Source of the DNA: Chiloscyllium plagiosum | Lineage: Eukaryota | Length of the DNA stretch: 64,000 nucleotides | Direction of reading: 5' to 3' | Assembly (NCBI RefSeq): GCF_004010195.1 | Contig: NC_057718.1 | Location: 73,492,234-73,556,233 of the forward strand | In this document: positions 1-64,000 of the stretch, piece after piece | Numbering within the stretch: the first letter of the stretch is position 1 | Layout of the letters: every line of letters begins with the position of its first letter | Program-made: the position numbers and the translations under genes | The notes under the pieces: model-generated | Databases searched by the model: none | Told to the model about the DNA's origin: nothing | The model's input: the letters and a program-made list of their open reading frames with translations, nothing else

Positions 1-563
1 GTCTTCTGGCACTTCAACTTTGACTACAATAAATATTGCTGTAAGAGGCCCAACAATCACTTCCCTAGCTTCCCACAGAGTTCTAGGGTACATCTGATCA
101 GGTTCTGAGGATTTATCCACTTTTATGTCTTTCAAGAAATCCAGCACTTCCTCCTGTGTAACATTGACATTTTTCAAGATGTCACAAGTTATTTCCCTAC
201 ATTCTATATCTTCCATGTCCTTTTCCATAGTAAACACTGATGCAAAATACTCTTTTAGTATTTCCCTCATCTCCTGTGGCTCCACGCAAAGGTTGCCTCG
301 CTGATCTTTGAGAGGCCCTATTCTCTCCCTAGTTACCCTTTTGTCCTTAACATATTTGTAAAAACCCTTTGGATTCTCTGAACTCTGTTTGCCAAAGCTA
401 TCTCAAGTCCCCTTTTTGCCCTCCTGGTTTCCCTCTTAAGTATACTCCTACTGCCTCCATACTCTTCTAAGGATTCACTTGATCCAGCTTGTCTATACCT
501 GACATATGCTTTCTTCTTTTTCTTAACCAAACCCTCAATTTCTTTTGTCATCTAGCATTCCCT
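1..563 (-). mobile_element. CR1/HER1-like LINE ORF2 fragment (endonuclease-RT linker)
   Basis: Minus ORF 333-551 (KKKKAYVRYRQAGSSESLEEY...RRAKRG.EIALANR) is typical CR1 ORF2; bases 1-250 resemble the reverse complement of the CR1 copy at ~9690-9910. Confidence 0.85.
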
Positions 564-929
564 AGCAACACTCTACTGACTGGTTCTTAACACTGGCATT
601 GGCATTAAAAATACTGGATTGATTGTGTATTGTCATTTACTCACTACCTGACATGTAGGTACAACATCATATCTAACATGGCCTGGGAGAGTTATTTCAT
701 CTAATCACACACTTCTCAGCTCATTATCTATGCAAGTGAGATGTTGCACAATTTGCTCAGCAAATTCCATAGTGAGTGAACCAGAAGTTATCATCAATGA
801 CGAGACCTTCTAGGTTTGAAAGCTCTGGCACCATATTTAAAAACCAGTACATCAGATGTTGAAAGTCAAAATCTGCCACAGTGTTTTGGTTGCTCCAACA
901 ATAGAAGAGATATCATCAAAAGTGTCTTT

Positions 930-1135
930 GTGAATCCTTTCTTCAAACGTTGCTGGACAGGATCACAGGAAAACAGGTACATCCTCCTCCCGGTGAATAG
1001 AATCAGGAGGAATCGCTCACATCTATCTGACCTCACTGTAGATAGCAGCACAGATTGGAGCAATTGAACCCCACAAAAAGGATGGCAAATTCTGCCAGAG
1101 AACAGTAAATGATCTCCTGCAATTCACATGAGTAA
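930..1135 (+). mobile_element. Possible decayed PIF/Harbinger-type Myb/SANT-like ORF remnant
   Basis: Frameshifted translation FLQTLLDRITG/NRYILLP...FCQRTVNDLLQF followed by gagtaa; resembles Myb/SANT-like DNA-binding domains of Harbinger elements. Confidence 0.35.
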
Positions 1136-1515
1136 ATGGCATCATCTTTACCCTGCTATCTTTCACTCACAGGACTACTACTACTCTCACTCTAATTCTG
1201 TCATTGCCAATGTAGCTCACAGCCTCATAGCTTCCAAGCCTCAGGATTAAGTGTATGATGTGCGCTTAAGAGTCACACCCACTTCATCCTTTCAAACAAC
1301 TAACCCTTCTGCCCACTGCACTTCCAACTTACTCACTGGGAATATATTATTGCCTTGCAAGATTATGCTTGCTCATTAACTGCTGCTGCTGCACTCATTT
1401 TTATTGAGCTCAGTCCCTTTTTATCTCCTTGCAGAATAACGGGCCTCTATAGTACTCCAAGTATTCCTTCCTCTCAAAGAGACAGGATGGTGACTATAGG
1501 AATGCACAGGAATAA

Positions 1516-4500
1516 TCATGACAGATATGCACAAGAGCAGCTTCCATCCATGACCTTCTTGGACAGCCTAATAGTAAAATTAGACCTTTGGTCTGACTGA
1601 ATCTCTCTGGGTAGCCCATACCATGTGAAGAAAGCTACTAACTCCTCTAGTACCCTTTTTTGCCTTGATACTCCGTAATGGAATTGCCTTCGGAAATCTA
1701 GTAGACGCATCCATTATGGTTAACAAGTACTGGTTCCCACCTTTAGTTCTCAGGAATGGACCTACACAATCAATTATAACCTGTGTGAAAGGTTCTTCAA
1801 ATGTGGGAATTGGCAACAAAGGTGCTGGTTTTATTACCGTCTTGGATTACCTACCATTTGGCATGTATGACACGCATGGCAAAAAGTTAACCACATCCTT
1901 GTGCATTCCAGGCCAATAAAAATGGTTTTGTACCTTAGCCTGAGTTTTTCGTACACCTAGGTGACCTCATGTGCTACCTGTAACACTTCCTGTCTGTATG
2001 CTACCTGCAACACAATCTGGTGCACTTCGGCCCATTTCTCCTCTGCACTAACCCTCAGGAATATTCTCTGCCTCCTTTTCAGAGTACGTATCCACATATA
2101 TATCTTTTATCATCTTGTCTTTCTTTTGCAAGTCCCTTAGCCTTTCAGGACTAAACACTTTTCCCTGACCCTCTGCCTGTTCAGGTTTTTCCTGAACCTT
2201 TACATGAAGCAGGGTGACGGCAAACTGAACTTCAACTCCTTCATCTTTCTCTTTAGTTATTGCTTCATGCTGTGACTTATGATAGTGGGATCTGGTTGCT
2301 ACATAGTCTGGGAAAATATCAGGATATTTTTCTTTTCACTCCTCAGTTTCGCTGGTTTTCCTTGGCTTCTTCACAACAAAGGGTGTCACTCCCACCTTGG
2401 ATCCTGCCAAATCATTCCCAAGAACAAACTGGATTCCTGGAACTGACACTCTGTCAATCCTCCCACTGTTACTTCCCCAGTCTTGAGGTAGCACTCCAAC
2501 CTGATTTTACAAAGAGGAATGTTAAATTTCTGTCCATATATCCCACAAATTACCACACTCTCGGGTAACAGAACAGGAAGAGTGCAAATTTGCTCATCTC
2601 TTTCTATTAGAGATTTGTTAGATCCTGTATCTTTCAAAATTATAACTTTTTGTGCTTATCCCCCTGTTCTTTCTGAGTGTACTTTGCCCACAGAGGCGAA
2701 TTCTTTATAGAGATCAGCCACTAACTCCATACCCAGTCTGTGCCTAGGCTGTGCATTCTCCTGCAGCTCCTTGACTTTTCTTGGAGTTTCTTTTATTACT
2801 TTCACTAATACCACTGGCTTAGCTTCTTTTATCACATCTTTTCCCACAGTGCCTTACTTTAATGACCAGCACTGTGACTTTACGTGTCCCACTTTATCAC
2901 AGTGAAAACACCTGAGGCTTTTCATCTCCTTTCCACCCTCCTTCCAACCTTAACCTGTGGTAAACTCTTACTAGTGTTCTCTATTTTTGGTTTCATAGTA
3001 TAGGATCTCCCTTCCAAGTCTGACCTGGTTCCTTCTTCGTGTTTCTGAACCACTGTCTATCCACGTCTAGTACCAATTCAAGCATTTAAGATAGCCTGTT
3101 TGACCTCTTCATTATCTCTTGGCCCCTCATCTGACAGCACGGCAAATACCTCACTAGCTCTGCCTACCAGTTTAGTCTGAACTAGCATTACCCATAAATC
3201 CTCTGACCACCCCATCTGCCTAACCAATTTTTCACATGCAATGAAGAAGGCTTTGAAATCTTTCTCATCAAAATGTGGCAGGGTTTTGACATATTTGTAT
3301 ATATCACTGTCTTCTTTTTTAATCTCCATCCTGTTAACTTGACTTTGCTGACTAAGTTGCAACTTCTTAAGTTTGAATTCTTTCTCTTTTTGCTCAGCTA
3401 AGCACCTTCTCTCTCTTTCTTTTTCTTTTCTCTCTCTGTGTCTCTCTTTCTTTCTCCTCTCTCTCTTTCTTTGCTCAGCTAAGAACCTTCCCTCTCTTTC
3501 TGTTTCCTCACACTCTTCTCTCTCTTTCTTTCTCTCTCCCTCTCTTTTTTTCCTCCCTCTCTCTTTGTTTATCTTCTAACTACATTTTCCTCAATTATAG
3601 TTTAAGTTTTTCTAACTCTACTACACTTGTCCCCATTTCTCTGACACACCTAAGAGCTTGCGTAATTCCCTTACAATTTCAGCTTTAGTTTTGTCCTTGG
3701 TTAGACCCAATTCTAACCTCTTTGCTAATTCTAATATTATCATCTTTTCTTTTCTTTCTCAAATTTCTTGGCAAATTTAGGAATCATCTTAAGAGCCATT
3801 TCTCTCAGTTTTAATTTAACCAACCACAAGTAACCAAAATTAAACAAATTGTCTCACCTACATTTTATTTAAAGATCTAGGACACTAACCGGCAAGTGTT
3901 TAAATCTACGGGGATTTTCTCGTTCCCCAAATCTGTTCAAATCTGTCCAAACCTCAGACTGGATCTGTCTAAAGCTGTTCAGATCATGGAAAGAAGTCCC
4001 CAAATTGTTATGACACGGGGTAAACCCCTCTGCTAATTTAAACCCAATACACAGGTAAGCTCACCTCACACTGTAATCTTTTAAATTTTGAGAAGCAGTG
4101 AACTATCCCAGATCTCACTATTTAAAGTAAAAATTAACAATTTTATTCTTTAAGTCCAAAAGAGAACATTAAAACTAACAACTATTTACAACTCCTGTCT
4201 CTTAAACCTATCATTTACCTCCCACTCTATAATACTGGTCTGATTTTTTTTTAGAAATAAGATTTACATAAAATTTAATGTTTAAAATTTAATGTTTCAA
4301 ACCAGGCAGCTTTATCAATTCTCCTTTGTAGATTTTCTTCTGTGATTTTTCTCTTTATCAATTCTCCTTTGTAGATTTTCTTCTGTAGATTTTTCTCTGT
4401 ATTTTCCTGGGTCATCTTTTCTTTGGTCTTCTGCTGCACAACTTTTCTTATGGACAGGTACCTTTCAGAAAGCTATTCGGTTAGCAGTCTGTACTTGTTA

Positions 4501-4815
4501 GTGTCCTTTGCTGTTCTCCCCCTAACTATTCAAAATGTCCGATTTTATACCCCAAAACTTCAGATCATTTCATTGGTTTGATGTCATCCCAAATAGTAAC
4601 ATTCAGATTTGATTGGAATTTGGTATCTGGAACATAGTTTAAACTGATTGACTGAACTTAAATTTGTTTTTGTACCATAGCAATACAGCGCCAGCTATTT
4701 GTGTCAACCAAATGTTATGTATTTGAATTGTTCAGTATATTCTGTGCTTTCAGTTAATCCTTGCTAGCTTCCTCTCTCTCTTAAAGGTACAGCACACACA
4801 TAAACCGTCATAGCA
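1516..4815 (-). mobile_element. Gmr1-like Gypsy LTR retrotransposon, 3'-truncated (LTR-PBS-gag-PR-INT, no RT)
   Basis: Minus strand in order: LTR 4815-4006; degenerate tRNA-Pro-like PBS (~4004-3991); gag (LPHFDEKDFKAFFIACEKL..LVGRASEVF); CCHC knuckle RCFHCDKVGHVKSQCW (2913-2866); protease DTGS (~2630); then integrase (GHLGVRKT..FYWPGM..CHACHTCQ, IIDCVGP..LTIMDASTRFP, YGLPREIQSDQRSNF). Confidence 0.9.
4006..4815 (-). repeat. 5' LTR of the Gmr1-like element
   Basis: Terminal inverted ends TGTTATGAC...GTCATAGCA, adjacent to the PBS; internal ~43-bp tandem duplication at ~4310-4400. Confidence 0.8.
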
Positions 4816-5199
4816 CACTCTAAAGTGTCCTGCCCTTCCACCTCTCCATTGTCAGTGTTCCCAGTCCCTCCTGCAGTTAAAGTTGAGGAGGGTAGGCCTG
4901 CATTTGGGAAGGGAACACCCACCCAAATCTTCAAAGTTAACTGGGCATACCATACAGCAGCTTTTGTCTGGTCTGGTCTGGTAGTCAGGCCTGCACCTAG
5001 ACATAGTGGGAGGGAAAGGAAGAACAAAATATTCTGAGGGTACATCAGTAGCATAGTGTTTAAGAGTTGTACAGTACGTTCACTTCCACTATTATAATAT
5101 CTGCTGTTGTCTTATTATCACAGTAGTGTTTAGAGTAATAATATTAAAGATGTGGGGCATCTTCAAGCAGCAAAAGGATGACTGCAATACACTTGACAG

Positions 5200-6198
5200 A
5201 TGATTCCTTTCTTATAATTGTACCCTTTCTTTTATATTGTCATTTTGCTCTTTTTTACCAAAATTAATCATTACACACTTTATACATTAACTTTCATCAA
5301 CTTCCTATCTGTCCAGGCTGACTTTGTTCTTTTCAATATCTACATTAACCCCCTCTTAGCTTACAATACTTCCAGGTTTTGTATCATCCACAAATTTTAC
5401 AATTCTACCCTCTACCAAGGCCTGGATCATTAACAAAAATATTTTATAACAGCGACTTTGTGGAAAATCTGCTATACACCTTCCTCCAAAAACAACCCAT
5501 TAACCGTTACTCTGTTATTGTCAGCGAGTTCCATATTCACGTTGCTACTGTTCCTTTTCTTTATATGAACTATAACTTTGTTCAGAAGGCTGCAGTGTTG
5601 TACTATTGGAAAACCATTTCCCTGTACATTACCTTTATCAGACCTTCTCTATCGCCTGAACAAAAAAAATTCAATCAAATGAGTTAAACACAATTTGTAC
5701 TGAATGATTTAATTCTGGCTTTCTTAATTTCCCAAACATTTTCCCAAGGGATAATTCATTTTGTCTAAAATTATTCTTTCTAGATGTTTTCCATCATTGA
5801 GGTTTGACTGACTACATTTTAGCTGTTGGACACATCTTTGCATCCTTTTTGAAAAAGGCTGCAACATTTCTAATTCTCCAGTCCTCTTGCACTACCCTTA
5901 AGTGCAAGGAAGTTTGGAAAATCATGGGCAATGCCTCCACAATTTCACTCTTTCTTCCTTTAATGTCCTTGGTGCCTTGTCATTTTTATATACAGACAGC
6001 CTCCTTATCAATTTTAAATTCTTCAAGCATTTGAACCATGTATTTTTTTCATCATGAACTGCACAGCATCATTTTCCTTAAGATAAATCTAAAATTTTCA
6101 ATTAATACATTAGCCATGCCCTCTAACTTGATGTATAAATTCCTCTTTGATATTAAGCAACTCACTCCTCCTTCTACCAATCTTTTACTGTTAAATAC
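5200..6198 (-). mobile_element. Old, highly decayed CR1 LINE remnant (resumes ~7134-7260 after LTR insertion)
   Basis: Patchy reverse-complement similarity to CR1 RT-region sequence seen in the other copies. Confidence 0.5.
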
Positions 6199-7133
6199 TG
6201 TTGTGACACAGAAACAGCAAGCCAAACCAAATCAACCTCCCTGTTCCTGGATTGCAACACAATAAAATTAAAACATTCAATGGTTCTCAAAATCACTTGA
6301 TTGCTCCTAACTAGACTTTAAAAAGAACAGATATCAGATGGAAATTTTAACTTGAACAGAAGTTAACAACTTTTAAATTAATAATGTAAATTTAGCAGAG
6401 CTTTAATAAACAACAAGGCAATCTACTTAATATCTATGACTTAAGTCCAATCTTTAATCAGAACCACCACTCACATGTTGACAGACATAGTTAAGAGATA
6501 AATTAAAGAAAAAGGAATATAATGTGCCAGTTCAACAGTTTTGTGATGGGTACCAGGCCTTCAGAAATCCTGGATTAATGGAGTTGTTCATAGGCAGTGA
6601 CTTGAAATCCAAAGTCACCAATCAAGCAGACAGGTTGAGTAGACTTCCACAATTATACTCCCACTTATTACAGAGGGCATTTTTATGTCAGGGAACTAGC
6701 AAGTTGACAATTGCAGAGAATACCAAAGAAAAAGAGAGCAAAACACAGCAGCACCACCCAGTTGTTTTTTTCAAAACACACTTGTGGCTTCGAAAGCCCA
6801 GTCAGAACTAGTTCACTCAATATTTCCTCTCTTTAACCGACATTCTCTGTAATTGATGCCCAGCACCAATCCACCCTTGATTCACCAATCAACATTCATC
6901 TAGTTTCTAGTCCTGACTTTAGAACACCTTGGTATCCAAAATGCCTACAACGTTCTTACAACAATAATTATCTTGCAATTATCTTTCCAGGCTAGTTTCC
7001 AAAAACAAACATCAGTTTGTTTGCTCCTCATCCTTTCCAAAACAAGCCACTGTTCAAAGCTTAAAATTCTCAACTTTATGGTTATAAACCAAAAATGAGG
7101 GAAAATAAAAATAAAATAACGAAGGCCTCAATA
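6199..7133. repeat. Probable solo LTR inserted in old CR1
   Basis: Starts TGTTGTGAC; interrupts CR1-like sequence; first ~300 bp similar to 23646-23970. Confidence 0.55.
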
Positions 7134-8489
7134 ATGCCGATAGATTCCCTTTTATGTTACCTACTGTTAGGGACAGTTTTCTCTTATGATCACCTTTTCC
7201 CAGACTGAGACATTTGGAAGCTTCAGTGATGTTTATTTGTGCACATACAAAGGAGATGCACTCTTCTGGTCAGAAAAGTGAATATCCCTGATCTGCTACA
7301 GAATATTCATTTTATTGCTTTTTCTTGAGGAAACCTTCTGAACTCATCTCTTTTTTTTAGCTTTGTTTTTTTTTCCCTGACCCAAAGGGGGCCCAGCAAT
7401 AATACTTATATTTTTCCAACATCACCCATGGTTGTGCGTAGATGTGTAGAGACTCAGTAAAAACACACCATTGTGCAAACACTTTATTTCATATTGTCAA
7501 TCACAAGGAAAACACTCAAGTGGCCAATGAACCATTAACTAGCAAAGTCAGATAAGGGCAATGCCTACATGAAAGAACATTATTTTTATGCAACCTGTAC
7601 ACGGGTGTTACTTTATTTGAACATAACAATCACCATTATGACATATGATTCCATTCATCCTATCATGGTTATAGTCCATGCATGATGTTTGAATAGTAAA
7701 TGAATACCATGGCATTTGCACAGGAAGGAGTGAAGGTAAATACATATCCCACTGCTGAATCTCTAATCTTGTTTTGTGGGGACACTGGGGACATCATATG
7801 TATTCATTTCACAATGGAGTAATGTCATAAGGTGCTATATCTAGCCTTCTTCTCACGAGAAAAGAACCATTTATTTTAACCCTTTCTCCTATGTTTGTGC
7901 ACTGTCTATTTTGTTTAAGTATAAATCCAAGCAATCCTAATATCTGAAATAATTCAACTTTTTTTTTATGCCACATTACTATCTTAAGATTTATAAAATT
8001 TTTATTTTAACTGATTTTTCCCCTTACACCTACCATTCTTATCTAATACTTTCTCATTATGGAATGTCAAATTTTTGAATGATGGAGCAAACTCAAGAAG
8101 TCAAATGTCTGCCTCCTACTCTTATTTCTTATAGTCTTATGTTCTTAAGTATAATTAGGCTTTGGCTACAATAGCAGGCCAAGCGTTGTTTACACTATGA
8201 TGAGAAGCTTTTCATGATATGACAAGAGAATGCCTCACATCAGCTGCAAGGCTTAACTCAGCAGTATAATCGAATATTGTTATATTGGTCCACTCCTTTA
8301 GATAAAGACAGCATGTGCCACAATCTGGTAGATCTGTTTGTCAGCCTTTCAGCTTTTGTGCTGGAGTGGCTGTAGAATGCTGTCTCCAATATTTTAAACA
8401 ATATGTCTGTAAAAAATAAAGAGATTCTGTTTATTTCTCTAAGCTCAATTTTATTTTTAATATTATAGGGATGAGTGTTGCTATAGTAC

Positions 8490-8786
8490 ACACAGTGGTT
8501 AGCACTGCTGCCTCACAGCGCCAGAGACCCGGGTTCAATTCCCGCCTCAGGCAACTGACTGTGTGGAGTTTGCACATTCTCCCCGTGTCTGCGTGGGTTT
8601 CTTTCGGATGGTCTGGTTTCCTCCCATAGTCCAAAAATGTGCAGGTTAGGTGAATTGGCCATGCTAAATTGCCCATAGTGTTAGATAAGGGGTAAATGTA
8701 GGGGTATGGGTGGTTTGCGCTTCGGTGGGTCGGTGTGGACTTGTTGGGCCGAAGGGCCTGTTTCCACACTGTAGGTAATATAATCT
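8490..8786 (+). mobile_element. HE1-like tRNA-derived SINE
   Basis: Pol III A box (AGTGGTTAGCA) and B box (GGTTCAATTCC), core GTGTGGAGTTTGCACATTCTCCCCGTGTCTGCGTGGGTTT, LINE-like tail GGCCGAAGGGCCTGTTTCCACACTGTA. Confidence 0.92.
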
Positions 8787-9689
8787 ACACTTTAAACCAT
8801 GTACAATTTTCCCAAAAAAACTACATAGAAAAACAAATAATCCATTCTGAGGAGAGAAATGCATTTAGTAAACATTTATGGGGTGCACTTACTCCTAAAA
8901 ATTGATTGTTGCATGCACAATCAATTCAAAGACCAATATTACCATTCATGTCAACTGACATTTTAGGACCATGAGCTACTAGAAAAACACTTTCTAGGCA
9001 TGAGAATTTCACAAATGATTCCCATTTTAAAACTTTATGCAAGTAATTCAAATTAATTATTACCATAATGTTAGCTCTGACATAAGTGCCCTTTTAGTAT
9101 TCCTTCTCAATGTGCTTCCGTAGTGGTTAGAGGATTGAAAGTGGATGGGTATAGGCTGTTACTCAGTCTTGAAGCACACAAGATCTGTAATATCTAATAC
9201 TCGGATTTTAGACTGCTGTAGCTCAATGCAGTTTAGCACCAGGTTGGGTAGGATTCAGATGCAGTCATCTGGTGAGATGGCAACATGTTCCTGCCTCATC
9301 ATAGGACCTGCCTGTTGACAGGCTATGGTGTGCTTTCCCAACGTTCCATGATTCTCCAGAAGCCTTTTTCCAGGGGCCATCACCTGCACAAATGTGGTTC
9401 TCTGCTGGTCACTTGCCCTACACCTTCTTGGTTGCATCAGATAATTTAAAATTCCTGGATGAAACTGTGCTGCTTATTGTTTTAAAAAAATAAGCTTTTA
9501 ACAAACTTCCACAGACACATTATCTTCCTGAGCTTTTAAGTAGTTGTTGAATTCCCTGCCGTCCCTATGGACAAGTGCCTCATGGGAAAATCAATCGCAT
9601 GCAATTAAACAGTACCTATCTGCATGGGTTTATATATTTTTTCTGTTATATATACCAAGAAATATATTCTTATATTCTTTATGATTTTA

Positions 9690-11625
9690 CATCAGTATTT
9701 ACTGTATTTACTGTGGAAAAGGATATGGAAGATGTAGACTGTAGGGAAATAGATGGTGACATCTTGCAAAATGTCCATATTATACAGAGGAGGAAGTGCT
9801 GGATGTCTTGAAATGGGTAACGGTAGATAAATCCCCAGGACCCGATCAGGTACCCTAGAGCTCTGTGGGAAGCTAGAGAAGTAATTGCTGGGCCTCTTGC
9901 TGAGATATTTGTATCATCGATAGTCACAGGTGAGGTGCCAGAAGACTGGTTGGCTAACATGGTGCCACTGTTTAAGAAGGGTGGTAAGGACAAGCCAGGG
10001 AATTATAGACCAGTGAGCCTGACGTCGGTGGTGGGCAAGTTTAGATTAGATTACATTAGTGTGGAAACAGGCCCTTCGGCCCAACAAGTCCACACCAACC
10101 CGCCGAAGCGTAACCCACCCATACCCCTACATTTACCCCTTACCTAACACTACGGGCAATTTAGCATGGCCAATTCATCTGACCTGCATATCTTTGAACT
10201 GTGGGAGGAAACCGGAGCACCCAGAGGAGACCCACGCAGACATGGGGAGAATGTGCAAACTCCACACAGTCAATCGCCTGAGGCGGGAAGTTGTTGGAGG
10301 GAATCCTGATGGACAGGATGTACATGTATTTGGAAAGGCAAGGATTGATTAGGGATAGTCAACATGGCTTTGTGTGTGGGAAATCATGTCTCACAAACTT
10401 GATTGAGTTTTTGAGGAAGCAACAAAGGGGATTGATGAGGGCAGAGTGGTAGATATGATCTATATGGACTTCAGTAAGGTGTTCAACAAGGTTCCCCATG
10501 GGAGACTGATTAACAAGGTTAAATCTCACGGAATACAGGGAGAACTAGCCATTTGGATACAGAACTGGCTCAAAGGTAGAAGACAGAGGGTTGTTTTTCA
10601 AACTGGAGGCCTGTGACCAGTGGAGTGTCACAAGGATCGGTGCTGGGCCCTCTACTTTTTGTCATTTATATAAATGATTTGGATGCAAGAATAAGAGGTA
10701 CAGTTAGTAAGTTTGCAGATGACACCAAAATTGGAGGTGTAGTGGACAGTGAAGAGGGTTATCTCAGATTACAACAGGATCTTGATCAGATAGGCCAATG
10801 GGCTGAGAAGTGGCAGATGGAGTTCAATTTAGGTAAATGAGAGGTGCTGTATTTTGGGAAAGCAAATCTTAGCAGGACTTTACACTTAATAGTAAGGTCC
10901 TAGGGAGTATTGCTGAACCAGGAGACCTTGGAGTGCAAGTTTAGAGCTCCTTGAAAGTGGAGTCACAGGTAGATAGGATAGTGAAGAAGGTGCTTGGTAT
11001 GCTTTCCTTTATTGGTCAGAGTACTGAGTATAGGAGTCGGGAGGTCATGTTGCGGCTGTACAGGACATTGGTTAGACTACTGTTGGAATATTGCATGCAA
11101 TTCTGGTCTCCTTCCTATTGGAAAGATTTGTGAAACTTGAAAGGGTTCAGAAAAGATTTACAAGGATGTTGCCAGGGTTGGAGGATTTGAGCTATAGGGA
11201 GAGGTTGAATACGCTAGGACTGTTTTCCTGGAGCATCGGAGGCTGACAGGTGGCCTTATAGAGGTTTACAAAATCATGGATAGGATAAATAGACAAAGTC
11301 TTTTCCCTGAGATCGGGGAATCTAGAACTAGAGGGCATAAGTTTAGGGTGAGAGGGGAAAGATACAAAAGAGACCTATGGGACAACTTTTTCACACAGAG
11401 GGTGGTACGTGTATGGAATGAGCTGCCAGAGGAAGTGGTGGAGGCTGGTACAATTGTAACATTTAAGAGGCATTTAGATGGGTAAAAGAATAGAAAGAGT
11501 TTGGAGTGATATGGGCCAGGTGCTGGCAGGTGGGACTAGATTGGGTTGGGATATCTGATCGGCATGGACGGTTTGGACCGAAGGTTCTGTTTCCATGCTG
11601 TACATCTCTATGACTCTATGACTGT
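9690..11625 (+). mobile_element. CR1/HER1-like LINE, 5'-truncated RT-encoding ORF2 pseudogene
   Basis: PEDW.ANMVPLFKKG..PGNYRPVSLTSVVGK, SGVSQGSVLGPLLF.IYINDL, KFADDTK, FFTQRVVRVWNELP; 3' tail (CTCTATGA)n. Confidence 0.95.
10041..10289 (-). mobile_element. HE1-like SINE nested in the CR1
   Basis: Reverse complement of HE1 core with (TAGAT)n tail; CR1 frame resumes after it (AAGTT on both sides). Confidence 0.9.
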
Positions 11626-12399
11626 ACGACTGAACTGACTACTTCTCAGCAAGGAAAATATCTGTTTCTTAGCTACTATATTACAAAAGAATCATAACTT
11701 GAATATAATTCAATATGTTTTTGTGAAATGTTTTAATTTCCTGTAGAATAAAATACAAAGTGAAACACACAAAATATGAAAGTGCAGAACAGTAGGATAT
11801 TATTAAATCATACTTTAATATGTTATAAAGTCTCTTTTATAATTAACTGTTACAGCCAACCTGAAGTCTCCAGATAGATTTTATGAAAATCGGTCTTGGT
11901 TAATAGCAAATATCATAGAATAGATTTTCAATGAAATATTCTTTCAATATCTTTGAAAGCCCTGAAGAAATAGAATAGCAATTCTGGTATTTCTCTGGTC
12001 TTTTTACTTATCTGTCATCAACATTGTGGTGGGAATCGGGGACTTCTAAAAATTCAATCCTCTTATGTTTAACATAATTATAAGTTTATGTTTGAAGGCA
12101 AATAATATTGGGCCCATTATAGACCCGGATTTTCCAGCACTTTGTTTGAGGTTGGGGTGAGTGTGTGTGGCCAGAGTGTATAAAGTTGGAAGATGTTAGT
12201 GTGACTGCTCAACATCTTCACGTTGTTTTTCAATATTCCTGATTGTAGCAGGTATGGCGGGAGGATACCGTACACAGCCATGAGGCTAATTATGAATTCT
12301 ATTTCACAAATTGCACACAAGGCCTAGCTTTATAGTTTCACCTAGTGAAAACAGACGGTCAGAAAAAAGAAGTTTAGTTCTGGATGTCTCCAGCAAGCT

Positions 12400-12640
12400 T
12401 TGAGAAAGGCACCTTGCAGAAGGTGTGGCAGTCCAGGCACATTCTCCCCATATCTGCATGGGTTTCTGCCAGGTGCTCCAGTTTTCTCCCACAGTCCAAA
12501 GATGTGCAGGTTAGGTGATTTGGCCACAATAAGTGTGGAGTTTCAGGGATGGAATGGGGTGGTGGGTCTGGGTAGGATGCTGAAGCTTGGTGGATGTGGT
12601 GCCAATTAAGTGGGCTGTTTAGTGCTGAATGGTGTCAACA
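12400..12640 (+). mobile_element. Decayed HE1-like SINE
   Basis: GCACATTCTCCCCATATCTGCATGGGTTTC...CCCACAGTCCAAAGATGTGCAGGTTAGG core. Confidence 0.75.
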
Positions 12641-13334
12641 TTCTTGAGTTTTCATCACACCCCTGACTTATGCCTTGCAGTTTGTGGATAGGCTTTGGGG
12701 AATGGGAGGTGATTACTGGCTGCAGTATTCTTAGCCTTTGAACTGTCCTGTAGCCAACTAATTTATATGGCAATTGTAGTTCAATTGCGGTCGGTAGTAA
12801 CACCGACAATGTTGATAATGAGGGATTCACTGATGGTAATGCTATTGAAGAGGAAGTGATGGCATTCCCATATGTCCCCTTATTCTGATATAATGATGAG
12901 TCATACCAGACGCAAAACATAATTCTGTTTCTCTTTCCACGCATGCAGCCAGATCTGCTGAAATTCTCCAGCATTCTCTGTGTTTGTTCCCCTCATTCTG
13001 TAACTGTCCCCAAGATCAAGATTCCCCCAGTAACCTTCTGAAAATCTAATCTGTTTAGCCTATCTAAGTACTTGTTCATGTCAGGAGTCAGTCTAGGGAA
13101 TCTCTTTTGAAAGATCTTCAATGCCAATATGTCCTTTCTTCAATATGGGGACAAAAACAGTACACAGTCTTCAAGAGGCAGTCTTGTCAACAGCCTGCAC
13201 TATTATTGTAAGACATCCCTGTTAAACGCCAACTCGTGAGCAAGAAAGGCCAAAATTCAATTTGCCACCGAAATTACTTGCTGCTTATATATGCTAACAT
13301 TTTGTGTTTTATGTGCAAGAAAGCCCATATCCTT

Positions 13335-13890
13335 CTGTATTACATTTTATTGGAATCAGGAGACAGAGGGTGGTGGTAGAAGCCTGTTTTTGTGACTGGA
13401 GGCGGAGTCCAGGGGTGTACTATAGTGTTGGACTCTTTATTGTTTGTGACAGAGATAAACAATTTAGATAAACGTGTGGGGGTGAGTGGGGATGATAAGT
13501 AAGTTTGCAGATGATACAAGAATTAACCTGGTGGTTGCCAGCGAGGGAGAAGGTCTCAGGTACAAGAGGACTTTGATGAACTGATCAGATTGGCAGATCA
13601 GTTGGATGGCATGGTGGTTCAGTGGGTTAGCACTGCTGTCTCACAGCATCAGGGACTTAGGTTCGATTCCACTCTTGGACAACTGTGTGCATGGAGTTTG
13701 CACATTCTTGCCATATTTGTGTTGGTTTCCTCTGTGCTCCAGTTTTCTCCCACAGTCCAAAAAATGTGCAGGTTGGGTGGATTGGCCATGCTAAATTATC
13801 CATAGCATCCAACAATTGGAAAACAGAACAAGGCAAGTGAATATTGAATGAATGGCAGGACACTAGGAAACTCAGAAGAACAAATCTTAG
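13335..13890 (+). mobile_element. Decayed CR1 RT fragment with nested HE1-like SINE (~13605-13805)
   Basis: KFADDT motif (AAGTTTGCAGATGATACA ~13501) and HE1 core. Confidence 0.75.
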
Positions 13891-13907
13891 CTCCACAGCT
13901 CATACAA

Positions 13908-14015
13908 CACAGTGGTAGATTCGCTGTCTCTGAGCCAGAAGGCCTGGGTTCAAGTCTCATCTGCTCTATAGATGTGAAATAACATCTTTGAACAGGTTGA
14001 TGAGAAAATGTCTAT
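13908..14015 (+). mobile_element. Short (~115 bp) tRNA-derived SINE-like repeat (other copies 47460-47560 minus, 54655-54768 plus)
   Basis: Shared GTGGTAG..CTCTGAGCCAG..GTTCAAGTC..CTCCAGAGGTGTGTAATAACATCTCTGAACAGGTTGATTAGAAAAT-like sequence in three places. Confidence 0.7.
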
Positions 14016-14089
14016 AAATCTGTAGGGGTGTTTGTGGCACAGTGGGAGTGAGAAGGCTGGACTATGGGAAGGGGACTGTGGTCATCGCA

Positions 14090-14460
14090 TCATAGAGATC
14101 CAAAGCATAGAGAAAAACCTGTCAGCCTATCACATTTGTGTTGAATAAAAACAACCACCTAACTATTCTAGTCCCATTTTACATTAATTGGCCCATAGCT
14201 TTGACATTGCAAGTGCACATCTAAATACTTTTTAAATGTTAGAAGGGTTTCTGTCTCCATTACCCTTATAAGCCTGAGTTACAGACTCCCCCCACCCTCT
14301 GGGTTAATAAAAGCTTTTCCTCACATCCTCTCTAAACCTTCTGTCCCTTGACTTAAATCTATGCCCCATGGTAATTGATCCCTCCATCAAGGGTAAAGGT
14401 TTCTTCCTGACTACTCTATCTATCCCCCTCATAATTTTATACATTTCAAGTATAAGTCCT
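14090..14460 (-). mobile_element. CR1 LINE 3' end fragment
   Basis: Minus ORF LILEMYKIMRGIDRV...GHRFKSRDRRFREDVRKSF. Confidence 0.8.
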
Positions 14461-14879
14461 TCAGCAACTTGGAAGTAGGATGTGGGTTGCTGTGAATTCT
14501 GAAGGTGTGTACGGCTGGAGGCTACTGGTGTCCTCAATGAACAAAGTGATGATGGAAGCTACAGTTCCCATTGCAGGTGGCAGAATAGTGCAAAGAACCA
14601 TTTTTTCTGTCGTATACAAGGGAATGCAGGCATCCTTGTGCGCTGCTGGTTCTGCTGTATTTCCATCAATTGCATATCACTTGGTCCTGTAAGGAAGAGA
14701 GCAGAATGTCAATGGTCATATTTTGGTGATATTTCTGTCATAGCCAGGAACTATTTGTCAGACGATGTGAGAGGTTGGTGATGTGGTAAATAGGGGATGT
14801 CATATGAAGAAGCATTCACTTAACCTGTGTGATGTCACTAGACCTTTTGCATCACTGCTATCAAGCATTGTGCCCAGAA

Positions 14880-17130
14880 TCTAAGAGTTGACATTATACC
14901 CACTAACAGCTCTATGGAAGATAAAATTATCCTCCTTGGAGACTTCAATAACAGGGTTGAAAATGTCGCCCAACTCTGGAAAGGAATCATTACAAAGGAA
15001 GGACTCAGAGATTGCAACATGGATTCTCCTGCTCACCAAATGTGTGGATCATCAACACATTTTTTTTCTGCCAAAACAGCAAAATAAAAGACCTTTTCGT
15101 GGCATCCATGCTCAAATCTCTGGCACATGATCAACCACATGATTGTCATTGTTTGATCTCGAGACATAAAGGATGTACTCATTATCAAAGTGATGACGGG
15201 TGCAGACAATTGTTAGACAGATCCTAGGTTCATCCACTTCTCAATGCTCATCAAATGCCATTAGAAGCAGTTGGAGCCAAAGAAACCATTCAGGAAAATG
15301 TTCAACCTTGAACAGCTTCAAGAGCAAAGCTGACTAGCAAACCTCCAGCAATGCCTTCATCAATATCTCCAAAGGGTTAATTTTGATAGACTGGAGGAAA
15401 TCTGGAAAAAGCTGAAGACAGCCATCGTCTCAAGCTGTGAAGAAACCATTCACTACAAGAACAAAAAATTGAAGACTGGTTTGATGACAATGACCACGAC
15501 ATCCAGGACCTCTTCGACAAGAAAAGGAATGCTCTCCCTACCTTGAAAAACATCGCCAGTGAGACAAAGATGAGGACTCATCAAATAGAAAAGACAACAC
15601 TATAAAGGAGAATTGGGGAAATCAAGAACCACTGGTAGACTGAGAAAGTAAGGAGCCACAGCTCAACCCAGTGCAGAGTAAGAATGGCATCCTTTTGAGA
15701 GACAGAGAAAACATGAGCCTCTGATGGAGACAGCACTTCAAAGAACTCCAATACTGTGATACAATCATCAATGAGGACATTTTTCAGGAAACCAACCCCA
15801 CCCCCCACAACTCCCCATCAAAAGTGATCTTAGAATCCCACCTGTGAGGCAGAAATTGAAACCTCCATTAGACAAATGAATAATGGAAAAGCTAGAGGAG
15901 TCAATGGGATTCCAGTGGAGATTTTCAAACTTAGAGGAGCAAAGCTTAACCTTCACCTCCATCAACTTTTCCTGAACATCTGGGACAAAGAAGAAATCCG
16001 TGCCACTTTTATGGAAGCTGCCATTGCCACTGTCCTTAAGAGATGAGTCAAATTGGACTATGGGAACTACCAAGGAATCGCTCCATCCTCTATTGTCAGG
16101 AAGCTTATCACCCAAATCTTTGCTAGGCACCCTTTCTCAGTCTCTGAAGAAATCCTTCCTGAAAGTCAGTGTAGCTTCCAAACAAACCATGGAACTATGG
16201 ACATGATGCTTACTACTTGGCAACTCCAAGAGAAATGCCAGGTACAACAATGACCAGTCTACATGGCATTCATCAACCTGACCAAAGGCTTTTGTCTCAG
16301 TCAGTTGGAAAGTGCTATGGAAGGCCAGCTTGTAATGGGCCCAACTTGCCTCCAGCGCAGTCTCCATAAATCTACACTGTTATGGACTAGGCCAGACCAC
16401 TCAAAACCTTCTTAAGCAGGCAGCTCATATCACAACTTTGCAATTTGTTTTGGTAAGTGTACAGTGAAAATTATCCGGATTAAGTTAGCAAGATTCACTA
16501 CCAGGTTTAAAATAGACAAAAAATGTATTCACAAAATTACACAATGAAACATGAGGAACAGAATAAAGAATCCCTACAGAACTCAGTCTACCCAAGCTAG
16601 GCTTAATTATGCTGTTCCGACTATACACAACAGTCCCAATAAGCAAACTCCCTTTAAAACCCAGTATAAATGGAACACATGCTTACAGAAAGAGAGAGAG
16701 AGAGAGTTTCCACACAGCTCACTGTTGAACTCTCAACCAGTTCAGGATTGAATTAAAATGCTCATTGACAGAGCTGATCACTCCCCTTACATTATACAAG
16801 TCACTTCTAAAACATGACCACTTTGGCCTGAAGTCCCATCCGTTTAATATAAACAAAAGGCCTCTCAAAATTCTTGTCATCTCTGTACAAACCAGACTAA
16901 TCGAACCAAGAGCGGTTTATTACTCCCCTGAAAGAAACCAAGGACATAGTATCCATGAGAAAAGGAACAGCTTTTAGAAAAAAGAAGCCAACTTTGAGAC
17001 AACTGGAAGCAGATGCCGCCTTGAAAACAAACTCGTCTCTGTTGTAGCAGCCATGAGTGGGCACGAGGACCTCCTCATCGAAGCAGATGTCACTGGGAAC
17101 CCAAACCTGCCTCTGATGGCACTGCCACGA
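14880..17130 (+). mobile_element. Decayed RTE-clade LINE (endonuclease plus partial RT), split by an LTR
   Basis: DKIILLGDFNNRV (APE endonuclease), GKARGVNGIPVEIFK, GNYQGI, ILPESQCSFQ..GTMDM..QLQEKC, YMAFINLTKGF; C-terminal QLEADAA after the LTR. Confidence 0.8.
16378..17001. repeat. Probable solo LTR inserted in RTE
   Basis: Begins TGTTATG, ends TTTGAGACA; non-coding; interrupts RTE-like sequence. Confidence 0.6.
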
Positions 17131-18402
17131 GTCCACGCTGCTGGACCCACTCACTGCTGCCATTGTCAACACTGATACCAAGCTCTTCAACAAGAGCTAA
17201 ATAAACTAAAAAAGAAAGAAAGCAAAAAAATGAGATTTGGCAATTTAAATTGGGCATTAATTGCCCACCTAAATTCCTCAAATCATTCCTATCTGGAAAG
17301 GTAGCCACACCATTCAGCTCAATGAAATGTCCCCCAGCTTCCAAACCCACTGCTGATGGGGCATTAGAATTTGACCAGTCATAGTAGAATTATAAAGGTG
17401 CATTGATATATAGATAAGCATGTGTTTACTTCCATCGGAATGAGTTTTGACATGTAAGAAATAAAGGCCCATATTCCCAACTTCAGGGCACATGAAATTC
17501 AAGCCTTGAGAGTTGAGGTACTTTACTGAAATATATAAACATCAAATGATTTAAATAGCACAATTCTTGAGTATTACTTCCAAAATAACTCGAGGCCATA
17601 ACTACAAGTTCACAAAAAAAGTATAGAACAGTTACCCCTGGGTGCATCATAAATGGAGTAAAAGTGTCTGCAATAATCTGCCAGTCACGTAGGGGGCTAC
17701 TGACTTTACTGTCATTCAGATTGTAACTTGGTAGAATGCTGAAATACTACACAATGTGACCTGATTTGCTGAATTGACTTTTATTGTTCTTGAGTCCTTT
17801 ACGTAATCTTTCATTCTTGTCACAGTATCTAATTTTGACACAGGAACACAGATATAGCTGCATAATGAAAACTGACTGCATGTGTAGAGCTACCTCATTA
17901 CTCAAATTGACAAGAAATATGACCCAGAGGAAACTGAACAGTAATAGCCTGACATCAGTAATTTCAATTGGAAGGTTTTCTTAATGATAGGATGAAAAAG
18001 GTATTAAACATTCAACAGCTGAAATGAATTAGAGCTCATTTCTCATGTGACCAAACAGTCTCTATCCCATGGAAGCCAAATGAGAAACATTTCATTGAAA
18101 TTGAATTTTGAAATTGTGTCATTTACCTAGTGTTAACTCAATATTGTTGACACTCCAATAGTTGGAATATCGTACTTTTGTTTAAAAACCTGGAGATAAA
18201 GGAGTGCTGATGTTAATGGAATAAGATTGACTGAACGATATTGCACCACCTAAAACCATTGTTTTGGATTTTGCATTCAGTGGTGAATGAATGGAACTAG
18301 TTGTTCAAACTTAATTACATATTAACATATAAACTTGCCTACAAACTTACTGTGGGCATGTTCATTAAGACTTGTGGTGCGGTCAAAAAAGTGCTGCACA
18401 GT

Positions 18403-18740
18403 GGGGCAACACAGTGGCTCAGTGGTTAGCACTGTTGCCTCACAGTGCCAGGGACCCGGGGTTGATTCCAGCCTTGGGCAACTGCCTGTGTGCAGTTTGC
18501 ACATTCTCCCCATGTCTGGGTAGGCTTCCTCTGGGTGCTCTGGTTTCCTCCCACAATCCAAAGATATGCAGGTTAGGTGAATTGGCTGTACTATAATGTT
18601 CTAGTGTCCATAGTGTTCAGGGATGTGTAGGTTAGGTGCAGTAGTCAGGAGTAAATATAGGGTAGAGTAATGGGCCTGAGTAATGGACTCTTCGGGGGTC
18701 AGTGTAGACTTCTTGGGTTTCCACACAATAGGGATTCTAA
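18403..18740 (+). mobile_element. HE1-like SINE
   Basis: A/B boxes and HE1 core. Confidence 0.88.
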
Positions 18741-18981
18741 GTTCACAAGGAAATTGAAACCTGTGTGAATAGACAAACAACAGTTTTGTCTCCTTACATA
18801 CTCAGATGGACGAATTCACCTCATGGCATGCAGGGGAAATTTTAACCTGCTGCAGTGCATTGGTTTGGTTGCAAGTGGAGTTCAAAAATGCAACTGCTTG
18901 GGAAGTCAGCATTGCATTAATTGTGCATGACCCCCCTGGACACAAATTGCCTGTTGATGTTTGGTAATTACTGAATTGGAG

Positions 18982-19189
18982 CTGAAAATGTGTTGCTGGA
19001 AAAGCACAGCAGGTCAGGCAGCATCCAAGGAGCAGGAGAATCGTTGTTTTGGGCATGAGCCCATCTTCAGGCTCATGCCCGAAATGTCGATTCTCCTGCT
19101 CCTTGGATGCTGCCTGACCTGCTGTGCTTCCAGCAACACATTTTCAGCTCTGATCTCCAGCATCTGCAGTCCTCACTTTCTCCTTGAAG
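18982..19189. mobile_element. Penelope-derived fold-back insertion with 16-bp TSD
   Basis: ~80-bp inverted arms around 19065; AATTACTGAATTGGAG at 18966-18981 and 19190-19205; same sequence as the 3' end of the Penelope fragment at 41660-41790. Confidence 0.85.
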
Positions 19190-19209
19190 AATTACTGAAT
19201 TGGAGTACA

Positions 19210-21976
19210 GTACACCAACTGTTCTGCATCCGACTGCGGCAGGCATCTCAGTGTGAGTTCAGAGGCTGCTGGGTCCCTGTTTTCACGGAAACATGGCTTA
19301 GCGACAGAGTTCCAGACACTGCCATCCAGCCAGGCGGGCCCACCTTGTTTTGCACTGACAGAAATGCAGCTCTGTGCGATAAGGCTTGGTGTGAGGTTCT
19401 GTGTGTCTACATCAACACAAAATAGTGCAAAGACTCTGAGATAGTCTCCAGTTACTGCTCATCACTGGTGGAGTTTGTGACTGTTAGGTGCAGATCATTT
19501 TATTTGCCACAGGAATTCACCGTCGTCTTTCTAGTTGGGGTATATATTCTTCCCAGTGCTAATGCTAACGAAGCACTCTGTGAACTGTATAGGGCTATTA
19601 GTGGACGGCAGAACACACACCAAGATGGATTGTTTATTGTTGGTGGAGATTTCAACCATACGAATCTCAAGACTGTGCTTCCTAAATTCCATCAGCATAT
19701 GGACTTTGAGACGAGAGGGGAGAAAATGCTAGATCTGGTTTATACAAACATCCCCAACACAAACAGGTCAGAACCCTTGCCCCACTTCGGCTCCTCAGAC
19801 TACATCTCTGTTATGCTAACTCCAGCACACACACTGCTCATCAGATGTGTCAATCCAGTTCAGAAGCAGATGAAAACCTGGCCACCAGGAGTCATTTCCG
19901 CTTTTCAAGACTGTTTGAAGCATGCTGACTGGCATGTGTTCAGGGAGGTGGCAACCGAAGTCAATTCCATTAGCTTAGAGGTGTACACAGTGTCATTGAT
20001 TTGCTGTGTATTGATGACATCACTGTGTCCAAGACCATCACTTCTCGCCCCAACCAGAAGCTGTGGATGACCACAAAGGTGTGTGCGCTGCTGAGGACCC
20101 GTGATTCTACCTTCAGAGCAGATGACAAGGCAACCCTAACAACAACGAGTGCCAACCTGACCAGGGCCATCAAAGAGGCAAAGTGTGCACACACACAGAG
20201 AATACGCAGCCACCTTCAGAACAGTGGCGATACGCGGAGCATGTGGGGGGGCATCCAGGCCATCACCATCCACAGAACAACATCGCCTACTTCTGCTGGT
20301 GATGCCACTCTCCCGGATGAGTTGAATGACTTTTATACACGGTTTGAGGCACGAAATGACATGGATGAGAGAATGTCCACCACCTCCCACCCTCCAATTA
20401 CCAGGTGCTGTGTCTTACCATGGCCAACGTAAGGAAAATCCGATGCAGAGTCAACCTACGTAAGGCTGCTGGACCAGATAACATCCCTGGCAGTGTGGTC
20501 AGAGGATGCTCTCACAGACATCTTCAACATTTCCCTGAGTTGCGCCATAGTCTCAACATGCTTCAAGGCTGCTACCATAGTCCCCGTGCCGAAAAAGTCT
20601 TCAGCATCCTGTCTCAACAACTACCACCCTGTTGTGCTTACAGGTATCACCATGAAGTGTTTCAAGAGCCTCATGACCTTGCTGCACCCTCACTGGACAC
20701 TCTGCAGTTCATATATTATCCCAACTGCTCAACTGATGATGCCATTTCTACCACCCTCCATCTGGCCCTCACCCACCTGGAGAAGGAGGACACCTACGTC
20801 AGATTACTGTTCATAGACTTCAGTTCTGCATTTAACACTATCATTCCTCAGCACCTGACTGGAAAGCTATGTCTGCTGGGCCTAAATACCTCCTTTTGTA
20901 ACTGGATCCTGGACTTCCTGACTGGGAGACCTCAGTCAGTCCGGATTGGGAACAACATCTCCAACACCATCACACTGAGTACAAGGGACCCCAGGGCTGT
21001 GTGTTCAGTTCTCTGCTGTTTACCCTGCTGACACACAACTGTGCAGCAATGCACAGGTCGAGTCACATCATCAAGTTCGCTGATGACACAACTGTAGCGG
21101 GTCTCATCAGCACAAACAGTGAGTCAGTATACAGAGAGGAGGTGTAGCGGCTAACGGACTGGCTCAGAGCCAACAACCTGTCTCTGAACATAGACAAAAT
21201 GAAAGAGACTGTTTCTGACTTCAGGAGGGCATGGAGTGACCACTCTCCGCTGCACATTGACAACTCCCCTGTGAAGATCGTAAGAAGCAGCAAATTTCTT
21301 GGCTTATACCTGGCAAAGAATCATGCCCTCATCAACAGCTCTATAGCCAAGAAAACCCAGCAGCATCTCTAGTTTCTGTGCAGGCTGAGGAAAGCCCTCT
21401 TCCCAACCCCCATCCTCACCACATTCTACAGAGGGTTCATTGAGAGTACCCTGAGCTGCTGCATCATTGCGTAGTTTGGGAATTGCACTGTCTCAGATCG
21501 TAAGACCCTACAACGGATAGTGAGGACAGCTGAGAAGATCATCAGGGTTTCTTGTCCCTGCATTATAGACATTTACACCACACGCTGCATCTGAAAGGCT
21601 AACAGCATTATGGAAGACCCCACACATTCCTCACTCAAACTCTTCTCCCTCCTGCCATCCAGCAGAAGATACCGGCCATGAAACTGTGCAACAGTTTCTT
21701 CCCCCAGGCCATCAAGCTCCTTAACACAGTATGAACAGACTCTTTCCAGTTGAAATTTTTTGCATGACTTTGAATTGCTGCTAGAACAATATCTATTCAC
21801 TATCATTCTTTTATTACACTGTAATTTGCATGTTTTGCACTTATGCACGCTTGTATGATACTGTAGCTTGTGATGTCCATTTAGCACCTTGGTCCTGGAG
21901 GAACGCTGTCTCGTTTTTTACAGTATCAGTTGTATATGGTAGAAAGGACAAATAAAATCTACTCTATCTACTCTAC
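19210..21976 (+). mobile_element. Rex1/Babar-clade LINE, near-complete ORF2 pseudogene
   Basis: VFTETWL, VYILPSANA, GGDFNH, LDLVYTN, GSSD (APE endonuclease); [36 protein letters not shown] (RT); 3' AATAAA plus (TCTAC)n tail. Confidence 0.93.
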
Positions 21977-22199
21977 AGTGGCACCAGAAATAGTATTTTG
22001 CAGGAAAGAAACAAAAGCTGATTTGCCATTCCCAGATTTGAATTTTAGTGTTTACAGAATTAAAGCAAGAAAATATGAAATGCAATAATTTAGTAAACTA
22101 GAGCTAAAAATTGAGGATCACACTGTCTTGGTCTTCTACTCAAATCTGAATTAAACCTTTGCACGTGTATGCTATTAGTGCAAACTGCTGACTTTTATG

Positions 22200-22640
22200 T
22201 CTGTGACATTGCCTGGCTTTTCCTTTATTTAACCTTTCACCTGCTGAATTATTCAAATATTCCCTTGTCATCTTCAAACTTGATGACTGCAATCTTCTCT
22301 TGGCCAGTTTCCCACTATCCATTCTCCATGTACTTCAGCTGCAGATAATTTATCCTGCATCAAGTTGCTCTTCTTCATTTGTCCTGTTCTTTCTTACTTA
22401 CAATTGCCCCCAGTCCCCGAGCACTTCCAGTTTGAAGTTTATATTGTTAAACTGTGGAAGTCCATGACCAAAGCCCTCTCACACTGTGAATTCTTGCCAT
22501 CACTTTTCATTCCCTTCCCCGATATTCAATTCGGCATTCCTCTTATTCTAACTTATTAAAGTGTCTCCATAGCACTTTATTTTTGACCGTTTAGGCCACA
22601 CACTATTAACTTCCTCCCTCTTCATGTCTCTCTCTCTCTC
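22200..22640 (+). mobile_element. Old L2-clade LINE 3' fragment
   Basis: LVIFKLDDCNLLLASFPLSILHVLQL...PVLSYLQLPPVPEHFQF resembles the L2 C-terminus (RLDYCNSLLAGLP...PVL..LHWLPV..RI.FK). Confidence 0.65.
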
Positions 22641-23645
22641 CTTAAACTCTGAGTCTTCCTGATATTGTTGTTGTATCTGAGAACCATAATTTAAAGAAAA
22701 GTCAACCTTCATGTTGAAAGGATGCAACAATATGTTAATATCAGCAGTAATACTTGTGGGCTGTGGTAGCCCCAGCTTGAGTTATCATCTCTAATGCATC
22801 TGTTAATATAAGGGTATGTTGCATCCTGTGCTGTCAGTGGGGAACAAGTCTGCTCACTGTAGCAAAATTGAGAGTATATTTTGGAATATCACAATACAAA
22901 AGAGCAATTGGTTCCCTAGACTATTTAAACACTTAATTGACAGTGACTCATTTTTCTAGACTATCTTTGCTTTGGTTCACTCATTGCAGCATAATATCAA
23001 CTAATTGATTCTGTAAATGGACAAGGCCACAGCTGTAAATCCACAATGCAAACATTTGAAAGGTGCTTCCAAGGATTACCACCACCATGAAAACTGGGTT
23101 AATCGGAAAGAAAGGGTGGATTCATCCAAGTTTGACAAGTATCTCACCTGTTGCCTGAGAAAGCAGGACTCCGGTGGGCCTCCCTCCAGACTGATACCAC
23201 CGCAGATTTGCTAGCTAATCAGAATTCCAGGGTCAAGAAGCAATCTAGGAAAAGTATTGTTGAGGAGGGGCATCTTTTGGGTGGGAGTTGGATGGGCCAT
23301 GGGGGCTAGAAGCAAGGGCAGAGTGTAGTTTCAGTGTCCACTGTTCTATCATTGAAGCACAAATTAGTGAAGACCATAGGATCATGCAGATTGAATGACT
23401 GCAGGTCATCTTGGGTCTGGGAACTTTGGAGTTGAGGTGGGAAAAGGCCCTTGATTGAACCTACTAGTTGAAGCAAGAAGGCTTTGGGTATCGGTCTGAT
23501 AACTACTCATCATATTTTCAAGGTCACCTTATTCTTCTTCATCTCTTGTTGGTCGAGAGGCTTCTATTCATGTCAGTCTTCACTTCCATAGTTGGGGGTT
23601 AACCCCATCGCAGGAGTTAAAATAATTTATTTTTTTACAAGGGCT

Positions 23646-24240
23646 TGTTACGAATCACAGATAGCTAGCCAGGCCAAATCAAACTCACTAACACTGGATT
23701 AACAATGTAGGAAAATCAAACATTTGATGACACTCAAAATTGCTCAATTATTCATAAACAGATTATATCAATAACAGATCTCAGACATCAACTTTAGCAG
23801 CTTAAACAAAAATTAACAATTTATTATTAACATTGTAACTTTAGCAGAGCAAAGTTAAACAACAAGGTAATCTAATGAATGTCTATGATTTAAACCCAAT
23901 CTTCTTTGATGGCAACCCCACACTCACACACAGACAGGCAGACTAATTAAGCATTAAATTGAGAAAGTGAAAGAGTTGTAAATTGCCAGCTTGACAATCG
24001 TTTGAACAATGAGTACTAGATCTTTTATTGCATCTTTAATCATGTGTTTTATTACAGGAATATGAGATTGTATCTTGATTGAATTCCAAATTACCTGATC
24101 AATACAGAAAACTTCCTACAGGCTCTGAGGAATATTCATTTATTTCTTATGAACTGGGACATATTTTGTGAGAGCATTCAACAATTCATAAACTGAGTAT
24201 AAAACCAGAGAGAGTAAAACTCAAAAGCATGTTTCCACTT
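23646..24240. repeat. LTR-like fragment related to 6199-7133
   Basis: Starts TGTTACGA; shares CCAAATCAA, TTTAGCAGAGC, AAACAACAAGG.AATCTA blocks with 6199-6510. Confidence 0.55.
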
Positions 24241-24249
24241 TCCTAATGG

Positions 24250-25632
24250 AGAGGTTAACTAGGGTGGTCACAAGAACTTCAAACTAATAAATGAGGTGGA
24301 GGCCTCAGGGAAGTCAATACCATTTCAAAAACAGGACAGAGAGTAAAGAGACAGTCAGGAATCCTACTTCATCAAAAGCATGTAATGGCAAAACTATAGG
24401 TATATTAATCAGAAGAGAGAAATTATAAACAGGTGAATAAAACAGAAGCCTTCCTGATTGGAAATAAAATGACTTTGGTGGTGAGAGAGGATATAATGAG
24501 GGGAAACATCCAGTAGGTACCTTATGAATAGAACTGAGGAACAGTAAAGGATCTAAAATTGTAATAGATGTTGTGTATTGAACTCCTGGTAACAGCTCTG
24601 AAGATTGTATCAAATACAAATTAGGCAAAAATGTAGCAAAGGCAGAGTCATATTAATAAAGGCTTTTAGTTTTAACATAGATTAGGAGAGGCAGAAAGGT
24701 AGTGAATTCCTGGGGTGTTGCCGAATAGAACTGAGGAACAGTAAAGGATCTAAAATTGTAATAGATGTTGTGTATTGAACTCCTGGTAACAGCTCTGAAG
24801 ATTGTATCAAATACAAATTAGGAAAAAATGTAGCAAAGGCAGAGTCATATTAATAAAGGCTTTTAGTTTTAACATAGATTAGGAGAGGAAGAAAGGTAGT
24901 GAATTCCTGGGGTGTTGCCTACAGCAATATGCCCTGGACGCAATAAGGGATATGCAAAATTGGAATGAGTAATGAGCCAGGTTTAATTACTAAGCTAATC
25001 GTGCATGAACATTTATCAAATAGCGATCATGACATGATTGAGTTCAGTGCAGCATCAGAAAGCAAAAAGCACGAATCAGCTACTAGAACTTAAGATTTTG
25101 GTAAGGCTGACTTTAATGAGATGAGACAGAGATTGTCCAGAATAACTGGAAAAAATGTGCCAATAGGTAAAACTGAAAATCTGCTGATGGGTAAAACAAC
25201 TAAAGAACAATAAAGGATGTCTCAAGAAATATTTAACAAAATACAAAACCAGTTTGTACCTCTAAGAGAGAAAAGCTCTACATGACAGAAAAAAACTGCC
25301 ATGGACAACTAAAGAGATAAGGGACAGCATAAAACTAAAAGGAAGGGCTTACAGAGATGCAGGAAAACTGCACAATCATGTTGGATGGGATAGATATAAC
25401 AATCAGCAAAGGACCACAAAACAGCTATCAGAGGTAGTAGAAGGGAGTATGAAAGGAAATGTGCCAGAGGCATCAAAATCAAGAAAAAGAAATGTTATTG
25501 TTACATAAAGAGAAAGCAGGTGGTCAGGAGCAAAGTTGGCCCACCAAAGACTGAAAGTGGCAGTAATGACAATGACTGTAATGAAATGGCAGTGATATTG
25601 AATAATTTCTTTACACCAGTATTTACAGTAGA
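24250..25632 (+). mobile_element. Old CR1 ORF2 endonuclease/linker fragment
   Basis: SDHDMIEF, KADFNEMRQRL, PWTTKEIRDSIKLK, FFTPVFTVE motifs. Confidence 0.75.
24526..24919. repeat. 197-bp tandem duplication (2 copies)
   Basis: 24526-24722 and 24723-24919 are identical apart from two substitutions I could see. Confidence 0.95.
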
Positions 25633-25634
25633 AA

Positions 25635-27160
25635 ATCTGTATGATTGTTCAAATAACAGCACCATTATTTAAGCCTAACTTGCACTATCTCAAAACATTT
25701 CAGCAGGTTGGCATTCATAAACATCTTCCTTACAGTAGATGCTGGTGCAGATTGACAGGCAGGAGAAGGCTAAGCATCAGTACACATGCTGTCATGGTCA
25801 TTCCAAAAGATGAGAGACTTAACAAACAATCCAGATCTTTTTCAATATATAATTTCAGTTCCAACACACTGTAAACTTTTGCTATAAATTCTGTGTCTTG
25901 CAATCTTATTCTTCACAATTACCTGATGAAGGAGCAGCGCTCCAAAAGTTAATGCTTCCAAATTAACCTGGTGTTGTGTGATTTTTAACTTTGTACACCC
26001 CAGACCAATACTGGCATCTCCAAATCAATCATCTGAGAGAGACAGCCATGAACAGTAGACACATAAATAATGTGGCTGGTGGGCTCTTGAGATAAAGTCC
26101 AATAGCTTATTTTCTTTACCAGTTTTGCTCTGATTCTCACCTCACAGAAATGTTACTCTCCCACTACATATAATAAAGGCATAGTTTCAGCAATTATTCA
26201 CCCGTCTTTACTTGCTGTTGTCACAGATCGTTAACCCTTCTTCAGTTCTTTCATTTTACTTATTGAAACTTTAGAGGACACCACAGTAAGAGGAAGAAAT
26301 AACTCCAGAACTCCATCACTGAACCTCACTTTCGAAAGCATCAGCTTAGAGATTACTACCCCTATAATTTACAATCTATAGTAGGGAGATCTTCACTGGA
26401 TGGACTTAACTCTTTGCAGTTAAAAATACAGCCACTTCACAAGCCCTTATTTGATGTTAAGCTCTCTTCCACCTTCTTTTATAAGTAAGGGAAAGTAGCT
26501 ACAAGAGAGTAACCTCATTTCTTGGCCATAGCACAGCATGTGTGATGAAGATTTTAAGAACCCAGCCTGAAGCAGTGAACTGTACAATGCAAACTTTTAA
26601 GTACATTGAGCAGACTGTCAATAATCTTCTATAATGTAACTGAAAGGGAATAGTTTCAACATCTATGGGGTCATTATGCATGGTATCTACACCTTTATAG
26701 TCAGTAATGGAGTATATGAATATTGCATTGATTGGACCCACAGTGAATTTTTGCAGATCTCCACTGATCATTCAGACTCCAATACGTTGGCTCTGGGCCC
26801 CAGCATGTCTACTGACTTGCAAAACATGTTTGAAATCATTCCACAACTCTTGTTCTCAGACAAACCAGCAAAATTGCTCAGTTACATTCATATTATCATG
26901 ACTTTGGCTCCAGAGCAATAAATGCTCATTGTGTGGTAGATGCAAAAGGTGTTTGATGAATCCAGCAATTAGGACCAAACTCTGAATGCTTTGGACAAAA
27001 GTGCTATACTTGTAGAACTCATTGTAGAGCAAACTTAAAGCATACTGCATTTTGTTATGAATGATTTAAAAAACCTGCTTTGAAAAGATGATATGCAAGA
27101 ATGAAAGTTGTATCCTGTCTCATCTTTTGTATCATTTGCAATGTAATGTAGTAGACTTGA
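25635..27160 (+). pseudogene. Possible eroded viral envelope/fusion glycoprotein remnant
   Basis: Frameshifted plus-strand translation with spaced Cys and N-glycosylation motifs: DCSNNST, MDLTLCS.KYSHF, AVNCTMQTF, GSLCMVSTP, TVNFCRSP; hydrophobic VVSCLIFCIICNV near 27105-27145. Confidence 0.35.
25860..26030 (+). mobile_element. Penelope-type terminal repeat fragment with hammerhead-like core
   Basis: CTGATGA-AGGAGC-AGC-GCTCC-AAAA at 25923-25947 (conserved GAAA decayed to AAAA). Confidence 0.6.
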
Positions 27161-28064
27161 AGGTCAATGGAGGGATATCTTTGGGAACTCTTGACTTTAT
27201 AAAGAGATGTATTTGATCTGAAGCTCGCATAGTACAATATAAAATGAAAAATTGGCATTTTTATTTCGACATTTTGCAACATACATAGTATTGCACAAAG
27301 GCTTGAAAGTTGGATGTGGCTCGGAATTTTTTGAGATAGATGAATTTGAATAAAGCAATAAAAACTTGTTTTTGCGTTACATGTATTGGGGAATTATAAC
27401 CTGCCCATTGAGTTTGAGTGTTGAGTGGGTGATGAAAACTGGATAAGTAGGCTCCAAAGGGATGTACATTGCCCATTCAAAATATGTTTATCTTTTAGTT
27501 TGAACAACATTTTAACTGTGTTTCAAAGTTAATTGGATGTCCATGAATTTGTGTAGGTTAGAGGGAGAGAATGGCACAGAAATAGATTATTCAGCTAAAC
27601 CTGTTTATTCTGGTGTGCATGCTCCATTTGGCTCTACTCCCATTTATCCTTTCTACTAGCTCCTGCTCAGTTGGTGGCACCTTGTCTCACAGTTGGAATC
27701 TTGTGAGTTAAAAGCCCTTACTAGAAACTGAGCATGATGATCAAGATTGCCAATTCAATGTCCTGACCAAGATTCAGCCCTTAATCAATTGCAGAAATTC
27801 AGATATTCTGGTTATGTTGTTGCTTTTGGGAACTTGCTGTTCACAACTTGCTGCTGCAATGCTTACATTTCAACAGTAATCACTTCAAAAGTAATTCTTA
27901 GTTGCGTATTCTTTGGAATGTCTAATGGTGTTGTATAAATGATAATCTAATTTTTTTTCTCATATTCTAACACTGTTGTTTCTCACTCATATACCTATCT
28001 AGATTTCCTTCATTACATTTATACTGTTATCCACTATTACTTGAATTGCTAGTGTGTTTCATAA

Positions 28065-28565
28065 GTAGACAAGCAGGAGACTGGAAGAACATAGCAAGCC
28101 AGGCAGCATCAGGAGGTGAAGAAGTCAACGTTTCAGGTATAACACTTCTTCAGGAATGGAGGTGGGGTAGGGGGAGCTGCAGATAAAGAGAGGGGGGCAG
28201 GGTTATGAGTGGGGAGAGGAGGGAATGGTGAGGTTTAGATAAGTGAACACAGGTCGAGGGTACTACCTGGTTGGTCAATAGGAGGAATGTATCCGGTTGG
28301 TAGCTGGAAGGAAGGATCGGTAGGATGTATGAGAGGGAAGAGGTGGGACTGGAGAGGAAGTCGGGGAATGGATGGGAAGATTATTTGAAATTGGAGAACT
28401 CAGTGTTGAGTCCTCCGTGCTGTAGGCAGCCCAGCTGGAAGATGAGGTGTTGTTCCTCCAATTTGTGGTCTGATTCACTGTGGCAAGGGAGGAGGCCAAG
28501 GATGGACATGTCGGAGTGGGACTGGGAGATCAGGCTGGCCCTTATGGCCTAGCTGAGATGCTCGA
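28065..28565 (-). mobile_element. Penelope-like element 3' fragment (GIY-YIG C-terminus plus terminal repeat)
   Basis: Minus translation KLEEQHLIFQLGCLQHGGLNTEFSNF; downstream CTGAAGA..GAAACGTT motif at 28153-28126. Confidence 0.8.
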
Positions 28566-29090
28566 TGAAATGTATCCCATATTCGCATTACTTACTAGAT
28601 AAAGAAGTTTCTTTAGAAACTCCTACTTCATGCTTTTGTAACTATTTTATATTTACTTTACTCTTTTCTACAAATGGGAACAGTTTTTCTGTATTATATC
28701 AAAGATTCTCAATTTTGAAGACCCTTACTGGTCTCCCCAGCCTTCTCTTTTAACAGAAAAAAACACAATCTGTTCATCCATTCTTAATAGGTGTAAAAAA
28801 AACTTAACACTTCAGAATCATTTTTATAGTTATTGTTTATACCATTGATAGTGCCTTTTATATCTTTTTTAAATAGCATGTTATAATACAACAGCAATAC
28901 TTACAATTGTGGTTAAATTGAATTTTGATACAAGTTTAGCATAATCTCTCTACTTTTCATATCTGTCAGCTGGAATAGTCTTTGTCATGGCTTTATTGAC
29001 CTGTGTCCCAACTACTTTTATCTTTGTACTCGCAAAGTTCCTTTGCTTTTCCACCCTGTTTAAATTCTAATTTTCCAAATAATAGGTGAC

Positions 29091-32000
29091 TGAATTGGAT
29101 GAGCCAAAGGGCCAAAGGTTAATGATGATATTCGACAGCTGCATGAGGAAATAGATTGTACAGGTCTGAAATTGTTGATGATACTTGACAAGCTGTATGA
29201 CCTTGAATGAGACGGCAGCTGCAGCTTGTTTGGTCTTTTGTATCTGTACCAGCAAGTAGTTTTGTCTTCTTTCTTTCTGTGCTGGTTGTTTTTTGCCACG
29301 TCATTGGAGTTTAACTCGGACCAGAATTGTGAATGGTGCCAGGTACAACCTTAGTCTGCAGAGCAGCTGTCAATTGAGGGATTCCCAATGTGGAGGAGGG
29401 TGTGAGGCTCATTACTTTCTTTTCCTTCCTTTTCCATTTTTAAATTACTTAATAGATGTTCATTCTTCAATCTTGTATTTTTCCTTCCTTTTCCATTGTT
29501 TATTATTACTTAATAAATGGTCATATTTAAGCAAATTGGTATTGTTGAGTGTTGCCCAAATCTGAAAGGAACCACTTGGATACACCCTTAATCCAAGACA
29601 TTTTTAGTGATGAGGATGCAATTTGGGAAAATGTGTAAGAGAAGGGAAAAGCAACTAGATGCTCCAAAGTCCCTCCATACTCCGGGATGGAATGTGGCAG
29701 ACTCTAGATTCAGGTCTGTAGCTAATATGTTAGCACAATTCAGACCCCCAAAAGGATGGGATCATAACCAGAGCAAGACAAAACTGGAGGCCAGCTTTCT
29801 GTGCTGTGCAAGTACACTGACCCTTGTAGAAATGTTAACTGTTTGTGGTCTGGCTTGAACGTGCTTTTGTTTGTTGGTTGCGAAATGTTGGTCTTGTAAA
29901 ATTAATGTGGTTTTTGTGCCCTGGAGATCAAGACCTAGGGATACTTTGAAATTAGTTTGTATTTTGGAAATGTATGGTGATTTGAATGTGTGTTGTGTGT
30001 CTGCATCAGTGTGGGACATATATGGTTAATGTAATATCCTTTTATGAATCTATCAATGGTTATCTAAAGCAAAGATCTGTAAAATGTTGATTCAAAAATT
30101 TGGTTTGTAAAGCTTTGTAGAATTTTACCTTTTTGAATTAGCTCTGTGCTGTGTTTGAACTTGGGTAAATTTTAATTCTAGAAATTACCAAGTTTGGAAT
30201 TTCATTTTCTGACCATAGTAAACTTCCAAATATTGTTTTAAGCAAGTGAAGCTTTAATGCCGGATGATAAGATTGATTCATTGTTAATATCCAAGTGGTA
30301 GGGACATTGGAATGTTGAAAATGCAACTCTCCATGTGTGTAAAGTTTAGGAAAGGCAAATTTAACAAATGGGTGGGCTTTTCCTTCCTTCAAGGAGGAGG
30401 AGAGACGGATGAAGTAATTCCATGTAAGAGTTTACGCCCCATGCCCTTTTTTGAATCTGTATTAGATTAATACTAATTAACCCATTCTGCTTGACGTGGA
30501 GTGAATGGAGCTTGTTTTTTTTTTAGAAATTAGAGGCACTGAAGGCTGAACCCATTTACAGGCATTCAATTTAGCAACACAGCCATTTATCAATAATACA
30601 TCTTGGTGTTGAGGAAGTACTGTGGAAATATTAATTGTCGTGAGTACGTGAGTATCAGGAATCTTGAAACCACTGAGCCTGGGTACACTTAAGCACATCA
30701 TGACAAAAACTATACTAAGACTCACATGCCCTGGTATTCTAAAACATTTAAATGAAATACTCACCTGAAAATTTTAAGGGATTCTGGGAAATGATGTTGT
30801 GCATGCACATGGTCTCAATAGTTTCAATGCATAGTGAATTTGAGAGAGTAAACACAATATTGAATTTGGACAAATTTGCATACAGATATATCAAATATCT
30901 AGAACAAGTTATCAAGTAACTTTTAAAAAAGTGTGGGCCATCTTAGCGAAAGAGCAAACAAAGTATATTGTGCCTAAATCAAACAGAAATATTTGACTTC
31001 TATTTTAAAATATTGAAAGATTATATTCCCTGGACTCCAACTCTCTATGTATCTCTGGAACTAAACATGGTAGTAATAGTGAAGTTGCAAAATTGGATGA
31101 GATGAAGTAATTGAGAGTGGAGACCAGTGGCAGAAGACAAAAAAAATTTGAATAACGGGTTGAAATGGCAATGAAGGTTAAAATGCATTTTAGTGAAAAG
31201 GAAGTTTAAATGAGAGCACCAAACTGATTTCTTTCTCTTGGTGATGTTTGTGTCCTTGTTTTTCTTTTTAAGAAAAATTGAATTGGTGATCAAGCCACTA
31301 CCTGAGGAATTGAGACCATACATGGAGAGATAAGTGAAATTTCATAGATCATTTGATGAGATCATATGGGAGTCAAGAATGTGTGATATGGTTTTGTGAC
31401 ACCAACGTAAATGTGCAAAAGTGAATGTTACCTCAGAAATAATAAATATGAGGCAGTACAGAAAAAAACATGTACTGAAGAACACGTCTCAGACATGTAC
31501 ACTTACCTGACAAAAGGGTTAGTGGCCTTGGAGAGCACAAAAACATAGTTTAAACGATATGACATTAACACAAAGTCCATCGAGAAATTTACTTTAAAAC
31601 AATGAGAGCTGTATTGCTTGATACCATGTATATTGCAGCTTAAAAGGGGGCAACCTGCATTTGGAGATTGTACCATTGAGTGATAACTATTATTCATAAA
31701 ATTGTCAAGGAGGGAAACATATTGAAGAAGTATCCTCAAGATTGACACAGATGAAGGGAGCTGGAGAGATTTTGAGTCCATGTGTGATGTTATTTTACCA
31801 TTATTGGGTGAAATGCTCTGCAGATAGGGACTTGGAGGATAAGAAATCTGAATCAGTAATTAGAATTAAAGTGCACAGAAAGATCCATGTGCCAGAACAA
31901 AAAGGGATTGACGAACGGCTAACTAGTCTGGCACACTTTTTTTTCTCTCTCTGTCTTTCAGCTTTTGAGAGCCCTCAGCAGGAATGGGATCCACCACCCC

Positions 32001-32507
32001 AGGGTAGGAGCTGGGTTATATTAAGATCATATATGTCACGCGGTATGTGATGCAACCGCGTGACAAGTTGCATGACCTTGAATGAGTCAGCAGCTGCAGC
32101 TTATTTTGTCTTCTGTATCTGTAAGTAAGTAGCTTTGTCTTCTGTCTTAGTGTGCTGGTTGTTTGTTATACTATATAAGAGAGAGAGTTTTGTTCCATGT
32201 CATTGGACTTCAACTCCGACCAGAACCATGAATGGTGCCAGGAACAACCTAAGCCTCCAGAGCAGCCATGGATTGAGAGGTCCCCAATGTGCAGGCGGGT
32301 TTGAAGCTTATTGCTTTCTTTTCCTACCTTTTCTATTTTTTAAATTACTTAATAGGTGTTCATACTTCAGTCTTTTATTTTTCCTCCCTTTTCCATCTTC
32401 TATTATTACTCAATAAAATGGTCATATTTAAGCAAATTGGTCTTGTTGAGTGTTGTCTTAAATACATTTGAGCGAAACTGAAAGGAACCACTTTGTGATC
32501 CAAGACA
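29091..32507 (+). mobile_element. Non-autonomous LTR retroelement/ERV with two LTRs, PBS and 5-bp TSD
   Basis: Direct repeats 29186-29600 and 32061-32507 both end CCAAGACA; GTGAC flanks both ends (29086-29090, 32508-32512); TAGTGATGAGGATG at 29605-29618 resembles the tRNA-Ser(GCU) PBS TGGCGACGAGGATG; purine tract at ~31899-31907; AATAAA at 29512 and 32412. Confidence 0.85.
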
Positions 32508-33249
32508 GTGACCTTAATTTTTTTTCAGTGCTATGTTTATCTATGTTTAAAAGTATTTTGTCCATTATATGTCCTTTCCTCACATTTATTGATGTCCTTT
32601 TTTAAATTTATTGCATTATCCCTCAGTGTTGACTATCCCATCCTATTCAGTATCATACACAAATTTAGAAATTATGATTTTGATTCCAAAGTGTAACTCA
32701 TTAATGTAACTTAGGAATGACAGTGGTCCCAGCACTGATTGTGTGAGACTCAATGTCCCATATTTTGTCACTTTAACCACAAAACTTTACCCCTCTTCTC
32801 TGCTTTCTGTCTTTCAGCCAACCAGCTCTCCATTCTACTAATTGTCCCTTGATGCAGCATGCCTTATTCTTTGAGGTACGTTACCCTATCTAGCTATATA
32901 ACATGGACTGCATCACTCTTGTCTTCTCACCCTGTTAGCTCTTCATGAGGTTGAATTCAATGAGGTATGTCAAACATGACTTTCCATTTTGAAATCCATA
33001 TTGACTATTCATTCTTAAATCTCTGGGGTTTTGATGTTTTTCTCTGTTTTCTGCATTAAGCTATAGTCTTTATTCATCTGGGCATTTTCCATATCTTCTT
33101 TCTTAAAATAGAGATATGGGGCTGGATTCTCTCAAACTTGTAAAATTGGCAGACAAGACCCAGATCCAAATGTCTTGCCCCATTTTTGACAGATGCTATT
33201 TTTGCTGGACAAGATAGTGGAAATGAGGTCAATATATCATAGAATCATC

Positions 33250-33600
33250 ATAGAATTCCTACAATTTAGAAACAGGCCCTTCGGCCCAGCAAGTCCACAA
33301 TCACCCTCCAAAGAGTAACCCACCCAGACCCATTTCCCTACCCTATTATCCTATATTTACCCCTGACTAATGCACCTAACCTACACATCTCCAAACACTA
33401 AGGGCAATTTAGCCTGGCCAACTCACCTAGCTTGCACATCTTTGGATTATGGGAGGAAGCCAGAGCACCCAGAGGAAACCCACGTAGATATGGATAGAAT
33501 GTGAAAACTCCACACAGACAGTCGCATGAGACTGGAATCAAACCTGGGTCCCTGGTGCTGTGAGGCACTCGTCCGAACTACTGAGCCATCGTATTGTCCC
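33250..33600 (-). mobile_element. HE1-like SINE
   Basis: Reverse complement of HE1 core and tail. Confidence 0.88.
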
Positions 33601-34339
33601 ATGACTCATGAATGTGGGAAATTAGAACTCAGCAGTGTTGGATTCAAACAGACCCTGTTTTTACCAGAACAAAGACATGATTCTATAGCATGGGAGTAAT
33701 TTTTTTTTGGACTCCTCGTGAATGCTCTTGACGGGTGTATCTAGCTTATAGGATACACCCGGGTGTATCTAGCTTATATACTGTCAAGTTAAGTTATTTA
33801 AAGGACTAACCATTTAAATTTTTTTTTAATTGTCTCTTGTGAGAGTAGAAATATTCTGTTCTGGAAATTTCAATTGCTGTTAGTTGATATAATCTCAAGT
33901 TCTGTCATTACAGTGCTTGGGTGTTTTCTACATTCTATCATTATCACAGTGGTGGTTTATAAAGTCATAATTTGGTTGATAGCTCAATGGGGTTATTTAA
34001 GGATCTTCTCTCTTTGATATGATATCATGAATATTTTTTTGTAAATGATTAGGTACTTAAAGTAACTTAAATATATTTAATGATCTTTCATGAATGTAGT
34101 GTTTTATATAGTGAAATTCTTAGATATTTACAACTTACTTTTGTTTCACCCCTGCATGACTTCTTCAGTTTACACAAGTTGAATCTCTTCTCCTACTAAA
34201 TCTCTTCCCATGTATCCCATCTCCTCCACCTGGGCACCGCCCCCAACCCCCCTCCCCCCCCCCATCCTCTCTTGAACCCCTGATACTTTTCCTCTGAGCT
34301 ATTCCTCTGCTGTTGAACACTTTGAGACTGAAGTCACTA

Positions 34340-34720
34340 ATTGAAATCTTTTGCTAGCTAATCCAACTTGAACTCAATCTTGGATGCAACTTTAATTTTA
34401 TCATTAAGCTAACTGTTTTTGCTATTGCCATCTCAGTGCTTCAATGTTGACATTTCCATTGTCATTTGAACTGATTGTTAATGAGCCTGTCAATGTCTTG
34501 ATGTATTTCTTTGTTCTGGTTATGCGGTCAGTGTTGTCTGCATACCTTAGATTTTATATCCTATGATCTCCTGTAATACAGACACATTGCTTTGGTAACT
34601 CTTCCTGCACCACCTTCATTATCTTCTGTCCCACAGCATTACATGGTATGGATGACAGAAGACAACCCTGTTTAACTCTCTCTTCAAACTGGAGCTTGTT
34701 GTATGGCCAACTTTGGGAAC
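34340..34720 (-). mobile_element. RTE-clade LINE RT fragment
   Basis: Minus translation RVKQGCLLSS...NLRYADNT. Confidence 0.65.
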
Positions 34721-35685
34721 TGCTGAATTACTTTTGTAAAGCTCCTGTATTAGCCATGAGATGTTTTGGTACAACAACAGTTTGTGTATAAGCAGCACAT
34801 TTAGAAAATCATAATCTAATCAAGCATAGCCAGCATGGCCTCATGAAAGAGAAATGGTGTCTGACTAATTTATTAAGAGTTTTTCAAGCAAGTCTCAACC
34901 AGAGTGGATAGTGGGGAACCAGTAGATCTGTTGTATTTAGACTTCCAGTGGGTGTTTGACAATATACCTCACAAAAGATTAAATTATAAGATAAAAGCTC
35001 ATGGTGCTAGAGGTAGTATATTGGCATGAATAAAGAATTGGTTAATGAGCAGAAAACAACAACCGGGGATAAAAGGTTCTTTTACATGTTAGCAATCTGT
35101 AACTAGTGGATTTCCACAGTGAGTGATGCTGGGACGGCAACTGTTTACAATTTATATTAATGACTTGGAGGAGGGAAATGAATACTCTGTAGCCAAATTT
35201 GCAAATGACAGAAATAAGTAGAAAAGCAAGTTGCAAGAAGGATGCTAATAGTTTACAGAGAGATAGTGATTGATAGGTTAAGTAAGTGAACAAAATGTTG
35301 GCAAATGGAGTATAATGTGGGAAAATTTAAAATTGTTCATTTTGGAAGGGAGAATAAAAGAATAGAATATTATTTAAATGACAAAAAGCTGCAAAAGGCT
35401 GCAACACAAAGGGACTTGGGGGTACTTGTGCATGAAACACAGAAAGCTAGCACAGAAGTGAAGTGGGTAATCAGGAAGGCGATTGGAAAGTTGGGCCTTA
35501 TTTCAAGGGGTTTGGAATATTAAAGTAGTGCTACTGCATGAGGTGATGGTGAGACCACATCCATTCTACCGTGAGCAGTTTTGTTACCTTTATTTAAGCA
35601 AAGGTATAATTTCATTGGATGCAGTTCAGAGAAGGTTCCTGAGGGTGATCCCTGTAAGGATTGTCTTATGAGCAAAATCAAAATA

Positions 35686-35880
35686 GATTAGATTAGATTT
35701 CCCTACAGTGTGGAAACAGGCCCTTCAGCCCAACAAGTCCACACCAACACTCCGAAGAGCAACCCACCCAGATCCAGCCCCATCTGACTAATGCACCTAA
35801 CACTATGGACAATTTAGCGTGGCCAATTCACCTGACCCGCACATCTTTGGACTATGGGAGGAAACTGGAGCACCCAGAAA
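35686..35880 (-). mobile_element. HE1-like SINE 3' fragment
   Basis: (TAGAT)n tail plus reverse complement of HE1 core. Confidence 0.85.
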
Positions 35881-38518
35881 AATAGGTTAGAACTCTACTC
35901 ACTGGAGTTTAAAAGAATAAGAGGTGATCTAATTGAAACATATAGACGACTTAAGGGTCTTGACAGAGTACATGTACTGACAGGATTTTTCCTTTCATGG
36001 GAGAGTATAGGAACAGAGGGCATAGACTCCTGAAAAAGGGTGGTGCAAAATTAACATTGAGAAGGAGGAATTTCTTCTTTCAGAGAGTTTTACGTCTTTG
36101 GAACTCCTTGGAAAGAGAGCTGTGGGGGCAGAGTCCTTGTCTATATTTAAGACTGAACAAAGAACCTTACAGCACAGGAACCTCCAGCTATGGACCTCCG
36201 AGCCTGCACCAATCCAGATCCTCTATCTAAACCTGTCACCTATTTTCTCAAGATCTGTATCCCTTTGCTCCCTGCCCATTCATGTATCTGTCTAGATACA
36301 TCTTAAATGAGGCTATCATTCCCACCCCTACCACCTCCACCACACTCCAACGCATTCCAGGCACCCACCACACTCTGCGAGAAGAACTTTCCCCATATAT
36401 CTCCCCTAAACTTTTCCCCCCTCACTTTGACCCCGTGACCCCTAGTAATTGAATCCTCTGCTTTGGGAAAAAGTTTCTTGCTATCCATCCAGTCTACACC
36501 TCTCATGATTTTATAGGCCTCAATCAAGTCCACCCTCAACCTCCTTCTTTCCAATGAAAATAAACCTAATCTACTCAATCTTTCCTCATAGCTAGCACTC
36601 GTCATACCAGGCAACATTCTGGTGAAACTCTTCTGCTCGCTCTCCAAAGCATCCACATCCTTTTGGTAATATGACCACCAAAACTCTACGCAGTATTATA
36701 AATGTGGCCGAAACAAAGTCTTATAAAACTGTAACATGACCTGCCAACTCTTGTACTCAATACCCCGACTGATGAAAGAAAGCATGCCGTGTATCTTCTT
36801 GACCACTCGACTGACTTGCGTTTCTACCTTTAGGGAACAATGGACCTGAACACCCAGATCTCTCTGTACATCAATTTTCCCCGGGACTTTTCCATTTACT
36901 GTATAGTTTGCTCTGGATTTACATCTTTCAAAATGCATCACCTTTTATTTGTCCAGGTTGAACTCCATCTGCCATTTCTCTACCCAACTCTCCAATCTAT
37001 CTATATTCTGCTGTATTCTCTGACTGTCCCCTTCACTACCTGCTACTCCAGAAATCTTAGTGTCATCTATAAACTTGCTAACGAGGCAACCTACATGTTC
37101 TTCCTGATCATTTATGCATAGCACAAACAGTGGTCCCAGCCCGGATCCCTGTGGGACTCCACTGGCCACAGGTCTCCATTTTGAGAAGCTCCCTTCCACT
37201 ACTACTCTCTGTCTCCTGTTCTATCCTTCTAGCTAGAACACCCTGGACCTTATGCTACTTCACCTTCTTCATCAGCTTACCATGAGGAACTTTATCAAAT
37301 GCCTTACTAAAGTCCATGTATGTGACATCTACATCCCTTCACTCATCATTCAACTTCGTTATCTCTTCAAAGAATTCTATTAGATTTGTAAGACATGACC
37401 TTCCCTGCACAAAACCATGCTTCCTATCATTGATCAGCCCATTTTCTTCCAAATGGGTATATATCCTATCTCTTAGTATCTTCGCCAGTAGTTTCCCTAC
37501 CAGTGACGTCAAACTCACAGATTTGTAATTACTTGGATTCTCCCTGTGACCCTTCTTAAACAAGGAAATCTCCCCCATATTAGCAATTTTCCAGTCCTCT
37601 GGGACCTCCCCCATATTCAAGGATGGCGCAAAGATATCTGTTATAGCCCAAGCTTGCTTCTCTTGCTTCCCTAAGTAACCTGGGATAGATCCCATTCGGA
37701 CCTGGAGACTTGTCCACTTTAATGCCTTTTAGAATACACACACTTGCTCTCTCCTTATGCCGACTTGACCGAGATGAATTAAAGATCCATCCCTAACCTT
37801 AACATCCACCATGTCCCTCTCCTCGGTGAATACTGATGGAAAGTACTCATTAAGAATCTCACCCATTTTCTATGACTTCACGCATATCTTTCCTCCTTTG
37901 TCCTTGAATAGGACAACCCTTTCCCTAGTTACCCTCTTGCTCCTTATATATGAATAAAAGGTTTGGGGGTTTTCCTTAACCCTGCTCGCTAAGGATATCT
38001 CATGATTCCTTTTAGCCCTCTTAATTCCTCGTTTCAGATTGGTCCTATTTTCCCGATAATCTTTCAAGGCTTTGTCTGTCTTCAGTCACCTAGACCTAGA
38101 CCTTATGTACGTATCCTTTTTTCCTTTTAACTGGTCTCTCAATTTCACCTGTCATCCATGATTTTCTAATCTTGCCGTTTCTATCCCTCATTTTCACAGG
38201 AACGTATCTCTCCTGAACTCTAATCAACCTCGCTTTAAAAGCCTCCCACATATCGAATCTGGATTTCCCTTCAAACAGCTGCTCCCAATCTACGTTCCCC
38301 AACTCCTGCCAAATTTTGGTATAGTTGGCCTTCCCCCAGTTTAGCTTGTCTCCTTTAGGACCACTCTCACCTTTGTCCATGAGTATCTTAAAACTTATGG
38401 AATTGTGATCACTATTACCGAAGTAATCTCCTACTGAAACTTCAACCATCTGGCCGGTCTCATTTCCCAACACCAGGTCGAGTATGGACCTCACGTTTTG
38501 GACTATTTACATACTGCT

Positions 38519-38845
38519 CAGCACAGTGGCTCAGCAGTTGGCACCTCTGCCTCACAGTGCCAGGGACACATTCAATTCCTGCCTCGGGCGACTGTCAGTA
38601 TGGAGTTTGCACATTCTACTCATGTCTGCATGGATTTCCTCCAGATGCTTTGGTTTCCTCCCACCAGCCAAAGATGTGCAAGTTTGGTGAATTGGCCGTG
38701 CTAAATTGCCTGTAGTGTTAGGTGCATTAGTCAGGGCTAAATATAGGGTAGGGGAATGGGTCTGGGTGTGTTACTCTTCAGAGGGTCAGTGTGTACTTGT
38801 TGGGCTGAAGGGCCTGTTTTCATACTGTAGGGAATCCATTCTAAA
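38519..38845 (+). mobile_element. HE1-like SINE nested in the minus-strand CR1
   Basis: A/B-box remnants, HE1 core and tail. Confidence 0.85.
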
Positions 38846-39683
38846 ACACTTCTGGATGCCCCTTAGAAATTCTGCTCCATCCAGACCTCTAACACGAAGT
38901 GAATCCCTGTCAATGATGGGAAAATTAAAGTCTCCTATCACCACATCCTGTTGCTCCTACACCTTTCGATGATCTCTCTACATATTTGTACCTCTATCAC
39001 ATGTTGTTGGGAGGCCTGTAGTACAGCCCCAACATTGTTACCGAACCCTTTGTATTTCTGAGCTCTGCCCATATTGCCTCACTGCTCGAGTCTTCCATAA
39101 TGCCCTCCTCCAGCATAGCTCTGATATATTTTCTGACAATAATGCAACTCCGCCACCCCTTTTACCTCTCCATCTATCCTGCTTGACGTATCAATATCCT
39201 GGGATATTTAGTTGCCAATCATGCCCTTCCCTCAACCGAGTCTCAGTAATAGCAATAACATCAAACTCCCAGGTACTAATCCAAACCTTAAATTCATCTG
39301 CCTTACCTACTATACTTCTTGGATTAAAACAAATGCACCTCAGATCACCAGTCCCTCTGTGTTAATCTTCCACTTCCTGCCTACTCTTCCCCTTAGGCAT
39401 GCTGACTCTATTATCTTGTTCCTTACAGGCTTTAGTTACTACCTCCTTCCTGTCCATCAACCTCCTCATTTGCTATGTTAGTTTAAACCCTCCCCAGCAG
39501 CTTCAGCAAAAGCACCCCCAAGGACATTGATTCCAATCTGGCCCAGGTCTAGACCATCCAATTTCTAATAGTCGCACCTCACACTGAACTGGTCCCAGTG
39601 TCCCAAAAATCTGAACCCCTTCCTCCAGCACCATCTCCCATCCTGAATATTCTATCATTCCTACTCTGACTGGCACACGGCAC

Positions 39684-39990
39684 TGGTAGCAATCCTGAGA
39701 TTACTACCTCTGAGGGTCCTATTTTTAAAGTTGTTCCCTAACTCCCTGAATTCTTCTTGTAGGACCTCATCCTGTTTTTTTTTACCTATATCATTGGTGC
39801 CTTCATGCACCACAACATGGAAGAGGGCGGCCTACCTCAAGATGAGACGTGATGGTAGCAATCCTGAGATTACTACCTCTGAGGGTCCTATTTTTAAAGT
39901 TGTTCCCTAACTCCCTGAATTCTTCTTGTAGGACCTCATCCTGTTTTGTTTTTTTTACCTATATCATTGGTGCCTTCATGCACCACAACA
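39684..39990. repeat. ~135-bp direct duplication with 35-bp filler inside CR1 ORF1
   Basis: 39684-39817 nearly equals 39853-39990; filler 39818-39852. Confidence 0.9.
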
Positions 39991-41079
39991 ACTGTCTGTT
40001 CACCCTCCCCCTTCAGAATTTTCTGCAGTCGATCTGAGTCATCCCTGACCTGGGAGGCAACATACCATTCGGGAGTCTTGTTTACGACCACAGAAATGCA
40101 TATCTACTCCCCTTACAATTAAATCCCCTAAGACTATTGCCCTTCCACTCCTTTTCCCATCCTTCGGTACAGCAGAGCTAACCACGGTGCCAAGAACTTA
40201 GCTATTGCTGCTTTCCCCTAGTGAGCCATCTCCCCCAACAGTATCCAAGATGGTATACTTGTTTTGGAGGGAGATGACCACAGGACCTCTTGCACTGCCT
40301 TTCTGCTCTTTCTCTGCCTTTTGGTCACCCTTTCCCTTTCTCTCTCAGCAATCCTAATCTACAGTGTGACCAATTCACGAAACGTGCTATCCACAACCTC
40401 CTCAGCATCATGTATGCCCCAAAGTGAGTCCATTCATAGCTCCAGAGCCATCATGCGGTCTAACAAGAGCTGCAACTGGACACATGTCTTGGACGTGAAG
40501 GAGTCAGGGACATCAGCTGTATCCCTGAGCTCCCACATTGAGCAAGAGGAGCATAACATGGATCTGAGATCTTCTGCCATTTTTAATTTTAAACTTTACC
40601 TAAATTGAGACTAAAGTTACGAAAAAGAAAGAGAAGTTTTTTTAACCAACTTACCACAACTTACTAAAATCCTTACCTTATCGATATACCACCATGTCCT
40701 TTTTTTTGGTTAGAGGAGGAGGGCAGGTGGGAGACACTATTGTGGGTATTGTCTCGGATTCAGCCACTGCCCGAATAAATCAGCTTTGTAAACAGTTTGC
40801 TTACCTTCCTGGCAGCCCTCTGGTCCTCGTTTTCTCTGCCCTTGCTGCAATTAAGATGGAGGCCGCAGACTCCCAAGGGAAGCTTTTTAAACAATTTGCT
40901 TATCTTCACAGCAGCCCCAGTTCTCGTTCTGTCCGCCCTCAATGCAATTAAAATGGAGGCCGCAGACTGAGATAGATAGATCCTTGATCAGTAGTGGAAT
41001 CAAATCCAAAGATTATGAGGAAAGGGCAGGAATGTGGACATGAGCAATTTCAGGTCAGCCATGACCCTATTGAATGATC

Positions 41080-41790
41080 ACACCTCTCCCCTCACCTCCG
41101 TCCAAAGCCCCAAAGGAGCCTTCCACATCCATCAGAGTTTTACCTGCACTTCCACACATATCATTTACTGTATCCGTTGTTCTTGATGTGGTCTCCTTTA
41201 CGTTGGGGAGACAGGACACCTACTTGCAGACTGCTTCAGGGAACATCTTCAGGACACCCACACCAAATAACCCCACTGCCCTTTGGCAGAACACTTCAAC
41301 TTCCCCCTCCCACGCTGCCAAGGACATGAGGTCCTGGGCCTCCTCCATTGTCACACCCTAACCACCCATGCCAGGAGGAAGAATGCCTCATCTTCCGCCT
41401 TGGGACCCCACAACCACGCAGCATCAATGTGGACTTCATTGGTTTACTTATTGCCTCTCCCCCCACCTTATCCCAGATCCAATCTTCCAACTTGGCACCG
41501 CCTGTCCTACCGGTCCATCTTCCTTCCCACCTATCCGCTCCACCCTCCTTTCTGACCTACCACTATTATCCCCAAATCCATCCGCCTATCGCACTCTGTT
41601 ACCTGTCCCCCAGCCCCATCCCCTCCCATTTATCTCTCTGCCCCCTTGACTCGTAAGCCTCATTCCTGATGAAGGGCTCTTGCCTGTAATGTTGATTCAC
41701 CTGCTCCTTGGATGCTGCCTGACCTGCTGTGCTTTTCCAGCACCACACTCTCGACTCTGATCTCCAGCATCTGCAGTCCTCGCTTTCTCA
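41080..41790 (+). mobile_element. Penelope-like element, 5'-truncated (GIY-YIG endonuclease plus 3' terminal repeat), 12-bp TSD
   Basis: FTCTSTHIIYCIRCS.CGLLYVGETG..L..CFREHL...AEHFN...EEECLIFRLGTPQPRSINVDF; TATTGAATGATC at 41068-41079 and 41791-41802; CTGATGA core at 41666. Confidence 0.92.
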
Positions 41791-42149
41791 TATTGAATGA
41801 TCGCCTACCCCGATCCTATTTTTTCTAATCTTATGGTCTTCAGTATAGCATAACATTGTGCTGAACAATGTCAAAAATCTTAACATTGTCTAATAAGCAT
41901 ATGACAAAGTCATGTTTCCTACCTATTTTCATGTCTCTTCATGAGATTTCTGAGTACAGGCATTGAGTCAGCTGTATCCTTTTCAGGAATTAAGTCAAAA
42001 TGCTCCTCTTCCACTTCTGTATACATTAGAGTTTGTTTCTCTATCTGATGATGTCATCTAGTACTTTAGGGAGATTACTGCTGAGATTAGTGTTGTTTTA
42101 CATAAATCTGTCAGCTTGCTTTATGGGCAGTGTAATCACCTTTGCATTG

Positions 42150-42450
42150 TCCAAGGGCATTCAACTTTAAAGGAGTTGATGCAGAGAAAACATTTTCCCT
42201 CTAATACCTAGAAATAGGGTTTGGCCATTTGGGACTGAAGTGAAGAGAAATTTCTTTGTCAATGGGGTTGTAAAGCTCTGAAATGAACATTGGTGTAATT
42301 GAGTATATTCCAGACAGAAGTTGATAGATTATTGTGCCTTAAGAGATAGTGCACAAAGGTGGTATTAGATTGAAGGTCAGTTGAGATGACACTGAAAGTT
42401 GGTGCAGGCTCAAAGGCTAAATACAGTCTGCCAGTTCCTATTTCTTATGT
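42150..42450 (+). mobile_element. Old CR1 3' end fragment
   Basis: KGVDAEKTFS..VKRNFF-like coding remnant and CCTATTTCTTATGTTC tail. Confidence 0.6.
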
Positions 42451-42894
42451 TCAGTACAAGAAATCACAGTGGTGAAATGTTAGGGACAAACTGAAACCTA
42501 TGCAGCACTGCAACACTCAGGTAACCAGGGATACTGTAGTCATGGAGAATTAAATCTACATTTCTAAAAATAGGAAGGCTGCACAGTTCTGCTTATGACA
42601 AGTGTATAGAATCAAAATACATTTTCTTTAGGAAATATATCGCAACTTAATTCATTGGACTAATCAAATCAATATTTTCAAAAACTGGATCAAATATTAT
42701 TCCTCCATGTCATAATTTCTACCCATTCCTAATCAATTGAAGTTTAGGAATACAATGAAAGAAGACCATATGTTAACAATCTCTTAGTTGCTCAGTGTAA
42801 ATGATTAGATTATTTAACTCTGAATTGTTGTGCAGATTGAAATATGCATTTAAGGAGGATGTATAAATGTATTCCTAATCAATACAGTTTGGGG

Positions 42895-43200
42895 AGCATA
42901 GTAGCACAATGGTTAGCACGCTTTCTCACAGGGACCTGGCTTTGATTACAGCTTTGGGTGACTGTCAGTGTGAGGTTTGGATGCATTCCCTGTGTCTGCA
43001 TGAGTTTCCACCAGGTGCTCCAATTTCCTCCAACAATCCAAAAATGTGCAGATTAGATGGATTGGCTATGTTAAATTGTCCATAGTGTCTGGGATGTGCA
43101 GGCGAGGTGGATTAGTCATGGTCAAATGAGGGGTTAGTTTGGGATGTTCTTTGGAGATTTGGTACAGATGTGTGGACTGAATGGCTTCTTTCTGTAGACG
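42895..43200 (+). mobile_element. Decayed HE1-like SINE
   Basis: Degenerate A/B boxes and core. Confidence 0.75.
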
Positions 43201-43849
43201 TTTTAAAATGGCAGGTTTTAGAAGCTTTCGGTAGCTTCCTTTTAGGCAGTCCTGTCACATCCATTCATGAATAGTTGTGGATAATTAAATAACTAATGGA
43301 GGAAACTCCATGAACAACCAATATTTAGTGATGGCAGAGTCAAGCTCAAAAATGCAAAAGACAAGGATGATGTGTTAGCTTATAACTTGAGAAAGCGATA
43401 TATCTCAACCTCCTGCTGTGATTCCCAATATTAGCAGATGTCTATACAAAGACTTTAACATTGCTGTCTCTGCTTTCTCTCAGTGCTTGGGTCTGCTCCA
43501 GTGAGGATCACTGCAAGCTGGAAGAAAAGCAGTTCATCTTCTGCCTGTGGGCCCAACCAGCCTTCAGAACTCAATAAAGCTCAATAGATTTAGAGCCTGA
43601 ACACATGCTTTGATGTCCCTTACCCATTCCCACACTCCAGGCCCTGTCATGAATATGGGCTACTTTTAACACAGCCAACCTATTCTCACCAACTCATTGT
43701 CCCCATTATTAGCTTTTCCCCTTCCTTGGCTTACTATCAACCACCCCTTGTCTGCCTAACGTGCTTTCTCAGCTCTGTCTCTATCCATCCACCAGCTAAC
43801 TCCCCAATCTGTACCTCTGCCATATACTTTGCTTCAATGAGCAGCTTAC

Positions 43850-46430
43850 TCTACTTGTTCCTAATGAACCCCACTTTATCCTTCACTGATCTTTTACTAT
43901 TAATATATTTGAAGAGCATTTTACTATTTAAACAATCATAGAGTCATAAACTCATATGGAAACAGACCCTGCAGTCCAACCTGTCTGCATCCCAATCTGA
44001 CCAAATCCCATTTGCCAGCATTTGGCCCATGTCCCTCTAAACCTTTCCTATTCATGTACCCATCCACATGTTTTTTTAAATGTTGCAATTGTATCCGCCT
44101 TCACCCTTCCTCTGGCAGCTCATTCCATACATGCACCACCCTCTGCGTGAAAAAGTTACCCCTCAGGTCCCTTTTAAACCTTTCCCCTCTCATGTTAAAT
44201 CTATGCCCTAATGCAATCTCTTAACCTTTCTTATTCCAGCCTAGCCTCTCTCCTGCATTTGAGATGTTCCTCCTGATTTCTCTTCCTCTTATTATTCTGG
44301 TATGCATCATATTGCCTCCTTTTTTACTTCCTTATTTTCTCATCAATATCCTGAGTGATCCAGGATATTCTAGTTTTGGATACTTCATATTTATTTCTCA
44401 TGAATACGTACCTTGCTTGTACCCTAATCATCTCTCTTTTGAAATTCTCACATTTCCATCTATTGTTTTATCCACCAAAATACATGTTCAATCAACCTGC
44501 TACATTTTAACTTCTAGGTGCCTTTTTCCTGTCTTGGATCTTAATCATTGACTGATTTTTTTCTTTCTCCATCTTAATATTGAACCTTATTGTGCTATGA
44601 TCACTATTTTCCAAATGTTCCCCACTCTGACATTTTCCACTTGGCCTGCCTCATTTCCTAGGACCAGATCAGCATTGGGCTGGAAATGTACCATCCCAGA
44701 AAATTCTCCTGTACATCATCCAGGAATTTTCCTAGTATACTCCAGGGAATTCACCAATTATCACAGTGCCATTTATCTTGCAGATTTCTATAATCTACCT
44801 ATAGATGTTCTGTTCTACTTCTTCCTCAATATTTGGAGGTCTGTAATAAATACCCAACAAAGTCACTGCTCCCTTCCTGATTTTACCTCCAACCATATAG
44901 ATTCTAATAAGAGTTACAGAGAGGTACAGCACGGAAACGAGCCTTCGGTCCAACTCATCGATGCCGACCACTTATCCTTAACTAATCTAGTCCCATTTGC
45001 CAGCATTTGACCCTCTAAACCCTTCCTATTCATATAACCATCCAGATGCCTTTTAAATGCTGGAAATGTACCAGCTTGCACCACTTTCTCTGGCAGCTCA
45101 ATCCATACATGCATCAGCCTTGCATGAAAATGTTTCCTCTTAGGTCCCTTTTAAATCTTTTCCCTTCAGGAACTGCATTGCATTCAAGGGCAAAGATACT
45201 ATCTGTGATGAATACTACTGCACCTCCTCCCTTTTTACCAACCCATTTATACTAAAAACCTAAAACTGAGATGTTTAATATCCAGTCCTGTTCTGGCTTG
45301 AGCTACAATTCTGTCACTGCTACTTTGTCATAACCCCCAGAGCAAATTCTGTTTCCAGTTGTCCAATTTTGTCCATCATACTCCGAGTTTACAATGTAAC
45401 CCTGCCCTTATCTCTTTTTTTTGTCCATTGGAAGATGACCATTTCTTTGATCTCAAGCCTTCCCTCACTTCCTTCTCTATCTTCTCTTGTGCGCTCTCTG
45501 GTACTTCCAAAACTGGGCCCAATAGTCAACAACTCCCCACCCCCCAACCCCCCCAACCAATGCACACACTTTACAAGTTTAAATCCACTCCACTACATTA
45601 ATCACTCTCTCAGCCAGGAGATGCATTCCTTTTTTGCTCAGGTAAAACCCACCTCTTCTGAACAGATCCTTTCCCAAATGTGATCCCAACATGCCAAAAT
45701 CTAAAACCTTCCCTTCTACACCATCTCTCAAGCCTCCTCACCTTCTTTACCTGAATGGTGAAGCTTGTGGCGCAAGTAGTATTTCTGAGATTACGATCCT
45801 GGAGGTCCTATGCTTCAAACTACTTCTTAGCTTCTGAAACTGATCATGTAAATCCTCAAAGCTATCCCTCCCTATGTTGTTGGTTCCCACATAAATCATG
45901 ATGACTAGTTGTTCATCCTTTTATCTAGGCATTTATCCAACCATTATGTACCAAGCCCTTGCACCCGGAAGGCAACAGACTTTATGGGACTCTCGATCTC
46001 GTCAGCAAATTAGACTGTTGATCCATCAAATTATTGAGTCACCTACTACTACCTTACTAATTAGCTACCTGCTAGCATCTCTTTCATTTCCCAGAATAAC
46101 TTCAGGCACCTGTGGATTTCCCTCAAGACTTTTATCCCTGCCTCAGTCATCGTACTCACTAAACAGGTATCTAAAATTTCATATCAGTTAGATAGATCCA
46201 AGGAGCCCCCGATTTCCTGAACTTGCTATTCCCTTGGACATGCATTCACCTGCTATTTCTACGTTGCTTCTTGCCAGGCTATCATGGGAGTGAGGTCTCT
46301 TTGGTATGATTGTTCTAGATACCTCTATCCTTGTATAGTGTGAAGTGAGATAAGTTGTTGCTCTAAATCAGCCATGTATTGTTCAAGGACTACTATCCTC
46401 TGGTACATAATACAGATCTGACTGTCGTGG
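43850..46430 (-). mobile_element. Old CR1 remnant (endonuclease/ORF1 region) with two younger CR1 3'-end insertions (43938-44210, 44912-45168)
   Basis: Minus FPAFKRHLDGYMNRKG; CR1 tail sequences; decayed endonuclease motifs. Confidence 0.65.
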
Positions 46431-46739
46431 ATATCCTGTTGATAGGAGAGGGTGAGTACTCATGAGAAAGTACTCATAAGGTAGCAACAAACAATATGAT
46501 AGCTCATGATATCACAGTAAGTGATGAAAAGTCAAGTGGGACTCTGCTGTATAGAAGATCTATTTCATGTAGGGTTACTCTTGCTCTGCACATATTGTAC
46601 ATAGTTTAATAAATGGTTCTTGTTAAAAGAATATCTGTTCCATCTCTACCTCAAGCATATCAAATTCAGGCAAGAGTCAGTAGAGGAAAAGTGATGGTTA
46701 GCGAGTTCAAGATGGAGATACTGGTGAATGATTGGACTT

Positions 46740-47220
46740 TGGAGCCAGAGAGATTAGTAAGACTGGGGTGGGGTAGGAGGAAATGGTGGAGGTTGCATGG
46801 AGCAAGATTGGAATTTAGAGCTGGGAAAGTGAATAGTGAATCGCAAGGATGGTGCTGAGTGACTTCAGAGGAACATTGACAGGTTGGCCAAATAGGCAGA
46901 CACCTGGCAGATGATTTTCAATGCAGAGAAATGTGAGGTAATGCATTTTGGTAGAAGAAACATGGAGAGACTATACAGACTCAATGGAAAGATTTTGAGG
47001 ACAGTACAGGAGAAAAGGTACCTCAGAGTCCACATGCATGGTTCTCTGAGATGGCCAGGCAAGTTGACATGGTTGTTCAGAAGGCTTATAGGATCCTTCG
47101 GGTTTTTAATCGAGGCATAGAGTATAAAAGCTAGGAAGTGATATTACACCTCTATAAATCATTGATCAGACCACATTTTCTGTTCCGTTGTGGGTTCCTT
47201 ATTTAAGGAAGGATGTTAAA
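46740..47220 (+). mobile_element. CR1 RT C-terminal fragment
   Basis: WQMIFNAEKCEVMHFGRRN. Confidence 0.8.
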
Positions 47221-47909
47221 TATAACAATATTGTGAAGAAAGCATGAGGTGAATGAAGATTGGAATTGGATATGTAGTTGAAGGATTGAGTTGTATGTTG
47301 AATATTTGATGATACATCCCAAACCTCTTTTGCCATTATGGAAGGTATTCCATTTTTTGGCCATTCAATCATATTCTTGTTTATTTATTCATGGGATGTC
47401 AGCATTGCTAGCAGGCTAGCATTTGTTAATGATCCTTAATTTTTAAAAAATTATTGACCTATTTTTCTAATCAACCTGTTCAGAGATGTTATTACACACC
47501 TCTGGAGCAGGTGGCACTTGATCTCTCAGTTCAGGGATAGAAATACTACTACTGCACCACAAAAGGACCCTTTCTTTAATTGTTATCAAGAATGGGGTAG
47601 TGCACAGTCTTAATGTATCATTGTGTGACATAGGTGAAGCTACAGTAATGTTAGGAAATGAGTTTCAGGATTTTGACCCAACAACAGTGAAAAACCAGGA
47701 ATATTTTTCCAACTCATGCAGGTGTGTGACTTGTAGAGAAAACCTGTGATTACTTACATTAGTGTTATTGGAGCTGCTGTCATCCGGGCAAGGGAAGACT
47801 ATTCTATCTCACTTCAGACTTATGCTTCGTAGATGCTGGATGGGGTTTGAAGAGCTAGTAGGTGAGACATTTGCTGTGGAACAGATAGTTATTGACTTGG
47901 TTTTCATAG

Positions 47910-48165
47910 TACCAGAGAATCATTTCAATGTGGAAGCAGGCCACTCAGCCCATCAAATCTATACCGACCATCTGAAGAACATCCTACCCCATCACATTAC
48001 ATTTTCTATGGTTAATCTACCTAATCTGCACATCCCTTTGGATGGGAGCACCCTGAGAAAAGGGCAGAATATGCAAACTCCACACAGACAGTTGCCTGAG
48101 GGTGGAATTGAACCCACCTCCACTGTGAGGATGCAATGCTGACTGCTAAGCCACTGTGCCACCCT
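47910..48165 (-). mobile_element. HE1-like SINE (decayed)
   Basis: Reverse complement of A/B boxes and core. Confidence 0.75.
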
Positions 48166-50075
48166 TGTAATCAAATATTTATATGGCTAGCCTCGTCAAG
48201 TTTCTCACAGATGTTGATGGATTAAGATTAGACAATGATAATGCATTGGAAGTCCCTGGGAGACAGTTAGAATGTCTGTTGGTGGAGATAATGTTGAAAT
48301 CCCTAAAGTTTTAACAACAGATGAATTTTCCAGTGAATTACAAAGAGCTGAAGAACAAGATCTTACACTTGTAGGCTGTTACTGTAGCAAACAAATCAAA
48401 ACCAATATAGATTTACCAATAATTAATGGGCTGCTATAAGCTTTACTAAAGAAAAGGCATTTTCAAGTCTACTAACTAACTCAACAGAAGTATGTCTTAC
48501 AAAACGTTTGCAAATCTTTTCTGGCTGAAATGCAGCATTTTCAGATTAATCCATAGTCACTGCCAATGCCCAAGCAGGACCAGTTCTTCCCACCACACAA
48601 GGTCAAAACTTCAAGTGAGCTTTGATAATTGATCCACTCTCTTATCAGTTTTTCTGGATTGGATTATCAACATATATTTTTGAGAGATATATCTTTGAAG
48701 TTCCTCATTCACTGAACCTGCAAATATCTCAACCATTCATTGTCTTTTTTGTGAACAGAATCCTCTCAACAGAACCAACCTGTTGGTTTGCAGCTTAAAT
48801 CATCGACTTGTTTCTCCAAATGTTAGCTTATTTTTCTCTGTTACCTGGAAATGCAGCTGTTTTTCTCCCAAATCACTCATGCAATATACCATTGCATTTC
48901 TGTGGCAACTGGATCAGATGGACATGAACCTATACTGAGCTGTAAATCAAGAATTCTCTGCTATACCTTTATTTAAATGCACATTCCAAAATATAATCTT
49001 GTGATGCTCAGCATTCATGCTGCTTCTTCTCAAAAATAGAATCATAAAATTTTACTGTACAGAAGGTGGACATTTGACATACTGTTTCTATACCAGGTCC
49101 CAAAACAGCTACTCAGCTAGTCCCACTCTCCAGCCCTATCTCAATAGCTCGATAACTTCATCACTTTCAAATATACATCCAGCCCCCTTTTAAAACCTTA
49201 TATGGAATCCACCTCCACCACTCTCCCAGGCAATGCATTCCAAATTGTAACAATTCTCTTAGACGTTTCTCCTCATTTCACTCCAAGCTGTCTTGCTAAC
49301 AGTCTTGAAATTGTAACCTCTAGTTACTGGCAGAATCAAGTGGCTTTAGTTGAACACTAAAGAGATGCTAAGAGACTATTTGGTATGTGGGATTACTGAT
49401 GTAATCACGCCTACTCGCTGACACCCAATTGGAATTCAAACAGGCACGACAACTGGTTTTGTCATTAAAATATGCAGAAAGTGGAGCACATGAGTTTCAG
49501 GGAATGCAGATGGAAGTGAACTCCGACTGAGTTTGGGGAACACCACTTGAGTGCAGGCAATTGCACAGCCTCACTCAGGACGTATCCTGAACAGAGGGAC
49601 TCTAAGTCAGCCCACAGCAAAATCCCAAAACAAAGCTAAGCCTCAGCCAAATTATTAAAATTTTCTTCAAGATCTGGGTTGGCAACCAATATGCAGACTT
49701 GAGACAGCAAAAGAGTTCCACCAGGCCTGGATTGAGTAAGATAACTCGTAGGCTGGTAACCGGGAGAGTGCACACCCTTGAAAGTCCACCTTTATCTTGG
49801 AAAAGTTAAATTGCTTAGGAACATCTAAATCAGAACCAATCAAATAAACATCTTGTTAAAAAGTCACTTGGTTCTAATGCATATAGATACTGCGTGGCTG
49901 GATCTGGATGACATGGTGATAGCAGGGAAGACAAATAAACAGCACTTAGAAACTTGGACGTAGACCTTTAACATTTCTCCAAGGCCTTAGAAGGAAAATA
50001 GGTGTGTTCCAGGCACCCCAAGTGATCTATTTGGACTAAAGAGTCAGCAAAACTAGGTTTAGACCTGTTAGAAGA

Positions 50076-50206
50076 AAGTGAGAACTGCAGATACTGGAGA
50101 TCAGAGTCGAGAGTGTGGTGCTGGGAAAACACAGCAGGTCAGGCAGCAAGCAGGGAGCAGGGGAATCAAAGTTTTGGGCATAAGCCCTTCATCAGGAATG
50201 GAGAAT
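50076..50206 (-). mobile_element. Penelope-derived short insertion with hammerhead-like core
   Basis: Minus CTGATGA-AGGGC-TTAT-GCCC-AAAA; imperfect 20-bp duplication at 50056-50075 and 50207-50226. Confidence 0.75.
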
Positions 50207-51080
50207 GGTTTAGATTTGTTGGAAGATAAAGAGAGGGCGATCAAAGGTACCTCGGCTGCCATGTATGTACTGGAGCTTAGGTCTTTCCTTGGACTCTTGT
50301 CACATTGAATGCCCAATGGAGACAAATACCCAATAACATATGCTCCCCAGACTTTTGCAGATGCAGAACACAAATACATCCAGACAGAGAGGGGAGGTTT
50401 GTGTTTAGTGTAAGAAAGTTTCACAATACCTTTACAGACATAAATTTGTATTAGTAGCAAACCACAAATCCCTGCTAGGGCTACTCAAAGAGGATGAGTC
50501 TATGCAGCCCATGGCTTCAAATTGATTTCAGCAGTGGGCTCTCATTTCAAATTCGTAAAATTTCAAGTTGGAACAACGTCTGGGAGGCCAGCATATAAGG
50601 ACAGTTTCATAGCATCCATCATCTAATGGTTTTGCAGAAAGAACTGTCCAAACTTTAAGGGTAGGTTTAAAGAAACAGTTTCACTTTATACTAAGCTGTC
50701 CTAGTTTCTATTGAATTATCGGGCCACCCCTCATGCAACTACAGGGAGAGCTGCAACAGAGTTGTTAATGGGGTAAAGACTCTGCACCTGGTTAAATCTG
50801 ATCTTCCTGAACCTGCGGTGGAGGAGGGGGGAACTGAAGTAGCATCAGGAATGCCAATACCAATCACAAGACTCCTGTAAGTGAGAGAGACTGTTTACTT
50901 CAGTGGATGAAATTTTGTGCCAAAACCATGGAAATGGCCCTGCATAGATAAGAGACAAGTTTGACGCCAGGTCAATTTCAGTGAGGTACGAAGTTTGGGT
51001 AGGTGAGGCAGTCCTGAACAAATACATGGAACAACATGAAAGCTGCAAACTCACAAATTGAGCTGGAGCAAAACATACCT

Positions 51081-51403
51081 GGGTGGCACGGTGGCACAAT
51101 GGTTAGCACTGCTGCCTCACAGCGCCTGAGACCTGGGTTCAATTCCTGCCTCAGGCGACTGACTGTGTGGAGTTTGCACGTTCTCCCCGTGTCTGCGTGG
51201 GTTTCTTACGGGTGCTCCGGTTTCCTCCCACAGTCCAAAGATGTGCAGGTCAGGTGAATTGGCCATGCTAAATTGCCCGTAGTGTTAGGTAAGGGGTAAA
51301 TGTAGGGGTATGGGTGGGTTTCGCTTCGGCGGGTCGGTGTGGACTTGTTGGGCCGAAGGGCCTGTTTCCACACTGTAATATAATCTAATCTAATCTAATC
51401 TAA
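51081..51403 (+). mobile_element. Full-length, young HE1-like SINE
   Basis: CpG-rich, intact A/B boxes, (TAATC)n tail, ACCTGG duplication at 51077-51082 and 51404-51409. Confidence 0.95.
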
Positions 51404-52408
51404 ACCTGGCCCCTCAGAAACGCTGTCGAAACCCATGGGTTCTTCCCTTCCATCTCACATCAAGGAAATCTCAGAATCTGAGATGGACAAGGCAGATGTC
51501 GCCACCTCAATGCATTCACTGCCTAAAAAAAGGATGAATTTTCTTCCAAGAAGGTGGACTATGGTCCAGTACATGCAACCTGTATCCAAGGCTGAGATGG
51601 AGAAACTGGACCCTGTCTGAAAATGCCCCAGAAGAGGCTACAAGAAAAAGGATAGGTCTACACCCCTAGACTGAGAGGGGGTGGGATGTAGTGATTGTAA
51701 CGGGTTCAGCCAGGGTGGACTTCATAGAATACGAGGTCCCAGATTGGAGCTGTTAACCTGGTCCAATCAGGAGCCCCGGCTGACAGATGTAAAGAGGAGT
51801 ATCAGAAGTTTTGTTCCTTCTGAGACTGGCTCTGAGGAAGCCAGATCAGTGTCAAATAATGGATAACTTGGTGACAGAATACTGGCCTCTGTGGAATTAC
51901 TTCAACTGTTTTAAAAAAATATAACAATGATTTTTTTTCCAACACAAAATAAAAGATTTTGATAAATTATGAACATTTTACCAACAAACTTGTACATGGT
52001 CAAGATAATATTTTTCTTCAGTGGTCACAATGTGGCAATTCAGATTCATAGTCTTGCATGCATGAGTTCTTCAATGCCCATTTCTGAAGATATTCTGATT
52101 TCCAAGTGGCAAACTATTTGGCTTCTGGGTACTAGCAAGAGTGAATACAAGTCCAAGGATAAACTTGCTGTTTTATCATTTCTTATCCTCTGGATTCAGC
52201 AGTTTTCCTTGTTTTTCTTTAAAGCCAGACAAAAATTGAGACCAGGGATTTTGTTTATGGACTTCAAATCATTCTGTTACTATATAACGCTAGTGCTCCA
52301 TTTTTGTCTGTCATTTTTTTAACATTCAATGATTAGAGAACTCACATTTATAATTAAGGTTGAGCCCTGTGTCCTGCATGTGCTGTAACACCACTTGCAC
52401 ATGTGTAC

Positions 52409-53119
52409 ATAGAACATAGAAGAATACAGCGCAGTGCAGGCCCTTCGGCCCTCGATGTTGCGCAGATCCAAGCCCACCTAACCTACACTAGCCCACTATC
52501 CTCCATATGCCTATCCAATGCCCGCTTAAATGCCCATAATGAGAGAGAGTCCACCACTGCTACTGGCAGGGCATTCCATGAACTCACGACTCGCTGAGTA
52601 AAGAACCTACCCCTACCATACCAGGCAACATCCTGGTAAACCTCCTCTGCACCCGTTCCAGTGCCTCCACATCCTTCCTATAGTATGGCGACCACAACTG
52701 CACACAATACTCCAGATGCGGCCGCACCAGTGTCTTATACAACTGCAACATGACCTCAGTACTCCGGAACTCAATTCCTCTCCCAAAAAAGGCCAGTACG
52801 CCATATGCCTTCTTCACCGCACTATTTACCTGGGTGGCAACTTTCAACGATTTGTGTACATGGACACCAAGATCCCTCTGCTCATCCACACTACCAAGTA
52901 TCCGACCATTAGCCCAGTACCCCATCTTTTTGTTATTCTTCCCAAAGTGAATCACCTCACAATTAGCTACATTGAACTCCATTTGCCACCTTTCTGCCCA
53001 GTTCTGCAGCTTATCTATATCCTGCTGTAACCTGCCACATCCTTCCTCACTGTCTACAACTCCTCCGACTTTCGTATCATCCGCAAACTTGCTCACCCAA
53101 CCTTCTAACCCCTCCTCCA
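52409..53119 (-). mobile_element. Young 5'-truncated CR1 LINE with internal deletion
   Basis: Open minus ORF KFADDTKVGG...RPHLEYCVQLWSP..RRFTRMLPG; GTGTAC TSD at 52403-52408 and 53120-53125. Confidence 0.92.
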
Positions 53120-54914
53120 GTGTACCTGAACTGTGGATAAGTGAACCCATACATGAGACAGATGACTCCTTCTGGCCCTTTCAACTTAGCAGTTACAATC
53201 CATTCTGAGATCTCCAATGTGAAGGTGACACCAAAGTATAGCCAACTAAAACATTATTTTGAAAGCTGTGTAATGAATGTCATCAGCAGCTTGGACTCAA
53301 CCTAGCTTCTAGACCTGCTGTTGGTATTCAGCTTGGTAAATACGGATCTCCTCGCAAGCTTGCCAGGCTTTCATTAACAGATGCTCCCTGTTTGTTGAAT
53401 TGCATGAGGTCAATGCAGATATGTAATAGACTCTCTTCAGTTTTGGGACCTGAAACATCCCTAAACACCAACTGGTGGGTTGCATTACCTAATATGATAC
53501 CTAATATGGATTTCACATCTTTTTCTAGTTTAGCCTTCTACAGAAGCTGGTGTTGAATCTTTTTTGTGGCGAAGAGCAAAATTTGGCATCCAGTCTCCTT
53601 GTAATGTGCTGAGGCATGCTCAGTTTCTCCAAATCAATAAATAACTTTGGGAACTCTGACCCGAATTGTTCTGAGTTGTCCTGTTTTCATAATTTATCCG
53701 CCTTATACTGAGTTGTATAGCAAGCCAGAACAATTGGTAGCAAAACGTTTGATTGTATATGACATGTAATGTTTATGTCATTTCCCTCACTTTGGCCTGA
53801 ATTATTGTGGTCAGCAGTCCTCTACCTTTTGATGGAATCCTCCCCAGGCTGTGAATTCAGAAGCTTGATGATTGTAGAAGTTCCAGCTTCAGCCACCATG
53901 CTATGTTAAAAATGATCGGGAGCCCTGCTCTTGTGTGCAGCTTAACATTTGTTTCATTGCCATTATTTAGAATATCCACATTCCAGATGTTACCCCTAGT
54001 GTTTCCTACCCTTTAGATTCAATTTATCTCTGTTTAATTTTTGCATTTCACTGTACCATATCATTTTAAAATGGCTCCTACTTTGACAGTGTTGGCAGAC
54101 TGGATTTGTGGCAGGATTATTTTAAAGTGATGTGATTGTCTCATGCCACAACAGGGCATGGGATAATAGTGGGATTAACATGACAACACGTTTTGTCATG
54201 AGTTGGGTTAAACTATTTTCACTTGTCCTACATACCTTTTTAAGGCTGTTTGTCAAGGTTTGTTTTCACTTGCTACTTATCTCAGCTTATGTTGTTACCT
54301 GTCAGTGCCCATGCCACAAGCCCATCTTCCACAGGCTCAACCCCTTGTTCTTACAGTCCCAAGGATATATTTACTGATGGAGTCTATCCATTGTACTTGC
54401 TGGTTCTTCCACTGTAGTTCATTTCATACTGTCTGTTCGTGTTTGTTTAATTTTGACTCTGCTAACTGTGTTAGAATTTGGCTGCTCCTGCTGCTGCCTT
54501 GATTTTACACTTTGATGTCAGTGCTGGGCACTGTGTGCTTCCATTCTATTGGTGCAGGTGGGCTTTTTGAGTTTTGCTGCTGTCATGTGCTAGACCTCGT
54601 CTTAATAATGATTCTATTTATTGGATTATGTATATTATACAGAGCTGAAGACTCCTGTGGTGCATTGGTAGTGTCCTTACCTCTGAGCCAGGAGGCACAT
54701 GTTCAAGCCCCACCTACTCCAGAGGTGTGTAATAACATCTCTGAACAGGTTGATTAGAAAATATCTATATGCAGAGCAGAGAGATCCCTGGACTGGTATC
54801 TTGGAAGAAAGCCATCAACAAACCAATTACATGACATCTAATTTCCTGTAATGTCATTGACTAGCCTATTAATAACTGTTGGGTTACCATACACCTGCAA
54901 CTGAAGGTCTAACC

Positions 54915-55105
54915 ACCAGTTTCCTCCCACAGTCCAAAGATGTGCAGGTTAGATGAATTGCCCGTGCTAAATTGCCCACAGTGTTCAGGTTAGGAGCATT
55001 AGTCAGGGGTAAGTCTAGGATAATAGGGTAGGGGAATAGGTCTGGGTGGGTCACTCTTTGGAGGGTCGGTGTGGACTTGTTGGGCTGGAGGGCCTGTTTC
55101 CACAC
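54915..55105 (+). mobile_element. HE1-like SINE 3' part
   Basis: HE1 core and tail. Confidence 0.85.
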
Positions 55106-55439
55106 TGTTGGCATTCTATGATTCTATCAACAGCATGAGAACGAGAGATAAAATTGTCAATCAGGTCCTGTCATTAAGTTCTTCAGGGCCTTCAGGGAAC
55201 AAATTCTTTGAAGTTTCCTAATCTCAAACTAGCAGCCTCCTGCGCCCACCCCATTTCTGAAATAATGTCCAGTCCTGGAAACCTCTGTTAAATTCATTAC
55301 TATTGACAGTTTCAGTACATTGAGTTGATTATGATGCAGATGGAATAGCAGCATCACAATTTTTTCATAGCAGTTGCTATAAGGATTAAGAACTTTGCAG
55401 CTGCATCTGTGTTGAGAAAGCAGTTTCTGAATTCTGCAA

Positions 55440-55780
55440 GATTTCTTTCTTTATTCATTCATGGGATGAGGGCATTGCTGACCAGGCAGCATTTATTGCC
55501 CATCTCTAATTGCCAAAAGATCAGTTAAGAATCAACCACATTATTGTGGGTCTGGAGTCACATATAGGCCAGACCAGGTAAGGATGGCAGTTTCCTTTCA
55601 TAAAGGACATTAGTGAACCAGATGGGTTTTTCTGACAATTGATTCATGGCCATTATTAGACTCCTAATTTCAGATATTTGTTATTGAATACAAATTCCAT
55701 CATCTGCCCTGATGGGATTTGAACCCAGGTCCCCAAACATTATCTGGGCTGACAGTCCAGTGATAAGACCACCTCCCCAT
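55440..55780 (-). mobile_element. Second tRNA-derived SINE family with a LINE-shared 3' tail
   Basis: B-box complement GGGATTTGAACCC (~55714); tail shared with 47380-47440. Confidence 0.6.
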
Positions 55781-56589
55781 AATAAAAGTATTAGAAAATA
55801 AGTTGCTTTGATCAAATTTGTCAAACTATTCTCTATTGTGATGGTTAAAACTAAAAGAAATGATTTGTTAATCAGATTACAGGAAATAGTTGTCTTCTGA
55901 ATGAAGATGTTTAGAGATTGTGTTACAGCAATATTGGCTAGTTTGTTATATCCAAAATTATTCTTGTTGACATTTCTCTTTGGCCTGTCTCAGAATCATG
56001 TGATGTTTCACAGGAGATTTGCATACATTACAAGTCAGCCAAGGTCACATTTAAATTCTTCATTATTTTATGCCACCTTCTGTCAGGCAGGCTGTATTGC
56101 TGTTCTCTGAGAAGGCTCCTCTGAAGATAATACTGGGAAATCTTTTCTGCATTCAGTTCATGCAGAGCCAATTCTGTTTTGCCAAGGTAATTCAAATGTT
56201 ATGATGTTATGTGGCTAATTTGGTTGCAAGCAATTCATTGTCCATAATCAAACTTAGGCCTGTGCACTGCATCACGTTTGTGTTGCATGCTGTTTTATAT
56301 GTTTCTGTGTGCAACCAGCAACCAGCTGTTTCTAAAAGGAAGTATGTACTTCTTAAAGGGGAAGTACCAAGACTGCAAGATGTAGTGGGATTTATGAGAT
56401 AGGAACCTGTGCTGCAGTACTTTGTGGAATGATTGAACATGAGACAACATAAACCATGGTATGAAACAATATACTGAAGGTCAAATTAAAAATTAAATAA
56501 TGCATGCAAGATCAATTTGAATTGGATTATACATTTTTAAAATATTTATATTAAGGAAACAGGGCAATATGGTGAGCTGATTGTGGAAA

Positions 56590-56786
56590 GCTATGGAACA
56601 TGATATTGTTTGTGAGTGGCCTTACGGTTATTTGTATAACTCATGAGTAACCCAATCATATTAAAAATAGGGAGTCGTGGCTGAGAGATATAGGTTCTAA
56701 GCTAGCTGGTCAGAGGCCATGTACTGTGTACATGTAAATAAATGGTGACTTGGTCATGGGATAGCAGCCTCCCTGGAGTTATTTCA
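56590..56786 (+). repeat. Decayed solo LTR of the Mag-like Gypsy family
   Basis: TGTACATGTAAATAAA..GGAGTTATTTCA end matches 58600-58660 and resembles 51860-51904. Confidence 0.6.
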
Positions 56787-56984
56787 CCTTTCTAAGTAAT
56801 GTTAAGTGCTGTCTATTTCCACAATGTATTTAAAAAGATAGATATAGTGATCAATTTTCATTGTGTTAGCTTGGCTTATTGTTAGCACTCTTGAGCCTAA
56901 TTCAGAATACCAAACGTCCAATCTTCACTTCGCAGCCTGAATGTATAATCTATATTGACATTTTAATGCAATACTGAAAGACTT

Positions 56985-58335
56985 AGAGTCATAGAGATGT
57001 ACAGCATGGAAACAGACCCTTCTGTCCAACTCGTCCATGCTGATCAGGTATCCCAATCCAATCTCGTCCCACCTGCTAGCACCTGGCCCATATCTCTCCA
57101 AACTCTTCCTATTCATATACCCATCCAGATGCCTTTTAAATGTTGCATTTGTACCAGCCTCCACCACATCCTCTGCAGCTCATTCCATACACGTACTACC
57201 CTCAGCATGAAAAAGTTGCCCCTTAGGGTTTCTTTTATATCTTTCCCCTCTCACCCTAAACCTATGCCCTCTAGTTCTGGACTCCCTGACCCCAGGGAAA
57301 AGACTTTGCCTATTTATCCTATCCATGCTCCCATGATTTTATAAACCTCTATAAGGTCACCCCTCAGCCTCCGACACTCCAAGGAAAACAGCCCTAGCCT
57401 ATTCAACCTCTCCCTATAGCTCAAATCCTGCAACCCTGGCAACATCCTTGTGAATTTTTTCTGAACCCTTTCAAGTTTCACAACATCTTTCCGATAGGAA
57501 GGAAACCAGAATTACACGCAATATTCCAATAATGGCTGAACCAATGTCCTGTACAGCTGAAACATGACCTCTTAACTTGTGTACTCTACTCCGACTGATA
57601 AACGAAAACATACCAAACGCCTTCTTCATTATTCCATCTACCTGCAACTCCACTTTCAAGGAGCTATGAACCTGCACTCCAATGTCTCTTTGTTAAGCAC
57701 CACTCCCTAGGACCTTACCATTAAGTGTATTAGTGCTGCTCTAATTTTCTTTCCCAAAATGCAGCACTTCACATTTATCTAAATTAAACTCTATCTGCCA
57801 CTTCTCAGCCCATTGGTTCATCTGATCAAGATCCCATTGTAATCTGAGGTAACCCTCATTGCTGTTCATTACACCTCCAGTTTTGGTGTCATCTACAAAC
57901 TTACTACCTATACCTCTTAAGCTCACATCCAAATTATTTGTATAAATGATGAAAAGTAGTGGACCCAGCACAGATCCTTGTGGCACTACACTTGTGGCTC
58001 TACGGCTGGAGGAAGAGCGCCTCATCTTCCGCTTAGGAACCCTCCAACCACAAGGGATGAACTCAGACTTCTCCAGTTTCCTCATTTCCCCTCCCACCAC
58101 CTTGTCTCAGTTCCAACCCTCGAACTCAGCACCACCTTCCTAACCTGCAATCTTCTTCCTGACCAATCCGCCCCCACCCCTACTCTGGCCTATCACCCTC
58201 ACCTTATCACGCTCACCTCCACCACCACCCTCTGTCTTCTATCTTTGAGCCAGTTCTGCATCCAAATGGCTAGTTCTCCCTGAATTCAATGAGATCTAAC
58301 CTTGCTAACCAGTCTCCCATGGGGAACCTTGTGAC
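56985..58335 (-). mobile_element. 5'-truncated CR1 LINE interrupted by a Penelope fragment (~57990-58215, plus)
   Basis: VPQGSVLGPLLF, KFVDDTK, FKRHLDGYMNRK; insert reads RLEEERLIFRLGTLQPQGMNSDFSSF. Confidence 0.9.
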
Positions 58336-58554
58336 TCTAGGAATGTAAGAAATAGGAGCAGGATTTGACTATTCAGCCTCTCCAGCCTGTTCAACCATTC
58401 AATATTATTATGCCTGATCATTTGCTTCAACTCTATTTTCCCACCTACTCCCCATTTGCCTTGATACCTTGAGAAATCAAATATATGACCATCTTGGTCC
58501 TAAATATACTTAATAATGGAACATCCTCAACTCAAAAAAAAAAGGAATGGCAGG

Positions 58555-61500
58555 GGTTCTGCTCCCTCTAAGATCATGGCACATATCAGTCGGTGTAATG
58601 TGTACATGTAAATAAAGTGTGATTTGATGGTACGATACCAGCTTTCATGGAGTTATTTTCCTGATGATGAGAGGAAAATATAACCCCGAAGAGATTCACT
58701 TGCAACAGTTATCTTTGAGTTGTGCTAAGCATTTCTGGCATCATACTGCTATTTAGGAAGCTTGACTTCTTTGATCCTGCCATTAAAGACTGGGCCCAGT
58801 ATGTGGAAAGACACGTTACTTTTTCTGAACAAGTGACATTGGGGCAAATGAAAAGCAAGAAGTAACTCTCCTGACAGCTTGTGGACTCGCAGCTTTTTCA
58901 GTTATCAGGAGCCTAATTTTCCAAGCGGCACCAGGTACTAAAACTTTTCAAGAGTTGACAGATTTAATTAAGTCAGGAATATTACAATGAATACCTCCTC
59001 TAAATACTAAGATGCTTTGGTTTTATTCAGCAGTTTGAGAACCAGGGGAGTCCGTGTTGGTATGTTTTTGACGAGGTTAGGATGACTGGCAGAGGGCATG
59101 TGACTTTGGTTTAACCCTAAGTGAGATGTTGAGATGTGAGATTAATGATGTGCCCATGCAAAAGCATTTACGAGCTGAAGCCCAATTGGACTTCAAACAG
59201 GGACTACATTAGAAAATGCTGCAATGGAGCATATAAGTTACAGGGTATGCCGACAGAAGTGGACACTGTTGCCAGGCTGACTGAGCTTGGGAAACACCAT
59301 TTCAGTAAAGGCACACATCCTGACCAGGAGGACTCTAGGTCTGCCCACAGCAAAAGGCTTGGATCGGCGCAACATCGAGGGCCAAAGGGCCTGTACTGCG
59401 CTGTATTCTTCTATGTTCTATGTTCTAAAGGCAAGCCTCAGCTAAACACTCAGCATTTTATTGAGGATGTGGGCCAGCATGCCATTGTAGTTGTCGCTTA
59501 TCTGCGGACTCGAAACTGCAAAAGAGTCCCATTCAGCTTGAATTGAGTAACAGCACTCATAGGCCACTATCCAGGAAAGTGCACACTCCAGAAAGTTCAC
59601 TGACATGTGGTTTGAAACAGCTAAATTGCTTCAGAACATCCAGATGATAACCTATCAAAATAAATGTCTGATTAAGTGGTCACCCAGTTCTCATGGAGGT
59701 CAATACCAGCGTGGCTCTATCAGTGATTGCAGAGTCAGCCTTTAACAACATTCTCCCTGGACTCCAACCCTTAAGTTTGCATAAGACGTCAACCAGGCTG
59801 AGAACCTATACAGGGAAGCAGCTACAGATAAAGGGTAGAACTTCAATTTTAGTCTCTTATGAAAAGAAGCTTGTTCAGTTACCACTGACCATAGTAAAAG
59901 GCTCTGGCCCAAGTTTGGGGCAACTTTGGTTGAGAAATGTTCAACTTGATTGGCTCTATATCTTCTGATTAGGAAATGGCTGCCTGAATGACATCCTAAT
60001 CAAATACCTGGAAGTTTTTCAGAAGTTCTGAGGACTATCAAAGGTGCCAAGGCCGCCTTACATAGAGTCATAGAGATGTACAGCACGGAAACAGACCCTT
60101 CGGTCCAACTCGTTCATGCCGACCAGATATCCCAACCCAATCTAGTCCCACCTCCAGCACCTGGCCCAAATCCATCCAAACCGTTCCTATTCATATACCC
60201 ATCCAGATGCCTTTTAATGTTGCAATTGTACTAGCCTCCAAGTCATAGAGTCATGCAGCACAAAAACAGACCCTTTGGTCCAACCAGTCCATGCTGAACA
60301 TAATCCCAACTAAACTAGTCCCACTTGCCTGCTCCTGGCCCATTTCCCTCCAAACCTTTCCTATTCATGTACTTATCCAAATATCATTTAAAGTTGTATC
60401 TATATCCACATCCACCACTTCCTCAAGAAGTTCATTTCACACACAAATCACCCTTCGTGTAGAAAATTTGCCTTGCATGTCATTTTTAAATCTCTCTTAT
60501 GCTGACCATGAAGCAATCCATGATTTTGCAAGGCTTCCCTGGTACCATTTGCCTTACGTGCAAAAGTAGAGGCAGAACTCAGGAGGTTGGAAAGCGAAGG
60601 AATCATCAAACCAGTACAGTTTGTGTAAAGGGCAGCACCGGTCACACTGATTGTAAAGCCTAGTGGGTTAATTTGCCTTTGTGGGAATTTTAAACAAATA
60701 AGAAACCACTTTTCAAAAGTGAATAAACATCCAATCCCTCACATAGAGGACTTATACACAAAACTGGCACAGGGGTTGTCCTTCATGAAGCTAGACATGA
60801 GCCATGGGTACCTGCAAATGCAATTAGACGAGGATTTCCAGAGGTTTGCCACAGTTAATACTCATAAAGGTTTTTATCAATAAACCAGATTGCCTTTTAG
60901 GTATCATCAGCCTGCACCATTTTCCAGTGGTCGATGGAGACCATTTTACTAGGTCTTCCCTAGGTCGCCATTTATCTAATAACAGGGAAGACCAATAAAG
61001 AGCATATGGAGAACCTAGACATGGTGCTCAAACATTTTTCCAAGATGGATGTATGCCTTAGGAGGGAAAAATGTCTAGGGTGTTTCATGCACCCTAAGTA
61101 ACCTACTTGATCCACAGAGTCAACAAGACTGGGTTACACCAGTTGGAAGACAAAGTGAGGGTGATCAAAGATGCTCTGGTCCTCATATCTGTACCAGAGC
61201 TTAGGTCTTCCCTTGGGTTGGTAAATTATTATGGAAAATTCATACATAGCCTGACCTCCACCCTGTCAGCAGGATAATCGACGTTTCGGGCATGAGCCCT
61301 TCTTCAGGGGCTTCATCCTGAAGAAGGGCTCATGCCCGAAACATCGATTCTCCTGCTCCTTGGATGCTGTTTGACCTGTTGCGCTTTTCCAGCAACACAT
61401 TTTCAGCTCTGATCTACAGCATCTGCAGTCCTCACTTTCTCTTCCATCCTGTCACCCTCACATCTGCTATTGAAAAAGGGTGTTTCTTGGAAATGGTCTC

Positions 61501-63520
61501 GTAGCCAAGGTGTAGCCTTTCGGGAAGTGAAGAAGCAACTATTGATGTTAAAGATGTTGGCCCATTACGACCTCAAGCGAGATGTTCTACTAACATGCTG
61601 ACATCAGGATAGTGTTGGCTCACTGGTGGCCCAGCAGAAAGGAATAGTTCCTGGACTTCAGCTGAGGCCAGATGAAAATAGAACTAGAGCTACAGCTAGA
61701 GATAGAGATAAAGATGGAGATAGAGTGCCCAAATAGAGAAAGAGGGTTTGGCAGTCATCTTTGGTTTGAGGAAATTTCACCAACACCTTTTATGGATGTA
61801 AATTTGTAATAGTAACGGACTGCTTTAAGTAGGGATACTTAAAGGGGACAGGGCCATTGCAGCCTACAGCTTCTGTTCGAATTCAGCAGTGGCCTCTTAT
61901 TCTGAGTGCAGACAGTTACAGGTTGCAACATTGTCCAGGAGGCCAAGTGGCAAATGCTGATGCTTTGAGTTGCCCCCAATGGCAGATACACCAGTGGTGG
62001 TTCTGCCACTAGAAGATTACATTCTGATTTTAAAATTTCTGATCACTGCTGACAATATCAAACTGTGGAAGAATAATATTCACATCCTGGCAAAACTAAA
62101 ACAGCCGATGATGATGGAGAAACAAAAGGGCCACCACAACCAGAATTGATACCTTTCTGGACCTGATAAGGCCAGATTATCAATGTGGATGTCATATTAT
62201 TATGGGGAGCAATAGTGATTGGCCAGAGCAAAGGTCACTGCCAGAAACTAGCAGAACTCCACCAGGGTCATCCAGGGGTTTCCAAAATGTAGATATTCAT
62301 GACAGGTTATGTCTGGTGGCCAGAATTGGATGCCAACTTAGTTGTGTTTATGCAGTCGGACACAGAATGTCAACAAGGACAAAGATTACCAACAGCAGCT
62401 CCCTGATACTCATGAGAATGGCCGGGCAAACCTCAGTTACAAATCGGCTATGCTGGTCCTTTCATGGGCTCAATGTTCTTGACCATTGTGTACGCCCATC
62501 CAAAGTGGTTGAGTGTACATATAATTCATTCATCAAGTATGGGGATGATGATTGAAACGTTGCAAGCACCTTTTCAATACATGGCCTCCGGAGATGTTGG
62601 TCACAGAAAATGGGTAACATTTATCAATAGGGAATTCGAGTATTTCCTAAAGTTGAATGTCATTCAGTATGTAAGGATAGCCCTGTACCATCCATCGTCC
62701 AATGGTCTGGCGGAGAGAGCAGTCCAAACTTTGAAAGCAGGCTTAAAGAAACAGCCTATAGTTTTACTTGTGACAAGACTGTCCTACTTCCTGTTTCTTT
62801 GTAGGATCACCCCCCAACAGGGATAGCTCCAGCAGAGTTACGAATGGGAAGAGATTAAACTTGATCTTCCTGCATCAGGTTAAACTAGATCTTCCTGGAC
62901 CTGGGAGTGGGGAGAGAGTGAAATGGCTTCAGGAACGTCAATACCGGACATGACTCCTCTAAGCAAGAGAGACACTTTACTTCAGAGGACAAAGTTTGTG
63001 TCGAAAACAGAGTTGGCTCTGTATGGATAACAGGTATTGTTGGCACAAGATCAGCTCCCATGGCATACAAATTTCAGGTAAGAGAGGTGGTCCTGAGCAA
63101 ACATATCAACCACTTGAAAGCATATCCAGCAAGGTGTCAGAACCTATGGGTTCTCCCCTTCCACTTGCATCGAAGAAACTTCTGAGGACGAGATGGACAT
63201 GAGAGATGTCATAGTCTCAATGCCATTACTGCCTGAAGAAGAAGAGGAATTTCTTCCAAGACACTTCAGACACAAGAAGCGGGCTATGGTCTGATATACG
63301 CCACAGCATGTGAGGCAGAGTTGGAGGAAACAGACCTAGCGTGAAAACGCCCAAGGGAAGTTACTGGAAAAAGAATGGACCTATATCCTATCATTTAGAG
63401 CAGGAGGGATGTAGTGATTGGAATAAGTTCAACCAGGTAGACTGCATAGAATATGATTACTCTGATTGGGCAGTTAACCTGGTCCAATCAGGGAGTCCTG
63501 ACTGACAGGTACAAACAAAT
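58555..63520 (+). mobile_element. Mag-like Gypsy LTR retrotransposon, near-complete but decayed (gag-PR-RT-RH-INT)
   Basis: 5' LTR end ~58660 and decayed TGGCGACGAG-type PBS; gag FDPAIKDWAQYVER; PR MEVNTSVALSVI; RT KLDMSHGYLQ..VNTHKG; ELRSSLGLVNYYGKF; INT ELHQGHPG..WWP, YHPSSNGLAERAVQTLK; PPT then 3' LTR from 63410. Nested: CR1 tails (59358-59428, 60062-60497) and a Penelope unit. Confidence 0.92.
61269..61442. mobile_element. Penelope-derived fold-back insertion with two hammerhead-like cores
   Basis: Inverted arms 61269-61308 and 61317-61356; TCCA(C/T)CCTGTCA duplication at 61257-61268 and 61443-61454. Confidence 0.85.
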
Positions 63521-64000
63521 AGTTAACCACTTTTATAAAGGTTAATGTGGTCAAAAAACCACAAAATCTAACAAAACTATCAGACTGTTTGTCCTCCTTC
63601 CAGTACAGGAACAGGAATTTACTACAAGAATGAAGTCATTGCCTTCAGTTGCTGTGACAATTTTGTTCCCTATTTAGTAACTCTTTTTAGTCCTTGGAAA
63701 CTACAAGGCCAAACTGTACTGTTGACAACCCTAGTGCCATATTTGACTGAGATGAGATACTGACATATTCATATTAAGATTTTCACATTCATTATATCAC
63801 CTGCTTCACATCAAGTGCTATCAAGAGTTCACAGCCAAACCTCTGTCACAACTAGACTTGATTATTCTATTATTCTCTTGGCCATCATCACACTTAAAAA
63901 CTTAAGGTCATCTAAATTTTGCTATGCGTGTCCTTAATGTACCAAGTCACATTCACCTAATACCCCTAAACTACATCGATTTCCAATCAAGCAGCTTCTT

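Follow-up and report, generated by a model that had tools for sequence, protein, structure and literature searches.

A 174-bp insertion in a decayed LTR retrotransposon

The DNA analysed here is a 64-kb stretch of Chiloscyllium plagiosum, referred to as the window. It contains an insert of 174 bp at 61269-61442 (the 61k insert), whose existence was confirmed together with the near-perfect 12-bp TSD that the first-pass annotation had ascribed to it: the two TSD copies agree in 11 of 12 bases, with one mismatch. The probability of such a match by chance is 3e-6 at one register and ~0.005 over 40 × 40 registers. In order along the locus, we distinguish:

60533-62826, plus strand: decayed LTR retrotransposon pol, serving as landing site only; order RT, RNase H, integrase, with many stops and frameshifts
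61257-61268, plus strand: left TSD, 12 bp, 11/12 identical to 61443-61454
61269-61308, minus strand: inverted, shortened pseudo-LTR (pLTR) copy; core C3 at 61307, GUC triplet, stem I of 1 bp at the junction
61309-61316, no strand: 8-nt loop, made of ~1 junction base and the 5′ edge of the direct arm; loose contig ends at 61316
61310-61409, plus strand: direct pLTR copy; core C3 at 61318, 4-bp stem II, AUC triplet, extra A at 9/10.1
61410-61442, plus strand: Penelope-like element (PLE) 'tail', 33 nt, on one arm only; the inverted arm of a sister copy at 19k stops at the equivalent of 61409
61443-61454, plus strand: right TSD; five of the contig pieces listed begin exactly at 61443

The inverted arms (61268-61308 and 61317-61357) are 41 nt long, 95% complementary and separated by the 8-nt loop. 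This 41-bp hairpin compares with a longest hairpin of 11-15 bp when the 3 kb around the insert were shuffled 30 times, and the RNA fold of the insert has z = -11.1. The left arm is wholly contained within the right arm, and the inverted repeat is not terminal, as nothing pairs with the right 85 bp. No tandem array was detected over the insert.

On the host flanks, Pfam returned RVT_1 (E=1.4e-4), RT_RNaseH_2 (E=0.0027) and rve_3 (E=0.0044), all under the curated cut-offs because this host copy is decayed. The putative label Gypsy, given to the surrounding pol in the earlier description, rests on the order of RT, RNase H and integrase. Within the host LTR element, further non-pol sequence occurs at 61600-61745, where 61670-61725 is an AGAT-rich microsatellite. 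Upstream, at 60066-60396 (plus strand), lie two diverged head-to-tail units of ~174 bp, 80% identical, which also match dispersed repeats at 11.5k and 57k; this repeat is likely a LINE 3′ end, and the agreement of its unit length with that of the insert looks coincidental.

We aligned public contigs of three organisms to an 811-bp stretch around the insert at 85% likeness. Other copies of the host element bypass the insert, a joint from 61265 to 61486 being present in 5, 1 and 2 contigs of the three runs. Two pieces starting at 61443, from organisms B and C, look orthologous (3 differences in 150 and 12 in 227); beyond the aligned part they have another 38 and 24 letters, with no match to the insert. 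The insertion site is thus probably empty in these two organisms. One TSD, combined with empty sites in related contigs, supports a single insertion event and upholds the earlier proposal that both arms arrived as one unit.

The near-perfect 41-bp hairpin, scoring 61.7 bits against mir-3179 and 51.4 bits against mir-942, could also be taken for a domesticated RNA gene, i.e. a miRNA or endo-siRNA precursor. Both scores are far below the gathering values (90 and 100) and reflect shape only, and we rejected the two miRNA matches on these grounds. In RNA run X21 (of which ~2% was read), flank depth did not exceed 1 and 6 of 2,244 aligned reads were at least 99% alike. As the site also seems to be empty in two related organisms, a hairpin RNA gene is very improbable.

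Sister copies and identity of the family

The family has five loci in the window, the direct arm recurring at four besides 61k:

18966-19205, no strand: sister head-to-head insertion (18982-19189; the 19k copy) with a perfect 16-bp TSD, a tail-less inverted arm and a tailed direct arm
28081-28584, minus strand: older related PLE subfamily copy (28k), endonuclease C-terminus followed by a variant hammerhead pLTR
41068-41802, plus strand: sister 5′-truncated PLE (41080-41790, 711 bp; the 41k copy) with GIY-YIG C-terminus, C-rich 3′ region and the same pLTR and tail
50073-50201, minus strand: solo pLTR plus tail (50k), no convincing TSD in the search

The 41k copy ties the hammerhead module to a coding element. 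It is bounded by a perfect 12-bp TSD, and upstream of its pLTR, at 41082-41372, we found a GIY-YIG fragment whose frame is broken and whose Pfam match (E=0.0029) lies below cut-off. This fragment had one match among five candidates, the Chiloscyllium punctatum protein P0001 (73% identical, E=1.8e-37), with tblastn homology beginning at 41079, i.e. at the TSD edge. P0001 consists of RT (RVT_1 E=0.0077) and GIY-YIG parts, with a Cys pair inside GIY-YIG and a CX4CxxC linker, just downstream of whose equivalent the 41k copy starts; it has 801 relatives, the best named ones being from sharks and rays. A CX2-5CxxC linker between RT and EN is given as the mark of the Neptune and Nematis clades of PLEs (PMC8557442), and its presence in P0001 sets this family relative apart from Penelope/Poseidon. 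Over 126 bp, the 41k copy, a member of a sister subfamily, is 85% identical to 61k.

Because GIY-YIG copies carry the same end (41k, with the older 28k copy also encoding endonuclease), the hammerhead module can be assigned to the pLTR end of a PLE. The right arm of the 61k insert is this terminal pseudo-LTR module, composed of a minimal hammerhead, ~60 nt and the 33-nt tail, and the left arm is a partial inverted copy of it. We hold with high confidence, then, that an EN+ PLE of the Neptune/Nematis type inserted here in a shark genome and that the resulting 61k copy was dead on arrival. None of the window copies extends into the RT, and no full-length parent that combines an intact ORF with the exact 61k pLTR was seen; Pfam gave no match for three of seven short fragments. 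At 57991-58200 (plus strand) there is a third C-terminal endonuclease fragment of a PLE; it has a C-rich 3′ region, but no pLTR follows it.

The 19k copy is also head-to-head, and the option of an 'inverted pseudo-LTR' in the first-pass annotation matches both this structure and that at 61k. Its centre differs from that of 61k, being a 2-nt GG overlap located inside stem II. The inverted arm is ~90 bp long and terminates exactly at the tail-less boundary, while the last 33 or more nt are on the direct arm only; each arm therefore contains sequence absent from the other, the 5′ core on the left and the tail on the right. The last 3 nt of the TSD are common to the start of the inverted arm. A decayed non-LTR endonuclease/RT region (ORF pieces 19426-21031) follows closely downstream of this copy.

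TSDs were found at three of the five loci, with lengths of 12, 16 and 12 bp (61k, 19k and 41k), and no convincing one was found at 28k. Being short and possessing an inverted repeat and a TSD, the 61k insert has the general appearance of a MITE or other DNA-transposon derivative. Inverted repeats at both termini and a fixed TSD length are, however, lacking at 61k: the repeat is non-terminal, with the right 85 bp unpartnered, and TSD length varies (12, 12, 16). The same end moreover follows RT-element coding sequence, and the 41k copy refutes this assignment, to which we give almost no credence.

Complex insertions of EN+ PLEs are described as having an inverted 5′-truncated pLTR, a tail and an 8-10 bp TSD (PMC3846280, PMC8557442). 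The copies studied here resemble these insertions in the head-to-head inverted pLTR, the heavy 5′ truncation, the 30-40-bp tail on one arm and the variable-length TSD enclosing the unit. They differ from the EN+ examples given there in that the 61k stub is without coding sequence and its inverted arm is only 40 bp long, and the TSDs are 12-16 bp as compared with 8-10 bp in the rotifer examples. The kind of element is already known, since inverted pLTR, tail and TSD, as well as opposite-strand pairs of minimal hammerheads, are published PLE features. We found no literature on this shark PLE family; Repbase and Dfam, which were outside the search, may contain it.

Incomplete hammerhead cores in the two arms

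Each 61k arm reads CUGAAGA-A-GGGC-UCAU-GCCC-GAAAC, followed by GUC on the minus strand and AUC on the plus strand, exactly as previously written for both strands. Both arms have CUGANGA, the extra base at 9/10.1, G10.1-C11.1, GAAA and NUH, and helix III is absent; the motif features of a PLE-type minimal hammerhead, recognised in the first-pass annotation, are thus present. Two of its statements hold for one core each. The ACGT palindrome is kept by the minus core, but the plus core reads ACAT, owing to a CpG-type G>A change at 61343, where G is the commoner family base in the contig alignments. A stem I of ~3 bp is found in the plus core (3 contiguous bp) but not in the minus core (1 bp), and there are 2 bp in the 41k and 50k copies; helix I accordingly falls short of the ~4-5 bp of a PLE minimal hammerhead. 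The 5′ strand of stem I forms the direct-arm 5′ edge within the loop and is one base shorter than in the family form, and the inverted arm extends ~12 nt beyond the predicted cleavage site before it stops. Neither 61k core is complete.

Minimal hammerheads of metazoan PLEs occur in part as opposite-strand pairs, and their monomers are described as inactive and their dimers as having low activity (PMC4209133). The shark motifs are like them in lacking helix III, in the extra base at 9/10.1, in G10.1-C11.1 and, where the palindrome is intact (at 61k, the minus core), in the palindromic 15.2-16.2, and likewise are mostly dispersed single motifs with some opposite-strand pairs. Helix II has 4 bp here versus 7-8 in the Schistosoma families, helix I has 2-3 bp versus typically 4-5 (2 in D. 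virilis), and the 61k cores are ~10 bp apart versus 100-700 bp in the pairs of that study (PMC4209133). Shark names were not found in one supplementary table of the same paper.

The hairpin itself is predicted to counteract the ribozymes. In the full transcript of either strand, stem II has a pairing probability of 0.0, as opposed to 0.97-0.99 in a solo arm, and forcing stem II within the hairpin transcript costs ~39 kcal/mol. By these folds, the hairpin buries both cores and would prevent either ribozyme from folding. Furthermore, the geometry of a head-to-head pair never places two sense cores on one RNA, as a dimer would require. Lunse et al. 2017 are said to have dealt with such dimeric cleavage of PLE hammerheads. 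That there are 'ribozymes on both strands' follows from the inverted duplication and is merely its consequence.

Of the five complete arms in the window, four show damage to the core or the palindrome, for the most part at CpG sites, which is what neutral decay would produce. Among the seven window arms, no pair showed a two-sided change and 500 of 500 shuffles scored as high, a comparison that has little power with so few and similar sequences. We infer that the hammerhead of the 61k copy is inert and decaying neutrally.

A covariance-model search, proposed earlier as a check, did not recover the motif: Rfam hammerhead models gave no match at the gathering score in the window, and the 12 matches that a 401-bp stretch had at E-values of up to 10 did not include one. 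Such an absence would be expected because the motifs lack helix III. The exact 25-nt core pattern had 0 loci in metagenome contigs. PolyA single-cell reads, a library type that cannot show cleavage ends, revealed no position where many molecules begin or end. A second and different hammerhead-like core is found at 25923-25950 (plus strand), with CTGATGA, an extra A, a 5-bp stem II (GGAGC/GCTCC) and a damaged GAAA; it probably belongs to another PLE family.

Junction diversity and origin of the fold-back

On the 811-bp stretch there were 53,496, 46,000 and 34,423 contig records from the three organisms, of which almost all fell on the insert. Summed depth in run X1, which is not a copy number and was not used as one, reached ~6.1 million on the arm, 13,264 over the loop (61310) and ~9 on a single-copy-like flank contig; depth across the loop is therefore ~0.2% of arm depth. 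Five loci per 64 kb would place the family copy number at tens to hundreds of thousands.

The contig joints, whose sides of 20-30 nt at 85% likeness may come from repeats, suggest that the centres of head-to-head copies vary. Among the 15 joints listed (there were 539 more), 10 link 61298-61309 to varied points at 61344-61387; the aligned contigs often have small indels in the loop region. These joints support junction diversity, for which the basis is two window copies plus the short contig joints, but are no proof of it. Since one copy does not share its centre and arm lengths with the next, the fold-back would seem to be formed anew with every insertion and not passed on as a unit.

This bears on the proposal, made in the first-pass annotation, of a distinct non-autonomous fold-back element of the retrozyme type. 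Spelled out, such an element would be transcribed, would be self-processed through its hammerheads and would owe its mobility, as a 174-nt unit, to the enzymes of PLEs. Both arms are indeed enclosed by one TSD, many family copies seem to begin just upstream of the core (686, 674 and 540 loose ends at 61316), the 126-bp unit occurs as head-to-tail dimers, and a pLTR origin is proposed for animal retrozymes (bioRxiv 10.64898/2026.07.22.740005). The 61k insert also resembles the non-LTR retrozymes in being non-coding, PLE-related and of hammerhead type I. In the descriptions of non-LTR retrozymes, however, head-to-tail tandems of 150-450 bp bear canonical motifs and give rise to circular RNAs (PMC7229834; Li et al. 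bioRxiv 2026). The 61k locus is head-to-head instead, with minimal and broken motifs: its units are not head-to-tail, and without helix III its motif is not the canonical type I, which has this helix as well as loop contacts. In addition, centres and arm lengths vary between copies, loop depth is only ~0.2% of arm depth, the cores are sequestered and each is incomplete, and the seven window arms show no covariation (with little power). As the same end occurs on truncated coding PLE copies, the proposal of a distinct element did not hold up, and we consider it unlikely.

How, then, would a PLE leave a head-to-head stub? In the model that we favour by a small degree, the PLE protein would have cut the 61k target with a 12-bp stagger, and both target ends would have primed reverse transcription, one cDNA starting from the tail end and the other further in. 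Both cDNAs would have been extended to just upstream of the hammerhead and then linked head-to-head through end-joining. Such twin priming is favoured because a purified PLE protein, PAc of the Anolis carolinensis Poseidon element, cuts and extends both target strands, from two internal RT starts that bound the tail; hammerhead cleavage is unneeded in vitro (PMC11167929). As with PAc, the tail of the shark copies is explicable by two internal RT starts, and copies do not start at the cut site (PMC11167929). The 19k copy fits twin priming best, since each arm holds sequence that the other lacks. Twin priming at two normal starts does not predict the end of the 61k inverted arm, which matches neither family end.

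For the 61k copy, this arm end would be better accommodated by snap-back, in which one target-primed cDNA reached the template 5′ end, folded over an 8-nt loop, copied itself for 41 nt and then joined to the second target end. The left arm is nested in the right arm and ends at no family RT start, as self-copying would have it, and junction palindromes were interpreted as self-priming by Arkhipova et al. 2013 (PMC3846280). The 19k copy speaks against snap-back: its arms hold mutually absent sequence, which would need a later deletion of the centre, and the end of its left arm coincides with the tail-less boundary. Extension of both target strands by PAc in vitro (PMC11167929) also disfavours it. 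We rate snap-back as possible, though the less probable of the two; it competes only with the twin-priming step and leaves the identity of the insert as a PLE remnant unchanged.

Taken by itself, the 61k locus is of little importance, being a neutrally decaying repeat within another dead repeat. The formation of inverted pLTRs in PLEs was termed undefined in a 2021 survey (PMC8557442), and the many short TSD-bounded copies in the shark are a natural record of the start and stop points of RT. This record could separate twin priming from snap-back, and could show whether hammerhead cleavage ever defines the template end.

Several observations concern these stop points. In the 50k copy, the left arm of 19k and the two arms of 61k, the start lies at most ~10 nt upstream of the core. 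Contigs with loose, heterogeneous ends at 61316 numbered 686, 674 and 540 in the three runs, a count subject to bias in that it is the long contigs that reach into unique flank. There was no pile-up of ends at the predicted hammerhead cut site in the alignments. The initiator consensus YYANWYY is degenerate; a match to it occurs at -6 in three sister copies and is absent from the 61k copy. Weakly, this suggests that the short copies run to the RNA 5′ end. At the other boundary, back-joints of tail size (61433-61445 back to 61409-61412) accord with the 33-nt tail, and some contigs have tail-only tandem duplications at these positions.

The hammerhead itself would belong to the parent PLE, in which two head-to-tail copies could pair via the ACGU palindrome. 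A head-to-tail joint (61441 back to 61316) was present in 41, 37 and 24 contigs, i.e. as rare true tandems of the 126-bp unit, and no form of the family other than these dimers could assemble a dimeric hammerhead. Their occurrence leaves room for a side branch of the family with a retrozyme-like character. A bolder scheme, to which we assign a low probability, is that the module of ~126-133 nt is no random truncation but a complete 'strong-stop' copy from the RT start to an RNA 5′ end located just upstream of the hammerhead, that dimers self-cleave and circularise, and that head-to-head copies silence the family by hairpin RNA. If true, a minimal retrozyme of ~126 nt would be emerging from a PLE end.
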